Assembly (NCBI GenBank): GCA_965204725.1
Contig: OZ242005.1
Location: 4,064,001-4,128,000 of the forward strand
Origin: Candidatus Latescibacterota bacterium
GTDB taxonomy: Bacteria; Latescibacterota; UBA2968; UBA8231
Length of the DNA stretch: 64,000 nucleotides
Reading direction: 5' to 3'
Shown here: one piece after another, positions 1 through 64,000 of the stretch
Numbering within the stretch: position 1 is the first letter of the stretch
Layout: every line of letters starts with the position of its first letter
The notes under the pieces: generated by a model
The model's input: the letters and a program-made list of their open reading frames with translations, nothing else
The model's database searches: none
What the model was told of the DNA's origin: nothing
Translations under genes and position numbers: made by a program

Positions 1-1
1 A

Positions 2-352
2 GGGGCGGCCCAAACCTTTGCCACGGCGAGCCAACTCGACACCTCCTTGGTCGAGCCTCCTTATATGCTCGGGTTGATCGCCGCCGAGCAGCACCAATTC
101 AAAGCAGCCGCACGATTTTTTGCCCGCGCCACCAGCCTCGCCCCCCAATACGCCAAAGCTCACTTCAACTTAGGGGTAGCCCATGCCCAGCTCGGGGACT
201 TTGCCGCGGCCCGCAGTGCGTACCAACGCTTTGTCGAGCTGGAGCCCGAAGATGGGCGCGGCCACCTCTACTTAGGCGATGCCTGCGAAGCACTCGGGCT
301 GCTCGCAGAGAGTCAAAAGCATCGAGCGCGCGGTCAGCAGCTTTTGGAATGA
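2..352 (+). CDS. Tetratricopeptide-repeat protein, C-terminal part (5' truncated by window edge)
   Basis: Frame is open from position 2; TPR consensus segments such as AKAHFNLGVAHAQLGDFAAARSAYQRFVELEP. Confidence 0.8.
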   Translation, partial: GAAQTFATASQLDTSLVEPPYMLGLIAAEQHQFKAAARFFARATSLAPQYAKAHFNLGVAHAQLGDFAAARSAYQRFVELEPEDGRGHLYLGDACEALGLLAESQKHRARGQQLLE

Positions 353-374
353 GACGAGCGCTAATTAATAGATA

Positions 375-452
375 GGTACACGACACCTGCTTTAAGTACG
401 CCTTTTCTGCTGCTCCCGCTGCGTCCGGGATCGAGGGCGTCCCGCCCTCGAT
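375..452 (-). repeat. REP-like palindromic intergenic repeat (family B)
   Basis: Close to the reverse complement of 20929-21005; core hairpin TCGAGGGCGTCCCGCCCTCGA. Confidence 0.7.
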
Positions 453-663
453 CTTTGGAAGGCTGACCGCTGGTGTCGTGTAGTAGCCAGTCTTGAGCTG
501 GTCCGCCCCCTACCGCGAATACGAACAATCAGACGTATCATCGGCGCGGCGGCAACTCCGCTCCCCAGAGGGTGCGGTTCCCGTCGGCAATCCACTGACC
601 GATCCGGACCCGGCCAATAGCGTAGTCGGGGAGTCGGACGATCGCGACACACTGATCGGCGAC

Positions 664-2565
664 CTACACACGCGCTGTACGATCGAGCCAGTCGAAATGG
701 AAGTCGAGGTTGTCAAAGCCGAACCGCCTGCGATGGGCTGGCAGGTCGGCCGGATCGACGGGAACGACGTGCAAAGTGAACTTCGCCTGCACGTCCGCCG
801 GGGCGCACGGCTTTTTGAAGTAGGTCAGCTTGCGTCCATTGCGGTACACGTCCCAGCCGGAGCGAACCACCCGCTCGCCCGCCCATTCGAGGAGTTGCCG
901 CACGTAGCGTTCCTGATAGCGTTCTTTCTGGGCGCGAAGCCTCGCCTCGTCAAACGGTTCGACCGCGGCCACGACCGTTACGCGAAATACCACGCCTTCG
1001 GGCGACTCGGCCACCGGCTCCACGCCGGGCAGGAAGCGAATGTCGAGGTCGTTGTAGTCATAAAGTCCAGACAGATAGTCGTCTTTGAACCAGACGATAT
1101 GTACTTCGTCGTCGTCCCGTTTGATCCACCGTTCCGCATACCGCGTCCAATCGCGTATCTCATTTGGAAGTTTGTTAATGGCGACGGTCCGACCGGCAAA
1201 CCAGACGAGGAACGGGTTGTTGCTGTAAATCCTGCCCTCAATGCGGTTGTCCCGGAGGTAATTCAGGGTCGCGGACTGTTGCCAATCGGCGGTGTTGTAC
1301 GCCCCGTCCTCTTGGTAGCCGGGTTCCAGTGCTTTGGCAGTGAGACGGAGGTTCCGGTGCGCCGAGAAGCCGGTGTGGGCAAAGACGCCCAGCAAGACGA
1401 GGGACGCCAGACCCCACTTGGCCGCCCCGCCCACCCGGCCCGCAACCTTGATGGACAGGAACCGATCCAGCAGCAACATTGCCGCCAACAGCAACGGCAC
1501 GTACACCGGCAGCAGGTAGCGGGCGGGGATTTCACGATTAACTGTGAAGGGCACAGCCGCGACTATGAATACGAGATAGGCCACGACGAATACCCCGAAT
1601 GGGAGCGCTGGCCCCAACCCGAAGGACGGCGTACCGCGACCCGACAGAACGACAACCACCACCATCGCCACAACAACCAGCCCGGTCGCTGCCCACAGGA
1701 GAGAACTGAACCAGTCCGGTGTGCTCAGCCCGGTCGTCCTCCACAGGAGATAAGCAAACCATTCCACCGCATCCCAGGGCATCACCCACGCCCGGAATAC
1801 ATCCGCCACTCGGCTCAGCCCATCGAACAGGGACTCCCCCGACCCGCTTCTCGGCCCAGTCAGGGTCCCGGAGATCGCCCAGTTGTGCGTTAGCACCCCC
1901 GCGAGAGGCAAGGATGAGACCGCCCCAAATACGATGGCGTCTTTCAACCGGGCGGCCAGCGGCGGGGCGCGACGTACCAGCAGCATGAGGATGCCGACGC
2001 CGATCAGCACCACGCCCGGATAACGGGTCAGCGCGGTCAGCGCGGTGAAAACCGCCGCCCACCACAGGGATGTCCTCACGCCGCGATGGAGGAAGGCCGC
2101 CAACCGGATCAAGGCGAGGATCGTCAACAGGACGAAGAGGGAGTCGGTCAAGAAGTTTGACGCGAAATCGCTCAAGGGCAGGGCAGCCAAGACAGCTAGG
2201 CTGGCGGCTAGGGCCAGCCCCCGCGACCGGAGATTCGAGTGTAGATACAGGCCGGCCGCCAAGATGGTCAACCCGAAGGCGGTGGCATTGACCAGCCGAC
2301 CTGCGGTCAGCGGATCGATGCCGACCCAACCGAGGGCCGCTAGCAGCAGGGGGAACAAGGGCGGCCAGCTCACCGGCGACCAGCCCGTGAAATCTCGCCA
2401 GCCCTCGCCCGCGAGGAAGTTTAGGGCCGTAGAAAGGAAAATCGTGGAATCCGTGCTGACCGTGGCGCCGTAGGTGGCGGTGCGGACGAGAATGTGCGCT
2501 GTCCCCAGCCCAGCGAGAACGACGATGATCAGGGCAAAGGGATCGCGCCCGAACCGGGCGATCAC
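664..2565 (-). CDS. GT-C (ArnT/PMT, GT39/83-like) multi-pass membrane glycosyltransferase, paralog 2; premature in-frame TAG at 664-666, homologous frame continues to TGA at 538-540
   Basis: Many TM helices; DSTIFLS, WPPLFPLLLA and LTRYPG motifs; GTG start at 2565 overlaps the upstream TGA (GTGA); the reading past the TAG matches the paralog's C-terminus (DQC.AI..LPDYAIGR..IGQWI). Confidence 0.75.
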   Translation of the reverse strand: MIARFGRDPFALIIVVLAGLGTAHILVRTATYGATVSTDSTIFLSTALNFLAGEGWRDFTGWSPVSWPPLFPLLLAALGWVGIDPLTAGRLVNATAFGLTILAAGLYLHSNLRSRGLALAASLAVLAALPLSDFASNFLTDSLFVLLTILALIRLAAFLHRGVRTSLWWAAVFTALTALTRYPGVVLIGVGILMLLVRRAPPLAARLKDAIVFGAVSSLPLAGVLTHNWAISGTLTGPRSGSGESLFDGLSRVADVFRAWVMPWDAVEWFAYLLWRTTGLSTPDWFSSLLWAATGLVVVAMVVVVVLSGRGTPSFGLGPALPFGVFVVAYLVFIVAAVPFTVNREIPARYLLPVYVPLLLAAMLLLDRFLSIKVAGRVGGAAKWGLASLVLLGVFAHTGFSAHRNLRLTAKALEPGYQEDGAYNTADWQQSATLNYLRDNRIEGRIYSNNPFLVWFAGRTVAINKLPNEIRDWTRYAERWIKRDDDEVHIVWFKDDYLSGLYDYNDLDIRFLPGVEPVAESPEGVVFRVTVVAAVEPFDEARLRAQKERYQERYVRQLLEWAGERVVRSGWDVYRNGRKLTYFKKPCAPADVQAKFTLHVVPVDPADLPAHRRRFGFDNLDFHFDWLDRTARV

Positions 2566-2861
2566 CGGCCCGCCGGAAACTCTGCTTCCCATAGGGTGCG
2601 GTCCTCTTTGGCAATCCACTGGCCGATATGGATGCGGCCGATGGCGTAGTCGGGGAGTTGGGCGATAGCGATACACTGGTCGCCGCGGCGGAAGCCGACC
2701 CACTCGAAATAGAAGTCGAGATTTTCAGAATCGTACTGTTGGCAATGGACTGGCAGGTCGGCTGGATCGACCGGAACGACGTGCAAAATGAACTTCGCCT
2801 GCACATCCGCAGGGGCGCACGGTTCTTTGAGGTAGATCAGCTTGCGTCCGTTACGGTACAT
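2562..2861 (-). CDS. Detached C-terminal soluble domain of GT-C paralog 1 (frameshift product)
   Basis: YRNGRKL.Y.K.PCAPADVQAKF.LHVVPVDPADLP is nearly identical to the in-frame tail of paralog 2. Confidence 0.65.
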   Translation of the reverse strand: MYRNGRKLIYLKEPCAPADVQAKFILHVVPVDPADLPVHCQQYDSENLDFYFEWVGFRRGDQCIAIAQLPDYAIGRIHIGQWIAKEDRTLWEAEFPAGR

Positions 2862-4581
2862 AGCCGGCGCGGATCACCGGCTCGCCCGCCTGTTCGATGA
2901 GTTGGTCCACGTAGCGTTGTTTCCGGGCGCGATGCCAGTCCACATCGAAGGGTTCGAGGGCCGTTACGCGGAATACCACGCCGTCGACCAACTCGGCCAC
3001 AGGTTCCACCCCGGGCAGTAAGCGGATGTCGGAGTGGTCGAAGTCGTAAATAGACTTTTTGCCCCGGAGCCATACGATATACGGGGTGTCGTCATCGGTC
3101 GCCTCCAGTATGTACGACGTCATACGGTGAATCTCGGTCGGGAGAGACCGGTGCTTTCCCGGGGCCGCGGTCCGATCCCAAAACCAAGCAAGGGCGGAGT
3201 GGTTGCTGTAGATCCGGTCATCGTTACTAAAATTGGTCTTGGTGTAATTCAGGGTCTCGGAGGATTCCCAGTGGGAGCCATTGGATGTCCAGCTTAAAAA
3301 ACCGTCTCTCCATGCTTGGCGGGTAATATGGAGATTCCTGTGCGTCGAGAAGCCAATGTGGGCGAGGAACCCCAGCAAGACAAGGGACGCTAGCCCGTAC
3401 TGAGCGGCCACCATCCAGCCCGCCGCCTCAATGGACAGGAACCGATCCAGCAAGAACACCGCCGCCAACAACAGCGGCACATACACCGGCAGCAGATAGC
3501 GGGCGGGGATCTGAGACTGGATCACGAGAGGCACGATGGCGACTATGAATAGAAGGTAGGCTACGGCGAACCCCCCGAATGGGATAACCGGCCCCAACCC
3601 GCAGAGCGGCGACGCCGGCCGATCCTTCCCACCTGATCTTAAGCCGAGACCCGACCCCACGACGACCGCCCCCGCTGCCACCACCAGCCCGGCCGCGGTC
3701 CACAGGAGATAATCAAACCCGTCCGGCGCATTCGGGGGAATCACCCACGCCCGGCATACATCGGCCACTCGGCTCAGCACATCGGACAGGGACTGCCCCG
3801 ACTCTTTTCTGTACCCAGTCAGGGTTCCCGAGATCGCCCAGTTGTACGTCAGCACCCCCGCGAGGGGCGCGGATGAGACCGCCCCAAATACGACGGCGTC
3901 TTTCAACCGGGCGGCCAGCGGCAGGGTGCGTCCCATCAGCAGCAGCAGGACGCCGATGCCGATCAGGATCACGCCCGGATAGCGGGTCAGCGCGGCCAGT
4001 GCGGCAAAAACCGCGCCTAACAGCAGGGGTGTCCGCCCGCCGCGGTTGAAGAAGGCCGCCAACTGGATCAAGGCGAGGAGGGTGAATAAGACAAAGAGGG
4101 CGTCGGTCAAGAAGTAGGACGCGAACTCGCTCAAGGGCAGGGAGGCCGTGATGATCGCGGTGGCGGCCAGCGCCAACCCCCGCGACCGGAGATTGGAGCG
4201 CAGCCAGCATCCCGCGGCGAGGATGGTCAGCCCGAAGGCCGCGGCGTTGAGCAACCGACCCGCTTCCAGCGGATCGATGCCGACCCAACCGCTAGCCGCC
4301 AGCAACAGGGGGAACAAGGGCGGCCAGCCCGCCATCGACCCACCCCTGAAATCCCGCCAGCCCTCTCCTGCGAGGAAGTTTAGGGCCGTGGACAGAAGAA
4401 ACGTCGAGTCGTAGGTGACTGCCGCGCCGTAGGTGGCGGTGCGGACGAGGATGTGGGCGGTGCCCAAGATGGCGAGGACGACGATGAGCAGCGCGAAGGG
4501 ATCGCGCACTAACCGGGCCGTTCTCTCAAGGGCGGTGTGCGCCCACGCTGCCTTCATCCGACCCTTCTTGAAACGCGCCAC
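2851..4581 (-). CDS. GT-C membrane glycosyltransferase, paralog 1 (frameshifted near 2860; start may be ATG 4557)
   Basis: Highly similar to 664-2565; GGCTATGTACCG versus paralog GGCTGGGACGTGTACCG, i.e. 5 nt shorter. Confidence 0.75.
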   Translation of the reverse strand: MARFKKGRMKAAWAHTALERTARLVRDPFALLIVVLAILGTAHILVRTATYGAAVTYDSTFLLSTALNFLAGEGWRDFRGGSMAGWPPLFPLLLAASGWVGIDPLEAGRLLNAAAFGLTILAAGCWLRSNLRSRGLALAATAIITASLPLSEFASYFLTDALFVLFTLLALIQLAAFFNRGGRTPLLLGAVFAALAALTRYPGVILIGIGVLLLLMGRTLPLAARLKDAVVFGAVSSAPLAGVLTYNWAISGTLTGYRKESGQSLSDVLSRVADVCRAWVIPPNAPDGFDYLLWTAAGLVVAAGAVVVGSGLGLRSGGKDRPASPLCGLGPVIPFGGFAVAYLLFIVAIVPLVIQSQIPARYLLPVYVPLLLAAVFLLDRFLSIEAAGWMVAAQYGLASLVLLGFLAHIGFSTHRNLHITRQAWRDGFLSWTSNGSHWESSETLNYTKTNFSNDDRIYSNHSALAWFWDRTAAPGKHRSLPTEIHRMTSYILEATDDDTPYIVWLRGKKSIYDFDHSDIRLLPGVEPVAELVDGVVFRVTALEPFDVDWHRARKQRYVDQLIEQAGEPVIRAGYVP

Positions 4582-4633
4582 CGGCTACGTTGTCTATCGC
4601 GGAGTTCGGTTTGTAAAACGCTAGCACCATTGG

Positions 4634-7222
4634 TTAATAGGCCACGACTAGGGTGCGGACCAACTCTTCCCGACCTAGCTCCGCACCCGACGTATTGGCG
4701 TCCAGCCGCAGATGAATTGCGTACACCCCCGGCGGCACGAGCGTTCCCTCTTCGGTCTTTCCGTTCCATCCCATTTCGTACACCCCCGAGGCAAAATCTC
4801 GCTGCTCGGCCAGTTGGCGCACCCAGCGTCCCGCCAAATCGTAGATGGTTGCTTCAACCCGCTGACTGCCTTCCACCAACACCACTGAAAAGCGCAACGC
4901 CACCTCGTCGTTGACCCCATCCCCATTCGGCGTCAACACCGCTGGCTCGATCACTAAATCCGCAAAAACCGAGCGCTGTTGCGGCTGCCCCACCACCAAC
5001 AGCCGATTGCGGCCGACGGCCTCCACCGCTTCCCCGCGATCGACGCGCTGCCAGATCCCCTCCCCATCTTCTCCTTGGCGCAGTTGCACCTTTAGCGGCC
5101 CCCCCCGGGAAAACAGACGCCCCGCAAAGTCTATCCGCAGCACCGCTACTTCGCTCTCCGGCCCCAACCGGGCGAAGGACAAATGCACTCGGTCGGCGGT
5201 AGCGGCCAGCACGGCCGCGGCCAACGGAGAAAAATGCTCCCCATCCGCGCTCCCCAACAACTCGTTATACGTCAGTTCCATGCCCGCCGGTGCTTCTAAC
5301 AACAACTCGTTGAACCCCCCATCCCCGGCGTCAAACTCAGGCCGCACATACACTGAAAAAGGCACCTCGGCCCCCAACCGATCCACCTGACTGGGCACGA
5401 CCTCGCCCAAGAGCCGCCGCGCCACCGGCTCGGCGAAGTGTAGCCGCAGCCCCGACAAACTCGCCGCTACATCCGGTGCGGCCGAGCGCAACGTCGCCCG
5501 CACCTTGAGAAACTCCCGCGGCGACGGCGAAGTGATCGGACTGCCTCCCGGATCGCTGTAGGGCGCACTCCACGGCTCCCAGTCTGCGCCAGCGACTTCC
5601 TCGGACACCACCTCGCCGCGAAAAATGCTCAACAGCTTGTTGTAAGCCGTTTCGGAGATTTCGGTTCCATCCTTTTTGAAGTAGTGCAAGATCTCGCCCA
5701 AGGTGTCGCCGGTGCGGGTCTGAAGCTGTACCTCGGTGCCGGGCGGCGTGTGAGCGTCCCACTCAAGGGCTACCAAGTTGCGGCTGCCCCCCAACCGGAT
5801 CAGGTCCGATTCGAGCTGCACCTCGGGCAAAAACCCCTCGCCAAAAAGTTGTATCTCGCTCAACCGGCTAGCACTCCGGTTGGGAAGGCGCACGTGTTCT
5901 ACTTCAAATACCAAGCGAAAAAAACGCCCCTTTACCGGGTCGAAGTCATTGCCATCCACGTTGAGGGCACCGGCGACGCTCCGCTTTACTTGCTCGCGCC
6001 GCATGGCCGTAGTCCACTTGAGGCCCCCATCTACTTCCCGCGAACCATCCGAAAACTCCAAGCGATAGTTCCCCAAGGCGTACTCCGTGAAACTCATGCG
6101 GTGGCTGTGGATCCAAAAGAACGAGCCTAAGTCGATGAACAACTCGTCCTCTAACCGATTCTCAATGTTGAATAGGGACAGCCCCTCTACGCTGGTCACG
6201 TCGCCGTCAATCATCAACTGGGGATTGATGCTCCCGGGCACCGTAGTAGAAATGGAGCCATTGCGCCGCAGGGCACCACTGGCCAAGTCGTCGCCTTGGG
6301 TCCACACTTCGAGCTCGGCCAACCGGGGCCGCTCGCGCCGAAAGTAGCGCACCGTCCCCTGCCGCTGGGGATCGAGAGCCTCGTACACGGCCCGTTTGAC
6401 CACGATCTCCCGCCCGTCCGCTTGCCGCTTGCTGTATTCGACGATTCCTCGGTCTTCAGCGGGCAGCTGGTCGTATTCCGCTGGGGATACTTCTCGGCCG
6501 CGACCAAAATCGCTGGCTTGGACGACAACTTGGACCAAGCGTCCCACGGCCCGGCGTTGGTCGAGCCCTATCGGGTCGAGCTCGACCTCAAAGGTGCGCT
6601 GGCTTTTGTTGGGCTTTAGCGTCTGGAGCACCGGAAAGAATTCGAGGCTCGACCCGCCAATGGCCTGTACAGGCTTCTGTCCATCCGACACTAGGACATC
6701 AAACAAGAGAAAGGGATCGCCCATGCCCTCCGCGACGAACTTTAACGCGATTTTGTTGATAAAGACAACGCGGCCCAAATCCACAGTAAACCACCACTGA
6801 GACGACAGATCTACATTCTCAGCAACCGGATCAGGCTCCCAGTACGTGGTCAAGTCGCCATCTAGGACTGCGACGACTCCGGCGCGGTTGGACCCGCCCT
6901 GAATGGCGTCGAGGAGAGCGATGTCTTCAGGCTCTTTCTTGGAGAGGTAATCTGGCGGGTTATAGCGCAGAAAATCAACGATATCCAGCGCGGCATTGGT
7001 GTTTTTGCGGACGCGATTGGGCCGCACCGCACCGAGCGAGGAAACCTCGATAGTACCGGGCGCAAATTCCCAGTGTTGCCAATGGTCGGGACCGACGACG
7101 ACTTGGTTCGCACGGCGGTCGAGCCGATGGCCTGCTTGAGCCAGCAAATCCTCGGCCCCATTGGACCAAAGCACTGCGCTGGCCACCACGAGACGCGAGA
7201 GGAGTTTCGGGCGGATATTCAT
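4634..7222 (-). CDS. Large secreted protein with discoidin/F5-8-like modules and a C-terminal FlgD-Ig/CTD-type domain
   Basis: Signal peptide from ATG 7222 (MNIRPKLLSRLVVASAVL); DGDLTTYW and VDLG motifs; C-terminal TPNGDGVND...IYDLAGR.VR...WNGK...VPPGVY. Confidence 0.7.
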   Translation of the reverse strand: MNIRPKLLSRLVVASAVLWSNGAEDLLAQAGHRLDRRANQVVVGPDHWQHWEFAPGTIEVSSLGAVRPNRVRKNTNAALDIVDFLRYNPPDYLSKKEPEDIALLDAIQGGSNRAGVVAVLDGDLTTYWEPDPVAENVDLSSQWWFTVDLGRVVFINKIALKFVAEGMGDPFLLFDVLVSDGQKPVQAIGGSSLEFFPVLQTLKPNKSQRTFEVELDPIGLDQRRAVGRLVQVVVQASDFGRGREVSPAEYDQLPAEDRGIVEYSKRQADGREIVVKRAVYEALDPQRQGTVRYFRRERPRLAELEVWTQGDDLASGALRRNGSISTTVPGSINPQLMIDGDVTSVEGLSLFNIENRLEDELFIDLGSFFWIHSHRMSFTEYALGNYRLEFSDGSREVDGGLKWTTAMRREQVKRSVAGALNVDGNDFDPVKGRFFRLVFEVEHVRLPNRSASRLSEIQLFGEGFLPEVQLESDLIRLGGSRNLVALEWDAHTPPGTEVQLQTRTGDTLGEILHYFKKDGTEISETAYNKLLSIFRGEVVSEEVAGADWEPWSAPYSDPGGSPITSPSPREFLKVRATLRSAAPDVAASLSGLRLHFAEPVARRLLGEVVPSQVDRLGAEVPFSVYVRPEFDAGDGGFNELLLEAPAGMELTYNELLGSADGEHFSPLAAAVLAATADRVHLSFARLGPESEVAVLRIDFAGRLFSRGGPLKVQLRQGEDGEGIWQRVDRGEAVEAVGRNRLLVVGQPQQRSVFADLVIEPAVLTPNGDGVNDEVALRFSVVLVEGSQRVEATIYDLAGRWVRQLAEQRDFASGVYEMGWNGKTEEGTLVPPGVYAIHLRLDANTSGAELGREELVRTLVVAY

Positions 7223-7310
7223 CGGCGGCACCTTGCGGGGGAATCTAACGCCCCTTTGGCCGAGGAACAACATTTGCCTATCCTTACGGCAACTTTGAGA
7301 AAGGGACGCT

Positions 7311-8678
7311 ATGCGACTGAATTGGCGCGAAATCGACCGGTGGATTTTTGGCGAGGCTTGGACCGGCTCGCAAATCAACGAGCACGTGGAGATGTTGTGC
7401 GAGCAAATTGGGCCGCGCTGGGCTTCTTCAGCCGAGGAGCACCAAGCGGTAAAATACCTGCGGGAGCAGTTTGCACAGGCGGGACTCGCCGATGCGGCAC
7501 TGGAGGAGTTTGCGCTGGATACTTGGGCGTACAACCGGGCCGAGGCCACGGTGGGGGATGCAAAAATTGACCTCTTGCCCTACAATCGCTGTCCACCATG
7601 CGACCTCCAAGCCCCAATCGTCCATGCAGGCTATGGTACGGAGCACGAAATCGACCGAGTGCGCGGCCAACTCAAAGGGAGTATCGCCGTAATGTACCTC
7701 GCGCTGGAGCCTTTTACCGCGCCTTCTCCACCCAACGTGCGGCTCGAAGCACTAGGCGACGCGGGCGCGCTGGCGGTGATCGCGATTGATCCAAAAGACG
7801 GGCGGCGCGTGGAGTACCACAACGGCGGCGATTGGCGCGAGCCGGAGACCGCCGAGTTGACCCTGCCCACGGTGACGACCTCGCGGGAACACGGAGCCTT
7901 GTTGCAAAAGTGGGCCAACGAGGACCGGCAACTCAAGCTGGCCGTCGAGAGCCGGTTTTACCAAGCATCCGCGCACAATGTGGTCGCCTCGATTCCCGGG
8001 ACGCGCTGGCCTCGGGAGCGGCTGGTGTTGGGCGGGCATCACGACACGGTGTACGACGCCCCGGGGGGCAACGACAACGCCTCGGGGACCATTGCGGTGC
8101 TGGAGACGGCGCGCGTATTGGCCGGGCTACAATCGGCGCTCGGGGTCGAGCCGGGGATGAGCCTGTGCTTTGCGACGTATAGCGCCGAGGAGCAGACCTT
8201 CCAAGGGTCGAGCGAATACGTGCGGCAACACTGCGCCGAAAAGCCGCGGCTGGCGATTAACCTCGACGAGTTATCGACCGGGCCGATCAAGGGGGTGGTG
8301 CTGGGGTTTGGGCATTTGCGCGGCTTGGTACAGGCTCAGCTCGATGCGATGGGCGATGGGCTGAAGTGCCACGTAATGTCCCAACTCGACGCGACTTCAG
8401 ACCATTTCCCCTTTTTGCGCGCCGGCATTGACGCGGCGCATTTGTGGCGCTGGCGCTTTAGCGGCCGCCATGCCGATTCCAACTACCACCACGAGCCAGC
8501 CGACACCGCCGACAAGCTCAATGTGCGAGAATTAAAAGAATACGTCGGGCAGCTAGCGCGCTTGTTGTTGCGGCTGTCGCACGTGGCACCCGAGGAGTGG
8601 CCGGAGAATCCGGTGACCGAGGAGGCCGTAGCCGAGCGGCTTGCGGCCGAGCGGGGGACTGTGGTGCGGGTGTATTAG
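7311..8678 (+). CDS. M28 family Zn peptidase with PA domain
   Basis: GGHHDT, GGNDNASG, AEEQ, SDHFPF and YHH..DT motifs. Confidence 0.9.
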   Translation: MRLNWREIDRWIFGEAWTGSQINEHVEMLCEQIGPRWASSAEEHQAVKYLREQFAQAGLADAALEEFALDTWAYNRAEATVGDAKIDLLPYNRCPPCDLQAPIVHAGYGTEHEIDRVRGQLKGSIAVMYLALEPFTAPSPPNVRLEALGDAGALAVIAIDPKDGRRVEYHNGGDWREPETAELTLPTVTTSREHGALLQKWANEDRQLKLAVESRFYQASAHNVVASIPGTRWPRERLVLGGHHDTVYDAPGGNDNASGTIAVLETARVLAGLQSALGVEPGMSLCFATYSAEEQTFQGSSEYVRQHCAEKPRLAINLDELSTGPIKGVVLGFGHLRGLVQAQLDAMGDGLKCHVMSQLDATSDHFPFLRAGIDAAHLWRWRFSGRHADSNYHHEPADTADKLNVRELKEYVGQLARLLLRLSHVAPEEWPENPVTEEAVAERLAAERGTVVRVY

Positions 8679-8780
8679 AAGCGGTCTGAAAATTCCCCTT
8701 GGGCCGTGTTGAACAAGCCGTAGAGACGGTCTGCGTCCTTCCCTCGCAAGAACGTCACCCCGTGCCCCGACACGGGGCGG
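8676..8780 (+). repeat. Left arm of MITE family A plus nested REP hairpin
   Basis: TAGAAGCGGTCTGAAAA...GTTGAACAAGCCGTAGAGAC matches the reverse complement of about 12465-12517. Confidence 0.7.
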
Positions 8781-8875
8781 CAACCCATGAAAGCGTCCTG
8801 CCCCAACACCTGAAATGTTCTTGCGCGGGCAGGACGGCTTAAACGGGTTCGGATAGAACGCTATTACGCGGCGTC

Positions 8876-9154
8876 CTACTCGGCTTGGTCTAACAGGCGC
8901 CTAAAGGCGTCAAGACTGGGCACCTGTATGGCCGCCCGATGCAACTGCTTGAGACGCTGCACATCGTCGGTGGCCCCAATGCGGGCGGCCAACGGGTCCG
9001 ACGCAGCCAGCCCAAAGCGAATCTCTAGCACCTCAAGCAGACCTTCCGTGGCGAGTTCTCGGCCCCCTCGCTCAATGCCCTGCTCAATGCCCTGCTTAAT
9101 CCCCTGTTCAATGCCCTTTTCCGTGAAATACTGCACTACCGACGATTCGTACAT
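8876..9154 (-). CDS. Putative intragenic RpnS small protein (92 aa), in frame within rpn
   Basis: GAGGAGGAGACC-ATG Shine-Dalgarno and start at 9154, just before the GIEQ repeats. Confidence 0.55.
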   Translation of the reverse strand: MYESSVVQYFTEKGIEQGIKQGIEQGIERGGRELATEGLLEVLEIRFGLAASDPLAARIGATDDVQRLKQLHRAAIQVPSLDAFRRLLDQAE

Positions 9155-9787
9155 GGTCTCCTCCTCAATGATGGTCATAATCGTCTCTAAGTTATATACC
9201 AACCCACTTAACATCGCAAGATCGGCCAGATAGTTCGCCTTGCGTCTCTCGTCCATCGGCACCTGTTGCGCTCGGTTGACACACTGGCGCAACCACCCCT
9301 CGGCATCGACGCCCACGGGCGGCTGCATCAACGGCGCAAACGGCAGCAAGCCCGAAGGTCCGGCGGCGAGAATGCGTTGGCCGTCTATCTCGATTAGCCG
9401 GATGACCTTGTATTGGACTAAGACGCGGTAGCCGGGACGCTCTTGGACGTAGTAACCCGGGTCATTTCGGCCAGCGTCTGGACGGAGATAGATGACGTTG
9501 GAATAGATCGGCCGGCGATGTTGCTCGATGCCGCGTCCGATGTAGCCGGCCATGCGGAGGGGCATGGGGGGGTTGCTGTCGGTGGTTTGGAACTCGTGGT
9601 GGATCAATGCCTTCTGGTCGCCAATTTTGACGCGAATGAGGCTGTCGGTGCGATGAGTTTCGACAGTGGTTTGCTCGGTATCGACGACGCCGAGGACTTG
9701 GATGTCGTCTTGTTGGAGGGCGAAGCGGGCGAAGTCTGCCGGGTAAGTGTGGATGAGGTGTTTGGCGATGGTGTCGAATTCGGCCAT
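8876..9787 (-). CDS. Rpn/YhgA-like PD-(D/E)XK recombination-promoting nuclease (putative transposase family)
   Basis: RTDSL...HHEFQT...MPLRM..Y catalytic pattern; GIEQ repeats; short helical C-terminal domain; ATG 9787. Confidence 0.85.
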   Translation of the reverse strand: MAEFDTIAKHLIHTYPADFARFALQQDDIQVLGVVDTEQTTVETHRTDSLIRVKIGDQKALIHHEFQTTDSNPPMPLRMAGYIGRGIEQHRRPIYSNVIYLRPDAGRNDPGYYVQERPGYRVLVQYKVIRLIEIDGQRILAAGPSGLLPFAPLMQPPVGVDAEGWLRQCVNRAQQVPMDERRKANYLADLAMLSGLVYNLETIMTIIEEETMYESSVVQYFTEKGIEQGIKQGIEQGIERGGRELATEGLLEVLEIRFGLAASDPLAARIGATDDVQRLKQLHRAAIQVPSLDAFRRLLDQAE

Positions 9788-9929
9788 GGGTCCTGCCTTG
9801 GTTGCGGGTGAGAGGGTATCCACAACTGGCAAAAACCGTGCCGGGGGGGCGGCTCATAGGGAAGGGCGGGGGATCGGCGGCGTGGGGGTGTGGCGAAAAG
9901 GGGACAGGTGTGGGGCGTTGGGGGAAAAA

Positions 9930-10074
9930 CTGGATTCCCGCTTTTGCGGGAATGACGAAAGCAGAGCCGTCACCCGCGAAAGAACGTCACCCCGTGCCCC
10001 GACACGGGGCGGGAATCCAGCCGTATCGTTTAGACGCAAGGGACGACCTCCAGAGTCTTCAGGCCGCTGTCTAA
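9930..10074 (+). repeat. Inverted REP (9930-9956) plus REP and right arm of MITE family A (9968-10074)
   Basis: CTGGATTCCCGCTTTTGCGGGAATGAC; CCAGCCG.ATCGTTTAGACGCAAGGGACGACC.CCAGAGTCTTCAG matches about 23694-23740 and the reverse complement of about 12388-12436. Confidence 0.7.
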
Positions 10075-10075
10075 C

Positions 10076-10104
10076 AACCCCGCGCCTTTTCGACGCGGGG
10101 TTTT
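10076..10104. terminator. Hairpin, probable intrinsic terminator downstream of the cyclase gene
   Basis: AACCCCGCG...CGCGGGGTTTT inverted repeat. Confidence 0.45.
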
Positions 10105-10115
10105 CCATTTTCCAT

Positions 10116-11093
10116 TCAGCGGATGGCGATTGGCCGCCCCGGCGAGCCCGTGCCGCCTTTGAAGCGGGTCGGCGTAAATATAAAGAGGAACTCGTACACT
10201 TCGTCGGCCAGCACTTCTTCAAAGACCATGTTCTCCAAGTTGAAGATGCCATTCTTGGTGATGAGTTCTTGGTGAACTGGAAAGACCAGTTTAGGGTCGG
10301 GGCCGGGCACTACTTCGGTGGTCCACTGGTCTGAGCCGATCATTGAGGGCTTCATGGATATGATCCACTCGCTCGCCTCCATGCCGATGCCGGGCGGATT
10401 GGTGTTGTAGGTTTCAGGGTCCGTCCACAGCTTGGACCAGCCATAGTTGAAGAGGAGGGCGTCGCCTTCCTCAATGCTGCTTTCGGCAATCCCCTGCTTT
10501 GCGAGCGCGCCGCGAATATCGGCGACGGTAACTTCGTAGCTGTGGTCGAGGCGCTCAACGCCCTTGTACCCGGCAATGTCGATGAGCACCCCGCGGGTGA
10601 CGAAGGAGCGCACGTGTTCAATGCCCAGCTTGGTCACCCCATAAGGACTGGCCATCTCGCTGGTGGGAACGCCGTTGTAGAACACGTCTTGGGTCGAGCC
10701 ATCGGCCATCTTCATGCGCGTACCAATGTGAGCCAGCCCGTCGAACTGAGTGCCGACTTGGCCGATCTCAGCGCAGAGGAACTCGTCGTAGTACATGAGC
10801 ATGTTGTTCTCGCCGAAGGGGCCGCCGGTAGGAGAGCCGGGGGTGATCATCGCATAGGTGCGCTCGCCAAACAGCGGCATGCCGCGCTCGTATATTTGCC
10901 CTAGCTCGTACATCTTGCCGGTCTCGACTAACTGGATGGATTTGAGGATGGTTGCGGCGGTGATGCGATTGGAGGCACCGGCTTGGTCGTCGGCTCCCCA
11001 CTCCGAGGGCCACCAAGGCCCTTGTTCGCGGGTCTGGGAAAAGCACGGCAGAGACAGGGCGAGCACGAGAAGGGCCGCAGCGAGCGATTTCAT
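10116..11093 (-). CDS. Cyclase family (kynurenine formamidase-like) metallohydrolase with signal peptide
   Basis: QVGTQFDGLAH, RGVLIDI, FPVHQ.LI..NGIFNLEN and GGTGSP.RPIA motifs. Confidence 0.85.
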   Translation of the reverse strand: MKSLAAALLVLALSLPCFSQTREQGPWWPSEWGADDQAGASNRITAATILKSIQLVETGKMYELGQIYERGMPLFGERTYAMITPGSPTGGPFGENNMLMYYDEFLCAEIGQVGTQFDGLAHIGTRMKMADGSTQDVFYNGVPTSEMASPYGVTKLGIEHVRSFVTRGVLIDIAGYKGVERLDHSYEVTVADIRGALAKQGIAESSIEEGDALLFNYGWSKLWTDPETYNTNPPGIGMEASEWIISMKPSMIGSDQWTTEVVPGPDPKLVFPVHQELITKNGIFNLENMVFEEVLADEVYEFLFIFTPTRFKGGTGSPGRPIAIR

Positions 11094-11170
11094 AAGATAT
11101 GTCTTTCCTTGATAAAGGGGCGCGGAAATTTACCGCGATGGTATAAGGAAATTGAGGCCCTGAATCAAGC

Positions 11171-11623
11171 TCAGACGAACTTGACCACCACCAAGAGCAC
11201 GATGACGATCACCAGCACCGTGGGCACTTCGTTGAGGCCGCGGAAGAATTGCTCGCTCTTTTGGTTTTCGCCGCGTTCAAAAGCCTTGCGATAGGAAGAG
11301 AGCATGCCGTGGAGGGCCGCCATCACGAGTACCAGCACCAATTTGATGTGCATCCAGTAGCCAGTACCGGGTGCGCCGGCCCCTGTGGCGAGAATGAGCA
11401 GGATGCCGGTAATAAACGAAACGATCATCGCCGGGTTCATAATCACCCTCAGCAACTTGCGCTCCATGACCTTGAAGGTCTCATCGGCTTCGGAGCCTAG
11501 GGAGACTCGGCAGTGATAGACATAGAGGCGCGGCAGGTAGAGCATACCGGCCATCCAAAAGATGACGAAGGCGACGTGGATCGCTTTGAGCCACAGGTAG
11601 TACTCGCTTGCAAATGCACTCAT
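11171..11623 (-). CDS. hemJ: Protoporphyrinogen IX oxidase HemJ
   Basis: WLKAIHV..VIFWMAGMLYLPRLYVYH, MERKL...IMNPAM and NEVPT motifs. Confidence 0.93.
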   Translation of the reverse strand: MSAFASEYYLWLKAIHVAFVIFWMAGMLYLPRLYVYHCRVSLGSEADETFKVMERKLLRVIMNPAMIVSFITGILLILATGAGAPGTGYWMHIKLVLVLVMAALHGMLSSYRKAFERGENQKSEQFFRGLNEVPTVLVIVIVLLVVVKFV

Positions 11624-11638
11624 TATGGGTGAACTCCT

Positions 11639-12274
11639 CTACGCAGAGACTGCCAGCGCGGCTTCGTGGAGGACGGCGACCGTTTCGGCGTCTAGGCCCA
11701 TGTCGAGGTTGGGAATGGATTTGGGCTGGCCGATAAAGAGCGTCGCGTAAAATGTGCAGGCGGCCAGATAGGACCCGGCGAGGTTGGGATGGCTTTGGTC
11801 TTTGTCGTGCAAGACGAGATCGGGATGGGCCGCTAAACAGTGCTGCCAAGCTAGGCCCACGGGCACGACGGTCGCGCCGATTTCGCGCCCCACTTGGGTG
11901 TAGGTCTCGCTCAAGGCGGCTTGGGTCTCGGGAGCGTTTTGCCGCGCCCAAGTCATGTAGAGTACCGTCTGCGCCTTGGCCGCTTTAATTGCGGCGTCGA
12001 ACTCGCGGATGTTTTCTCCGGTGCGCTTGGGGTTTTTCACCGGCAGGGTGCTCTGCTCCTGCAATACGACGTAATCCCAGCGGGATGCCTGCAAGCGTTC
12101 GTGTGCCTCGCCTTTGTTCAAGTGCATCCTGAGCGAGGCTCCGCCGCCGCTGATGAGCTCGCATTCCAACTCGCCCTTGCCGCCGGCGTGGACGAGTTGG
12201 GCGAGGAGACCGGGCAGATCGTTGCGGGCGGTGAAGCTGTTGCCAATGAAGAGGATGCGGGTACTATTGGCCAT
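11639..12274 (-). CDS. SGNH/GDSL-type hydrolase
   Basis: ILFIGNSFT block I, WDYVVLQEQS and D.SHPN.AGSYLAA motifs. Confidence 0.85.
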   Translation of the reverse strand: MANSTRILFIGNSFTARNDLPGLLAQLVHAGGKGELECELISGGGASLRMHLNKGEAHERLQASRWDYVVLQEQSTLPVKNPKRTGENIREFDAAIKAAKAQTVLYMTWARQNAPETQAALSETYTQVGREIGATVVPVGLAWQHCLAAHPDLVLHDKDQSHPNLAGSYLAACTFYATLFIGQPKSIPNLDMGLDAETVAVLHEAALAVSA

Positions 12275-12376
12275 GGTCCGTCTGTTTGGGTTGAGGGTGT
12301 CCTGCTCAACATAACCACCGCTTCGCCTCGCGCCAAGTTGGGAGCAGCAACGGCCGCACGATGGAGCAGACGGCTG

Positions 12377-12519
12377 CTTAGAGGCTGTCTGAAGACTCTG
12401 GTGGTCGTCCTTTGGGTCTAACCGATCCCGGCTGGATTCCCGCTTTCGCGGGAATGACGGATCCTGTCTCTACGGCGTGTTCAACAGGACCCAAGGTGGG
12501 TTTTCAGACAGCCTCTAAG
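12377..12519. mobile_element. Complete MITE (family A) with IS5/IS1182-like terminal inverted repeats and an internal REP
   Basis: Perfect 17-bp inverted ends CTTAGAGGCTGTCTGAA / TTCAGACAGCCTCTAAG; internal CTGGATTCCCGCTTTCGCGGGAATGAC; no transposase. Confidence 0.75.
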
Positions 12520-13666
12520 GCAGGGCTTTGAGGAGGCGATCGATGTCCTCGTGGTTGTTGTACACCGAAGGCGAGAGGCGCATCTTGTTGCCGAAGCGCA
12601 TCGCCACATGAACATTGGCGTTCCTGCAACGGGCTAGGACCGCTTCGGGGTGTGGTGCTACGAAGGAGAGGATGGGGCTTTCGTTTCCCTTCGGCGTGAT
12701 CGATTGGTATCCCCTCTTAGGCAGTTCCTCCTGTAGGCGGTCGGTCAGGTCTCTCGCGTGGTCGCGGATTCGGTCAACTCCGAGGCGCAGGATGTATTGC
12801 AGGCTCTCTTGGGCGCACACGACGCCTTCGTACGAGGGGTAACTGACCGCGTAGGCACCGACTCCGGTCGGGGGTGAAAACGATACCTCCTCACCAGCCG
12901 CGTCGGCCTCTTCTACCCACGGGGGATAGTTGAGTGTCACACCCCCCATGGGTTGAGACGGTTTGAGCACATCGAGTTGCAGATCCGAACGCACGTACAG
13001 AAACCCGAACCCCTTTACGCCCATCAGCCACTTGAACGTCGAACAAGCCGCAAAGTCAATGCCCATCGCCTTGACGTCTATCGGAACGCCGCCCGCGGCC
13101 TGCATGATGTCGGCATACAGATACGCGCCGTTGTCGTGCGCCAGCTTGCTCAGGGCCGCGACATCTGCGACGTACCCATTGACGTTCGACACCAATGCCA
13201 CCGAGATCAGCCGGGTATTGCCGTCGACCGCGTCTGCCATGGCGTCCATGTCGATTTGCCAGTTGCGATTCTTGACGATCCGCACATCGAGACCTTGCTG
13301 GGCGCGGAACTTGTAGTTGTACAGGCAGGAGTTGAAGGCCAAGTCCGACGTCACCACGTTGCCGCCCGCCAAATGATCCCGCAAGCCGTTGAGGATATTG
13401 CTCTCCGATTCCACCGTGCTGCGCGCAAAGGCGATTTCGCTGGGGTCGGCGTTGATGAGCTGGGCGAATAGGGCGTTGGCTTGGTCTCGCGGCGGTGCCC
13501 AAGCCGGCCACCACGGCTCCCCCACCTCGTGCGCGACCCAATCGACGTATCGGTGTAGGGCCGCCGCCGAATGTACACTAATCGGATGCGACGAGGCGTT
13601 GTCGAAGTACGCCATGGTCCGCGCTCGCGGAAAGTCTTCACGCACTCTCTCGAAAAGATCGTTCAT
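12515..13666 (-). CDS. PLP-dependent class V aminotransferase/lyase
   Basis: YFDNAS, DIMQAAG and STFKWLMG (PLP Lys) motifs; no obvious desulfurase catalytic Cys loop. Confidence 0.85.
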   Translation of the reverse strand: MNDLFERVREDFPRARTMAYFDNASSHPISVHSAAALHRYVDWVAHEVGEPWWPAWAPPRDQANALFAQLINADPSEIAFARSTVESESNILNGLRDHLAGGNVVTSDLAFNSCLYNYKFRAQQGLDVRIVKNRNWQIDMDAMADAVDGNTRLISVALVSNVNGYVADVAALSKLAHDNGAYLYADIMQAAGGVPIDVKAMGIDFAACSTFKWLMGVKGFGFLYVRSDLQLDVLKPSQPMGGVTLNYPPWVEEADAAGEEVSFSPPTGVGAYAVSYPSYEGVVCAQESLQYILRLGVDRIRDHARDLTDRLQEELPKRGYQSITPKGNESPILSFVAPHPEAVLARCRNANVHVAMRFGNKMRLSPSVYNNHEDIDRLLKALP

Positions 13667-13800
13667 AGCTATCCTCGGTATAAAACCTGAATTTTACTCA
13701 AATGTGGTGGATGGTTGGTGCAAAGCAAGTTGCCACAAAAGACCCAACGCGACTAGAAACAGATCGCCGCACGCTTTTTAATCACCAGCGTCTGCGGCAG

Positions 13801-14376
13801 CTACAGATCCTTGTACCAAGTCAGTTGCACTTCGTCTAGGCCCTCGGTATGGTAGGCGTAGAGGTGGACTTGACCGAGCTTGGCTCCCATGCGGGCGTAG
13901 AAGCGGCAGGCGGCGACATTGATATTTTGGGTCTCGATCTTGAGCTGGGTGCAGCCTTGCTTCTTGGCGCAGGTCTCGGCGCGTTGGAAGAGTGCCCTGC
14001 CCACGCCTCGCCCTTGACACTCGGGTCGGACGCGGATGTCCCAGAGGCCGGCCAAGTCTTCGCGCCCTTCGCAGTAGCCTAGCCCCTCGCCGTGAAAGGC
14101 GACAATGGCTCCGCCGATGCGCTCTCGCTCCCTATACGCAGCGAGGACAATCCACCGCGAGAGGTCCCACATTTTCCGGGTCCAGCGTTCCGGGCCGCCG
14201 GAGTGGTCGTAGTCTTTGATGTAGGGCGGATCGACGGGTTCCTCAACGAGCTGAATTCCCCCCAAGCCATTGGCGACGGGTTCAACGCGAAAGCGGCTTT
14301 TCACTTCTAAGGCGATGGGCACCCGACCGTATTCGGGCAGGACGTCGATGCTTTCTTCTCGAATGCGAAAGTCCAT
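13801..14376 (-). CDS. GNAT N-acetyltransferase (SatA-like subfamily)
   Basis: WDIRV.P..QGRGVG acetyl-CoA motif; ETQNINVAACRFY. Confidence 0.85.
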   Translation of the reverse strand: MDFRIREESIDVLPEYGRVPIALEVKSRFRVEPVANGLGGIQLVEEPVDPPYIKDYDHSGGPERWTRKMWDLSRWIVLAAYRERERIGGAIVAFHGEGLGYCEGREDLAGLWDIRVRPECQGRGVGRALFQRAETCAKKQGCTQLKIETQNINVAACRFYARMGAKLGQVHLYAYHTEGLDEVQLTWYKDL

Positions 14377-14433
14377 TGGTGTTTTGGTCTGAAGGTCGGT
14401 GAAGCTGATTGGCGAGATCAGAGAATCCGCTAC

Positions 14434-15648
14434 TCAGAACGACAAGCCGATAAAGGAGTGGCTGTGATCGGCGAGCCGTGGTGACGATGACGAATTTCCG
14501 TAGTCGAACCGGGACCAACTGATCGACAGGTGTCTGGCAAGGAACTGGAGCACCCCGCGTTCGGAACGGGGCGATTTACTGTCTAGAGAGTGGGCAAAAA
14601 ACTTGAAGAGGCCATCGGACTTAACGGTCCATCCAGAGGTCTTCAAGTGAATCTCGCCATCAAAGTCGTCGTACGTTCCTCGCCGAATCGCGAGCGTTTC
14701 CAGAATCGAAATCTCAATCCCGCTCTTGTCGTCCTCAGCACGGCTCGTGATATGGACACCGTCTATCTGGGGACGGTATATCTCCTTGGAAAATGTCACC
14801 CTGCCGATAGCGAGATCGAGAGCGTCGGAGTTCCAGTCCATTCCCAAACTGCCCGACCATCCGTGCCGCCTGTTTGCTGGTAGAGGATCCGCTTGGTTCC
14901 CATTGATGTAGGCAATGATTTCACCGCCACGGTTCTGCCACGCGACGCCGACCCCGACATCGAGCTTTGGCCGGAGATGCTGTCCCAGAATAAAATCCTT
15001 TCCTGTGAAGCGTTCCAAAACACCGACCACCGGCACTACCGCCATGAGACCGAAGTCGTATGCCTTGGCGGAACCTTCTGCTTTACCCCATTCAAGGCCT
15101 GCCCCAGGTGAACCAAGGTCGGACGAAATCCTCTTGGTTGTGTAACCAACGCCTATCTCCACGACCGATCTCAACGCCAAGCTGATGCCGAAATTGTTGG
15201 ATGCCTCTACACTTGCGAAGGTATCTATTGGATTACCCCGTTCATCTGTGCGGATTTGTTCTCCTAAATCCAGCTTCGTGCGGTATCCGTAGAATGCCGC
15301 TCTAAGCCTCCCCCCGCCGAGAACTCGCTCAACTGCGGCCTGACCGGCAAAGTAATTGTAGCTCAGACCATCTGCCAACGCTGGAAGCCACGGCATCTCG
15401 CTCGGGTAGAAGCGACTCTGTAGCGTGTGTACAGGCGACGCGAGGGCTGCCGCACCGGGGTTGTAGTAACCGGCCGGCTCGTCTGGGAGAGCGACGCCCG
15501 CCTGTCCCATTCCGTTGACGCGCACCGACGGGGAGATCAGCAAGAACAGAGCCCCAGCCCTGCTTTCAGGATTTGCTTCGGCGGATTCGCCCTGTGCGAA
15601 TAGAAGGGCCGCAGCCAAAGCCGCACTGAATACTCTTGAGAATACCAT
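14434..15648 (-). CDS. PorV/PorQ-like outer-membrane beta-barrel protein
   Basis: Signal peptide; FLLISPSVR..GMG.AGVA...YYNPG; terminal Phe. Confidence 0.75.
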   Translation of the reverse strand: MVFSRVFSAALAAALLFAQGESAEANPESRAGALFLLISPSVRVNGMGQAGVALPDEPAGYYNPGAAALASPVHTLQSRFYPSEMPWLPALADGLSYNYFAGQAAVERVLGGGRLRAAFYGYRTKLDLGEQIRTDERGNPIDTFASVEASNNFGISLALRSVVEIGVGYTTKRISSDLGSPGAGLEWGKAEGSAKAYDFGLMAVVPVVGVLERFTGKDFILGQHLRPKLDVGVGVAWQNRGGEIIAYINGNQADPLPANRRHGWSGSLGMDWNSDALDLAIGRVTFSKEIYRPQIDGVHITSRAEDDKSGIEISILETLAIRRGTYDDFDGEIHLKTSGWTVKSDGLFKFFAHSLDSKSPRSERGVLQFLARHLSISWSRFDYGNSSSSPRLADHSHSFIGLSF

Positions 15649-15696
15649 AGAATTGGCTCCTTGTGGGTTATCTGCGAATGACTGGACTTTAGGCCG

Positions 15697-16614
15697 TTAG
15701 GAGGTGCTCTTACCCAGCGTGCTGCACATCGATCCAATGACGACCAATATAGTGCCGCCGATGGCGGGTGTATTGAGAGGTTCCATGGGGACTAGGTTGG
15801 GGTCGAAGAGGGCGAGTAGGCCCATCATGGCTATTGTGATCAGCGGCGTCAGCGAGACCAGCGCACCCATGCGCGAAGCCTCCATCCGCTTGAGCGATTC
15901 GGCAAAACTGAGATAAGAAACGAGGGTGAAGACGACCGAGCAGGCCAAGAGCAAGCAGGGGATGGCCGGCAGGTCGAATAGGCGGCTCGGCTGGGCTAAG
16001 GGCAGGAAAAGCAGCATCCCAAACCAATAGACCAAGGCCATGATCGAGGTCGGAGGCAGGTGGCGCAGCAGCGGCTTTTGCGCCAGCATGAAAACCCCCC
16101 AGAGGATGGCCGAGGTAAAGACGAGCCAAACGCCGAGGCCATAGTTTTCCACCACGACGACCAGTTCGGCAACGCGCTGGTTAAAAAAGAGCCCCATGCC
16201 CACGATCAGGACGCCGAGACCGACCCACTGCAAACGGCTAAAGGGTTCTTTGAAGAGAACCAGTCCGCCCAAGAGCACAACTATGGGCGAAAACTGCATC
16301 ACGATCTGCGCCGAACCCGGGGAGATGCGGCCCAGCCCCATCAGATAAGTCAGGTAGTTGCCGCCGAGGCCGAGGACGCAAACCACCGCCAGCGCCAAGG
16401 CGGCGCCGCGGACCCGAAAAGGGGAAGCAAGGCCGTAGCGAAAGTGGATGACCGGGACCAGCATGGCCCCCGCGAGTAGGAAGCGATACCAAGTAACCGT
16501 AAAGGGGTCCAGCGACTGCAACAGCAGCTTGAGTATCACGGGCAGAGCACCCCACAGCAGCAGCGTGGTAAAGGCAAGGGTCAGGCCGAGTGATCGCTGC
16601 TCCGTCCGGCCCAA
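15697..16614 (-). CDS. DMT/EamA family transporter
   Basis: About 10 TM helices; WG...V..K, RFLLA and LFKE.FS..QW.G motifs. Confidence 0.88.
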   Translation of the reverse strand: MGRTEQRSLGLTLAFTTLLLWGALPVILKLLLQSLDPFTVTWYRFLLAGAMLVPVIHFRYGLASPFRVRGAALALAVVCVLGLGGNYLTYLMGLGRISPGSAQIVMQFSPIVVLLGGLVLFKEPFSRLQWVGLGVLIVGMGLFFNQRVAELVVVVENYGLGVWLVFTSAILWGVFMLAQKPLLRHLPPTSIMALVYWFGMLLFLPLAQPSRLFDLPAIPCLLLACSVVFTLVSYLSFAESLKRMEASRMGALVSLTPLITIAMMGLLALFDPNLVPMEPLNTPAIGGTILVVIGSMCSTLGKSTS

Positions 16615-16615
16615 C

Positions 16616-17749
16616 CTAACCTCGCCTCAGCCGCTCGACGACCGCTTCATCCACCTCAATCCCCAACCCCGGCCCAGTCGGCACGCGCACAAACCCATCC
16701 TCGTGATCAAATGGCACCGCGCAGATCGTTTGGCGAATGGCATTCGGCGTCCGGTCGAACTCCATCACCGGCTCCTGCAAATAGGGCAAGGCGTTGTGCG
16801 CCGGTGGGCAGGGCGGCAAGGTGGCGGCCACGTGCAGCGTGGCAGCAATCATAACGGGCGATCCCCAGACGTGGGGATTGACCTGAATGCCGCAGGCGTT
16901 GGCCATGGCGCATATCCGCTGCATTTCGGTGATGCCGCCACAGTGCATGACGTCGGGCTGGACAATGTCGTAGGCGCGGCGCGTCAGATAGGGCTTGAAC
17001 TCGTAGCGGGTGCGCAGGTTTTCGCCGCCGGCAATAGCCATAGGTAGCGCGGCTTTGACTTCTAAATAGGCGTCGAAGTCTTGGGCGTTGACCGGCTCTT
17101 CAAACCACACCAGATCCAGCTCGGCCAGCTTTTGACCCATGCGAATCGCCGTGGTGGCGTTGTAGGCTTCGTTGGCATCAACCATGAGGTGAATGTCCGG
17201 GCCGATGGCATCCCGCAGCGCACAGACGCGCGCAACATCCTCGGCCATGGACAGTCCTCCGACCTTGGTCTTCATCCCTTTGAAGCCTTCGGCCACATAG
17301 CCCCGGGCCTCGTTGAGCAGGCGGTCGGGGAACTCGCCTGTGGTGTAGTAGAGGCCGGTGGCATAGACGGCAATTTTATCGCGGACCTTGCCGCCGAGGA
17401 GGGCACAGGCCGGAAGATCAGTGGCTTTGCCAGCGAGGTCCCAAAGGGCCATGTCGAGCGCAGAAAGGGCACTGCCCGCCAAGCCGACCGCGTTGTTGCC
17501 GTTGTAGAGCGCGTGGAACATGCGCTCCCAGAGGCCGGTGCGGTCCATGGGGTCTTGGCCGATCAGCAGCGGGGCGAGCAGGCCGTTGATGAGGTCGGCA
17601 CCCGCGCCTTCGCCCCAGCCGACGAGGCCGTCGTCCGCAATGACTTTGACGAGCGTGGTGCTCCGTGCGTCGAGCCAGCCCTGAGACCAGCCAAAGGGGT
17701 GCTCAAGGGGGGCGATGAGGTCGAAGGTTTTGATGGCAGCGATTTTCAT
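16616..17749 (-). CDS. Mandelate racemase/muconate lactonizing enzyme family protein
   Basis: DMALWDLAGK, KTKVG, MVDAN, WFEEP, GEN, QPD and PTGPGLGIE motifs; ATG 17749. Confidence 0.92.
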   Translation of the reverse strand: MKIAAIKTFDLIAPLEHPFGWSQGWLDARSTTLVKVIADDGLVGWGEGAGADLINGLLAPLLIGQDPMDRTGLWERMFHALYNGNNAVGLAGSALSALDMALWDLAGKATDLPACALLGGKVRDKIAVYATGLYYTTGEFPDRLLNEARGYVAEGFKGMKTKVGGLSMAEDVARVCALRDAIGPDIHLMVDANEAYNATTAIRMGQKLAELDLVWFEEPVNAQDFDAYLEVKAALPMAIAGGENLRTRYEFKPYLTRRAYDIVQPDVMHCGGITEMQRICAMANACGIQVNPHVWGSPVMIAATLHVAATLPPCPPAHNALPYLQEPVMEFDRTPNAIRQTICAVPFDHEDGFVRVPTGPGLGIEVDEAVVERLRRG

Positions 17750-17827
17750 AAGAGGTCTCTGAGGTTGACAGGCGTCGAGGGGCAATGAAATATAGGGTAT
17801 TCAAATTTGCCGATAAAGGAGGCGACC

Positions 17828-18973
17828 GTGAAAATTACCGCGGTAAAATTGCGGGTGTTGGAAGACCCAAGCCACAGGGGAAGCGGCGGCCATAGTATCG
17901 CACGGGTAGAGGGGCTGAGGAGGATACAATACACGCATCGAGGAAGGCCGGATCGGGAATCGCGTCCGGTGCGACAGAGCTTTTTGGAGGTGCATACCGA
18001 CGAAGGGATTGTGGGGCGCAGCGATACGTCGATGACGCCCTATCAGGCCGACATCGTGCGGTATCACGCGCTGGGGCGGAGCCCGTGGGAACGCGAGGGG
18101 TTGTTTCAGCAGTTTTGGAAGGGAACCCGGTGGGTGTACCAGCCTCCGGGGTGGTTTGGAGCGTTTGACAACTGTCTGTGGGACATTTTGGGCCAAGCTG
18201 CGGGGCTGCCGGTCTATGCGTTGGTGGGGCGCGTGCGGCCGCGACTGCCCGCGTATCTGACCGGCGGAGACGCGGATATAGAGGGGTATCTCAGGGCCAT
18301 AGAGACCGGCCGGGACATGGGTATTGGCGCGTACAAGTTTCACACGTATAAAGGAGGCAAGGCCGATATTCCCATTTACCGGGCGGTGCGGGATGCCGTA
18401 GGGCCGGATTACGATTTGATCACCGATCCAGTGTGCTCCTATAACTTGCGCGAAGCCCTAGAGGTGGGGCGCGTGCTAGAGGAACTGGATTTTGTGTGGT
18501 TGGAAGAGCCGATGCACGAGCAAAAGATGAATCAATATCAGGAGCTGTGCCGAGCGTTGACCATTCCGGTGATGGGGACCGAGATGCTGATGCACGACAT
18601 CGATTTGACGGCGCAATGGCTGATCCAAGGGGCGACCGACCGGCTGCGGGGCAATGCCCGGCATGGCACCACGCAGGTGCTCAAGCTGGCGCATCTGGCC
18701 GAGCTGCACGGCGCGAATATCGAACTAAATGGCGGCGGGGCGTTGGATGGGCTGGTACACGCGCACTTGGGCTGCTGTATCGACAACACGGATTTCTACG
18801 AGTTTTTCGGGGCAACAGCCGACAGCTTGCGGCAGACCGGAGCGCGCTGGGGTTTGCTCAATGCGCCCTTGATTGAGGAAGGGCACATCGCACCCCCAGA
18901 GGGGCCGGGCTGGGGCGCGGAGTGGGACGAGGAGAAGTTCAACTCGCTGGTCGTTAAAGAGCACGACGCATGA
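17828..18973 (+). CDS. Enolase-superfamily (mandelate racemase-like) enzyme
   Basis: AAGGAGG plus GTG start; DNCLWDILG, YKFH, WLEEP and PEGPGWG motifs. Confidence 0.85.
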   Translation: MKITAVKLRVLEDPSHRGSGGHSIARVEGLRRIQYTHRGRPDRESRPVRQSFLEVHTDEGIVGRSDTSMTPYQADIVRYHALGRSPWEREGLFQQFWKGTRWVYQPPGWFGAFDNCLWDILGQAAGLPVYALVGRVRPRLPAYLTGGDADIEGYLRAIETGRDMGIGAYKFHTYKGGKADIPIYRAVRDAVGPDYDLITDPVCSYNLREALEVGRVLEELDFVWLEEPMHEQKMNQYQELCRALTIPVMGTEMLMHDIDLTAQWLIQGATDRLRGNARHGTTQVLKLAHLAELHGANIELNGGGALDGLVHAHLGCCIDNTDFYEFFGATADSLRQTGARWGLLNAPLIEEGHIAPPEGPGWGAEWDEEKFNSLVVKEHDA

Positions 18974-19824
18974 AAAACTGGCAACCTACCCCAGACCAAG
19001 CCCGAACTTGGGAAGAGCAGGGCTATTTCACGGTGCCCGGGGTCGCGACGGCCGACCAAGCAGCCGAGATGCGCGGGGTGATCAAAAACATCCTGTACAC
19101 GCCCGCGCCCGACAATGTGCGCACGGACGCCGACCCCATGGACCCGATGGGCGATACGCCCGAGGCGCGGGCGCAGCGCTTTCGCAAGTTCAACCGCTGG
19201 TGCCACACCGCGCCGCTGGTCTGGCACACGGTACACGCCGGGGCGATGGCGCCGCTGGCGCGGCATTATCTAGGCGAGGACATTCTGCTCAAGTTCAGCA
19301 GCGTCTTCGTCAAGCCGGCCCATACCGGAGCGGCCACGCCTTGGCACCAAGACAACGGGTTGTGGCGCGATGGCGAGACCGAGCCGTTCAACTTCTGGAT
19401 GGCCCTCGACCCAGCGCGGCGCGACAACGGCTGCCTACAATTCATTCCGGGCAGCCACAAAACCGAAATCGTCAAGCATGTGCTCTACGCCGACAGCATC
19501 CACGGCGAGCTACCGCGGGAGCGGGTCGCGGCCCTAAAGGCCGAGCGCGGCGTCGAGCATATTGAACTGGCCCCGGGCGATGTCGTCTGCTGGCACAGCA
19601 GTTTATGGCACTACAGCCCGGTCAATGAGAGTAACCAGAGCCGGATTGGCATCGCCGGCGTCTATACCACGCCCACGCTCGCCGACCGCTCCATCCGCAC
19701 TTGGGGCACCTTCCCTTGGGTGATGCGAAAAGGCACACTGTGCCAGAATTTTCCGCCGGACGAATACGAAGTAAGCCCGAAAGACAAGTCGCCAGCCGAA
19801 CCCTTTCCGAGAATGGAATGTTGA
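18970..19824 (+). CDS. Phytanoyl-CoA dioxygenase (PhyH) family Fe(II)/2OG enzyme
   Basis: TPWHQD, DNGCL.FIPGSH and WHYS..N.S..SR motifs; ATGA overlap. Confidence 0.9.
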   Translation: MKNWQPTPDQARTWEEQGYFTVPGVATADQAAEMRGVIKNILYTPAPDNVRTDADPMDPMGDTPEARAQRFRKFNRWCHTAPLVWHTVHAGAMAPLARHYLGEDILLKFSSVFVKPAHTGAATPWHQDNGLWRDGETEPFNFWMALDPARRDNGCLQFIPGSHKTEIVKHVLYADSIHGELPRERVAALKAERGVEHIELAPGDVVCWHSSLWHYSPVNESNQSRIGIAGVYTTPTLADRSIRTWGTFPWVMRKGTLCQNFPPDEYEVSPKDKSPAEPFPRMEC

Positions 19825-19846
19825 TCGGCCCGGTTTTTTTTGAGTC

Positions 19847-19900
19847 GTCATTCCCGCGAACGGACGTCACCCCGTGCCCCGACACGGGGCGGGAATCCAG
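19847..19900 (+). repeat. REP with nested second hairpin
   Basis: GTCATTCCCGCG...CGTCACCCCGTGCCCCGACACGGGG-CGGGAATCCAG, as at 9968 and 23644. Confidence 0.75.
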
Positions 19901-19916
19901 TCTTGAATGATGTAGG

Positions 19917-20852
19917 ATGGCTATAAATCAAAAGGGGATGCAGCCGATGAGCCAAGCATACGTAGTAGATAAGAACCTAGGGCAGCCATTGCTGGTGGAG
20001 GAAGGCGACCTGCCGCAAAAAAACGCCGATGGCGAGCCGGTCGTCGCGCTGACCGACGAGCAGAAATACCTCTTCGATGTGCGCGGGTGGCTCTTGGTGC
20101 CTGGGGTATTGGCCGACGACGAGGTCGAGGCCATGCGCGAGTACGCATTGCGCGTGCAAAACCACCCGGAGTCGCTGCCGGAACCCGAGCGTTCTTTCGT
20201 GGCCGGGCCGCTAGAGATGCTGACCGATCATCCAGTGGTCGTGGGCTTCCTCAACGAATTTCTGGCGTTCCCTGGGCTGTCGAGTGCCGAGTGCTACGGG
20301 TTTCGGATGGAGGGCAGCGGCTTGCGCAATCCAGCGGCGACGCCCGAGCGGGAGGGCGTTTTCAACCCGCACAATGGCAGCGGCTTCTTTCGCTTCGCCG
20401 TGGATTCGCACCACTACCAGAGCATTCCCGGCAAATCCTTTAGCGGGTTGACGCGGGTGGTGTGGGAGCTCGCACCGGTCAAGATGGGGCAGGGCGGCAC
20501 ACTCTTAGCCACGGGGAGCCACAAGGCCGCATACCCCGCGCCCGCCGCCATTCAGGAGCCGCATTCGGCCGTGTGGGAGACCTACGAGTGCCCGGCCGGA
20601 TCGGTGTTATTCTTTACCGAGGCACTCGCACACAGCACCTCGCGGTGGACCAATACCGACAACGAGCGGGTAGGCATCTTCAACCTCTACAATAGCGTGG
20701 GATCGCGCTGGAGTTCGTGGTCGCCGCCGGCCGCCCTCGTCGAGCGGATGCCCCCGATGCGGCAGACCTTGTTCCGCGGCACCTACTGCGCGGACAACGT
20801 ACCCGGCTTCCGCTACGGCGGCCAAAACCAGCGAGATCGGCCGGTCGCCTGA
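19917..20852 (+). CDS. PhyH-like Fe(II)/2OG enzyme with H-x-G motif
   Basis: EQKYLFDVRGWL, GGTL..TGSHKA and PAGSVLFFTEALAH motifs; PHNG in place of HxD. Confidence 0.8.
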   Translation: MAINQKGMQPMSQAYVVDKNLGQPLLVEEGDLPQKNADGEPVVALTDEQKYLFDVRGWLLVPGVLADDEVEAMREYALRVQNHPESLPEPERSFVAGPLEMLTDHPVVVGFLNEFLAFPGLSSAECYGFRMEGSGLRNPAATPEREGVFNPHNGSGFFRFAVDSHHYQSIPGKSFSGLTRVVWELAPVKMGQGGTLLATGSHKAAYPAPAAIQEPHSAVWETYECPAGSVLFFTEALAHSTSRWTNTDNERVGIFNLYNSVGSRWSSWSPPAALVERMPPMRQTLFRGTYCADNVPGFRYGGQNQRDRPVA

Positions 20853-20863
20853 TGTTGCGACCG

Positions 20864-21005
20864 CAACGTAAGTGTCGCGTACTTAGCGTAGGACGGTAAA
20901 ACCAAGGATCGAGGGCATCTTGCCCTCGTCGAGGGCGGGACGCCCTCGATCCCGGACGCAGCGGGAACCGCAGACAAGGCGTACTCAACGTAAGTGTCGC
21001 GTACC
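20864..21005 (+). repeat. REP-like composite (family B): 19-bp direct repeats around two hairpins
   Basis: CAACGTAAGTGTCGCGTAC at 20864-20882 and 20986-21004; hairpins CGAGGGCATCTTGCCCTCG and CGAGGGCGGGACGCCCTCG. Confidence 0.7.
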
Positions 21006-21031
21006 AAGCACATCTTTTAAGGAGCAATTCA

Positions 21032-21913
21032 ATGACTCAAAAAATCAACCGCGCTGTCGAACTTCTCGCCGCGGATCAGCCAATCTACTACACAGGTGCC
21101 CACGCTGGACACGTGCTGACCTACGAACAGGGCAAACAGGACGCCGGGACTTGGGCCGACTACATCAATGTCGGCATGGAACACGGTTCGTTTGATATGG
21201 CGGGGCTAGACGAATACTTGCGCGGCTTGGTCGCCGGTGGGCCGACCCGCAGTGGGCACCGGACGCCGGCGGTCATCGTCGAGGCCCCGGTTGAGGGCCG
21301 ATCTGAGGAGATCGTGCGCTACAACGCTTGGCAGTTTCGGCAGATCTTGGGCCGGGGAGCGCACGGAATTTTGCTGTGCCAAGCCGAATCGGCCGCGGCT
21401 GTCCGAGCCTTCGTCGAATCGTGCCGCTATCCGATCAACACCATCGGCGTCGGCCCCGACTTGGGCCGGGGTACGCGCGGCGTCGGCTCAGAGGGCGTAT
21501 GTACGGGCGTGTGGGGCATAAGCCGCAACGAGTACCTAACCAAGGCCGATCCTTGGCCCCTCAATCCAGACGGCGAATTGCTGCTAGGGCTAAAGATCGA
21601 GTCGGTCGCGGCCCTGCCTCACATCGAGGAAATCCTGTCCGTACCCGGGATCGGCTTTGCCGAAATGGGGCCGGGCGACTTGAGCCTTTCGCTGGGGTAT
21701 CGGGCGATGCCGCAGCCGTGGCCCGAGCAAATGCAGGAGACGCACGAGCGGGTCAAGGCGGCGTGTCAGCAAAACGGCGTGGCCTTCTTGGACGGCGCCA
21801 CACCCGCAACGGTCGCGGAGAAAATTGACGCTGGGGCGCGCGTGATCTCAGGTGGGAACGAAGAAACGGCGCGGGTGGGACGAGCGCACACGCGGCGAGC
21901 GATGCCGATATAA
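21032..21913 (+). CDS. HpcH/HpaI aldolase family protein
   Basis: MEHG, CRYP, LKIES and GPGDLSLSLG motifs. Confidence 0.85.
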   Translation: MTQKINRAVELLAADQPIYYTGAHAGHVLTYEQGKQDAGTWADYINVGMEHGSFDMAGLDEYLRGLVAGGPTRSGHRTPAVIVEAPVEGRSEEIVRYNAWQFRQILGRGAHGILLCQAESAAAVRAFVESCRYPINTIGVGPDLGRGTRGVGSEGVCTGVWGISRNEYLTKADPWPLNPDGELLLGLKIESVAALPHIEEILSVPGIGFAEMGPGDLSLSLGYRAMPQPWPEQMQETHERVKAACQQNGVAFLDGATPATVAEKIDAGARVISGGNEETARVGRAHTRRAMPI

Positions 21914-21915
21914 TA

Positions 21916-23637
21916 ATGGACCGCAATAAAACCCTCCGCAGCGCGGCGTGGTTTGGCGACGAGTGGCACCAAGGGTTTGTCTCTCGCGGCTGGGCCAAAA
22001 ACCAAGGCCATCCCGAGCAGATGTTCGACGGCCGACCCGTGATCGGGATCTGCAATACGTGGTCGGATTTGAATCCCTGCAACGCCCACCTGCGGATTTT
22101 GGCCGAGCAAGTCAAGCGCGGGGTGTACGAGGCCGGGGGCTTTCCGCTCGAATTTCCAGTCACCTCCCTCGGCGAGACCATGATGAAGCCGACGACCATG
22201 CTCTACCGCAACTTGGCGAGCATGGACGTGGAGGAAAGCATCCGCGCCAATCCGCTCGACGGGGTAGTGCTGCTGACCGGCTGCGACAAAACCACACCCG
22301 CTTGTCTGATGGGCGCGGCGAGCGTGGACTTGCCGACCATCGCGGTGACGGGCGGGCCGATGCTCAACGGCAAATTCCGCAATCAGAACATCGGCTCCGG
22401 CACGGATGTCTATCGCTTTACGACCGAGCTGCGGGCCGGGAGCATCTCGCGCTTGGATTACCTAGAGGCCGAGGCCGGGATTTCGCGCTCAGACGGGCAC
22501 TGCATGACTATGGGCACGGCCTCGACGATGGCCTGCATGGTCGAGACCCTCGGGCTGACGCTGCCGAGCGGCGCGGCGATCCCCGGGCCGGATGCGCGGC
22601 GCAAACGCTTGGGGCATTTGGCCGGCAATCGCATCGTCGAGATGGTCCGCGAGGGCCTTTGCATGTCGCGCATTTTGACGCGACCCGCCCTAGAAAACGC
22701 CATCAAGGTCAATGCCGCGCTGGGCGGCTCAACCAATTTCGTGGTGCATTTGTTGGCCATTGCCGGGCGGACCGGCGTCGCGCTCGACTTAGACGACTTC
22801 GACCGCTTGGGCAGCCGCATGCCGCACTTGGTCAACCTAATGCCCGCAGGCGAGTACCTGATGGAGGACTTTTTTTACGCCGGGGGCTTGCCGGCCGTGA
22901 TCCAAGAGATGAAGGAGCATCTACATCTCGATACTCTAACAGTGACTGGCAGGTCGCTCGGCGAAAACACCGCGGGTGCCCAATGCTACAACCGGGCGGT
23001 CATCGCCGCCATCGACAAGCCGCTCAAGGAAGCGGCCGGGATCGCCGTGCTCCGCGGCAACCTCTGCCCGGGCGGGGCCATTATCAAGCCCTCGGCCGCC
23101 TCGCCCGAACTCATGCAGCACGGCGGGCGCGCCGTAGTCTTTGAAGACATCGAGGACTACAGAGCGCGGATTGACGATCCCGCCCTCAACGTGAATAAGG
23201 ACTGCGTATTGGTCTTGAAAGGCATTGGGCCAAAGGGGTTTCCCGGTATGCCCGAAGCCGGAAAGTTCGGCTTGCCCAAGAAGCTGTTGCAGCAAGGGGT
23301 GCGCGATATGATTTGCATCTCGGACGGGCGGATGAGCGGCACGGCCTACGGCACGGTGATTTTGCACGTCGCGCCCGAAGCGGCGGTAGGCGGGCCGCTG
23401 GCACTGGTGCAGGAAGGCGACCGGATCGAGCTGGACGTGGAGAAGCGGTCGTTGAATATGGCCGTGTCCGCCGAGGAGTTGGCGAAAAGACGCCGGGCGT
23501 GGACGCCGCCTGCGCCGAGAGAGACGCGGGGCTATGCTGGGCTGTACATTCAGCACGTGCTTCAGGCCGACAAGGGCGTTGACTTGGACATTCTGGTCGG
23601 CGGCTCTGGGCCGGATGTCTATCGGGAGCCGAGGTAA
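21916..23637 (+). CDS. IlvD/Edd family dehydratase (sugar-acid/arabonate dehydratase-like)
   Basis: PCNAH, GCDKTTP, HCMTMGTAST, GGSTN and SDGRMSGT motifs. Confidence 0.92.
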   Translation: MDRNKTLRSAAWFGDEWHQGFVSRGWAKNQGHPEQMFDGRPVIGICNTWSDLNPCNAHLRILAEQVKRGVYEAGGFPLEFPVTSLGETMMKPTTMLYRNLASMDVEESIRANPLDGVVLLTGCDKTTPACLMGAASVDLPTIAVTGGPMLNGKFRNQNIGSGTDVYRFTTELRAGSISRLDYLEAEAGISRSDGHCMTMGTASTMACMVETLGLTLPSGAAIPGPDARRKRLGHLAGNRIVEMVREGLCMSRILTRPALENAIKVNAALGGSTNFVVHLLAIAGRTGVALDLDDFDRLGSRMPHLVNLMPAGEYLMEDFFYAGGLPAVIQEMKEHLHLDTLTVTGRSLGENTAGAQCYNRAVIAAIDKPLKEAAGIAVLRGNLCPGGAIIKPSAASPELMQHGGRAVVFEDIEDYRARIDDPALNVNKDCVLVLKGIGPKGFPGMPEAGKFGLPKKLLQQGVRDMICISDGRMSGTAYGTVILHVAPEAAVGGPLALVQEGDRIELDVEKRSLNMAVSAEELAKRRRAWTPPAPRETRGYAGLYIQHVLQADKGVDLDILVGGSGPDVYREPR

Positions 23638-23643
23638 TGAGGC

Positions 23644-23889
23644 GTCATTCCCGCGCAAGAACGTCACCCCGTGCCCCGATACGGGGCGGGAATCCAGCCG
23701 GGATCGTTTAGACGCAAAGGACGACCACCAGAGTTTTCAGACCGCCCCTAAGAAGCGTTCTTAAAATTAGAGTTTCCGTTTCTGGTTCGGCTTGGTCCTT
23801 TTCTGGATTCCCGCGTTCGCGGGAATGACCCCTAGCGTCGTCAGGCAAGACGAGCCAAAAGCAACATGAGTTTTCAGACCGCTTCTTAG
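23644..23889. repeat. REP plus right arm of MITE A, followed by a second related MITE
   Basis: GAGTTTTCAGACCGC occurs twice (about 23731 and 23868); TAAGAAGCGTTCTTAAAA...TTTTCAGACCGCTTCTTA imperfect TIR pair; internal CTGGATTCCCGCGTTCGCGGGAATGAC. Confidence 0.7.
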
Positions 23890-23991
23890 AAACATTATTG
23901 TAGATAATGAACCCACACTAACACCAAAGGACGTGTACGATTCTTCGCCAAAATTTCATAACACACCTTCCTACTTTCAGGAGAGCAATCT

Positions 23992-26900
23992 ATGCCGACA
24001 AATAGAGTTCGCGTCTTACTTTTTCTTTCCGCGCTGGTGGGCGTCGTCCTGTTGGGCGAATCCGCTTGGGGCCAATCCCAAGCGACCACCGGCGTCATCC
24101 GCGGCTTGGTGCAGGACCAGTTCAGCCATCCCATTGGCAACGCCACGGTCTCGATCAAAGAGACGCGGACCAACTACGAGCGCACGCTCACCTCGTCTGA
24201 GCTGGGGCTGTTCACGGCGACCTTGCTGCCCTTGGGGCACTACGAAGTAACGGTGCAAGCGGCTGGGCACAGCGAAGTGCGGCAGACCGGAGTGCAGGTG
24301 CGGGTCGGCGAGACCGTGGAACTGATCGTCAAAATGGCGCCGCAGTTGGAGGAGCAGGTCGTTGAGGCGACGGCACCCACGGTGGACATCACCCAGAGCG
24401 AGCCGGCCACGCGCCTGCCGGAAGAAGCCGTGCAGGACTTGCCCAACAACGGGCGCAATTTCCTCGACCTGACCTTACTGACCCCGGGCGTGGCCATTGT
24501 GCAGGGGCCTGATGGCGACGAACTGACCATCGCCGGCCAGCGCGGCATTCACAACAACGTCTCGGTGGATGGGGCCGATTTCAACAATCCCTTCTTCGGC
24601 GAACAACGCGGCGGTCAGCGCCCGGCCTTTACCTTTAATTTGGACGCGGTCGAGGAAATCGTCGTGGTGCCCCAAGGAGCCAACGCCGAATTTGGCCGCT
24701 CTAGCGGCGGGTTTGTCAACGTCATCACCAAGTCGGGCACCAACGACCTGCATGGGTCCGTGCATTTTTTTGGCAAGCACGACGCCTTGTCCGGGATGGC
24801 CCGGCACCAAGGGGTGGAACGCGATCCCGATTTCAGGCAAGTGCAGTCCGGCTTCACCGTGGGCGGTCCCCTAATCGCGGACAAAGCCTTCTTCTTTACC
24901 GCGTACGATCAGCAGATTTTTGAAGACACCAAGCAGGACGACATCGAGCGCATAGACGGCCGCTTGCGCACGTTCATGGACGAGGCGTTCAGCGGGGCCT
25001 TGGCCGGAGATTACGGGGCCATCAACCGCACCAACGACGCCCGCGCTTTTCTCGCCAAGATCGACTACCACCTGTCGGAGACGCACTACGCCACCTTCAA
25101 ATACAACTACACTTGGTCGGAGCAGAAAAACGGAACCTTCGACGTGGATTCGTGGGCTCGCAGCGCCAACGCGGTCGAGCGGGACTGGTCTCATGCGTTC
25201 AACGGCAGTTTGCTATCGGTGCTGTCCGCCACCGCGACCAACGAGTTCCGCTTCCAGATCGCCCGCGAAGACCGGCCGCGTCCGTACTGGGGGCCGGACA
25301 ACCCCAACACCGGCCGACCTTTCCCCGATACGGGCATGGATTTTGCCAAGGGCTATCGCTTTGGCATGCCCTTCTTCATTCCGGTTGATTACTACGATAG
25401 CCGCATTCAGGTGCTCGACAATGTTTCCGTGAGCAAGGGGGATCACTTGATCAAAGCCGGTATTGAGTGGAACCGGGTCGAATCGGCCCAGACCTTCATC
25501 GGCTTTGCCAATGGCCGCTACATCTTCAATTCGGTTGATGGCTTTCTCAACTTCGCTGATCAGGGCAACGGCTATGTCGAGTGCTCGGATGGCAGCACCA
25601 GCATGGACGGGACCTGCCCGGATGGGACGGACATCACCGGCCCCGTCTTGCTCTATTTGCAGCAAGCCGGCGTCGGCGGCCTAACGGTGGAAGAGGCGGG
25701 GACGCAAAGCATCCCGCAGCACGAGTTGGCCCTGTTCGCGCAGGACAGTTGGAAGCCCTCGGCCAAGCTAACGCTCAATTACGGTCTGCGCTGGGAGGCC
25801 CAAATCCAGCCCGATGTCCTCACCGATCCGGACGAGGTGTTCTTCGCCGATTTCATCGGCCAGACCAAGACCAACGAAACCGGCACGTACCAATTTCCCT
25901 CCAACGGCAAAATTCCCTCGGACTGGGATATGTTCCAGCCGCGGGTCGGGGTGGCCTACGATGTCCAGGGCGACAACAAGACCTTGTTGCGCGGCAGTGT
26001 TGGGCTTTACTACGCCCGCATCCCGGGCCTGAACGTGGCCGGTACGCGCTCGACCAACGGCTCGCGCGGCCAGACCATCTTCCGCTCCAGCGCTCTAACG
26101 CCCGTTTTGGGACCGCCGCCGACCTACGGCGAGCTGTTGCCCGCGCCCGAGGGCGCTCCCTTCCGGCCCGATATTACGGTGTTCGACCAAAATTTTGAGA
26201 ACCCGCGCACCCTCAGTACCAACGTGGGGGTTGAACGCGAGTTGCATCCGCGGGGTTGGGTGGGATCGGTCGGGTACACCTACGCCCGCACCGACCACCT
26301 GACGCGCTTTGTCAACCGCAACGACGCGGTCTTCGGCTCCCCTTGGTCAACGGGCTTGGGCGCAGACGGCAGCAACGGCATAAACAACCTGACCGTGGTT
26401 GAGAGCACGGCCAAGTCGCGCTACCACGGCCTCAGCTTTGGCTTGCGGCAGATGGTGCAAGAGAACGTGCAGTTCCAACTCAACTATACCTTGTCGTGGG
26501 ATCGGTCGGACGACGACAACGAGCGCGATCCCTTCACGTTCCGCTACGTCGATCCAACTCGGTTGGAGCGCGAGTGGTCCTATTCAGACCGCGACCAACG
26601 CCACCGCTTCAATGGGTGGGCCTTGGCTGCGTTGCCCGGCGCGGTCTTTCTCAACCAGCGCGTGAGTTACTATTCGGCGCAGCCGACCTCTGAATCCTGC
26701 GGCGCTGACAACCGAGGCTCGGGCGCGCCCTCAACGAACCCGTGGGGGGCCGCCTCCGACCGAGTATGCGGCGATGGCTCCATTATCGAGCGCAACACCC
26801 TGCGTAAGGACAACGCATTTTTCTCGTACGACGTGCGGCTGTCGCGGCCCTTTCCCTTGGGCAGCGGCCAATTGGAGGTCCTCGTCGAGGTCTTCAACCT

Positions 26901-27024
26901 GTTCAACACAGACAACTTCCGCGATCCCTCCAGTGCCGGTCTGCTGTTCAATTTTGACGGCACTGTGCAGTCGGGCTTGGGCGATCCGCGCGAGGTGCAG
27001 GTCGGCTTGCGCTACACCTATTGA
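23992..27024 (+). CDS. TonB-dependent receptor (Oar-like, with N-terminal carboxypeptidase-regulatory-like domain)
   Basis: Signal peptide; LPNNGRNFLDL.LLTPG, AEFGRSSGG..NVITKSGTN, LNYGLRWE and PR.VQVGLRYTY motifs. Confidence 0.92.
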   Translation: MPTNRVRVLLFLSALVGVVLLGESAWGQSQATTGVIRGLVQDQFSHPIGNATVSIKETRTNYERTLTSSELGLFTATLLPLGHYEVTVQAAGHSEVRQTGVQVRVGETVELIVKMAPQLEEQVVEATAPTVDITQSEPATRLPEEAVQDLPNNGRNFLDLTLLTPGVAIVQGPDGDELTIAGQRGIHNNVSVDGADFNNPFFGEQRGGQRPAFTFNLDAVEEIVVVPQGANAEFGRSSGGFVNVITKSGTNDLHGSVHFFGKHDALSGMARHQGVERDPDFRQVQSGFTVGGPLIADKAFFFTAYDQQIFEDTKQDDIERIDGRLRTFMDEAFSGALAGDYGAINRTNDARAFLAKIDYHLSETHYATFKYNYTWSEQKNGTFDVDSWARSANAVERDWSHAFNGSLLSVLSATATNEFRFQIAREDRPRPYWGPDNPNTGRPFPDTGMDFAKGYRFGMPFFIPVDYYDSRIQVLDNVSVSKGDHLIKAGIEWNRVESAQTFIGFANGRYIFNSVDGFLNFADQGNGYVECSDGSTSMDGTCPDGTDITGPVLLYLQQAGVGGLTVEEAGTQSIPQHELALFAQDSWKPSAKLTLNYGLRWEAQIQPDVLTDPDEVFFADFIGQTKTNETGTYQFPSNGKIPSDWDMFQPRVGVAYDVQGDNKTLLRGSVGLYYARIPGLNVAGTRSTNGSRGQTIFRSSALTPVLGPPPTYGELLPAPEGAPFRPDITVFDQNFENPRTLSTNVGVERELHPRGWVGSVGYTYARTDHLTRFVNRNDAVFGSPWSTGLGADGSNGINNLTVVESTAKSRYHGLSFGLRQMVQENVQFQLNYTLSWDRSDDDNERDPFTFRYVDPTRLEREWSYSDRDQRHRFNGWALAALPGAVFLNQRVSYYSAQPTSESCGADNRGSGAPSTNPWGAASDRVCGDGSIIERNTLRKDNAFFSYDVRLSRPFPLGSGQLEVLVEVFNLFNTDNFRDPSSAGLLFNFDGTVQSGLGDPREVQVGLRYTY

Positions 27025-27038
27025 GCGGGGCGCGGTGG

Positions 27039-27074
27039 AGGGACGGGGCGCAACTGGGGTTCCGTCCCTTTTTT
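27039..27074 (+). terminator. Intrinsic terminator between the receptor and nupC
   Basis: AGGGACGG...CCGTCCCT followed by a T-run. Confidence 0.6.
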
Positions 27075-27092
27075 GTGGAGAAGTGGGTGTAG

Positions 27093-28328
27093 ATGGAACG
27101 GCTAATCAGTCTGTTCGGACTTTTGATTATGGTCGCCTTGGCCTTGGCCTTGAGTGCTGACCGGCGCAAGGTGGATCGACGCCTCTTGTTGGGGGGACTG
27201 GGGCTGCAATTCGCCTTGGCTCTGCTCGTTCTCAAGACGGCGTTTGGGCAGGCGTTTTTCGGCTACATCGGCACGTTCTTTGCCGCCTTGTTCAGCTATG
27301 TCGATGCCGGGTCCGAATTTGTTTTTGGTGCTGATTTCAGCGAGCACTTTTTCGCTTTTAAGGTGCTGCCGACCATCATCTTTTTTTCCGCCCTGATGAG
27401 TGTGCTCTACCACTTGGGCTTGGTCCAATACGGGGTGGCGGCCTTCGCTTGGGTCATGCGACGCACCCTGCACACCTCGGGCGCGGAGAGCTTGGCCGCC
27501 GCGGCCAATATCTTCGTCGGCCAAACCGAGGCACCGCTGGTGGTGCGCCCATACGTGGCCAGCATGACCCGGTCGGAGCTAATGGCCTTGATGGTGGGCG
27601 GGTTTGCCACCATTGCCGGAGGCGTATTGGCGGCCTTTGTCGGCTTGGGAATCGACGCCGGGCACTTGGTGGCCGCCTCGGTGATTTCGGCCCCGGCCGC
27701 GCTGTTGGTGGCCAAGGTGATGCAGCCGGAAGTGGAGGCATCCAAGACCTTGGGGCAAGTAGCTATCGAGGTGGAGCGCACGGCCACCAATGTGGTGGAA
27801 GCCGCGGCCAACGGCACGTTGGATGGCTTGCGGCTGGCCCTGAACGTGGGGGCCATGCTCATTGCCGCCTTGGCCTTGATCGCCCTGCTGGATGGGGCGG
27901 TGGGCTTATTGGGCCGGGGCGTGGGCTACCTCCTCGGTATGGAGGGCTTGGCGTGGTCTTTGTCCGCGGCACTGGGCTACCTCTTTGCGCCCTTTGCTTG
28001 GCTGATGGGGATTGAGGCGAGGGATTGTTTGGCGGCCGGTGAGTTGTTGGGCAAGAAAATGGTGGCCAATGAATTTGTCTCGTACGTCCAACTGAGCCAG
28101 TGGCTCCAGCCCGGCTCGGGCGTAGATCTGAGTCCGCGCTCGGTGGCTATTTTGACGTATGCCCTGTGCGGCTTCGCCAACTTCAGCAGTATTGGCATCC
28201 AGATCGGCGGCATTGGCTCCATCGCCCCGACGCGGCGCGGCGAGTTGGCGCGGTTGGGTTTCCGCGCCATGCTCGGCGGCACGTTGGCCTGTTTTATGAC
28301 GGCCTGCGTCGCCGGGATTTTACTGTAA
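27093..28328 (+). CDS. nupC: Concentrative nucleoside transporter (CNT/NupC family)
   Basis: VLPTIIFFSAL, NIFVGQTEAPL, NEFVSY and ALCGFANFSSIGIQIGG motifs. Confidence 0.92.
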   Translation: MERLISLFGLLIMVALALALSADRRKVDRRLLLGGLGLQFALALLVLKTAFGQAFFGYIGTFFAALFSYVDAGSEFVFGADFSEHFFAFKVLPTIIFFSALMSVLYHLGLVQYGVAAFAWVMRRTLHTSGAESLAAAANIFVGQTEAPLVVRPYVASMTRSELMALMVGGFATIAGGVLAAFVGLGIDAGHLVAASVISAPAALLVAKVMQPEVEASKTLGQVAIEVERTATNVVEAAANGTLDGLRLALNVGAMLIAALALIALLDGAVGLLGRGVGYLLGMEGLAWSLSAALGYLFAPFAWLMGIEARDCLAAGELLGKKMVANEFVSYVQLSQWLQPGSGVDLSPRSVAILTYALCGFANFSSIGIQIGGIGSIAPTRRGELARLGFRAMLGGTLACFMTACVAGILL

Positions 28329-28488
28329 ACTCAAGAGACATACCCGCCTGTACGAATATTTTCATGTCGCAACTCTGCGAGCAATAGTACCGCGGAGCCA
28401 GCGTAAGTTCCTGAGCGCGGCGTTTCCCGCTTACGAGGAGTTTGTATTATTTTATATTATTATTAACGACCCCATCGGAGAACGAACC

Positions 28489-28941
28489 ATGAGCGAGCCA
28501 CGCACAGAGCGTCAAGACCCAGAGCGCGGGCAAGGCCCCGCCGCCCTTAGCAAGGAGCAAATCGAATTGATAGACGCCATCTTAGAACCCCGGTTTGAGA
28601 AGGTGGTTGCGGAGATGCGCCTTATAGCCAAAGAGGAGGGGGAGAAGATGCGCGACTCGATGGATACGGCGATTAAGGAGTTACGCGCCGAGGCGAAGGA
28701 GTTGCGCGCCGAGATGAAGGACGAAGTGCGCCAGCAATCCAAGTATTTTTGTTGGGTTATAGGTATTCTGGTCTCTATTTGGCTTGCTGCGGGGGTTCTT
28801 GCTGTAAATAAGTGGCCGCAAGCTACGCCGGTCGCTCCGGCAGCCCCGGTTGCTCAAGCCGCGCCTGCTATTCCCGACGAGCCTCCCGGTCTGAGCCAGC
28901 CTCCCGATCTGATCGAGCCTCCCGATCTGAGCCAGCCCTAA
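28489..28941 (+). CDS. Coiled-coil plus TM protein with Pro-rich repeat tail (DUF1640/CCDC90-like architecture)
   Basis: GGAG SD; KELRAE repeats; one TM; 18-bp repeats encoding EPPGLS/QPPDLI/EPPDLS. Confidence 0.6.
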   Translation: MSEPRTERQDPERGQGPAALSKEQIELIDAILEPRFEKVVAEMRLIAKEEGEKMRDSMDTAIKELRAEAKELRAEMKDEVRQQSKYFCWVIGILVSIWLAAGVLAVNKWPQATPVAPAAPVAQAAPAIPDEPPGLSQPPDLIEPPDLSQP

Positions 28942-29027
28942 TTCCCATACGCGCACCCGGTACTACGATAAAGCGGCCCAAAAAACAGAAACGCCGTCCT
29001 CTTTTTTGAAAAAAGGCCATTAGACAC

Positions 29028-29218
29028 AAAAAAGCCCCGTCCATTCGGACAGAGCCTTTTGACACTCCGCTTCAACCACAAGTAATTGATAATTATTCCT
29101 AAAAAGGGCCAAATCGCGGTAGATCGGCGATCCTCGATGAAAAAACCGCCGATAACCAGAGTTATCAGTGGTCTCCGCATATAAAAAAAGCCCCGTCACC
29201 GGCAAGCGGCAACGGGGC
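29028..29218 (-). terminator. Three stacked intrinsic terminators on the minus strand
   Basis: Hairpin plus U-tract at 29028-29055, 29140-29172 and 29183-29218; stems are complete only with G-U pairs on the minus-strand RNA. Confidence 0.7.
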
Positions 29219-29253
29219 GTTGGGCGTCCTCAGAGTAGAGGACGAGGCTACTG

Positions 29254-30096
29254 CTAGGAGGGCGGAGGCCCGTGATCTACGGATACCCCTTCCCCTTTCA
29301 AGAATAAGAGAAGAGGGTGAAGCTCGCGGGTAACGGAGTTGTAAGCAATATTAATCCTCTGTACGCGCAAATCTGCCAGAACTTTCAGACAAGCAAGCGG
29401 CTTGAAACTCGTAATACCCCGGTTGCCATTTAGGTTTAAGTATTCCAACTTGGGCAAATCTTCCAAAAAAGAAATATCCGTAAGCCCAAGCGCATTTACC
29501 TTTAGATCGGTCAAGTTGGGCATTCCGGCAACCGCTGCCTTCAGACCGTCGCTGCCCATCCTCTGCTTGACGCCGTCCACCACCTGGTAGTTGACCCCTA
29601 TCCGAAGAGAAGTCAACTTGTTCAGACCGGCCAAAGAAGAAACATCCGTAATTTGGTTTTCTGCCAAGTACAAGATTTCCAACTTGTCCAGATCGGCCAA
29701 AGGAGTTACATCCTCAATGCTGTTGCTGCTTAGGTACAGCTCTGTCAAGTTGGTAGCGTGCTCAAGGCCGGTCAAGTCGCTAATCCCTTTGCCGCCAGCG
29801 GAAAGCGTTTCTAGCTTTGCAAGGTTTGCCGTTGTAAGCGGGTTTGTCCCTGCGGGAATGTCAAGTTTCCCTGCTGCCGACAAATCCCAGAGTCCTTGAG
29901 TAACCGCTACCCTTAGACTATCGTCGAGAATGCGAACCTCGGTCGAAAACGTCGATACTTGTGTTGCCGATCCGTCATCGTCCGTCACGGCCTTGTTTGA
30001 AGGGCTGACGGGCGAGGAGTCGGACGAGCACCCGATCCACGCGCCGAAGAAAGCCAGCAGGCTGAGGCCCAGTAGGTTTTTGAGTGACTTGAACAT
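29254..30096 (-). CDS. Internalin-like leucine-rich-repeat lipoprotein
   Basis: Lipobox-like WIGC; ISDLTGLEHATNLTELYLSSNSIEDVTPLADL-type 22-aa LRRs. Confidence 0.85.
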   Translation of the reverse strand: MFKSLKNLLGLSLLAFFGAWIGCSSDSSPVSPSNKAVTDDDGSATQVSTFSTEVRILDDSLRVAVTQGLWDLSAAGKLDIPAGTNPLTTANLAKLETLSAGGKGISDLTGLEHATNLTELYLSSNSIEDVTPLADLDKLEILYLAENQITDVSSLAGLNKLTSLRIGVNYQVVDGVKQRMGSDGLKAAVAGMPNLTDLKVNALGLTDISFLEDLPKLEYLNLNGNRGITSFKPLACLKVLADLRVQRINIAYNSVTRELHPLLLFLKGEGVSVDHGPPPS

Positions 30097-30201
30097 GGTT
30101 TTTCCTTCCGTTGGAGTGAGCGGCGTACCCGCCTTGAGTTACGCCGCAGGTTACGAGACTGATCCACGACGGCAGTTTGTCAATCGCCCTTTTGCGCGGC
30201 G

Positions 30202-30999
30202 TCAAGGACACCGTAGAGGATACACTCTAGGGATGTGGTCAAACGCTACGGCCTGTTTCTTCGGGATGCGTTCAGCGGTGGCAACCGCTTGAACGCTTGC
30301 CACCGCCGGGTCGTCGCGGCCATTGCGTCGTCTATTGCCCTCTCCCGCTTTGGCGATTTTCGCATTGCCCGCCGGGTCTTGGACAAGCCTTGTTTCCGCA
30401 ACTGCTGAACGCAGCAGGAGGCTTTGCGTTGGCTTGACTCGGCCCTCAAGGAAGGCCGTTTTGAAGGCCCTAACATCCTCGCTGCCGTCTTTGAAACCCA
30501 TGCCCCGCGCTTGCACGGGGGCAAGTAGCGCGGCGTTGGTCATGGCGTCGTGCAATTCGCCCAACCGCCATCTATCGGCAGCGATGGCGTCCGGGTAGCC
30601 AAGCCTAAGCTGCGCGGCGTTCAAGAGTTCGCCCACTGGCACGACCTTGTCACCAAGCAAGAGTAGTTCGGCCCTATCTGCCATATTCCGATACAAGCCC
30701 GGTTTCACGCCGTCGAAACGTTCACGGACGCCCAACGGCGGATCGTTGGGGAATGCTGCGATGGCGTCAAGACGGCCTGTTTCCGGGTAGTATGCGGCAA
30801 CGGCGCTCATTGCCGCAGTTGCCCCTAAGTCAATGCCCCAAACACAAGGGCCGGTCTTGTTCGCGCTTGTCGTTACTTCGTCCTCTACGGCCAACCATTC
30901 GTCAGGAGTTACCAAGTAGAGGACGACCACGTCGCTGACGCCCATGTTCAAGCGCAACGCCTTGAATTGGGCAAGCAGGGATGGGTCTCGTTGGGCCGC
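30202..30999 (-). pseudogene. Phage terminase large subunit, C-terminal nuclease domain only
   Basis: FKALRLN, WGIDLG, AADRWR, RGMGFKD.S and VQDPAGNAKIAK...RDDPAVA pattern; ATPase half missing (stop at 31000-31002). Confidence 0.65.
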
Positions 31000-31052
31000 T
31001 CACCAAACCCATAACTACAAGCACCACACCGCCCAAGCAAGCCTCAGATAGC

Positions 31053-31700
31053 CTACCCGTCCACAGACTCCAAATAATCCGCCACCTCCAACCAACTGCC
31101 CCGGGCCGCCTCGTCCCGAGCCGTATAGCCATCGTCGTTCTTAGCCCTCACATCCGCCCCCTGCTCTACCAAATACCGCACCACTTCCAACGAGCCGCAC
31201 CAAGCCGCCAAGTGAAGAACCGTAGTGCCGCTGTTGGTCGTAGCCCTCACCTCCGCCCCCTGCTCTACCAAATACCGCACGATCCCCAACCGACCCTCCA
31301 AAGCCGCGGAGTGAAGAACCGCAACGCCGCGGTTAGTCGTAGCGTTCACCTCCGCCCCCTGCTCTACCAAATACCGCACCACTTCCAACGAGCCGCCCGA
31401 GGCCGCCCAGTGCAGAGCCGCCCAGTGCAGAGCCGTCCAGCCGCGGTCATTTGTAGCGTTCACCTCCGCCCCCGCACCCACCAAATACCGCACGATCCCC
31501 AACTGACCCTCCAAAGCCGCGGAGTGCAAAGCCGTAAAGCCAGCGTTATCCTTAGCATTAACCGGCATACCCGCCTCCACAAACAGTTTGACAACCTCTA
31601 CGTTGCCCTCGCCCGCCGCAGCACCAAAAGCCGCTGCCGTATAGTCAATACCACGCCGACCCAGCGCCGCACGTGCATCACCCGAATCCAACGACACCAT
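31053..31700 (-). CDS. Ankyrin-repeat protein (about 5-6 repeats)
   Basis: G.TALH.AA..G.L.VVRYLVEQGAEVNA repeats; 99-bp DNA periodicity; AAAGGAG SD. Confidence 0.92.
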   Translation of the reverse strand: MVSLDSGDARAALGRRGIDYTAAAFGAAAGEGNVEVVKLFVEAGMPVNAKDNAGFTALHSAALEGQLGIVRYLVGAGAEVNATNDRGWTALHWAALHWAASGGSLEVVRYLVEQGAEVNATTNRGVAVLHSAALEGRLGIVRYLVEQGAEVRATTNSGTTVLHLAAWCGSLEVVRYLVEQGADVRAKNDDGYTARDEAARGSWLEVADYLESVDG

Positions 31701-31719
31701 AGAAAAGCTCCTTTCTCAA

Positions 31720-31806
31720 TGAACTACGAAATGAACTACGTGAACTACGAAATGAACTACGAGTTGACCATTTTAGCACAAAAAGCACAAAAAGCACAAA
31801 AAGCAC
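31720..31806. repeat. Tandem repeats: 2 x 21 bp and about 3.5 x 9 bp
   Basis: (TGAACTACGAAATGAACTACG)x2 at 31720-31761; (AGCACAAAA)x3 plus AGCAC at 31775-31806. Confidence 0.9.
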
Positions 31807-31869
31807 CCCCCTCGTATTTGCCCGTATCAGTATCGGGCAACGGCGGCAAAACGTTGCTCCACAAGGCGT

Positions 31870-32286
31870 CTATTTCTGCTCGTGAGAGCGCGTTTCGAGG
31901 CCGAGCACGGCAATGGCCTCAACCTCGACGAGCATCCCGGGCAGCACCAAGTCGGCGACCGTCACGGTAGAACTGGCGGGGACGTGGTTGGGAAAGGCTT
32001 CGGCACGGGCGGTCGAGTACTCGGCGTAGCGACCAGTATCGGTGATAAACGAGGTGATTTTGACCACGTCGTCCATGGTCGCACCGGCCTCGGCGAGCAC
32101 GGCGCGGATGTTGGCAAAGACTTGGCGCGACTGGGCGGTCATATCGCCTTCGCCGACGAGATTCCCTTGCGGGTCGAGCGGCCCTTGGCCGGAGACATAG
32201 ACCGTATCGCCGACCTGCACGGCTTGCGAGATGCGGAATTTCTCGGCCCAAGGCCAAGGGGGGTTGTGTGCTTTGCGTTGAGTCAT
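31870..32286 (-). CDS. RidA/YjgF family protein
   Basis: SQAV.VG..VYVSGQ, VVKIT.F and LVEVEAIA motifs; ATG 32286 with AGGAGG SD. Confidence 0.9.
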   Translation of the reverse strand: MTQRKAHNPPWPWAEKFRISQAVQVGDTVYVSGQGPLDPQGNLVGEGDMTAQSRQVFANIRAVLAEAGATMDDVVKITSFITDTGRYAEYSTARAEAFPNHVPASSTVTVADLVLPGMLVEVEAIAVLGLETRSHEQK

Positions 32287-32294
32287 CTTTCCTC

Positions 32295-33413
32295 CTATTG
32301 CCAGAGCGGCTCGCCATCCTCCAGCGAACTTTGCAAAAACGCCTCGTTTAACTCCACCCCTAGCCCCGGCTTTTCGCTCAGCACCACGTGTCCCTCCTGA
32401 ATCACCGGCTCGTCGGCGAGGACCACCTCGCCCCACGTGGGGTCGTCGTAGCGGTGGAACTCCAAGGCGAGAAAATTGGGCACGCTGGCGCAGACGTGGG
32501 CGTCGGCCACAGTGCTCAAGGCGCTGGAATTGTTGTGCGGGGCAAAGGGGATGTAATAGGTCTCGGCCATGTTGGCGATCTTGCGGCACTCGGATAGGCC
32601 GCCGCACTTGGAAATGTCGGGCATGATAATATCGACCGCTTGCTGCTCGAGCATGTCGCGGAAGCCGTAGCGCAAATAGGCATTCTCGCCCGCGCAAATC
32701 GGGGTGCGGGTCGAGTCGGTGATGCGCTTGAGGGCGTCGATGTTCTCGGGCGGGACCGGCTCTTCGAGCCACATCAGATTCAGGCCCTCAAGCGCGTGGG
32801 CGAACTTCATGCCAGCGGTGGCATCGTAGCGACCGTGCAGGTCAATGGCCAAGTCCATAGCGGGGCCAACCGCCTCGCGGATCTGGTGGGCTTGGTCGAC
32901 CAGGTCGTCTAACTCGGCCGGGGCGACCGACCAGTTCCAAGCATCGAGCTTTTCGGGGTGGCCCGCGTCGTCGAGGTCGAACTTAATCGCGTTGAAGCCT
33001 TTGGCCCGCACGTCCTCGGCGCGCCTTTTGTAATCCGAATGGGCACTATCGACGTAGAGGCGCACCCGGTCGCGGAATTTGCCGCCCAAGAGCCGATAGA
33101 CGGGGATGCCTTGGGCTTTACCGGCCAAATCCCACAGCGCGACCTCAAGGCCGGTCAGCGCTGAAATCGCCAAGCCCGACATGCCGCCGCGAAAGATGTA
33201 GCTGCGGCGGATGCCTTCAAAGAGCGCATCAACATCGCGGGGGTCCTTGCCGATGAGCTGGGCGGCCATGGATTGGGTGGAGCCGCGCCAGCCGCCATCC
33301 ACGTGGCTGGCCTCGCCCGTGCCGTAGAGGCCCTCATCCGTGTGGATGCGGACGTAGTGGTAGAGATACCCGGGTACGCGCACTTGAGCGGTTTTGACCT
33401 CTGTGATCTTCAA
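32295..33413 (-). CDS. Mandelate racemase family, galactonate dehydratase-like
   Basis: EVALWDLAGK, IDLHG, WLEEP, GEN, APHN and KPGLGVE motifs. Confidence 0.9.
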   Translation of the reverse strand: MKITEVKTAQVRVPGYLYHYVRIHTDEGLYGTGEASHVDGGWRGSTQSMAAQLIGKDPRDVDALFEGIRRSYIFRGGMSGLAISALTGLEVALWDLAGKAQGIPVYRLLGGKFRDRVRLYVDSAHSDYKRRAEDVRAKGFNAIKFDLDDAGHPEKLDAWNWSVAPAELDDLVDQAHQIREAVGPAMDLAIDLHGRYDATAGMKFAHALEGLNLMWLEEPVPPENIDALKRITDSTRTPICAGENAYLRYGFRDMLEQQAVDIIMPDISKCGGLSECRKIANMAETYYIPFAPHNNSSALSTVADAHVCASVPNFLALEFHRYDDPTWGEVVLADEPVIQEGHVVLSEKPGLGVELNEAFLQSSLEDGEPLWQ

Positions 33414-33428
33414 GGGAGTCCCTTTCTT

Positions 33429-34106
33429 CTATAGGTGTAGTTGGCCGATTGCGTGCGTGGCCGCGTCGCAGTACCAGAGCACGCCCTCGTGGATGGTCAG
33501 CCCGTGGACTTCGGTGGGGGCCTCGACGCGGATGACCTCCCAGATGCGGCCGTCTCGGGGGTCGAGGCGGTTGATGGTGCCGGCCGAGGTGTCGGCGACC
33601 CAAAGGGTGCCGTCGTCGGCCCACGCTAGGCCGTGGACCCGGAGGCCGGGGACGCGGAAGGAATGGACTTCTTCCCAAGTGCTGGCATCCATCACGTGGA
33701 CGAATTGCGAAGGCGGCGAGGCCACGTACACCTGGCCGTCCTTCCACTCTAAGCCGTGGGCCCCGGTGACGCGGCCACTCTGCTGGTCGGCGACCCAAGC
33801 GACGACGCCATTACCGGGCGAATCGAGCTTGGCGATGGTTTGGCCGGTAGTCGGGTCGAGGCGGGCGATTTTAAGCTCAAAGGTCGAGGCGACCCACAGC
33901 GAGCCGCCGCCGAGCGTAATGCCGCTGGAGTGCTCGGTGTCGGTCTGGGCGGCAAAAAGGGTCTCGCCGCTTTCGTAGTCGAATTTATAGACCTTGAGGT
34001 CAACTTGGTCGATACACCAGAGGCCGTCGGGCGCGGCTTGCAGGCCATTGGGCTGGGGACCGGGGCATTTGAAACGCTCTTCAACGCGGGCGACTTGGAT
34101 GGTCAT
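33429..34106 (-). CDS. Beta-propeller protein (Vgb/glutaminyl-cyclase-like)
   Basis: Repeated PNGL/HGL.W.DG.LWV blades. Confidence 0.7.
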   Translation of the reverse strand: MTIQVARVEERFKCPGPQPNGLQAAPDGLWCIDQVDLKVYKFDYESGETLFAAQTDTEHSSGITLGGGSLWVASTFELKIARLDPTTGQTIAKLDSPGNGVVAWVADQQSGRVTGAHGLEWKDGQVYVASPPSQFVHVMDASTWEEVHSFRVPGLRVHGLAWADDGTLWVADTSAGTINRLDPRDGRIWEVIRVEAPTEVHGLTIHEGVLWYCDAATHAIGQLHL

Positions 34107-34134
34107 GGTATGCTTTCTTTGCTAGGGGTTGGGA

Positions 34135-34914
34135 TTAGGCCGACCGGCCCATGAGGTAGTTCCAGTTTTGACGGCGGATGGCTCGCTCCTTGTAGTGGTC
34201 GCTCTGGGAGACGCCGAGCGGGTTGGTGAAGTTGAGGATGTTGGTGACGTCCTCGGCCCGGTCGCGCTCGTTCCAGTTGGTGGGCTGGTTGGCCGCGGCT
34301 GGATCGTGGTTCCAAGTGGGGGCGGTGTTGTCCCGCGTACGGCGGAAGAGGAACTTGATCATGTGGCGCTTGTGCGGCGAGCGGTTGGCAGCCGTGCCGT
34401 GCCACAGGTCGTAGTGCGTAAAGGCCACGGTCCCGGCCTTGACCACGAGCGGCACTTGGCCGCGGATGTTGGTGTACGTGGCCATGCGGTCCGTCGGCGC
34501 GTTGCGGAACTGGGTGCCGGGGACGATGATGGTCGGCCCCATGTCGGGCGTGACGTCGGTCGGGTAGTACAGCCCCAAGAAGCGGTTGAGCAGTACATCG
34601 CGGTTGTTGAGGCCGTCTTGGTGCCAGCTCATGTGCGAGGCGTTTGGCTGCTTGCAATGCCAGTGGCGATGCGGCTGCACCTCGTAGTCTGGGCCGAGCA
34701 GGCTGACGAGGGCGCCGGTGACGGCCGGATGGTCGAGCACCTGCCAGAGTTGGGGCACGGCTTCGGTGATGGCGTCGCCGGGGTTGTGGTCTAACGCGTC
34801 GAGCTGGTCGGCGATAGACTCGTTGAGCCCGGCGGGCAACTCCGGCTCAACGAGATGGTAGCCGGAGACGAGGAAACGAGCCACTTCGGCGTCGCTGAGC
34901 AAATGCTTATCCAT
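34135..34914 (-). CDS. PhyH family dioxygenase
   Basis: SWHQDG, DMGPT.IVPG and HYDLWH...N...R motifs; ATG 34914. Confidence 0.88.
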   Translation of the reverse strand: MDKHLLSDAEVARFLVSGYHLVEPELPAGLNESIADQLDALDHNPGDAITEAVPQLWQVLDHPAVTGALVSLLGPDYEVQPHRHWHCKQPNASHMSWHQDGLNNRDVLLNRFLGLYYPTDVTPDMGPTIIVPGTQFRNAPTDRMATYTNIRGQVPLVVKAGTVAFTHYDLWHGTAANRSPHKRHMIKFLFRRTRDNTAPTWNHDPAAANQPTNWNERDRAEDVTNILNFTNPLGVSQSDHYKERAIRRQNWNYLMGRSA

Positions 34915-35191
34915 CGGCGATACCCTCCATTTTCTGTAGGATGAACTCATAGCCTATCACGTCCAACTCCCGGTCGTCGAACGGGGCCTGTAGGTGCGGG
35001 AATTGGACGATTTGCCAGCCGTCAACTACGGCGTCGTGTACGGTTTGGTAGGGCCAATCGGGTGCTGACTCAGCGCGGATCTCGGGCACAAAGCCCGCGA
35101 CCGGCTCGATGAGCGTTAGGCCGATGATGGGGGACATGACGCTGGGGGTGCGCGCCTGCAAGTAGAGCAGGCGTTGGCGGGGTGCGTCCAT
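34907..35191 (-). CDS. Small hypothetical protein overlapping the PhyH start
   Basis: Typical codon usage; 8-nt overlap with the downstream gene; PY.TVHDAV.DGW.IVQFP...YEFILQK. Confidence 0.6.
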   Translation of the reverse strand: MDAPRQRLLYLQARTPSVMSPIIGLTLIEPVAGFVPEIRAESAPDWPYQTVHDAVVDGWQIVQFPHLQAPFDDRELDVIGYEFILQKMEGIADG

Positions 35192-35325
35192 TGGGTTGAA
35201 TCGCTCCTGCAATGCGGGGTGTACAGCGCAGCGTTTAATATAGAAAGGCGGTGCGGCGCGGCCAATGACGCCTCTTGATAGCGGCGGCTGTCTTTCGTAG
35301 CTTGCCCCGCTGAGGAGACGGAAAA

Positions 35326-36297
35326 ATGCAATACAACACCCTAGGTCGCACGGGCGTCAAAGTGTCTTCCCTGTGCTACGGCACCATGGCCTTTGGCGGC
35401 GATGCGGACGAGGCGACCTCCGGGCAGATGTACCGCTACTGCCGTGCGTTGGGGATCAATTTCTTCGACACGGCTAACATCTATTCCAACGGGCGTTCCG
35501 AGGAGATCTTGGGCCGGTTGATCCAAGGCGAGCGCGACGAGTTGGTCATCACCTCAAAAGTCTGCGGTCCGATGGGGGATGACCCCAACGACCGGGGCTT
35601 GTCGCGGCGGCACATTGTGCAGGCCATCGAGGCCAGTCTCAGGCGGTTGCAGACGGACCGCCTCGACCTCTATTTCGTCCATAATTTCGACGAAGACACG
35701 CCGATGGAAGAGACCCTCGCCGCGCTCGACGACTTGGTGCGCCACGGCAAAATCCTCTATCCGGCCGTGAGCAACTGGGCCGCTTGGCAAATGGCCCAAG
35801 CCCTCGGCCATTGTGCCCGCGCAGGGCTAGCACCTTTTGCGTGTATTCAGCCCATGTACAACTTGGCCAAGCGGCAAGTGGAGGTAGAGATTTTGCCGCT
35901 GGCCCGTTCCGAAGGCTTGGGCGTGATTACCTATAGCCCCTTGGGCGGCGGCTTGCTGACCGGCAAGTACGGGATTGACAAGCGGCCAGCGCGGGGGCGT
36001 CTCTTGCAGCAGGACAACTACATCAAGCGCTATGCCAACCCCGTGTTCTACGAAATCGCCGAGCGCTTTGTGCGCTATGCCGGCGACCAAGGCGTCCATC
36101 CGGCGACCTTGGCCATCGCTTGGGTTATGGGGCATCGAGACGTGACCGCGCCGATTGTCGGCGGGCGCGACCTAGACCAACTCAAGCCATCGCTCGCCGC
36201 GCTCGACTTCGCCATGTCTGCCGAAATGCGCGATGAGGTGTCGGCACTCTCGATTGCGCCACCGCCCGCTACTGACCGCGACGAGGTCCAGTCTTAA
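35326..36297 (+). CDS. Aldo/keto reductase
   Basis: LGRTG.KVS.LC.GTM.FG, FDTANIY, SLRRLQTD.LDLY and YSPLGGGLLTGKY motifs. Confidence 0.95.
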   Translation: MQYNTLGRTGVKVSSLCYGTMAFGGDADEATSGQMYRYCRALGINFFDTANIYSNGRSEEILGRLIQGERDELVITSKVCGPMGDDPNDRGLSRRHIVQAIEASLRRLQTDRLDLYFVHNFDEDTPMEETLAALDDLVRHGKILYPAVSNWAAWQMAQALGHCARAGLAPFACIQPMYNLAKRQVEVEILPLARSEGLGVITYSPLGGGLLTGKYGIDKRPARGRLLQQDNYIKRYANPVFYEIAERFVRYAGDQGVHPATLAIAWVMGHRDVTAPIVGGRDLDQLKPSLAALDFAMSAEMRDEVSALSIAPPPATDRDEVQS

Positions 36298-36314
36298 CGG
36301 AAGGAAAAGGAACC

Positions 36315-37103
36315 ATGAGACCCAACAAGCTGCGCGAAAAACTCAACGCCGGTGAGCCGACGCTCGCCACCCACATCCACACCACTTGGCCATCGATCGT
36401 TGAGGCCCTAGGGCATACCGGCGCGTACGATTACGTGGAATTTGTCGCCGAGTACGCCCCCTTTGACCTGCACGACTTGGACAACCTCGCCCGAGCCGCC
36501 GAGCTATGGGATTTGGGAACGATGATCAAGGTCGATGCCGAAAACCGCGCTTACGTGGCCCAACGGGCCATCGGGTCGGGCTTTGGCAGCGTCCTCTTTG
36601 CCGACGTACGCGATCCAGACGACGCACGGGCCTGTGTGCGTTGCGTGCGCGCCGACGCGCCCGGGGATGAAGGCACTTATGGGGTCGCCATGCGGCGCTT
36701 CGCCTATATGAGCTATGGCGGCACCCCGGAGTACGTCCAAGCGCTGCGCGACGTGGTCGTAGTTCTGATGATCGAAAAGGAGAGTGCCGTCGCCGACTTG
36801 GAGGCCATGCTCGCGGTGGAAGGGGTCGAGATGGTCCAGTGGGGAGGAGCTGATTACTCCATGAGCGTCGGCAAGGCCGGCCAGCGCGGCGCACCGGAAA
36901 TTGCCGCTGCCGAAGAAAAGGTCTTTAAGACGGCCTTGGAAATGGGCGTCCATCCCCGCGCCGAGATCAACTCAGCCGACGACGCCAAGCGCTATCTCGA
37001 CATGGGGGTCCGGCACTTCTGCGTCGGCACGGATATATCGGTGCTGTATGGGTATTGGCGTGAGCAGGGCGAGGCGATGCGGCGGGCGTTGGAGGGGGAG
37101 TAG
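36315..37103 (+). CDS. HpcH/HpaI aldolase family protein
   Basis: N.LREKL..GEP, LMIEK.SAV and WG.ADYSMS.G motifs. Confidence 0.88.
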   Translation: MRPNKLREKLNAGEPTLATHIHTTWPSIVEALGHTGAYDYVEFVAEYAPFDLHDLDNLARAAELWDLGTMIKVDAENRAYVAQRAIGSGFGSVLFADVRDPDDARACVRCVRADAPGDEGTYGVAMRRFAYMSYGGTPEYVQALRDVVVVLMIEKESAVADLEAMLAVEGVEMVQWGGADYSMSVGKAGQRGAPEIAAAEEKVFKTALEMGVHPRAEINSADDAKRYLDMGVRHFCVGTDISVLYGYWREQGEAMRRALEGE

Positions 37104-37105
37104 CC

Positions 37106-37197
37106 TCACCCCCGCCACACCCTCGTCCGCAGCCCTTCAATCCCTTCGCTCAAGGCGCGGCGGTAGAGCCACAAGTCGCCGCCATAAGCTATGCAGC
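37106..37197 (-). repeat. Orphan duplicate of the last 92 bp of the aldolase gene at 37977-38068
   Basis: 89/92 identical direct repeat. Confidence 0.9.
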
Positions 37198-37246
37198 CCG
37201 GTCAAATGTCTCGATTTCTCGGCTCTAAAATTCCTTCCGTTGTCAT

Positions 37247-37654
37247 TTAGCTTTGTCCTGAGTCGTCGGTATCGCGCTCAGTTCGTCGGTACTCGCCTCT
37301 AGTCTCCGGCAGACGCCAAGTACTCTGTGCAACATCTCGCATGACTACCAGTAAACCGGGCCATTGCGCGTCGTCAAATTGCCGTAACGCCTGCATAATG
37401 AGTTGGTGAATTTTGTGGCGGTTCGGTCGTCGCAGGCGTATGATGAGTATCCCGTGATGCGCCACTGTTCTATAGCACGTGAACCCTTTGTCCGTCGTAA
37501 TCAACAGGCGCTCTTCCCGCTGTGCTATCTCCCACAAGGCATCATCTTTCATCCCTTCATCTGGGGTACCACGAATATCGCGGACATCATACCCCATTAT
37601 ATGCAAGGCTTGGACCGTCATGAGGGGGATGTGCTCATCGACCAAGACCTTCAT
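37247..37654 (-). CDS. DUF5615 PIN-like toxin (VapC45-like)
   Basis: MKVLVDEHIP, D..LW.IA..EERLLITTDKGF and HGILIIRL motifs. Confidence 0.85.
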   Translation of the reverse strand: MKVLVDEHIPLMTVQALHIMGYDVRDIRGTPDEGMKDDALWEIAQREERLLITTDKGFTCYRTVAHHGILIIRLRRPNRHKIHQLIMQALRQFDDAQWPGLLVVMRDVAQSTWRLPETRGEYRRTERDTDDSGQS

Positions 37655-37887
37655 ACCTCACCCGAGAGCACCTCAAGAGGAGCTATATGCTCTTCAGCCA
37701 GTGAGGCTCCATAGTCGAAGCAAGCGAGGACATCTTCCCATGTTAGAGAAGGATATTCTTGAAGTAGGTCTTCGATGGTATCCCCGTTGGCGAGCATCCG
37801 AAGGATTTGATGCACGGGAAGGCGCGTCCCCTTGATGCAAGCCTGGCCGTGATATACTTGAGGATCAATAGTAATTCGGTTGTCCAT
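37651..37887 (-). CDS. DUF433 antitoxin
   Basis: RITIDPQV.HGQACIKGTR.PV..IL..LA.G...EDLL.EYP.L..EDV; ATG 37887; ATGA overlap with the toxin. Confidence 0.9.
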   Translation of the reverse strand: MDNRITIDPQVYHGQACIKGTRLPVHQILRMLANGDTIEDLLQEYPSLTWEDVLACFDYGASLAEEHIAPLEVLSGEV

Positions 37888-37976
37888 ACTCTCACTTCCT
37901 GATTTGTGTTGCGTTGACTTAACCCAAACGGATGGCCTATCTGTGGTACGCCCCGGTAAAGAGCGATCTATTGTGA

Positions 37977-38759
37977 TCACCCCCGCCACACCCTCGTCCG
38001 CAGCCCTTCAATCCCCTCGCTCAAGGCGCGGCGATAGAGCCACAAGTCGCCGCCATAGGCTATGCAGCGAAAGCCGCGGCGCAGCATCTCCGTTCCCTCC
38101 TCAATGGTATTGACCAAATAGCCCGCGGCCTTGCCGTGGCGCTCGCAAGCAGCGATGACGCGCTCAAGGGCGGCGGTGAACTCGGGGTGGTCAAACTGCC
38201 CGGAAATCCCCAAGAAGTTGCTTAGGTCAAAGCCCCCAATCCACAGCACATCAATCTCTTCTATAGCGGCAATGCGCTCTACGTTTTCGAGCCCGGGGCG
38301 GTTTTCAATCTGAGCGATCAGCAGGCCCTCGGCGTTGGCGTGGTCAATTTTGCCAACGATGGAGCCTTGGGCGAAGTGGTCGTGAGCAATCTGAAAGGCC
38401 GCGCCGCGCTGGCCTAGGGGCGGGTACTTGCCCGACTGCACGATGACCTCGGCCTGCTGGGCGTCGCTAACCATCGGCACCATGACCCCTCGCGCCCCCA
38501 CATCGAGGACGCGGGCGATGAAGTGATATTGGGTCGCCGGCACTCGCACAAAAGGCTCGATGTGGTCGGAGTTGGTGGTGGCAATCAGGTCGCGCACCGT
38601 CTCGACGCTCCAGCCGGTGTGCTCCATGTCGTACATAATGAATTCAGCACCAGCCTCGGCAGAGAGCCGGGCAATGCCCGAAGTACAAAACTCAAGGGTC
38701 ATGGTGCCAATGACAGTGCCGCCCTCTTTGAGGGTGCGCTTGACTTTGTTGGGTTTCAT
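37977..38759 (-). CDS. HpcH/HpaI aldolase family protein
   Basis: DMEH, LDVGARGVMVP, KYPP.GQRG and AQIE motifs; ATG 38759. Confidence 0.92.
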   Translation of the reverse strand: MKPNKVKRTLKEGGTVIGTMTLEFCTSGIARLSAEAGAEFIMYDMEHTGWSVETVRDLIATTNSDHIEPFVRVPATQYHFIARVLDVGARGVMVPMVSDAQQAEVIVQSGKYPPLGQRGAAFQIAHDHFAQGSIVGKIDHANAEGLLIAQIENRPGLENVERIAAIEEIDVLWIGGFDLSNFLGISGQFDHPEFTAALERVIAACERHGKAAGYLVNTIEEGTEMLRRGFRCIAYGGDLWLYRRALSEGIEGLRTRVWRG

Positions 38760-39799
38760 CCGATAGCTCGATAGCGGTTCAGTTTTTCTTTGAGACGGGG
38801 ATGCTCGGCCACTTGGGGATTGACCGGGTATTCGGGCAAGCGACCAGAGGCGACCGCTAGGATGCTGCGGCAGGCACTGCGGCCAATGAGGCGGAAACAC
38901 TCATCGGTCCAACAAAGCCCGTGCGGAGCGACGATGGTCTGATCGGTGAGGGCCAGCACAGGATCGTCTTGGGATACAGGCTCTGTTTCAAAGACATCGA
39001 GGCCAGCCCCGGCGATCTGTCCCCGTTGGAGGGCGCGAGTGAGGGCCTGCTGATCGACGATGGGGCCGCGGGCTGCGTTGATGAGGTAAGCACTTTCCTT
39101 CATCAGCGAGAGCGCACGCTCGTCAATGAGGTGATGGGTCTCCTCAGTAAGGGCGCAGCAGATACAGACATAATCGGCGCGTTGCAGCAACGAGTCGAGC
39201 TCAACCGGTTCGGCCCCAGCGGCGCGTGCTTGTACCGCATCAACGAAAGGGTCAGCGGCAATGCAGCGAATGCCGAAGGGCTTGGCTAAGGTGCAGATCT
39301 CGCGGCCGATATTGCCTAGGCCGACCAGCCCCAGCGTGCGGTCGGTGACGCCCATGCCCATGTAGTCAAGCCGCTCGTTCCAGCGGCCCTCGCGCACCAA
39401 GCGATCCTTGGCCAGCATCCTGTGACTGAGGGCCAACAGGTACGTCAGAGCCATGACAGCCACAGGCCGGCGCACACCGTCGGGAGTAATCGTCAACAGC
39501 ACACCCCGCTCGTTGCAGGCCGCGACGTCGACGCTGTCGTAGCCAACGCCGAAGCGGGCGACGATCGCCAGCTTGTCTGCTCCCTGCAAGGTCTGGGCAC
39601 TGATTGTCGAGGTGAGGACCAGCAAGCCATCGTAGCTGCGGATCTGGTCGGGGCGCAACTCGGTGGTGTTTTCCGCTAGAAACTCCCACTCGACCTTGGG
39701 GGATTCGTCGAGCAGGTCGAGACCAATGTCGCCAAAGCCGAGGGTGCCGTCGGCCTTGAGAAAGTCGCGGGTGACGCCTATGCGAAAGGTTGCAGCCAT
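38756..39799 (-). CDS. D-isomer-specific 2-hydroxyacid dehydrogenase
   Basis: RFGVGYD.VD, GLVGLGNIG, LINAARG, LDVFE.EP and APH motifs. Confidence 0.93.
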   Translation of the reverse strand: MAATFRIGVTRDFLKADGTLGFGDIGLDLLDESPKVEWEFLAENTTELRPDQIRSYDGLLVLTSTISAQTLQGADKLAIVARFGVGYDSVDVAACNERGVLLTITPDGVRRPVAVMALTYLLALSHRMLAKDRLVREGRWNERLDYMGMGVTDRTLGLVGLGNIGREICTLAKPFGIRCIAADPFVDAVQARAAGAEPVELDSLLQRADYVCICCALTEETHHLIDERALSLMKESAYLINAARGPIVDQQALTRALQRGQIAGAGLDVFETEPVSQDDPVLALTDQTIVAPHGLCWTDECFRLIGRSACRSILAVASGRLPEYPVNPQVAEHPRLKEKLNRYRAIG

Positions 39800-39996
39800 G
39801 GCGACAAACAAGATAGGGTCTGACGGGCAGCTATCAAGGGGGGAGTCGGCTGTATAGGAAAGGGATCACCTTGTCTGCCATTAGATACAGAAAGAGGCAA
39901 TAAGACAGCGATCCCTTCAGAGAAAAAGGGGTGGCTCGCATTTTGCTTATCTATTCCTGTTGCCTACTTTAACCCTAATCAAGGAGCAATACCGGG

Positions 39997-40419
39997 ATGA
40001 CCCCTGAAACATCTGAGATCACCACCCGCGACGTATTACAGCAGATCAACCGCCGCTTGGAGTTGATTGAAAGCGATGTGCGAGCCGTCAGCGAGAAGCA
40101 GGATGCGTCGGTTCAGACGCTGCACTATAAGAATGCCGCGTCCGTGCAGACGCTTCGAGAGGAAAATACCGTGTCCCATCGGAGCCTGCACGAGAAAATC
40201 GACACGTCCTTTCAGCTCCTCCGAGAGGAAAGGGCCGCGTCCTATCGGAGCCTGCACGAGAAAATCGACGCGGTAGAGCGCAATATGCTCAACAAGTACG
40301 ACGCGACTATGCGCGACTTACACGACAAGCTCGATACCTATTTCCGCTGGACCATCGGCATCGTCCTAGCTAGCTGGCTATCCACCATGGGCGCGATCCT
40401 GTTCAAAGGATTCCTGTAG
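39997..40419 (+). CDS. Repeat-containing coiled-coil protein with C-terminal TM anchor
   Basis: AAGGAG SD; ASVQTL and RSLHEKID repeats; YFRWTIGIVLASWL TM. Confidence 0.7.
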   Translation: MTPETSEITTRDVLQQINRRLELIESDVRAVSEKQDASVQTLHYKNAASVQTLREENTVSHRSLHEKIDTSFQLLREERAASYRSLHEKIDAVERNMLNKYDATMRDLHDKLDTYFRWTIGIVLASWLSTMGAILFKGFL

Positions 40420-40511
40420 CCCATCCTTCTTCCCAGTTCCTGCCATCGCCTGAAGTCTTCGGCCTTCACGCCGCCTCGCTAGTCGGGCCGCCGCCCCTCG
40501 CGCTTTATCTG

Positions 40512-40623
40512 TTAAGGGCCGATGCGCTCTAAAGCCACGGCCGCGTTGGCCCGGGCGTAGCAATCCTCGTCGTCGAGGGCGCGGGTGAGCTGGGGCACGG
40601 TGTCGGACGCTATGGTGCCCAAA
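40512..40623 (-). pseudogene. HEAT/PBS-lyase repeat relic
   Basis: Translates as LGTIASDTVPQLTRALDDEDCYARANAAVALERIGP*. Confidence 0.45.
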
Positions 40624-40655
40624 AAACCAGCTTTTTCTCAGACAAAGGAGGGATT

Positions 40656-42428
40656 GTGTCGGGTCTGGATTACGCGCTGATGGTGCTCTATATGCTCTTC
40701 TTGGTGGGGATGGGACTGTACTATAGGAAATTCGCCCAAGAAAGCATGGAAAACTACTTCCTCGGTGGGCGCAAGATGAAGGGGTGGATGAGCGGCACTA
40801 GCTATGCGGTCACCTGCATGAACGCCGACGTAGCACCGGCGTATTGCGGCATGACGGTCATCACCGGGACCTTTATCTGCTGGTGGTATCTGAGTCGCTT
40901 CGGGCTGGCACTGATGATTGGTGGGTTGCTCTTTGCCGCGTGTTGGCGGCGGTTGAAAATTTTTACCTCGCCGGAATTTTACGAACTCCGCTTCGGCGGT
41001 GCGGCCGCGCCGACGATGCGCGCTTGGGTCTCGCTGCGCAGCGCCTTTGTCGCAGTGGTAGCTTGGACCGGAGCCGGGCTTTTGGGGCTGACGAAAGTAT
41101 CCGAGGCCCTCTTGGGCTGGTCGCGCTTTGAGACCTTTTTGCTCGTCATTCCAATCATCTTGGTCTATGTGGTGCTCTCCGGCTATATGGGCGTGGTGAT
41201 GTCGGATTTGATCCAGACCGCAGTCATGATCGCGTCCTCGCTGGTGCTGATGGGCTTGGTCTGGGCCGACTTCGGCGGGCCGACGGGCCTCTACCAAGCG
41301 CTGGTGACCCAGTTCGGGGAAGGGGTCGTTAGCTGGCATCCGCCGATGAGTCACGAACTTTTGGGGGTGGTGGGGATTATCGCCTGGACCATGGGGACCG
41401 CTATAGGCTACGGCGGCGACGTGGCCCCGATGGCCGGAGCGATGGAGGGCCAGCGGCTGCTCTCGTGTCGCAACAGCCGCGAGGCGACGCGGATGTACGT
41501 CTGGACTGAGATCGCGCTTTTCCTAATGCTGGCCGTGCTGACCCTGCCGGCACTGGGAGCGATGGTCAAATGGCCGGGCCTGTACGACGGCAGCATGGAC
41601 AAGGAGCTGGCCTACGGTCTCTTGTTGGGCCACTACCTGCCCTCGGGGCTGCTAGGGCTGGCGTTGGTGGCGATGTTTGCCTCGATCATGTCCACGGTGG
41701 ACTCCAACATGAACTTCGGAGCCCAAGTCTTTATCAACGACGTGTATCGGCGCTTTATCAAGCACGGTGCTGGGATGGGGCACTACATGAGCGTCGGTCG
41801 GGTGGTGATGCTGGCCATCATGGGTCTCTCGCTGGGGGTCGCACTCCAAGCCGAGAATGTCATCGACATCGCGGTCTTCATGCTCGGGCTTTCCTCGGCC
41901 GAACTGACGGCCAACTGGGGCCAGTGGTGGTGGTGGCGCTTCAACGGCGCGGCGCGGCTGGCGGCCTCTTTCGGCGGGCCGCTGGTCTTTCTCTCAAACA
42001 AGTACGTGGTTTTCGCCCATTGGATCGACGCGGGGCAGGATGCGGCCTATATGGTGGTACTCTCGTCAATTGCCGCGACGTGCTTGCTCTGGGTCGCGGT
42101 GGCACTCTGCACCGAGCCGGAGCCCGAGGAAAAGCTCTTGGCCTTCTACAAAGAGGCTAGGCCGATGGGATGGTGGGGGCCGATCGCGCAGAAGGCGGGA
42201 GTTGAGACCGGCGGCGGCAGACCGATCGCACACGGCTTGGGGCTTGCCCTGCTTGGTGCGGTCGCCGTGGGAGGAGGCGTTATCGGCTTTTCGGGGCTTT
42301 ACGTGGGGCGTTGGACTGTGGCGTTGGTCGGGGGGGTGGTCGCACTGGTGCTGGGAGCAGCGTTGCGCGGAGCATACACTCGCTATATGCGCCGAGTCGT
42401 CATTGCGCCGGAGCGAGTCGATTTGTAG
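40656..42428 (+). CDS. Sodium:solute symporter family protein
   Basis: ENYFLGGR, EFYELRFG, GVVMSD.IQ and ASIMSTVDS..N motifs; many TM helices. Confidence 0.9.
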   Translation: MSGLDYALMVLYMLFLVGMGLYYRKFAQESMENYFLGGRKMKGWMSGTSYAVTCMNADVAPAYCGMTVITGTFICWWYLSRFGLALMIGGLLFAACWRRLKIFTSPEFYELRFGGAAAPTMRAWVSLRSAFVAVVAWTGAGLLGLTKVSEALLGWSRFETFLLVIPIILVYVVLSGYMGVVMSDLIQTAVMIASSLVLMGLVWADFGGPTGLYQALVTQFGEGVVSWHPPMSHELLGVVGIIAWTMGTAIGYGGDVAPMAGAMEGQRLLSCRNSREATRMYVWTEIALFLMLAVLTLPALGAMVKWPGLYDGSMDKELAYGLLLGHYLPSGLLGLALVAMFASIMSTVDSNMNFGAQVFINDVYRRFIKHGAGMGHYMSVGRVVMLAIMGLSLGVALQAENVIDIAVFMLGLSSAELTANWGQWWWWRFNGAARLAASFGGPLVFLSNKYVVFAHWIDAGQDAAYMVVLSSIAATCLLWVAVALCTEPEPEEKLLAFYKEARPMGWWGPIAQKAGVETGGGRPIAHGLGLALLGAVAVGGGVIGFSGLYVGRWTVALVGGVVALVLGAALRGAYTRYMRRVVIAPERVDL

Positions 42429-42437
42429 CATACATCT

Positions 42438-44867
42438 ATGGCCACCGTCGTCCTCACCGAAAAGCCGAGTGTAGCGCGCGACATTGCCCGCGTCCTCGGC
42501 GCCAGCAAACGCGGCCAAGGCTACGTCGAAGGCAACGGCTACATCGTCACCTCGGCACTAGGGCACCTCGTGCAATTCGCTGAGCCAGACGAGTACGGCC
42601 CGCCTTGGAATGGCCGCTGGTCCTTTACCCAACTGCCCATGATCCCCGAGCAGTGGAAGCTCAAGACGACGCGCTCGACCTCCGACCAATACCAAATCGT
42701 CAAAAAATTGCTCAACAGCCCACAGACGGAGCGCGTCATCTGCGCGACGGACGCCGGGCGCGAGGGCGAGCACATCTTTCGCCTGATCTACGAGCACGCC
42801 CGTTGCAAAAAGCCGGTTGACAGGCTGTGGATTTCGAGCCTGACCGACGAGGCCATTCGGACCGGCTTCCGCGCCTTGCAGGAGGGGGGGGCCTTCGATC
42901 CGCTCGCGGCGGCCGCGCGGGCGCGCAGCCAAGCCGACTGGCTGATGGGCATGAACCTGACCCGCGCCTATACCGTCCACAACAACGCGCTCTGCACCAT
43001 TGGCCGAGTGCAGACGCCGACCTTGTCCATGGTGGTCAAGCGCGATGCGGCGATTGCCAGCTTTGTAAAGGCGTACTTTTACGAGTTGGTGGCGCAGCTA
43101 GCAGAGGGGTTTGCCGCCAAGTACTGCAAGGATGGCCAGACGCGCATTGACTCGAAAGAGGAAGCCGAGCGCCTGCATCGCCAGCTCAGCCCCAACAAGG
43201 TCGGCACCGTCCGCAAAATTGAGCAGAAAGTCAAAAAACACCGGCCACCCGCCCTCTACGACCTCAACAACCTCCAGCGCGACGCCAACCGCTGCTTTGG
43301 CTTTACCGCGGCGCAAACCCTCGAGCGCGCCCAAGCCCTATACGAAACCCACAAGCTCATCACGTACCCCCGCACCGAGAGCCGCCACCTCTCCGAGGAC
43401 ATGGTGCCCAAGTTGCCCGGCATCCTAGAAAAACTAACGCACCCGCAGGCCGGGGCTGCGCTGGCGCGTCTGCGCGGCGGGCACCGGCTCGGCCGGGCCT
43501 ATGTAGATCGCACCAAGCTCACCGATCACCACGCCATTATTCCCACCGGGCAACGGCCCGCCCCCAATCTGGCCCCAGACTTACAGAAGGTGTACGACCT
43601 AATCGTGGCGCGCTTTGTCGGCGTCTTCCTGCCCGACCAAGTGGTTGAGGAGACCACGGTACTCATCGACATCGGCGGTGCCGACTTTGTGGCCAAAGGG
43701 TCTGTCGTCTTAGAGGCGGGGTGGACGGTGGTAGCCATGCGGCCTCCAGACGCGGCAAAGGAGCAGCGACAGGCACTCCCGCCGTTGCAACGAGGTCAGC
43801 AAGTTCGCGTAACGAGCATGGATGTGGTCGAGAAGGAAACCCAGCCGCCGCGACCCTACACCGACGCCACGCTCCTAGCGGCCATGAAAAACGCCGGCCG
43901 CGAAATCGAGGACGACGAATTGGCCGCGGCCATGAAGGAATCCGGGTTGGGCACGCCGGCCACGCGAGCCGAGACCATCGAAAAGCTGATTCGCACCGGC
44001 TACGTCGCCCGCGACCGCAAGGCGATCACCTCAACAGAGAAGGGTAAAGCACTGGTGAGCTTGGTGGCCGAACCGCTGCGTAGCCCGGAGCTGACGGCCG
44101 AATGGGAGCAGCAGCTCAAGGAAGTTGAGGAGGGGCAGCGTCCAGCGGCGAAATTCTACGCAGAGATCGCCGACTTAGTGCGGGCACTGGTGCCCAAAGT
44201 CCAGCAGGGGCCGGCACTCTCGCCCGAGCAAGCGGCCGCGGCACAAGGCAAAAAGAGGGGGCGCGGCAAAGCGTTGGGGCCTTGTCCCAAGTGCAAAGAG
44301 GGCCGAGTAGTAGAAAACGCCAAGGCGTACGGATGCAGTCGCTACCGGGAGGGCTGCGACCTAACAGTCTGGAAGACGGTGGCGCGCAAGCGGCTGACCG
44401 AAAAGCAGGCGCAGTTGTTGATAGCCAAGGGCCGCACCGAAAAGATGCAGGGCTTTACGTCCAAGGCCGGCAAAAAGTTTGCGGCGCGGCTCAAATTCGA
44501 CGATGCGTTCAAGGTCGTCTTTGATTTTGACGATCCGCCGCGGAATGGTGCGGCTAGGTCGGAGGGACGCGAGAGGCCGCCCGAGCCGACCGCCGCCCTC
44601 ACCTGCCCCAAGTGCCGGCAGGGCCAAATCATCGAGGGCCAGCGCGGCTTTGGCTGCAACCGCTATCGCGAGGGGTGCGACTTTGTGGTGTGGAAGGAAA
44701 TGGCCGGTAAGAAGTTGACCGCAAAGCAAATCCACACCTTGATCGCCAAAGGCAAAACCGGCGTGATCAAGGGCTTCAAGAGCAAAAAGGGCCACAAATT
44801 CGACGCGCGGTTGAAGCTCGGGCCGGAGTGCAAGGCCGCGTTTGATTTTCCCGCTGGGGTGCGCTGA
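42438..44867 (+). CDS. topB: DNA topoisomerase III (type IA) with C-terminal zinc ribbons
   Basis: EKPSVARDIA, ATDAGREGE, GRVQTPTL, ITYPRT (catalytic Tyr) and GLGTPATRA motifs; two CPKC...GC..Y..GC modules. Confidence 0.93.
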   Translation: MATVVLTEKPSVARDIARVLGASKRGQGYVEGNGYIVTSALGHLVQFAEPDEYGPPWNGRWSFTQLPMIPEQWKLKTTRSTSDQYQIVKKLLNSPQTERVICATDAGREGEHIFRLIYEHARCKKPVDRLWISSLTDEAIRTGFRALQEGGAFDPLAAAARARSQADWLMGMNLTRAYTVHNNALCTIGRVQTPTLSMVVKRDAAIASFVKAYFYELVAQLAEGFAAKYCKDGQTRIDSKEEAERLHRQLSPNKVGTVRKIEQKVKKHRPPALYDLNNLQRDANRCFGFTAAQTLERAQALYETHKLITYPRTESRHLSEDMVPKLPGILEKLTHPQAGAALARLRGGHRLGRAYVDRTKLTDHHAIIPTGQRPAPNLAPDLQKVYDLIVARFVGVFLPDQVVEETTVLIDIGGADFVAKGSVVLEAGWTVVAMRPPDAAKEQRQALPPLQRGQQVRVTSMDVVEKETQPPRPYTDATLLAAMKNAGREIEDDELAAAMKESGLGTPATRAETIEKLIRTGYVARDRKAITSTEKGKALVSLVAEPLRSPELTAEWEQQLKEVEEGQRPAAKFYAEIADLVRALVPKVQQGPALSPEQAAAAQGKKRGRGKALGPCPKCKEGRVVENAKAYGCSRYREGCDLTVWKTVARKRLTEKQAQLLIAKGRTEKMQGFTSKAGKKFAARLKFDDAFKVVFDFDDPPRNGAARSEGRERPPEPTAALTCPKCRQGQIIEGQRGFGCNRYREGCDFVVWKEMAGKKLTAKQIHTLIAKGKTGVIKGFKSKKGHKFDARLKLGPECKAAFDFPAGVR

Positions 44868-44868
44868 C

Positions 44869-45447
44869 ATGGCTCTTCAACGCTGTCCGTGGCTCGACCT
44901 CGACAAGCCCGATTACGTCGCGTACCACGACCGCGAGTGGGGAGTCCCCGTTCACGACGACCGCAAGCACTTTGAGTTTCTCACCCTCGAGTCCGCCCAA
45001 GCCGGGCTCAGTTGGTACACCGTCCTCCGCAAGCGCGCCAACTACCGCCAAGCCTTCGCCGAGTTCGACCCTGCCCAAGTCGCTCGCTTTAGCGCGGCCA
45101 AAATCGAGCAGATGCTCCAAGACCCCGGACTGATTCGCAATCGCCGCAAGATCAACGCGGCCGTTGAAAACGCTCGGCACTTCCTCGCCGTGCAGGACGA
45201 ATTCGGCAGCTTCAACGCCTACGTTTGGCGCTTTGTCCGGGGCCAGCCCATGGTCAACGAGTTTCGCACCCTCGCCGACTTACCGGCCACCAGCCGCGAA
45301 TCCGACGCCTTGAGCAAAGACCTCAAGAGCCGCGGCTTCAAATTCATCGGCTCAACCGTCATCTACGCCCACATGCAGGCCACCGGCATGGTCAACGACC
45401 ACGTACTCGGCTGCTTCCGCCGCGCCCAGATCCTCAACGCGGGGTAG
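44869..45447 (+). CDS. tag: DNA-3-methyladenine glycosylase I
   Basis: RCPW, YHD.EWG.P, LESAQAGLSW and MQATGMVNDH...C motifs. Confidence 0.95.
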   Translation: MALQRCPWLDLDKPDYVAYHDREWGVPVHDDRKHFEFLTLESAQAGLSWYTVLRKRANYRQAFAEFDPAQVARFSAAKIEQMLQDPGLIRNRRKINAAVENARHFLAVQDEFGSFNAYVWRFVRGQPMVNEFRTLADLPATSRESDALSKDLKSRGFKFIGSTVIYAHMQATGMVNDHVLGCFRRAQILNAG

Positions 45448-45470
45448 GCACATCCCACAGGAGAAATCCC

Positions 45471-46271
45471 ATGCTCAGCAGCGAACAATACCAGCACTTT
45501 CAGACCTTTGGCTTCGTCGTCCTGCGCCCGTTTTTCACCGCTGACGAGGTGGCCACCTTGAGCGCGGAGTTTGAAAAGGGCCTCGACCTCGCTTATGCAC
45601 ACCGCCCCTTCGACAGCTCTGAGCGCCATTGGGTGCCGCAAATGGGGCCGAGCACGCCCTTGTACGCCAGCTTGCTAGAGGACGAGCGCTTCTTGGTCAA
45701 TTACCGCGCAGCTCTACGGCGCGGATGCCTTTGCCGTGGGCGTAGATGCCAACCGCTACATCGGCGACACCCGCTGGCACCCCGATCACCGCGTCGATCC
45801 CACCGAAGACTGCTACGGGATCAAGTTTGCCTTCTATCTCGATGCGGTCGGCCCGGATACGGGTGCCCTGCGCCTCGTGCCCGGCTCGCACAAAAACCCG
45901 CTGCACGATGACCTGCGGGCATACATTCAAGGGCAGGGCTTGGAGTTGGCAGACATCCCCTCGTGTGCGCCTACCCCTCCGAGCCGGGCGACGTCGTCGC
46001 CTTTGACGTGCGCTGCTGGCACGCCAGCTTTGGCGGGCGACGGGGACGCCGCATGAGTACCTGCGTGTACTACAAAAACCCCGAGACCCCAGCGCAAGAA
46101 CGAGCCGCCCGCCAACGCGCCCAAAAAAGCCATCAAGCACCCGCGCAATACCACCGCCCCGGCGACCCGCTCATCCACCCCCATTGGATCGCCAATCACT
46201 CGGGCAGCCCCTTGCGCCAACGCTGGATTGAGCGGTTGGACGCCCTCGGATTCCTGCATTCGGCGGCCTGA
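45471..46271 (+). pseudogene. PhyH family dioxygenase broken by two frameshifts (about 45696 and 45965)
   Basis: Three consecutive segments: QHFQTFGFVVLR / WHPD...GALRLVPGSH / EPGDVVAFD...WHAS. Confidence 0.75.
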
Positions 46272-46434
46272 GCCTCGGGTTCGTAGGCGAAGCTAAACCA
46301 TTGTCGAATATCAACCTTACAGGTCACAGAAGTGTCGTCAACTTCAGCAAGCCGGTCACGGCAGTCGTCTTCCTCTGCCTCTGGCCCCGCTACGACCGAT
46401 CGAGGGTTCGGGGAGGTGGCCCTACAGATCGTCT

Positions 46435-47796
46435 CTACACTGCTCCTTCAATACCTTCATTGAAGTCGGACGTGGATTGAACCGTTGCACCCTCGCTTAC
46501 CGCATCCACATACGCCGCATCTATTGAAGTTACCCCTTCTTGGGCAGCACGACTGACCACCGAAGCCGCTGTAGTCAACAGAATGCGAGGATGTTGTCTA
46601 TTCTTCAATAGGGCCGCCACCCCTTCTTCAGTGAAGGGCTTAATGGTGCCACGGTCTCCGGGATTGTCCCGATAGTAGTCAAGGTGGGCAACTATGATCT
46701 CTCTGGCTTGGTCCGTACTTGGAAGCGGAAGTTCCACTGAATTGGGATCGCTAGGATCCAATCGGGCAACTCCTGCCAGCCCCGCTTCCCCCCAAGCTGC
46801 AGACAAGCCTACCGAGGCCTGTTGGTGGGTAGTCAGTACGCAAGAAAAAAAGTTGTGTGCTGTGTTTGCATATCCTGGGCGAACAGTGCATAGGGCGAAT
46901 TCCTTTGCGAACTCCACGCGATGTCTACGCGCCATTTGGTCGACAAGGTTCTCTATGTCATCAATAAAGAGATATCCTCCGGCAAAACCAGCGGATTTCA
47001 AGTAGAGGACTATGTCATTGAAAAGAAAATCGCGTGAGAGATCCAATAGCTTTGTGTCACGGGGAACATAGAACGGTTCGAGACTGTTGTCCTTTCTAAA
47101 GGACTTCAGATAGTCTTCAAACCCGCCTATGGCAAGAGCTGATGCTGATTCGGGTCGTATTCCTTCTGTAGTTAGCTGGTTCGTAACCTTTAGGTTCAGT
47201 TCCACAGCGTCTATCCCGTTGGCGTGCAATATGTCGTCAGCCAACAGATTAGCGAGATCTCGGGTTCCGTCTGGTTTTTTCTCAACCTGTTGAACTTCTT
47301 GGTCTGTCAGATGCTGCATTCGTAGAGCAGCCTGCGATGCTTTCAGTACGCCGCTTTTACACACATCGACCAATGCCGACAAAGCCAATTGCTCCATAAA
47401 GCGCCGGTCTACTTGGGAAGGAAAAGACACGTAAACCACCAGCGCAGAAAATTGTCCATCGAATTCCGTCCACCCCCAGTCTTGGTTGATACGCTGCCGA
47501 AAGTAACGGAGCAACGCAGTCTTTCCCATGCCTCGGCTCGACTCCGTGTCTCCCTTGGACCAAAGATAGGCAAGCCGAACTCTATTTTGGAAATCGTTGG
47601 GACGAATCAAAAGCTGCTCAAATTTTTCGATGCTTGGGCGCACCGGTCCCTCAGCATAAATGGTCCCATTACGCCGAGGGTCAGTATTATATGGGTCAGA
47701 GATAGCTACATTAGGAAATGGCAAGTCTTTCAGACCAAGTTTTTTGTAGGGAGAAGTCGTTTGTTGCAGGCCTTTCTTAGGTACTCTCAGCATCAT
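46435..47796 (-). CDS. P-loop NTPase, AAA+-like
   Basis: Walker A G.....RGMGKT; Walker B YLFIDDIE; LGL..LPF N-terminus; PFTEEGV...HPRILL lid; TAATG coupling. Confidence 0.8.
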   Translation of the reverse strand: MMLRVPKKGLQQTTSPYKKLGLKDLPFPNVAISDPYNTDPRRNGTIYAEGPVRPSIEKFEQLLIRPNDFQNRVRLAYLWSKGDTESSRGMGKTALLRYFRQRINQDWGWTEFDGQFSALVVYVSFPSQVDRRFMEQLALSALVDVCKSGVLKASQAALRMQHLTDQEVQQVEKKPDGTRDLANLLADDILHANGIDAVELNLKVTNQLTTEGIRPESASALAIGGFEDYLKSFRKDNSLEPFYVPRDTKLLDLSRDFLFNDIVLYLKSAGFAGGYLFIDDIENLVDQMARRHRVEFAKEFALCTVRPGYANTAHNFFSCVLTTHQQASVGLSAAWGEAGLAGVARLDPSDPNSVELPLPSTDQAREIIVAHLDYYRDNPGDRGTIKPFTEEGVAALLKNRQHPRILLTTAASVVSRAAQEGVTSIDAAYVDAVSEGATVQSTSDFNEGIEGAV

Positions 47797-48887
47797 TATG
47801 CCTTCCTGATAAGGTTATAGATCTGGGTGGAACCCCGGTCACGCACCAATGGCTTTCGCCGACCGGTGATACCCTCGTATTGTAGGCCGACCGTTAAGGG
47901 GCGAGGGTCCAAGTCAAGGATATGGTTGAGGCCCTCGTCGAACGCCGCTTCTGGTATCTTCAAATATTCGCTGACCCTATCCCGGACCTCAGATAAGTCA
48001 TAGTACCCGGCGATCGGAGTCAAGCTCTCAAACACCTCGTAAATGGCCTTAAGGAGTTTGTCGAGTACTTTAAGATCAGCTATGTCCGGTTCGCAGAAAT
48101 AGATGTTAAAGGATTCGTCCGAGTTAAGACGAATATCTAGCGGGACATGCCAATTATTCGGAGGAAAATTCACCATACAGGGAGTATATGTCTTTAAGAA
48201 CTCACAACCTTCTTGGTTATGCTTCATTTGGTTTAATAATCGGAGACTTACCAACCGATCACACATCGCTCTGAACATGGGAACGCCTATACGCATTTCG
48301 GGAACCGCCTTTAGCAGAATACGATGACGTAAGGCATCCTCCATTTTCTTAGGGTTACTACCATTCAGTGTCGATAATACTTGGTCGGCCTGCTTAGCTG
48401 CTTCTTCACCAAATGTAGGAACAAGTAAACCAGTGATGTAATCCCTGTTATCAAATCTGTCCGCATTTACTACTGGACGCCAAATAGCCTCCAATTCTAA
48501 GTGCTTCTTAACTACCAACCGGAGATTATCATAAGTCCGCAAATGCTCCGTAGCCATAACACGCCGCAGTTTTTGGAATTGACGATTATCAAGAAGGGAT
48601 AAAACTGCCCTGCCCTTATCCGTCAGTTCATACGCCCCTCTCTTGACGGACTTGGCGAGTTGGAGATGTACCAATTCAGGGCAAATTTTTTCACCCACGG
48701 TCTCAAATGTACCCCTCGGCTCCGGCAACATTAGCCGCAAAGCTTTGTCACTGACATATTTGCGGACGCTCTTAGCAATTGTGTCTGTCTGCTCCTCTCG
48801 GCGAGCACTAGAAGGCAAACCTGCCAATACGCGCAGTCCGATATAGTGATAGCCAACGTCGGTTACGTTGTAGCTAGTTATATTCAC
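47796..48887 (-). CDS. Hypothetical protein, possible winged-helix domains
   Basis: GGAGG plus GTG start overlapping the upstream stop (GTGA); ELVHLQLA......YELTDKG resembles a wHTH wing. Confidence 0.65.
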   Translation of the reverse strand: MNITSYNVTDVGYHYIGLRVLAGLPSSARREEQTDTIAKSVRKYVSDKALRLMLPEPRGTFETVGEKICPELVHLQLAKSVKRGAYELTDKGRAVLSLLDNRQFQKLRRVMATEHLRTYDNLRLVVKKHLELEAIWRPVVNADRFDNRDYITGLLVPTFGEEAAKQADQVLSTLNGSNPKKMEDALRHRILLKAVPEMRIGVPMFRAMCDRLVSLRLLNQMKHNQEGCEFLKTYTPCMVNFPPNNWHVPLDIRLNSDESFNIYFCEPDIADLKVLDKLLKAIYEVFESLTPIAGYYDLSEVRDRVSEYLKIPEAAFDEGLNHILDLDPRPLTVGLQYEGITGRRKPLVRDRGSTQIYNLIRKA

Positions 48888-49663
48888 TGCATCGCCTCCC
48901 GGGCACTGGCTAAAAGCCAATTGCATTCCGCGTTAAGCTGCCGAAACGAATGGCTGATTACCTGAGATTCAGATTCAGCGACCACCCTCAACACAATAGT
49001 ATTTTCAGAACGATAGCCGAATCTACTGCTGATCCAATTATCCATTAACTTCAGCCATACATTGTTAAGCTCGGCACAAAAATCTTGAAACCGGTCGTGG
49101 AATTCTTCTGAAACTTGGAGACGACCCCGACGCAGTTCCACGTTAATCCTCTTTGCATTATCAACGAGTATGGGAACGGGTCTCAAACTAGGACTTACCG
49201 GGTGGATGCCAAGCCCAAGACACGCAGCCAAGCCGTTGATGTCGAACGCCGCGGTAGCCATGAATACAGGGCACAACTCCTTCAATAACAAATCCGGATT
49301 GAGGGCGAGATAGTCTAATATCTTGGCAAAGAAGACTATTACGTCGTTTTTCGCCGGAGGCCCCTGCCAGTTCTTCAGTTCCATTATAGCAGTGACATCC
49401 GGGTGTTTGGCCACGATGTCGATTTCGTGCAGAACACCGGATGCAGTAGACATCTCAGAACCGAGACGCATTTCTCGCTCCTGAGAAATCTCCCAACTAC
49501 TCAAGCTAGTAATACAACCGGTCCGAAAATTACGTTCAAATCCCTGATCGGGCAGGTTGTCACGAGCTGTGTGCTGCCATTCCTCGTTGACAAACCGATA
49601 GCAATGTTTGAGGAAGTCAACTGCTGCATTCGGCAGTTCATCTTCCACTCGGATGCTAACCAT
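48884..49663 (-). CDS. PD-(D/E)XK restriction-endonuclease-like protein
   Basis: FE...SGVLHEIDIVA......IMELKN catalytic pattern. Confidence 0.75.
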   Translation of the reverse strand: MVSIRVEDELPNAAVDFLKHCYRFVNEEWQHTARDNLPDQGFERNFRTGCITSLSSWEISQEREMRLGSEMSTASGVLHEIDIVAKHPDVTAIMELKNWQGPPAKNDVIVFFAKILDYLALNPDLLLKELCPVFMATAAFDINGLAACLGLGIHPVSPSLRPVPILVDNAKRINVELRRGRLQVSEEFHDRFQDFCAELNNVWLKLMDNWISSRFGYRSENTIVLRVVAESESQVISHSFRQLNAECNWLLASAREAMQ

Positions 49664-49793
49664 TTTTCCTCATCTCGTCGAGGTCCGTAATGCGTAGATC
49701 GTATAGCTGCTCATCCATGTCTCCTTGTATCTGAGTGTTTTTGGCTGTGCCAACTCGTGCTATGTGAAGAATGTACTTAGCTCCTACGATGTG

Positions 49794-50000
49794 TCAAGTC
49801 ATACCTTCTACATCTAACCCCACCGCCTTCCGCAACTCCTCCGGCTCCGGTACTTGGGCCGCCGCTCCAAAGCTCAGCACCTAACTCTTAATCTCATAGA
49901 ATTTCCCAGTTCGCAGCCGCTTTAGTAGCAAAAATCGCCCGTCCTCCTCCAACCACCGCCCCGCGGTCTGTTTGTAGGCCGCGCCCAATGGTTGGGCCAT
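49794..50000 (-). pseudogene. Remnant of a WYL-domain transcriptional regulator (WCX C-terminus)
   Basis: EIKS*VLSFGAAAQVPEPEELRKAV matches the WCX consensus W.LSFG....V.EP.ELR, with TAG at the Trp position (49881-49883). Confidence 0.65.
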
Positions 50001-50090
50001 GTCGTGCTTCCTCTGTGGTGAAATTGCAAAAAGGGGTCCAATTGAATAGAATAAGATGTGCGCTTTTTTCCCCTCACCAAGGAGCTTCTC

Positions 50091-51077
50091 ATGCACGTCG
50101 GCACTCAGCAGTTTAATACATCGGACGAAGACCTCGAATATCTGGCTCGTCACGGGGTCTTCAACAAAAACGAAAATTTCATCGCGTTCCACCGCGAATA
50201 CGGTTGGGACGTCGAAGAATTGGTCGCCAAGAAGGAGAAGTGCGCTCGCTTCGGCATCGACCTAGAGATGGTCGCCTTGCCCATGGCCCAGTTCAACGTC
50301 AACGGCGGAGGCGTCCCCAACTTTATGATGGGCAACTACGAAGAGGGCGATAAGGAGATTGCGCTGGTCGTCAACATGGTGCGGCAGGCGGCCGAAGCCG
50401 GCATCCCAGCCATCAAATACTACCTCTGCGCCCTTGAAAACCAGCGCACCGAAAGTACGCCCCCCGGCCGCGGCGGGTCCATCTACAGCACTTGGGACCT
50501 CGAAAAGGCCGACGCAGATACGCCTCGCTACGACCAACCCGTCACCGCCGAGGAAAACTGGCGTCGCATCACGTACTTCTTGGAAAGGGTCATCCCGGTG
50601 GCCACCGAGTGTAAGGTTCGCATGGCCTGCCATCCCTGCGACCCTTGGCTGCCGCCCGGCTTTAAGGGCATCGATCGCGTGATGGGGGGCTTTGACGGCT
50701 TCAAGCAGTTTATCGAGATCTGCCCTAGCCCCTACCACGGCGTCAATCTCTGCTTGGGCTGCATGGCCGAAAGCGTCGAAGACCCGCTCAACGAGGTCCC
50801 CGAAATCATCCGCTACTTAGGCTCGCGCAACAAAATTTTCCTCTGCCACTTTCGCAACATCGTCGGCAAGCGCAACAAGTTCCAAGAGGTCTGGCCCGAC
50901 GAGGGGGTGATGAACATGCACCGCAACATGCAGGCCCTCAAAGAAGTGGGCTACCAGCACATGTGCGTCCCGGATCACGCGCCCGGGCACAAAGACCCCC
51001 ATAGTATGCGCCAAGCCTTCGCCTACGAGTTCGGCTACATCCAAGCCATGATCCAAGCGGTGATGGACGAGAATTGA
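50091..51077 (+). CDS. uxuA: Mannonate dehydratase (UxuA) family protein
   Basis: YFLERVIPVA....VRMACHP.DP, HFRN and PDH.P motifs. Confidence 0.8.
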   Translation: MHVGTQQFNTSDEDLEYLARHGVFNKNENFIAFHREYGWDVEELVAKKEKCARFGIDLEMVALPMAQFNVNGGGVPNFMMGNYEEGDKEIALVVNMVRQAAEAGIPAIKYYLCALENQRTESTPPGRGGSIYSTWDLEKADADTPRYDQPVTAEENWRRITYFLERVIPVATECKVRMACHPCDPWLPPGFKGIDRVMGGFDGFKQFIEICPSPYHGVNLCLGCMAESVEDPLNEVPEIIRYLGSRNKIFLCHFRNIVGKRNKFQEVWPDEGVMNMHRNMQALKEVGYQHMCVPDHAPGHKDPHSMRQAFAYEFGYIQAMIQAVMDEN

Positions 51078-52684
51078 GCGAGCGCACCACCTACAGTCTC
51101 CACACATTCCGCAACGACGCTTTCGGCGGCCTCACGGCCGCGGTCGTGCTGCTGCCGAAAGCGTTGGCCTTTGGCGTGGCGTCCGGCATGGGGCCGCTAG
51201 CCGGTCTTTACAGTGCGATCGCGGTTTGCTTCTTCGCGACGATGTTCGGCGGGACGCCGGCGCAGATATCCGGCCCCACCGGCCCGATGACCGTGGCCAT
51301 GGTAGTCATCGTGGCTGGGTATGCCGACAGCCTCGCCGAAGCTCTTACGATCGTCATGCTCGGCGGCCTCTTGCAGATCGCGCTGGGCGCCCTGCGAATC
51401 GGCAGCTATGTGGAGTACACCCCGTACTCGGTAATCTCCGGGTTCCGCTCGGGTATTGGCGTCATCATCATACTGCTGCAAGTGCTGGCCATTTTCGGGA
51501 CCAAAACCCCTCCGGGCGGCCTAGTGGAGGCGATCCTCGCTTGGCCGGCCGCAATGGTCAACGCCGACGCGATCCTCTGTGTGCTGCTGACCCTAACCGT
51601 GGCCTTTTGCTGGCCCCACCGGCTACGCAAACTGTGCCCGCCGACGCTGGCGGCCCTAGCGGTGGGCACTCTAATCAGCCTAGCGTGGCTGGACGACGTC
51701 CCCGTGCTCGGCCCGATGCCGGCGGGCCTGCCGAGCCTGAACTGGCCGGTGCTGTCCCCCTCTTTCCTGCTCGGCGTCCTCGAACCGGCCTTTATTATCG
51801 CGCTGATAGGCTCCATCGACAGCCTGCTGACCTCGCTGGTGGCCGATTCGATCACGCGGACGAGCCACAAACCCAACCGCGAGCTGGTCGGGCAAGGGGT
51901 CGGCAATGTCATGGCAGGTCTCTTGGGCGGGCTGCCGGGGTCGGGGACGACTTCTTGTACGGTGGTAAATGTGCGGGCGGGTGGGCGGACGCGGGTGTCT
52001 GGCACGTTGTGCGCTCTACTCCTGCTGGGGCTGGGGCTGGAGCTAAGTGCGCTCACCGCGCAGATTCCCCATGCCGTGCTCGCCGGCATCCTGATGAAGG
52101 TCGGTTGGGACATCATCGACTGGCGCTTCCTCAAGCGCGTCCGCCAAATCCCACGCGATCATCTGGTCGTCATGTTTCTGACGCTTGGGCTTACCGTATT
52201 CGCGGATCTGGTCACCGCCGTGGCGATTGGGCTGATCGCCGCTGGCATGGCCAGCTCGAAGCGGTCGAAGGCCCTCGAACTAGACAGCGTGGTCTCGGTG
52301 CCGTTCCTCGATCAGACGCTCACCTCCTCGCAAGTGCCAGACCCCTACTTGGCGCGCGTCGGCCTAGTCGCTCTGCGGGGCCGGTTTTCCGTTGCTTCTT
52401 CAACCGCGCTAGTGCGCGTCATCGGCGAGGACATCCGCGAGCACGAGGCCGTGATCTTCGACTTCTCCGCCACCAAGCACATCGACGACAGCGCCGCTAT
52501 GGTCATCGAACGCCTGCTCGAGACGGCCGCTGACGAGAACACGGAATGCGTGATCATGGGCTTGTCCGGCTCGGTCGCCCATACCCTCCGCGCCCTCGGC
52601 ACCCTAGACGACGTCTCCCAAGACCGCTTCGTCGAAAGCCTAGATGAAGCTAAACGCCTCGCGCTCCGGCTGCTCGATAGCTAA
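51074..52684 (+). CDS. SulP family anion transporter with STAS domain (BicA-like)
   Basis: LPKALAFG, FGGTPAQISGPTGPMTV, IDSLLT and NRELVGQG.GN motifs. Confidence 0.92.
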   Translation: MSERTTYSLHTFRNDAFGGLTAAVVLLPKALAFGVASGMGPLAGLYSAIAVCFFATMFGGTPAQISGPTGPMTVAMVVIVAGYADSLAEALTIVMLGGLLQIALGALRIGSYVEYTPYSVISGFRSGIGVIIILLQVLAIFGTKTPPGGLVEAILAWPAAMVNADAILCVLLTLTVAFCWPHRLRKLCPPTLAALAVGTLISLAWLDDVPVLGPMPAGLPSLNWPVLSPSFLLGVLEPAFIIALIGSIDSLLTSLVADSITRTSHKPNRELVGQGVGNVMAGLLGGLPGSGTTSCTVVNVRAGGRTRVSGTLCALLLLGLGLELSALTAQIPHAVLAGILMKVGWDIIDWRFLKRVRQIPRDHLVVMFLTLGLTVFADLVTAVAIGLIAAGMASSKRSKALELDSVVSVPFLDQTLTSSQVPDPYLARVGLVALRGRFSVASSTALVRVIGEDIREHEAVIFDFSATKHIDDSAAMVIERLLETAADENTECVIMGLSGSVAHTLRALGTLDDVSQDRFVESLDEAKRLALRLLDS

Positions 52685-52687
52685 AGC

Positions 52688-53515
52688 ATGAGCACCGCCC
52701 ATCCTCTGCTCGACATCGAGCGCGTCAACGGGCCGCCCGGGCCGTATCTCGCAGCCATCGGCACCATCTTCGCTGTCTTTGGCCCGCGCACCCAAGACTC
52801 CGGCAATGTCTCCTATGGCGTACAGGTGGGCGGCGAGCGGTTCTTCGTCAAAACCACCAATCCTGGGGCCGAGGTCTTTGGCGACCACACGACCCGCGTG
52901 GCGCTTCTGTACAACGCGGCGCGGCTCAGGCAAAGCTGCGATCATCCAGCCTTGCCGGTCCTGCATCGCATCGTCGAAACCGCGCACGGCCCGGCGCTCG
53001 TGTACGACTGGGTAGAGGGCGAGTGCCTATACGGTGGGCGCGACGACCCCCAATCGGCGCATCAGCGGTTTCGCCGCCTGCCCGACGACGCCATTCTCGC
53101 CGTGCTCGACGCGATCTACGATTTGCACGTCCAGCTCGCCCGACGCGGGTGGATTGCCGTGGATTTCTACGACGGCTGCCTGATGTATGACTTTGAGCGC
53201 CACGTCGCGCACGTCGTGGATCTCGACATGTATCGCTTGGGGGCGTTCACCAACCGGATGGGGCGGATGTTTGGCTCGACGCGCTTTATGGCTCCAGAGG
53301 AATTTGAGCGCGGCGCACAAATCGACGAGCGCACGACCGTCTTTACCATGGGCCGCGCCGCAATCGCATTCCTCGGCGACGACCTCGGCGGCGCACTGGG
53401 GGCGGTGGTGCAACGCGCCTGTCGCCAGCAACGCGACGCACGCTACCGCTCTCTAAAGGAGTTTTACGCTGCTTGGCAGCAGGCGAGGCGGCTAGGGCGC
53501 GGCTGTACCCTTTAG
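52688..53515 (+). CDS. Ser/Thr protein kinase-like protein
   Basis: FFVK, VDFYDG, VDLD.Y and GSTRFMAPEE motifs. Confidence 0.75.
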   Translation: MSTAHPLLDIERVNGPPGPYLAAIGTIFAVFGPRTQDSGNVSYGVQVGGERFFVKTTNPGAEVFGDHTTRVALLYNAARLRQSCDHPALPVLHRIVETAHGPALVYDWVEGECLYGGRDDPQSAHQRFRRLPDDAILAVLDAIYDLHVQLARRGWIAVDFYDGCLMYDFERHVAHVVDLDMYRLGAFTNRMGRMFGSTRFMAPEEFERGAQIDERTTVFTMGRAAIAFLGDDLGGALGAVVQRACRQQRDARYRSLKEFYAAWQQARRLGRGCTL

Positions 53516-53636
53516 GTCCCAACGCCGTATCGCCTAGTCCCCACTCTGTACTGCAATATCCCTATCGCTCTCAGAGGACATCCCCGTTGGCACGGTTCTT
53601 GTTTGTTCTTGTGTGTCTCACACAGAAAGGAACCCC

Positions 53637-55166
53637 ATGCCCTCCACTGTCCTCTCGGCCGCTACGCTCGGGATTGACGCGTACCCGGTCCACGTCGAAG
53701 TCGATACCGACCGCAGCTTGCCGACCTTTACGGTCGTCGGCCTGCCCGACTCCGCAGTCCGCGAAAGCAAAGAGCGCGTCTTGGCGGCCATCAAAAACGC
53801 CGGCTATCAGTGGCCGCGCCGCAAGATCACCATCAACCTCGCGCCGGCCGACCGCAAGAAGGAAGGCTCGGCTTTCGACCTGCCCATAGCCGTGGGCGTC
53901 TTGGCGGCCTCCCGGCAAATCGATCCGGTGAGCCTCCCCGAGTTCGCGCTCTTGGGCGAGCTGTCGCTCAACGGCAGCGTGCGCCCGGTACACGGCATGC
54001 TTTCCATGGCCACGTCCCTGCACCAGCAGGGCCTCTACGGCATGATCGTGCCGACGCAAAACGCCCGCGAGGCCGCCATTGCCAATGGGCCGCTCGTCTA
54101 TGGCGTCAGCTCGCTGAACGAGGCGCTAGCCATTCTGACCGGCGATGCGCGCCAACGACCCTACGAACTGGATGTGGAAGAAGTGTTTAGCAGCAACGCC
54201 AACTACGGGATTGACTTTGCGGAAGTGCGCGGCCAAGACCACGCCAAGCGCGCCCTTGAAGTCGCCGCCAGCGGGGGGCACAACTTGCTCATGGTCGGGC
54301 CGCCGGGATCGGGCAAGACCATGCTCGCCCGCCGCCTGCCCACGATCCTCCCGGCCCCGACCCTGCAAGAAGCGCTCGATACCACCAAGATCCATTCGGT
54401 CGCCGGGATCCTTCCCGTAGGCCAAGCCCTAGTCGCCACTCGGCCCTTCCGCGCCCCGCACCACACCATCTCGGACGCTGGTCTCATCGGCGGCGGCGCG
54501 TACCCGCGCCCGGGCGAGGTGTCGCTCGCCCATCACGGCGTGCTCTTCCTAGACGAGCTGCCCGAGTTCCGCCGCAACGTCGTCGAGGCCCTGCGCCAGC
54601 CGCTTGAAGACCACGCCGTCACCATCACGCGGGCGCAGATCGCGCTCGCCTATCCCGCGGACTTTACCCTCGTCGCGGCAATGAATCCCTGCCCTTGCGG
54701 CTACCTTGCGGACGCCCGCCACACTTGCACGTGCTCTCCGGCCGCAATCCGCCGCTATCGCGCCCGCGTCTCCGGGCCACTCCTCGACCGCATCGACATC
54801 CACATCGAAGTGCCGACCCTCGCCTACGACGACTTGGCCAGCAAGAAAGACGGCGAAAACTCAGCGCACATCCGCCAGCGCGTCAACGGCGCTCGCCAGC
54901 GGCAACTCGACCGCTTTGCCGGCGAGCTATTCTGCAACGCCCAGATGGGTGCGCGGCACACCCGCCGCCACTGCTCGCTCGACGACGCTGGACAGTCCCT
55001 GCTCGAAAAAGCCATGGCCCGCCTCGGTCTCTCGGCCCGGGCCTACGACCGCATCCTCAAAGTCGCCCGCACCATCGCGGACTTAGCCGACGACAGCACG
55101 ATCCAACCGCAGCACTTAGCCGAAGCCATCCAATATCGCGCCCTCGACCGCAACACCCTTCCGTAG
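53637..55166 (+). CDS. comM: YifB/ComM Mg-chelatase-like AAA+ ATPase
   Basis: VGLPDSAVRES, GPPGSGKTMLA, RPFRAPHH, GEVSLAH.GVLFLDE and AAMNPCPCG motifs. Confidence 0.95.
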   Translation: MPSTVLSAATLGIDAYPVHVEVDTDRSLPTFTVVGLPDSAVRESKERVLAAIKNAGYQWPRRKITINLAPADRKKEGSAFDLPIAVGVLAASRQIDPVSLPEFALLGELSLNGSVRPVHGMLSMATSLHQQGLYGMIVPTQNAREAAIANGPLVYGVSSLNEALAILTGDARQRPYELDVEEVFSSNANYGIDFAEVRGQDHAKRALEVAASGGHNLLMVGPPGSGKTMLARRLPTILPAPTLQEALDTTKIHSVAGILPVGQALVATRPFRAPHHTISDAGLIGGGAYPRPGEVSLAHHGVLFLDELPEFRRNVVEALRQPLEDHAVTITRAQIALAYPADFTLVAAMNPCPCGYLADARHTCTCSPAAIRRYRARVSGPLLDRIDIHIEVPTLAYDDLASKKDGENSAHIRQRVNGARQRQLDRFAGELFCNAQMGARHTRRHCSLDDAGQSLLEKAMARLGLSARAYDRILKVARTIADLADDSTIQPQHLAEAIQYRALDRNTLP

Positions 55167-55228
55167 CGCATTGAGTTCCCAATCTTCATATTCTCAGGCA
55201 GCCGTCCCTACCATCAAAGGAAACGACC

Positions 55229-56155
55229 ATGGCCTCTAGTCCCGACCCGCGCATTCCTTGGTACACTCCCGTCGGTGCAGTAACCGTAGAAAACCCCACC
55301 CCAAGCAAACCCCACCAAGGCAAAGTGCTGGCCGCCGTCCAAGCCCATGCGGATGACATTCCCCTCTTCTGCGCCGGCCTCGTCGCCAAGCTCATGGCCG
55401 AAGGCTACACTGCCTACTTGATCCAGACCACCAACGACGAGAAGTGCGGCCCAGGGACGATGGGCGAGACCATCCTCCAGAACGAGCGCGAAGTCGAAGT
55501 GCTCGCCGAGGAGTTGGGCTTCAAACAGGTCATCCACCTCGGCTACCGCAACCACTTTCTCGACGAAGCCGCGCCCACGGAACTCCGCGCTCGACTCGTC
55601 TTTCTGATTCGCGCCCTCAAAATCGACACCATTACGACCTTTAGTCCTTGGGGCCACTGGGAGGAAAACCCGGATCACTACGTTACCGGCCAAGCGGTCG
55701 AAGCCGCGCGCTGGATGGCCGGCATGAACAAGGACTATCCCGAACAGCTAGCCTGCGGCATGCAGCCCCACTCGGTGCAAGACCTTTACTACTGGACCTG
55801 CCGCCCCGGCCAGCCCTACAACACGGTCGTCGATATATCGCCTCATATCGAGGAAAAGGTGGCCGCGATGAGCGCCAATAAGGCCCAAGGCCCAGCCGGT
55901 GCCCACGGCCGCCACCTCAAGGCGCGGCTGGCGCGTCAGGGCCAGTACCTGCCCGCCTTGGGCGACGACGACGAGGAAGCCGACCGCCAGTACATTCGCC
56001 TCTTCGGCTTACAAGAGTACCAGCGCATTGGCGCGCCCTATGGCTTGGACTACGCCGAGGCATTTTACTACGTGCCGCTGGGCGGAACCTTTACCGGCGC
56101 AATGAGCGGGGAGGACATTGAGCGCTATGTAGCAGAACACGCCGAGAACTTGTAG
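55229..56155 (+). CDS. PIG-L/LmbE family deacetylase
   Basis: AHADD, NPDH, VDIS..IE.K and YAEAF motifs. Confidence 0.85.
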   Translation: MASSPDPRIPWYTPVGAVTVENPTPSKPHQGKVLAAVQAHADDIPLFCAGLVAKLMAEGYTAYLIQTTNDEKCGPGTMGETILQNEREVEVLAEELGFKQVIHLGYRNHFLDEAAPTELRARLVFLIRALKIDTITTFSPWGHWEENPDHYVTGQAVEAARWMAGMNKDYPEQLACGMQPHSVQDLYYWTCRPGQPYNTVVDISPHIEEKVAAMSANKAQGPAGAHGRHLKARLARQGQYLPALGDDDEEADRQYIRLFGLQEYQRIGAPYGLDYAEAFYYVPLGGTFTGAMSGEDIERYVAEHAENL

Positions 56156-56273
56156 TGCGGTGGCTTCACCTCGTCTTTAGCAGTTGGGACGCAGGGTCTT
56201 CTCGCTGAAGGTGCTGCGAATGTTGCGGCGTCCTATTGATTATAGCGTAGCGGTTCTCAAAGGAGGAATGCCC

Positions 56274-57410
56274 ATGCAAAGCGACTTCCACCCCTCCACG
56301 TTCGCGCCCCCGCTCGTGTGGTTGCGCCTCATTCTGGCGAACCGGGGTGTGGCAAGGCCGTATTGGGGTAAACTCGCACGGATTCTGATCACCACCAGCC
56401 TAGCCACGCCGTTGCGCCTTGCGGAATGGTTGCTGTATTCCCGGCAAATCGCCAACACCAAGATCGAGCAAGACCCTTTGTTCATCTTGGGGTTCGGGCG
56501 TTCCGGCACGACGCACTTGCAGAATCTGCTCGCGCAAGACCCGACCTACGGATACCTGACGACCTTTCAGATGATCATGCCGACCTTTTCGCTGGTCGGG
56601 CGGGGATGGTTGAAACGCCGGATGGAAAAGGGCATGAAAGACATGGGCGAGCAAACTCGGCGGATGGATAACGTGAAAGTCGATCTGGATTCGCCGCAAG
56701 AGGAAGATGTAGCACTCGCCAATTCGAGCGACATGTCCTTTGTCCACCAACTTTCCTTTCCGCAGCAGAGCCGCCGGTTGTTTGAAAAGTACGTGCTGAT
56801 GGGCGCGGACCCCGAGGGCGAGCGTCTGACGGCAAGCGAACTGCGCCGGTGGGAGCGGACGTACCTGCGCGTCTTGCAGAAAATGACGCTCCATGCCGAT
56901 GGGCGACAACTCTTGTTGCGAAATACCATCAATATAGGCCGGGCCGATCACCTGCTGCGCCTCTTTCCCGACGCCAAGTTCATTCACATCGTGCGCAATC
57001 CATACAACTTGTATCCGTCGCTCATGAAGTTGTACCGCACCATGCTTCCCCTGTATCAACTAGACGACTACGATTGGCCGGAAGTGGAGGAGTTCCTCGT
57101 CGAGATTTATTCGCGCTTGATGCAGAAGTACTTGGCGGACCGCGCTCTGATTCCGGCTGGTCACCTCGCGGAAGTGCGCTTTGAGGATCTAGAGCGCGAC
57201 CCGCTCGGCGAACTGGCGCGGCTCTACGCCGAGCTCGACTTGCCCAACTGGGAAAACGCCCAGACCCATATCGCCGCGTACCTCAAGACCATCGCCGGTT
57301 ATCGCAAGAACGTGTTCCGAATCGATCCAGCGATTATTGAGCGGGTAGATGAGAACTGGCGGTTCGCCGTAGAAGAATGGAACTATCTTCCAAGGGAAGA
57401 ATGCCCATGA
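56274..57410 (+). CDS. PAPS-dependent sulfotransferase, copy 1
   Basis: FILGFGRSGTTHL (5'-PSB), IHIVRNPY (3'-PB) and VRFEDL..DP motifs. Confidence 0.9.
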   Translation: MQSDFHPSTFAPPLVWLRLILANRGVARPYWGKLARILITTSLATPLRLAEWLLYSRQIANTKIEQDPLFILGFGRSGTTHLQNLLAQDPTYGYLTTFQMIMPTFSLVGRGWLKRRMEKGMKDMGEQTRRMDNVKVDLDSPQEEDVALANSSDMSFVHQLSFPQQSRRLFEKYVLMGADPEGERLTASELRRWERTYLRVLQKMTLHADGRQLLLRNTINIGRADHLLRLFPDAKFIHIVRNPYNLYPSLMKLYRTMLPLYQLDDYDWPEVEEFLVEIYSRLMQKYLADRALIPAGHLAEVRFEDLERDPLGELARLYAELDLPNWENAQTHIAAYLKTIAGYRKNVFRIDPAIIERVDENWRFAVEEWNYLPREECP

Positions 57411-58543
57411 GCAACGACTTCCATCCCTCCACTTTCGCACCGCCTCTCGTGTGGGCGCGTCTCATTCTGGCCAATCGCGGTGTGCCCAAGCCGTATTGGG
57501 GCAAGCTCGCGCGGATTCTGATCGCCGCCACCCTAGCCACGCCGTTGCGCCTTGCGGAATGGTTGCTGTATTCCCGGCAAATCGCCAGCACAAAAATTGA
57601 ACACGCGCCCTTGTTCGTCGTTGGGTTCGGGCGCTCCGGCACGACGCACTTGCAGAATCTGCTCGCGCAAGACCCCACCTACGGATATGTATCTACCTAT
57701 CAGATTATGACATCGACCTTTTCGCTGGTCGGGCAGGGATGGTTGAAACGCCTGATGGAAAAGGGTCTGGCGGAGATGGGCGCGCAAACTCGGCCAATGG
57801 ACAACGTGAAAGTCGATCTAGATACGCCGCAAGAAGAAGATGCGGCACTCGCTAGCTCCAGTGTTCAGTCCGCTATCCACCACCTCACTTTTCCGCAACA
57901 GCGTTGGCGGTTGTATGAAAAGTACGTGCTGATGGGCGCGGACCCCGAGGGCGAGCGTCTGACGGCAAGGGAACTGCGCCAGTGGGAGCGGGCGTACCTG
58001 CGCGTCTTGCAGAAGACGACGATCCACAACGGCGGCAAGCGACTCCTATTAAAAAATGTGCTCAACATCGGCCGGGTTGATCACCTGCTGCGCCTCTTTC
58101 CCGACGCCAAGTTCATTCACATCGTGCGCAATCCATACAACTTGTACCCGTCGCTCCTGCATCTGTACCGCGAGTTGCTGCACGTGTATCAACTCGATGA
58201 CTACGACTGGTCGGAAATAGAGTCGTTTGTCACCGAGACCTATCCGCGCTTGATGCAGAAGTACTTGGCGGATCGCACTATGATTCCGGCCGGCCATCTG
58301 GCGGAAGTGCGCTTTGAGGATCTAGAGCGCGACCCCCTAGGCGAACTGGCGCGGCTCTACGCCGAGCTCGACCTGCCCGACTGGGAAAACGCCCAGACCC
58401 ATATCGCCGCGTACCTCAAGACCATCGCCGATTATCGCAAGAACGCGTTCCGAATCGATCCAGCGATTATTGAGCGGGTAGGGGAAAAATGGCGGTTCGC
58501 CTTAGAAGAATGGAACTATCAACCGCCGAGCGGCGACGCCTAA
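57407..58543 (+). CDS. PAPS-dependent sulfotransferase, copy 2
   Basis: Same motifs; ATGA overlap with copy 1. Confidence 0.9.
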   Translation: MSNDFHPSTFAPPLVWARLILANRGVPKPYWGKLARILIAATLATPLRLAEWLLYSRQIASTKIEHAPLFVVGFGRSGTTHLQNLLAQDPTYGYVSTYQIMTSTFSLVGQGWLKRLMEKGLAEMGAQTRPMDNVKVDLDTPQEEDAALASSSVQSAIHHLTFPQQRWRLYEKYVLMGADPEGERLTARELRQWERAYLRVLQKTTIHNGGKRLLLKNVLNIGRVDHLLRLFPDAKFIHIVRNPYNLYPSLLHLYRELLHVYQLDDYDWSEIESFVTETYPRLMQKYLADRTMIPAGHLAEVRFEDLERDPLGELARLYAELDLPDWENAQTHIAAYLKTIADYRKNAFRIDPAIIERVGEKWRFALEEWNYQPPSGDA

Positions 58544-58587
58544 AGAGCCACGCCGTGCTCACCGGCGTTCTGCCTGAGAGCTATGGC

Positions 58588-58616
58588 TTGACTTATCTCT
58601 GCAAACCTTCTATATA
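58588..58616 (+). promoter_or_regulatory. Possible sigma70 promoter for copy 3 and downstream genes
   Basis: TTGACT-17bp-TATATA. Confidence 0.3.
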
Positions 58617-58672
58617 CGAGACATCGGTCGCTGTTCCCCTATTCTTCTGTTGTTTCCAAGGGGAGAACGCCT

Positions 58673-59809
58673 ATGAGCAACGACTTCCATCCCTTCACTT
58701 TCGCACCACCGCTCGTGTGGGCGCGTCTCGTTCTGGCGAATCGCGGTGTGCCCAAGCCGTATTGGGGCAAACTCGCGCGGATTTTGATCGCCACCGCCCT
58801 GGCCACGCCCTTGCGCCTTGCGGAATGGCTATTGTATGCCCGACAAATCGCCAACACAAAAATTGAGCACGCCCCCTTGTTCATCTTGGGTTATGCGCGT
58901 TCCGGCACGACGCACTTGCAGAATCTGCTCGCGCAGGATCACACGTACGGATGCGTATCTACTTATCAGGCTGTGACGGCGACCTTTTCGCTGGTCGGGC
59001 AGGGACGGTTGAAACGCCTGATGGAAAAGGGCATGGAAGACATGGGCGAGCAAACCCGTCCGATGGACAACATGAAAGTCGGTCTGGACGCGCCGCAGGA
59101 AGAAGACGTGGCAATCGCCAACTCGAGTATTCTGTCCGTTATCCACCAACTTTCCTTTCCGAAACAGTGTTGGCGGTTGTTTGAAAAGTACTCGCTGATG
59201 GGCGCGGACCCCGATGGCGAGCGTTTGACGGCAAGCGAATTGCGCCGGTGGGAGCGGGCGTACTTGCGCGTCTTGCAGAAGACGACGATCCACACCGGCG
59301 GCCGGCAACTCCTCCTAAAAAATGTGGCCAACCTCGGCCGGGTTGACCACCTGTTGCGCCTCTTCCCCGACGCCAAGTTCATTTACATCGTGCGCAATCC
59401 ATACAACGTGTACCCATCGCTCATGAAGTTGCACCACTCCCTGCTTCCCCTGTATCAGCTAGACGACTACAACTGGTCGGAAGTGGAGGAGTTCCTCGTC
59501 GAGAGTTATGCGTGCGTGATGCAGAAGTACTTGGCGGACCGCGCTCTGATTCCGGCCGGCCACCTCGCGGAAGTGCGCTTTGAGGATCTAGAGCGCGACC
59601 CCCTCGGCGAACTGGCGCGGCTCTACGCCGAGCTCGACCTGCCCAACTGGGAAAACGCCCAGACGCAGATCGCCGCGTACCTCAAGACCATCGCCGATTA
59701 TCGCAAGAACGAGTTCCAACTTGAGCAAGCGATTATTGACCGAGTAGAGGAGAAATGGCGGTTCGCTGTAGAAGAGTGGAACTATCAACGACCGAGCGGC
59801 GACGCCTAA
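58673..59809 (+). CDS. PAPS-dependent sulfotransferase, copy 3
   Basis: FILGYARSGTTHL and IYIVRNPY motifs. Confidence 0.9.
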   Translation: MSNDFHPFTFAPPLVWARLVLANRGVPKPYWGKLARILIATALATPLRLAEWLLYARQIANTKIEHAPLFILGYARSGTTHLQNLLAQDHTYGCVSTYQAVTATFSLVGQGRLKRLMEKGMEDMGEQTRPMDNMKVGLDAPQEEDVAIANSSILSVIHQLSFPKQCWRLFEKYSLMGADPDGERLTASELRRWERAYLRVLQKTTIHTGGRQLLLKNVANLGRVDHLLRLFPDAKFIYIVRNPYNVYPSLMKLHHSLLPLYQLDDYNWSEVEEFLVESYACVMQKYLADRALIPAGHLAEVRFEDLERDPLGELARLYAELDLPNWENAQTQIAAYLKTIADYRKNEFQLEQAIIDRVEEKWRFAVEEWNYQRPSGDA

Positions 59810-59827
59810 ACCAACGGAAGGTGTGCA

Positions 59828-61810
59828 ATGGCCCTGCGATTTGCCGAAGAGTTACTGCTGCTCATCCTCAACGAGGATCGCGGCGATCTCGCCTTTGTTC
59901 CCGAGCCGCATCTGAACCTCGCACTCGCCGGGGCCGTGCTCATGGACTTGGTCCTTGAAAATCGGATTGACACGGATCTCGAAAAGCTCGTTTTGGTCGA
60001 TTCTACGCCGGTTGAAGACGACCTTCTGGACCCCACGCTGGCCGACATCGCACAAAACGCGGAAACGCACAATGCCGAATACTATGTGCGCCGCATCGCG
60101 CAAAACGGCGAGCAGATTCGCAACCTCGCGCTCGCTCGCCTGCTGAAAACCGGCATTCTGGCCTCTGCCGAGGAAGGGGCCATCGCTCTGGCGCGTGGGG
60201 TGGCGCGTTCCCGCCGCTATCCCATTGTCGAAGGCAAAGCCGTACAGGAAGTGCAACTGCGGATCATGCGCGTTCTGTTCAGCGACGACATACCCGACCC
60301 CCGCGACATCGTGCTCATCTGCTTGGCCGACGCCTGTGGCATATTCGAGAAAATCCTGTCGAAAGAAGAGTTGCAGGAGGCAAGCGAGCGCATCAATACC
60401 GTTTCGCGGCTGGATTTGATCGGGCGGGCCATCGCCGAGGCGGTGCGCGAATCCGCCCAAGCGTTGACCGCTCCGAGCGCAGTGGTCGCGCCCAAGCAGA
60501 TACCCATGGTCAAGGGATTGCCCATATTCGGCAGCGCACGGGAAGCCGCCAAGGACATCCGCGCCTTTCTGACGAAACAGTACTTGGAACTGGGGCCGGT
60601 GTTTGAAATCCGGATCCTCAATCAGAAGATACTGGTTCTCGCCGGCTCGGAAGCCAATCAGTTCGTCAATCGGAAGGGACGGTTCTTTTTTCGATCGTAC
60701 GAGCCTTATCGAGGGCTTAGCGATGGGCTTGACGCGTCTCGGATGATCCTCAACATGGATGGGCCGGAACACGTGCGATACCGTCAGGCTTTCGCCCCTG
60801 CCTTCTCGCGGGCGCGGCTCCAGAATCATCTCGACATCGCCAGCGACATTGCTCGGGGCCAAGTCAGGGCCTGGCCGCTCGATCAACCTATCCGGCCGCT
60901 CCATGCTTTACAACACATCATCGCCGATCAGATGGGCACGATTTTGTCCGGCACACCTGCGAGCACCTATTTGGAAGATTTGGTCTTCCTGCTCGAAACG
61001 TTGCTGAAGACCACGCTGTCGCAGCTTCCCATGTTTTTGTTCAGGCGCAGATTCAGGAAAGCGCGCCAGCGGCTCAAAGAACTGGCTCAAGAGACGCTGA
61101 AGGCCCATGAGCCCGGAGGGCCGCGTTGCGATGCCGGCGACTTGGTAAACGACATAATTGACCTCCACCGCTCGGACCCACAGTTCCTGCCCGAGACCGA
61201 CCTGATGGCTGTGGTGCTGGCCCCCTATCTGGTGGGTATTGAGACCGTCGCCACCACCTGCGCGTTCACGCTCTATGCCAGCCTCAAGCACCCGGATTTG
61301 CTGGCGCGGATGACGGCCGAGGCCGACGCTCTGTTCGCCGCGGGGGAGCATCCGACCGCAGAAAGTCTGCGCCAGCTCGACGTCACCCACCGGGTGGTGT
61401 TGGAATCGCTGCGGATGTATCCGGCCGCGCCCACCGTTTTCCGTACCGTATCAAACTCATTCGATTTTGCCGGCTACCACATTCCCGCTGGCCGGCTGCT
61501 GTTCGTGGCCACGACGGTGACGCATCGCTTGCCGGAGTATTTTCCCGATCCAGACCGCTTTGACATTAACCGCTACTTGCCCGAGCGCGCCGAGCACAGG
61601 CAGCCCAACGCCTATGTGCCTTTCGGCGTGGGCACCCACCGGTGTTTGGGGGCCAGTTTTGCCGAGATGCAGACCTTGCTAACGCTGGCGGCCATCCTGC
61701 GCGAGGCCGAGCTCGTCCTAGACCCGCCCGGTTACGAACTGAAAATGACGAATGTGCCGACGCCGCGGCCAGCAAAGAGCTTCAAGTTCAAGGTGGCGAG
61801 ACGGCGATAG
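59828..61810 (+). CDS. GPP34/GOLPH3-like domain fused to cytochrome P450
   Basis: N-terminal AEELLLL...LAGAVLMDL.L..RI; C-terminal GIET, ESLR (ExxR), PDRF and FGVGTHRCLG heme motif. Confidence 0.85.
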   Translation: MALRFAEELLLLILNEDRGDLAFVPEPHLNLALAGAVLMDLVLENRIDTDLEKLVLVDSTPVEDDLLDPTLADIAQNAETHNAEYYVRRIAQNGEQIRNLALARLLKTGILASAEEGAIALARGVARSRRYPIVEGKAVQEVQLRIMRVLFSDDIPDPRDIVLICLADACGIFEKILSKEELQEASERINTVSRLDLIGRAIAEAVRESAQALTAPSAVVAPKQIPMVKGLPIFGSAREAAKDIRAFLTKQYLELGPVFEIRILNQKILVLAGSEANQFVNRKGRFFFRSYEPYRGLSDGLDASRMILNMDGPEHVRYRQAFAPAFSRARLQNHLDIASDIARGQVRAWPLDQPIRPLHALQHIIADQMGTILSGTPASTYLEDLVFLLETLLKTTLSQLPMFLFRRRFRKARQRLKELAQETLKAHEPGGPRCDAGDLVNDIIDLHRSDPQFLPETDLMAVVLAPYLVGIETVATTCAFTLYASLKHPDLLARMTAEADALFAAGEHPTAESLRQLDVTHRVVLESLRMYPAAPTVFRTVSNSFDFAGYHIPAGRLLFVATTVTHRLPEYFPDPDRFDINRYLPERAEHRQPNAYVPFGVGTHRCLGASFAEMQTLLTLAAILREAELVLDPPGYELKMTNVPTPRPAKSFKFKVARRR

Positions 61811-61860
61811 CCCTAACGACAAGAGAGTTTTCACACCACTTCAACAGCGGATCAAAAGAG

Positions 61861-62745
61861 ATGAGACTGACAGCAGAGCAGATCGCAGAATTCAACACCC
61901 GCGGCGTCATCATCGCCCGGGCGGCGCTTACCCACGACGACTTGCAGCCGGCAATCGACGAGCTGTCGGCGTGGATCGACGAGCGGGCGCGGACGCTGCA
62001 CGCGGCGGGCGAAATAGCGGACCTGCACGAGGACGCCCCGTTTGCCACGCGCTACGGCTTGTTGTTCAAACAGTGCCCTGAGATCGGGCGCGGAATGGAC
62101 ATCATGCACTATCGGGGGCGGGCGATGTTCGAGTTATTGCTCAACGAAAACCTGCTCGACCTCCTCGAATCGCTCTTGGGTCCCGAACTGACCTGCAACC
62201 CCATTCAGCACCTGCGAGCCAAACCGCCGCAAGCCTACGAAAACCGCGAAGGCCCCTCTTTCCACAATGCGCCTTGGCACCAAGACGCCGGCGTGATGAT
62301 GCCCGAAGCCGAAGGCTCTGACGTGGTCACCTGCTGGCTGCCTTTGGCCGAAGCCACGGTAGAGACCGGCTGCATGGAGGTCTTGCCCGGGCTCGTCGAA
62401 ACCGGCTATCTCCGGCATTTGGCGGCCGGCGGCACCACCATTGCCCCCGAGGCCATGCCCCAAACTGAATCCATCCCCTTGGAATGCAGGCGCGGCGACG
62501 TGGTGCTCATGAGCCGCTTTACGCCTCATCGCTCCACCCCCAATTACTCCGATCAATGCCGTTGGTCGCTCGACCTGCGCTACCAGCCCACCGGCCAACC
62601 CACCGGCCGCACCGGCCACCCCGACTTCGTCGCCCGCTCCCGCCGCAACCCATCCAGCGAACTGACCGACCACGCCGAATGGTGCCGCTTGTGGATCGAC
62701 GCCTTTGAAAACCCACGCGGCGTTGTCGCGCACCGGGGGGAATAG
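61861..62745 (+). CDS. PhyH family dioxygenase
   Basis: APWHQD, ETGCM.VLPG and TPHRS.PN.S...RWS.DLRY motifs; ATG 61861. Confidence 0.9.
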   Translation: MRLTAEQIAEFNTRGVIIARAALTHDDLQPAIDELSAWIDERARTLHAAGEIADLHEDAPFATRYGLLFKQCPEIGRGMDIMHYRGRAMFELLLNENLLDLLESLLGPELTCNPIQHLRAKPPQAYENREGPSFHNAPWHQDAGVMMPEAEGSDVVTCWLPLAEATVETGCMEVLPGLVETGYLRHLAAGGTTIAPEAMPQTESIPLECRRGDVVLMSRFTPHRSTPNYSDQCRWSLDLRYQPTGQPTGRTGHPDFVARSRRNPSSELTDHAEWCRLWIDAFENPRGVVAHRGE

Positions 62746-62892
62746 GTTTCCGCCTCGCTCAAAAATTGCCGAAATTATGTCGAGTTTATTGGCTAGCCGC
62801 ATAATTATTGTTCATACTATTTATCAATAAAGCCTACGAACTCTCGCCATTTGGCCTTGACGACGCGCCAGCGTAAACCAAGGAGCAAAGTT

Positions 62893-63108
62893 ATGTCGCT
62901 ACCCAGTGGCAAAGACCTCGAACAACGTTACCGGCCTTTCTTTGAGAACAAAGCGATCCAAGATGTGGGCGATGCCCGCACTCCAAATGACGCCAAACCA
63001 GTCAATGAAGAAGCCATCCTCAAGTTTGTTCAGGATTCCGATGCTGCCCATGCCCAGTATGTGCGCTCGGCCTTTCAGCGGGTTGAAGAGTTGGATCAGG
63101 CGGACTGA
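62893..63108 (+). CDS. Small hypothetical protein (71 aa)
   Basis: AAGGAG SD before ATG 62893. Confidence 0.5.
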   Translation: MSLPSGKDLEQRYRPFFENKAIQDVGDARTPNDAKPVNEEAILKFVQDSDAAHAQYVRSAFQRVEELDQAD

Positions 63109-63146
63109 GCCGCGCATCCCAAACTCTGATCCGCAAAGGCGAGGTA

Positions 63147-63635
63147 ATGGCACTTACATGTTACCAAGAGAAAATTGCTAGGCGACAGAACTTGCTGGAA
63201 TTGACCTTTTCTGGTCTTCGAGAGCATTTAGGTTCGGATTTCGAGCACATCGAACTCAACAGAGCCGTTTTGCATAATGTGGTCCAAAGCTATTTCCACG
63301 ATGTAAATCGCCATAAGGATTTTCACGGGACCGAACGCGTCGACGAGATCAAGCAAGCGGCTTATACGATGAAATGGATCGCGAAACTTCGGCCGGTCCA
63401 GTTCAGTTGTCCAGAAGATGTTGTGAGCAAACCCATCCTATACGTCAATGAGGTATTCGCCATGCGAGGGGGGATGGCCTTCATGAAAATTTCCCCCGAC
63501 ATACTGCCTGAGCCACTTTACGACGACATGCTCTATACGTTGCGCTATCGGTCCGTAGATGAGCGAATCCTTTTCGCATGGTTGGCAACACTTCAATATG
63601 CCCTTGATGGCGATATTCCTCGTACCGAAAAATAA
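63147..63635 (+). CDS. Hypothetical helical protein
   Basis: GAGG SD; 162-aa ORF in AT-richer DNA. Confidence 0.65.
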   Translation: MALTCYQEKIARRQNLLELTFSGLREHLGSDFEHIELNRAVLHNVVQSYFHDVNRHKDFHGTERVDEIKQAAYTMKWIAKLRPVQFSCPEDVVSKPILYVNEVFAMRGGMAFMKISPDILPEPLYDDMLYTLRYRSVDERILFAWLATLQYALDGDIPRTEK

Positions 63636-63665
63636 AAGCTAACGCATCACCACAGCCGTAAACCA

Positions 63666-64000
63666 TTGTCAGAACAAGTCCAACGCAAAGGGCCGAGAGC
63701 ACATAGCCCGCTTTCGGTTATCAGCCTGTTTTTCGGCTTGGTCGAGATCGGTCTTGCATATAGTTCCGGCGTTTCTTCCGGCACCGTTCAGGTCGCAGTA
63801 TTGATCTTCATGGCATTGTTTGCCGTTGGCATCGCAGGGACTTTCTTTACGTTTCTGTGGAAACGCAACTGGGTTTTCTATCCCCCCTCGGATTTTCCAA
63901 GCGCATCTGTTGAAAGCTATGTGGCGGCGATGCGTGGGGGAACTGACCTGAATCTCAGCCGACTGACTGATAGCGTTGGGCTGGTCTTCGATGACGATTC
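63666..64000 (+). CDS. Two-TM N-terminal domain protein, truncated by window edge
   Basis: Open frame from TTG 63666: SPLSVISLFFGLVE...FFTFLWKRNWVFYPPSDF. Confidence 0.6.
   Translation, partial: MSEQVQRKGPRAHSPLSVISLFFGLVEIGLAYSSGVSSGTVQVAVLIFMALFAVGIAGTFFTFLWKRNWVFYPPSDFPSASVESYVAAMRGGTDLNLSRLTDSVGLVFDDD

Follow-up and report, generated by a model that had tools for sequence, protein, structure and literature searches.

The window analysed here, a stretch of 64,000 nucleotides from a Candidatus Latescibacterota genome, carries on its minus strand a cassette of three overlapping genes, coding for proteins of 259, 363 and 453 amino acids according to the list of open reading frames (ORFs). 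Gene 1 (49663-48884) is followed by gene 2 (48887-47796) and gene 3 (47796-46435). A reading of the sequence alone, hereafter the sequence-only reading, had described the three genes as translationally coupled, and both start/stop overlaps are indeed visible in the sequence: the GTG of gene 2 (48887-48885) lies on the TGA of gene 1 (48886-48884), and the TAA of gene 2 (47798-47796) on the ATG of gene 3 (47796-47794). A Shine-Dalgarno-like purine-rich stretch precedes the start of each of the three genes. Gene 2 is also listed as a 376-aa ORF starting from an ATG at 48926, but the 363-aa version with a GTG start, as first proposed, is favoured because the homologues are 362 to 364 aa long and their first residue is the counterpart of the GTG at 48887. 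A consensus scan identified a promoter-like site (TTGACA-16-TACATT, 49770-49797, minus strand) about 107 nt upstream of gene 1, which is suggestive by position only, since such sites are no more numerous in the cassette region than in shuffled sequence. Rfam gave no match within 45800-50400. Genes 3-2-1 are covered at around 92% identity by contigs of three metatranscriptome libraries, all from one study; this is a weak hint only, because contigs are no proof of transcription and could stem from carried-over DNA, and stretches uncovered in single runs carry no meaning.

The cassette lies in around 3.8 kb of inserted DNA (46280-50066, no strand assigned), delimited by blastn of the flanks against sister genomes and by low [G + C] content. 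The AT-rich island noted earlier appears clearly in the composition profile, which drops to 0.43-0.53 over 46500-49999 compared to 0.61-0.64 on the left and 0.60-0.67 on the right. The proposed insertion is likewise confirmed, as the same intergenic site is empty in five sister genomes (G001, G005, G007, G010 and G011), where the flanks are joined by a spacer of about 47 bp. In these comparisons the left flank match stops at 46271-46279 and the right one restarts at 50066-50069, divergence of the spacer leaving an uncertainty of about 45 bp on the right limit of the insert. The flanking genes code for a topoisomerase, a 3-methyladenine glycosylase, a PhyH-like protein, a UxuA-like TIM-barrel protein and a SulP transporter. 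The cassette ATPase (gene 3) was found in none of 40 relatives, and the cassette was found in just 2 of 168 genomes of the phylum. In a phylogenetic tree, the copy of the window nests within a Dehalococcoidia clade (SH-aLRT support of 99). A second, independent insertion of 4.57 kb was identified in a Chthoniobacter genome, where the empty sites of three relatives could be aligned. The cassette was acquired horizontally.

A repeat search over 46150-50250 returned short two-copy matches as expected by chance, and neither terminal inverted repeats nor a target duplication. The ancestral spacer weakly resembles the insert towards its right end (a stretch near 50015-50035 that contains AAATTGC), a resemblance indistinguishable from chance. 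Homology with the copies of other phyla stops at the gene ends, with no conserved non-coding ends, and the sequence right after the stop of gene 3 varies among three close strains. The genome of the window harbors a single copy, and there is mostly one per genome elsewhere. No vector is known, because gene 3 had no tblastn match in 72,556 plasmid records or 50,697 phage records and a scan of IMG/VR also gave none; moreover, none of the three proteins matched PHROGs.

The AF2 model of gene 1 (pLDDT 89.9) was most similar by VIA-align to AF1548 (Z 8.5, rmsd 2.3, 108 residues aligned) and to the small subunit of R.BspD6I (Z 8.1, 145 aligned), followed by NucS (7.3), Nt.BspD6I (7.3), the FokI cleavage domain (5.6) and McrC (5.1). 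The eleven best VIA-align matches, with Z from 8.5 down to 5.8, are all PD-(D/E)XK-fold nucleases, in agreement with an alpha-beta-beta-beta-alpha-beta core in the model, and Foldseek returned a matching set of folds at E 3e-3, with a probability of 0.99 for 2p14 and 1y88. The EIDIVA...IMELK nuclease core recognised from the sequence is well conserved among 32 aligned homologues: no substitution occurs at E80, E95 or K97, nor at E64, located upstream, and at least 90% of the sequences retain D82. Residues ~160-259 form a C-terminal extension, mostly helical in the model and resembling helical bundles. No meaningful PDB match was obtained by sequence profile, the NERD domain (PF08378) stayed at 13 bits for a cut-off of 22.1 (E 0.15), and Pfam gave no ASCH match in the protein of the window or in two distant versions. 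On the basis of the model, gene 1 (48884-49663, minus strand) codes for a restriction-endonuclease-fold protein with an intact E...D...ExK site and is a predicted nuclease subunit.

Gene 2 had been assigned to no recognisable family, apart from wHTH-like segments. Its AF2 model (pLDDT 92.6) bears out the segments and revises the assignment, the fold being similar to that of FokI, BspD6I, PaqCI, SspB and BrxA. The best VIA-align match is FokI (Z 8.6, rmsd 5.0, 194 residues aligned; residues 1-256 of the model against 8-291 of FokI), and the next are BrxA (7.6, 164 aligned), Nt.BspD6I (7.2, 192), PaqCI (6.9, 188) and SspB (6.6, 180). All the long matches (159-194 residues aligned) are DNA readers of restriction or defence systems, namely FokI, BrxA, Nt.BspD6I, PaqCI, 3bhw and SspB. 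Residues 1-265 of the model resemble the FokI recognition domain, and residues 270-363 make up a further winged helix, which aligns with ORC/Cdc6/Cdt1-type winged helices at Z 6.2-7.7 (VIA-align). FokI is also the top Foldseek match (E 7e-3), and the language-model Atlas points to the FokI D1-D3 clusters (score 0.82). For genes 1 and 2, however, such fold scores (Z 8.1-8.6, Foldseek E of about 3e-3 to 7e-3) are near the range common for models without clear matches, and the likeness of gene 2 is to be read at the level of the fold only, since its Z values are modest. At the sequence level, Mrr_N (PF14338, residues 32-110) gave 24.2 bits for a cut-off of 29.5 (E 3.7e-5), which points to a winged helix and no further. 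The models of FokI_D1, FokI_dom_2, FokI_D3, DUF4007 (SspB), DptG and BrxA in Pfam, NCBIfam and PADLOC had no match to gene 2 at E<=1, and the FokI/SspB/DptG/BrxA-type PADLOC models none among 35 members of the family at E<=0.1. The family is very narrow: 1.84 billion representatives yielded 75 of its clusters at 50% identity. According to the model, gene 2 (47796-48887, minus strand) is a predicted DNA-recognition subunit composed of several winged helices.

The 453-aa product of gene 3 (46435-47796, minus strand) has a P-loop in which G82, D83, R88, G89, G91, K92 and T93 are invariant among 19 homologues. The conservation of this Walker A motif agrees with the sequence-only reading, whereas the insertion reported in it is a matter of description: as the loop reads S-[GS]-R-G-M-G-K-T, its first glycine is shifted by one position relative to the canonical GxxxxGK[ST]. 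The IDDIE Walker B motif holds, with D279, D280, I281 and E282 invariant in the same 19 homologues. When relatives of 36-41% identity are added, K92 and T93 are kept in at least 90% of the sequences and D279, D280 and E282 are still invariant. The Pfam matches are all below their cut-offs: AAA_16 (22.5 bits for 32.6, E 1.8e-4), AAA_22 (15.6 for 27, E 0.021) and ORC-CDC6-like (11.1 for 27, E 0.16). The feature neighbours in the Atlas include BrxC_BrxD/AAA_22 clusters (0.96-0.97), one of 15 gene 3 family members matched the BrxD model of PADLOC (E 0.03), and no meaningful PDB match was obtained by sequence profile. An assignment to BrxD itself was not supported, PF10923 having no match to gene 3 at E<=1 in a search of its own genome and hhalign giving a probability of 5.9% when 11 PF10923 proteins from within the phylum were compared. 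Gene 3 codes for a P-loop ATPase, probably of the AAA+/ORC-Cdc6-like class, the class being drawn from sub-threshold matches.

Protein clusters at 90% identity number around 480-500 per gene in about ten phyla, and the source lineages include Dehalococcoidia, Latescibacterota, Binatia and Entotheonella. The three-gene order is kept among homologues, as the proposal of a joint system would have it: the genes occur in the same order and on the same strand at 55 of 62 genome loci, which also span about ten phyla with varying neighbouring genes, and 43 of the 62 have full-length, intact copies of all three. This layout is retained in versions of 36-41% identity from a Bathyarchaeia and a Chloroflexi genome. 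A location in defence islands is not the rule, the neighbours in 60 loci being mostly housekeeping or metabolic genes (SDR, luciferase-like, ABC, GatC/GatA/AspRS); some loci adjoin RM, OLD, AbiEii, PIN, transposase or recombinase genes. Among the 150 nearest neighbour ORFs of these 60 loci, two have an Eco57I-type methylase domain and one matches a model for type I methyltransferases. The loci showed no recurrent fourth gene; of the candidates, the small ORF that lies downstream in several loci of Dehalococcoidia is GatC, and one that lies upstream at three loci codes for a PIN toxin. Leaving aside the distant versions (L069 and L070), identity across phyla ranges from 44 to 96% in genes 1 and 2 and from 53 to 96% in gene 3. 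Such conservation is unusual among defence genes. A dN/dS of 0.16 in gene 2 and of 0.22 in gene 3, measured against the sister species, indicates purifying selection on these two proteins after the two species separated. Decay is also present, with a premature TAA in the ATPase of the sister species, truncated or split genes at three loci (L017, L029 and L033), and a gene 3 found in two HSPs at three others (L055, L058 and L068).

None of the three proteins of the window reached a Pfam or NCBIfam cut-off, and PADLOC-DB v2.0 (2023) gave 0 families at E<=1, in line with the earlier statement that BREX, Septu, PARIS, Gabija and Lamassu do not match; in 35 and 15 family members of the cassette, PADLOC returned scattered single weak matches only. 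The insert harbors no linked methyltransferase among its ORFs or by Pfam, which sets the cassette apart from classical restriction-modification systems, as had also been stated. The type IIS enzymes R.BspD6I and FokI similarly combine a FokI-type multi-winged-helix recognition module with a PD-(D/E)XK cleavage domain, which in BspD6I is a separate small protein, as is gene 1 here (gene 1 against 2p14, Z 8.1, and 2ewf, Z 7.3; gene 2 against 2fok, 8.6, and 2ewf, 7.2). However, they show no sequence-level relation to the cassette (no match to FokI_D1, FokI_dom_2 or FokI_D3 of Pfam), gene 2 has no catalytic domain of its own, no cognate methyltransferase is present, and an ATPase is obligatorily linked here. 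McrBC and other NTP-dependent Type IV systems share an NTPase motor or switch, a PD-(D/E)XK nuclease subunit and the lack of a methyltransferase. McrB, an AAA+ protein specific for GTP, contains a DNA-binding domain itself, whereas the reader of the cassette is a separate protein, and gene 3 shows no likeness to McrB in any search.

The Ssp and BREX systems pair a FokI/SspB/BrxA-type reader with an ORC/Cdc6-type ATPase, as described in PMC10853773 and in sections 20, 24 and 34 of PMC12839542. Gene 2 resembles BrxA (Z 7.6) and SspB (Z 6.6) and the nearest named Atlas clusters of gene 3 are BrxC_BrxD, but the cassette has no SspA/SspD, PglX, PglZ or BrxL, the proteins of the window have no PADLOC Ssp or Brx match, and the effector is a dedicated nuclease. 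The closest set in print is given in one in-silico sentence of Krishnan, Burroughs, Iyer and Aravind (NAR 2024; PMC10853773, section 22), on operons with Orc/Cdc6, REase-ASCH and DndG-like triple-wHTH proteins. As described there, these mobile operons divide the roles in the same way: the P-loop ATPase is ORC/Cdc6-like, the nuclease has a restriction fold, and the reader is a multi-winged-helix protein of its own, akin to DndG, SspB and FokI. The set is likewise unnamed and untested in that section. Compared by description only, they differ in having an ASCH domain on the nuclease, where gene 1 has a helical C-terminal extension. The term "undescribed" used in the sequence-only reading therefore holds only with a reservation (Krishnan et al. 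2024). We found no named or tested system of this composition in the literature searched, and the supplementary lists of PMC10853773 and PMC12839542 may include this family.

The cassette is probably an unnamed DNA-restriction defence module distributed in many bacterial phyla, for which we infer the defence role. As gene 2 appears to be a reader similar to those of FokI, BspD6I, PaqCI, SspB and BrxA, the three genes can be viewed as a split type-IIS-style nuclease with an ATPase. We lean towards a self-contained, mobile, three-subunit restriction-like nuclease system, likely directed against phages or incoming DNA. Gene 2 would locate a DNA feature and the gene 3 ATPase would assemble on, or move along, the DNA, ATP binding or hydrolysis serving as a licence; gene 1 would then be recruited, probably as a dimer via its helical tail, and cut. 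Because the cassette is linked to no modification enzyme and its reader shows about the same degree of conservation as its nuclease, the target would more likely be a conserved mark by which foreign DNA stands out (modified bases, as for Type IV systems, or an unusual state of the DNA) than a variable sequence that methylation protects. Between modification-dependent restriction and abortive infection, both raised earlier, the choice stays inferred. Metabolic neighbourhoods, unusual conservation, the narrow gene 2 family, the lack of a known vector, modest fold scores and an ATPase class drawn from sub-threshold matches speak against the system as favoured here. A bolder and tentative proposal, which we hold to be possible rather than likely, is a modification-free restriction class, in which a pared-down version of the sensing core of BREX/Ssp (a FokI/BrxA/SspB-type reader with an ORC-like ATPase) would be wired directly to a detachable type-IIS-style cleavage subunit. 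Foreign and own DNA would be distinguished by reading a conserved mark with the help of ATP instead of by methylation of the host, and the class would be a missing link that joins type IIS enzymes to BREX/Ssp systems. Such a class would be widespread in Chloroflexota and in sponge- and soil-associated bacteria.

Other functions would also account for part of these data. The cassette could be mainly selfish, a restriction-like "addiction" or homing module of little benefit to the host, since it arrived bare, without an integrase, in intergenic spacers on two independent occasions; the end of cross-phylum homology at the gene borders, the variable sequence after gene 3 in three close strains and the decayed copies point the same way. 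We nevertheless consider this unlikely, as there is mostly one copy per genome, the search for terminal repeats and a target duplication brought up nothing conspicuous and the dN/dS values imply that the proteins are maintained; moreover, selfishness and defence are compatible in restriction systems. A cellular module for repair, recombination or regulation appears much less probable: the top folds of gene 1 do include AF1548 and NucS, which would suggest a nuclease with its loader, and a three-gene switch centred on Orc1/Cdc6 and responding to DNA damage is described in archaeal proviruses such as SNJ2 (PMC10123103), but the cassette is very patchy within the phylum, low in [G + C] and recently inserted, with no viral match in phage records, IMG/VR or PHROGs. 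The SNJ2 switch itself was set aside because, as described in PMC10123103, it has no nuclease and is always found in proviruses. Finally, the combination of a PD-(D/E)XK nuclease, an AAA+-like ATPase and a DNA-binding protein recalls the Tn7 core, with gene 1 and gene 3 as analogues of TnsA (a restriction-fold nuclease) and TnsC (an AAA+ ATPase) and gene 2 as target selector; the cassette is mobile between phyla, and ATPases of the ORC/Cdc6 clade are reported to serve transposases (PMC10853773, section 26). This origin seems the most improbable, given that neither a DDE nor any other transposase was found in the insert (ORFs, Pfam), that inverted terminal repeats, target-site duplication and conserved non-coding ends are all lacking, and that the genome of the window has a single copy.

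If the restriction-like system favoured here does protect against phages, a compact three-gene system would be added to the defence catalogue. Current catalogues are built mostly on cultured Proteobacteria and Firmicutes, and the lineages that harbor the cassette are hardly sampled. The reader, the cutter and the ATP switch are three separate small proteins, which would make the cassette a tractable model for DNA sensing by a FokI/BrxA/SspB-type reader and an ORC-like ATPase, a pair that is poorly understood in BREX and Ssp. The separable reader-nuclease pair may also interest enzyme engineers.

The cassette comprises three ORFs on the minus strand, spanning 49663-46435 of the window and coding for a putative nuclease (gene 1, 259 aa), a predicted reader protein (gene 2) and a putative ATPase (gene 3, 453 aa). 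The genes are coupled: the gene 1 stop shares bases with the GTG of gene 2 (GTGA), as does the gene 2 stop with the ATG of gene 3 (TAATG), and a purine-rich stretch lies a few bases 5' of every start. The most likely start of gene 2 is the GTG at 48887, giving 363 aa on the minus strand, because its homologues are 362-364 aa long and align from this residue. The [G + C] content drops to 0.43-0.53 within the cassette, from 0.60-0.67 in its surroundings. Both the coupling and this AT-richness agree with a sequence-only reading of the region, which had proposed an undescribed three-gene defence system inserted among metabolic genes. A promoter-like TTGACA-16-TACATT about 107 nt upstream of gene 1 is favored by its position alone, since promoter-like sites in the region show no excess over shuffled versions. 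Upstream lies a short ORF of 20 codons that has a good Shine-Dalgarno site (49718-49656, minus strand). This ORF, whose TAG overlaps the ATG of gene 1, is also present in the copy of a sister Latescibacterota MAG (L010) and absent from those of other phyla; it is broken by a 171-nt insert at 49683/49684 in the strain represented by metatranscriptome contigs. The upstream part of the insertion (49881-50020, minus strand) has a higher [G + C] content and two small ORFs (39 and about 28 codons), for which no relatives were detected and which may be remnants of donor genes; in L010, 88 bp are missing at this place (49846-49933).

None of the three proteins reached a Pfam or NCBIfam cut-off, PHROGs returned nothing for them, and PADLOC v2.0 (2023) gave no match at E<=1, in line with the suggestion that the cassette corresponds to no named system. 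The assignment of gene 1 to the PD-(D/E)XK nucleases is borne out by its AF2 model (pLDDT 89.9), which matched restriction-fold nucleases in two fold searches, with modest scores: AF1548 (Z 8.5), the R.BspD6I small subunit (Z 8.1 over 145 residues), NucS and the nuclease domain of Nt.BspD6I (both Z 7.3), then Card1, Can2 and Cdn1, followed by the FokI cleavage domain (5.6) and McrC (5.1). Residues E64, E80, E95 and K97 show no variation among homologues, and D82 is almost invariant. Residues 160-259 form a helical extension in the model.

Gene 2 had been described as a protein of no recognizable family with winged-helix-like segments. The winged helices are present in its AF2 model (pLDDT 92.6), but the absence of any family does not hold at the fold level, where the best match, again with a modest score, is the FokI recognition domain (Z 8.6 over 194 residues), followed by BrxA (7.6), Nt.BspD6I (7.2), PaqCI (6.9) and SspB (6.6). 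FokI also ranks first in Foldseek (E 7e-3), and an Atlas feature search retrieved FokI D1-D3, DpdG and BpuJI_N clusters at 0.79-0.82, which we take as a lead only. Residues 270-363 form a further winged helix in the model, resembling those of ORC/Cdc6/Cdt1. This is a narrow family: 1.84 billion representatives contain 75 of its clusters at 50% identity, just a handful of them both full-length and distant, and its alignment contains no conserved catalytic-looking motif.

In gene 3, the Walker A (R-G-x-G-K-T) and Walker B (Y-L-F-x-D-D-I-E-N) motifs are kept down to relatives of 36-41% identity, as are a V-L-T-T-H stretch, which may be the sensor-1, and several arginines, which may be arginine fingers. 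Matches below the Pfam cut-offs (AAA_16, E 1.8e-4; AAA_22, 0.021; ORC-CDC6-like, 0.16), Atlas neighbors annotated as BrxC_BrxD or AAA_22, and a match of one of 15 relatives to the PADLOC BrxD profile (E 0.03) point weakly to an AAA+, possibly ORC/Cdc6-like ATPase. Sequence searches of the PDB with gene 3 were empty. Membership of PF10923 is not supported: the protein does not match this family, and when its profile was compared with that of 11 PF10923 proteins the probability was 5.9%.

The cassette is indeed an insertion. By blastn against sister genomes, the left flank stops at 46271-46279 and the right flank restarts at 50066-50069, and five of these genomes (G001, G005, G007, G010 and G011) have a spacer of about 47 bp between the flanks in its place. 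A search of 40 relatives, including 24 from the same genus, detected no copy of the ATPase, and among 168 genomes of the phylum it was detected in only two, that of the window and G146, which is the same record as L010. In L010 the cassette occupies the same site and is 95.9% identical to that of the window, against 92.2-92.3% for the flanks. The dN/dS ratios between the two copies (0.16 for gene 2, 0.22 for gene 3) reflect purifying selection on the proteins. Codon 199 of the L010 gene 3 (8001-9362) is TAA, and GAA in the window, so the sister ATPase is interrupted, although the remainder of that gene has the dN/dS of 0.22.

Just 3' of the gene 3 stop (46280-46434), three close strains differ and all converge at the stop codon: 155 bp follow it in the window, about 147 unrelated bp in L010, and 30 nt matching the ancestral empty-site spacer in the metatranscriptome contigs. 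The right end of the insertion, near 50015-50035, has a weak likeness to the same spacer. A PhyH-like dioxygenase gene adjoining the insertion (45470-46271, plus strand) is broken by frame shifts near 45692 and 45978 and so runs over three frames. It is a single ORF in G001 and absent from L010; the broken frame reflects either gene decay to a pseudogene or a fault in the assembly. A SulP/STAS transporter gene (51074-52684, plus strand), whose [G + C] content is not low, is present in L010 and replaced by about 60-75 bp in G005, G007, G010 and G011. Finally, the segment at about 40090-40280 has several adjacent matches in L010 (14465-15331), 72-79% identical, as if the sister genome carried a tandem repeat of this unit.

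At E<=0.001, each of the three proteins retrieves 480-502 relatives from a 90%-clustered collection, every named one being annotated as hypothetical. When each species was represented by a single genome, 62 loci were found, which their record titles place in Chloroflexota (mostly Dehalococcoidia), Verrucomicrobiota, Planctomycetota, Acidobacteriota, Binatota, Entotheonella, Pseudomonadota, Latescibacterota, a Thermodesulfobacteriota fragment and one Bathyarchaeia archaeon. Homologs do keep the three-gene arrangement, order and strand being the same in 55 of the 62. Among the seven loci without a full detected set, four lie at or near a contig end (L015, L024, L066, L071), L029 is truncated, and L069 and L070 are distant, with a middle gene invisible to tblastn; the three-ORF layout is retained in both (249, 399 and 390 aa in L069). 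All three genes are full-length and stop-free in 43 loci; L017 and L033 appear decayed, and gene 3 is split over two HSPs in L055, L058 and L068. Nucleotide homology with copies from other phyla ends at the gene ends. In a quick maximum-likelihood tree of 55 ATPases, 37 of them from Chloroflexota, the window and L010 copies nest within a Dehalococcoidia clade (SH-aLRT 99); because this tree has no real root, any direction of cassette transfer read from it is something we infer. An independent 4.57-kb insertion carries the cassette in a Chthoniobacter genome (L014, 4895-9465), together with an upstream 247-aa ORF of no Pfam family, and aligned junctions show about 69 bp in its place in three relatives. 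One Dehalococcoidia chromosome harbors two divergent whole cassettes (L044 and L065), whose gene 3 products are 59% and 56% identical to that of the window.

Clustering of the ORFs within about 6 kb at 60 loci revealed no recurrent partner gene, and no methyltransferase is consistently linked, in line with the earlier remark that the three-gene system has none. The defence-island setting looked for among homologs is not the rule: the most frequent neighbors are SDR, luciferase-like, ABC-ATPase, GatC/GatA/AspRS and acyl-CoA dehydrogenase genes. The 150 nearest ORFs include three DDE transposases, three PIN domains, two resolvases, two RepB, pieces of type I and type IIG restriction-modification systems, AbiEii, Old and PD-T4-6. 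In single loci, an OLD-family ATPase lies directly upstream of the cassette in L040, RepB/ParB-like genes and a large serine recombinase lie beside it in L020, and it adjoins a type IIG restriction-modification gene in L011. The cassette is thus complete in itself and inserts into many different surroundings. A sponge metagenome run also yielded a contig that spans this entire region and has 49 differences over 3.9 kb. In one study, three metatranscriptome libraries gave contigs about 92% identical to genes 3, 2 and 1, one of them reaching across 46705-49076. These finds reveal a third, related carrier and are at most a weak hint of transcription.

Together, these features probably make up a type-IIS-style restriction enzyme taken apart into separate subunits, in which the FokI-like reader would locate a DNA feature, the ATPase would license or position the complex using ATP, and gene 1 would then cut as a separate cleavage subunit, like the R.BspD6I small subunit. 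The ATPase, an obligatory component here, would be of the type paired with FokI/SspB/BrxA-like readers in Ssp and BREX, where these partners are ORC/Cdc6-type (PMC10853773, PMC12839542). We infer this reader-ATPase-cutter working order. As to the target, no modification gene travels with the cassette, and the reader is about as conserved as the nuclease (both 44-58% identical to the window at most loci). The system is therefore more likely to recognize some conserved feature that marks DNA as foreign, in the manner of Type IV restriction, than a variable sequence.

Full-text literature yielded no named or tested system of this composition, and to that extent the cassette may be called undescribed, but one sentence in the main text of Krishnan et al. 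2024 (PMC10853773), the closest printed description, comes near, with operons of Orc/Cdc6, REase-ASCH and DndG-like triple-wHTH proteins; gene 1 differs from the REase-ASCH in having no ASCH domain. The cassette is therefore best presented as a candidate, unnamed system, predicted from sequence and models to act in NTPase-assisted, restriction-like defence, and it is now defined well enough for bench work.
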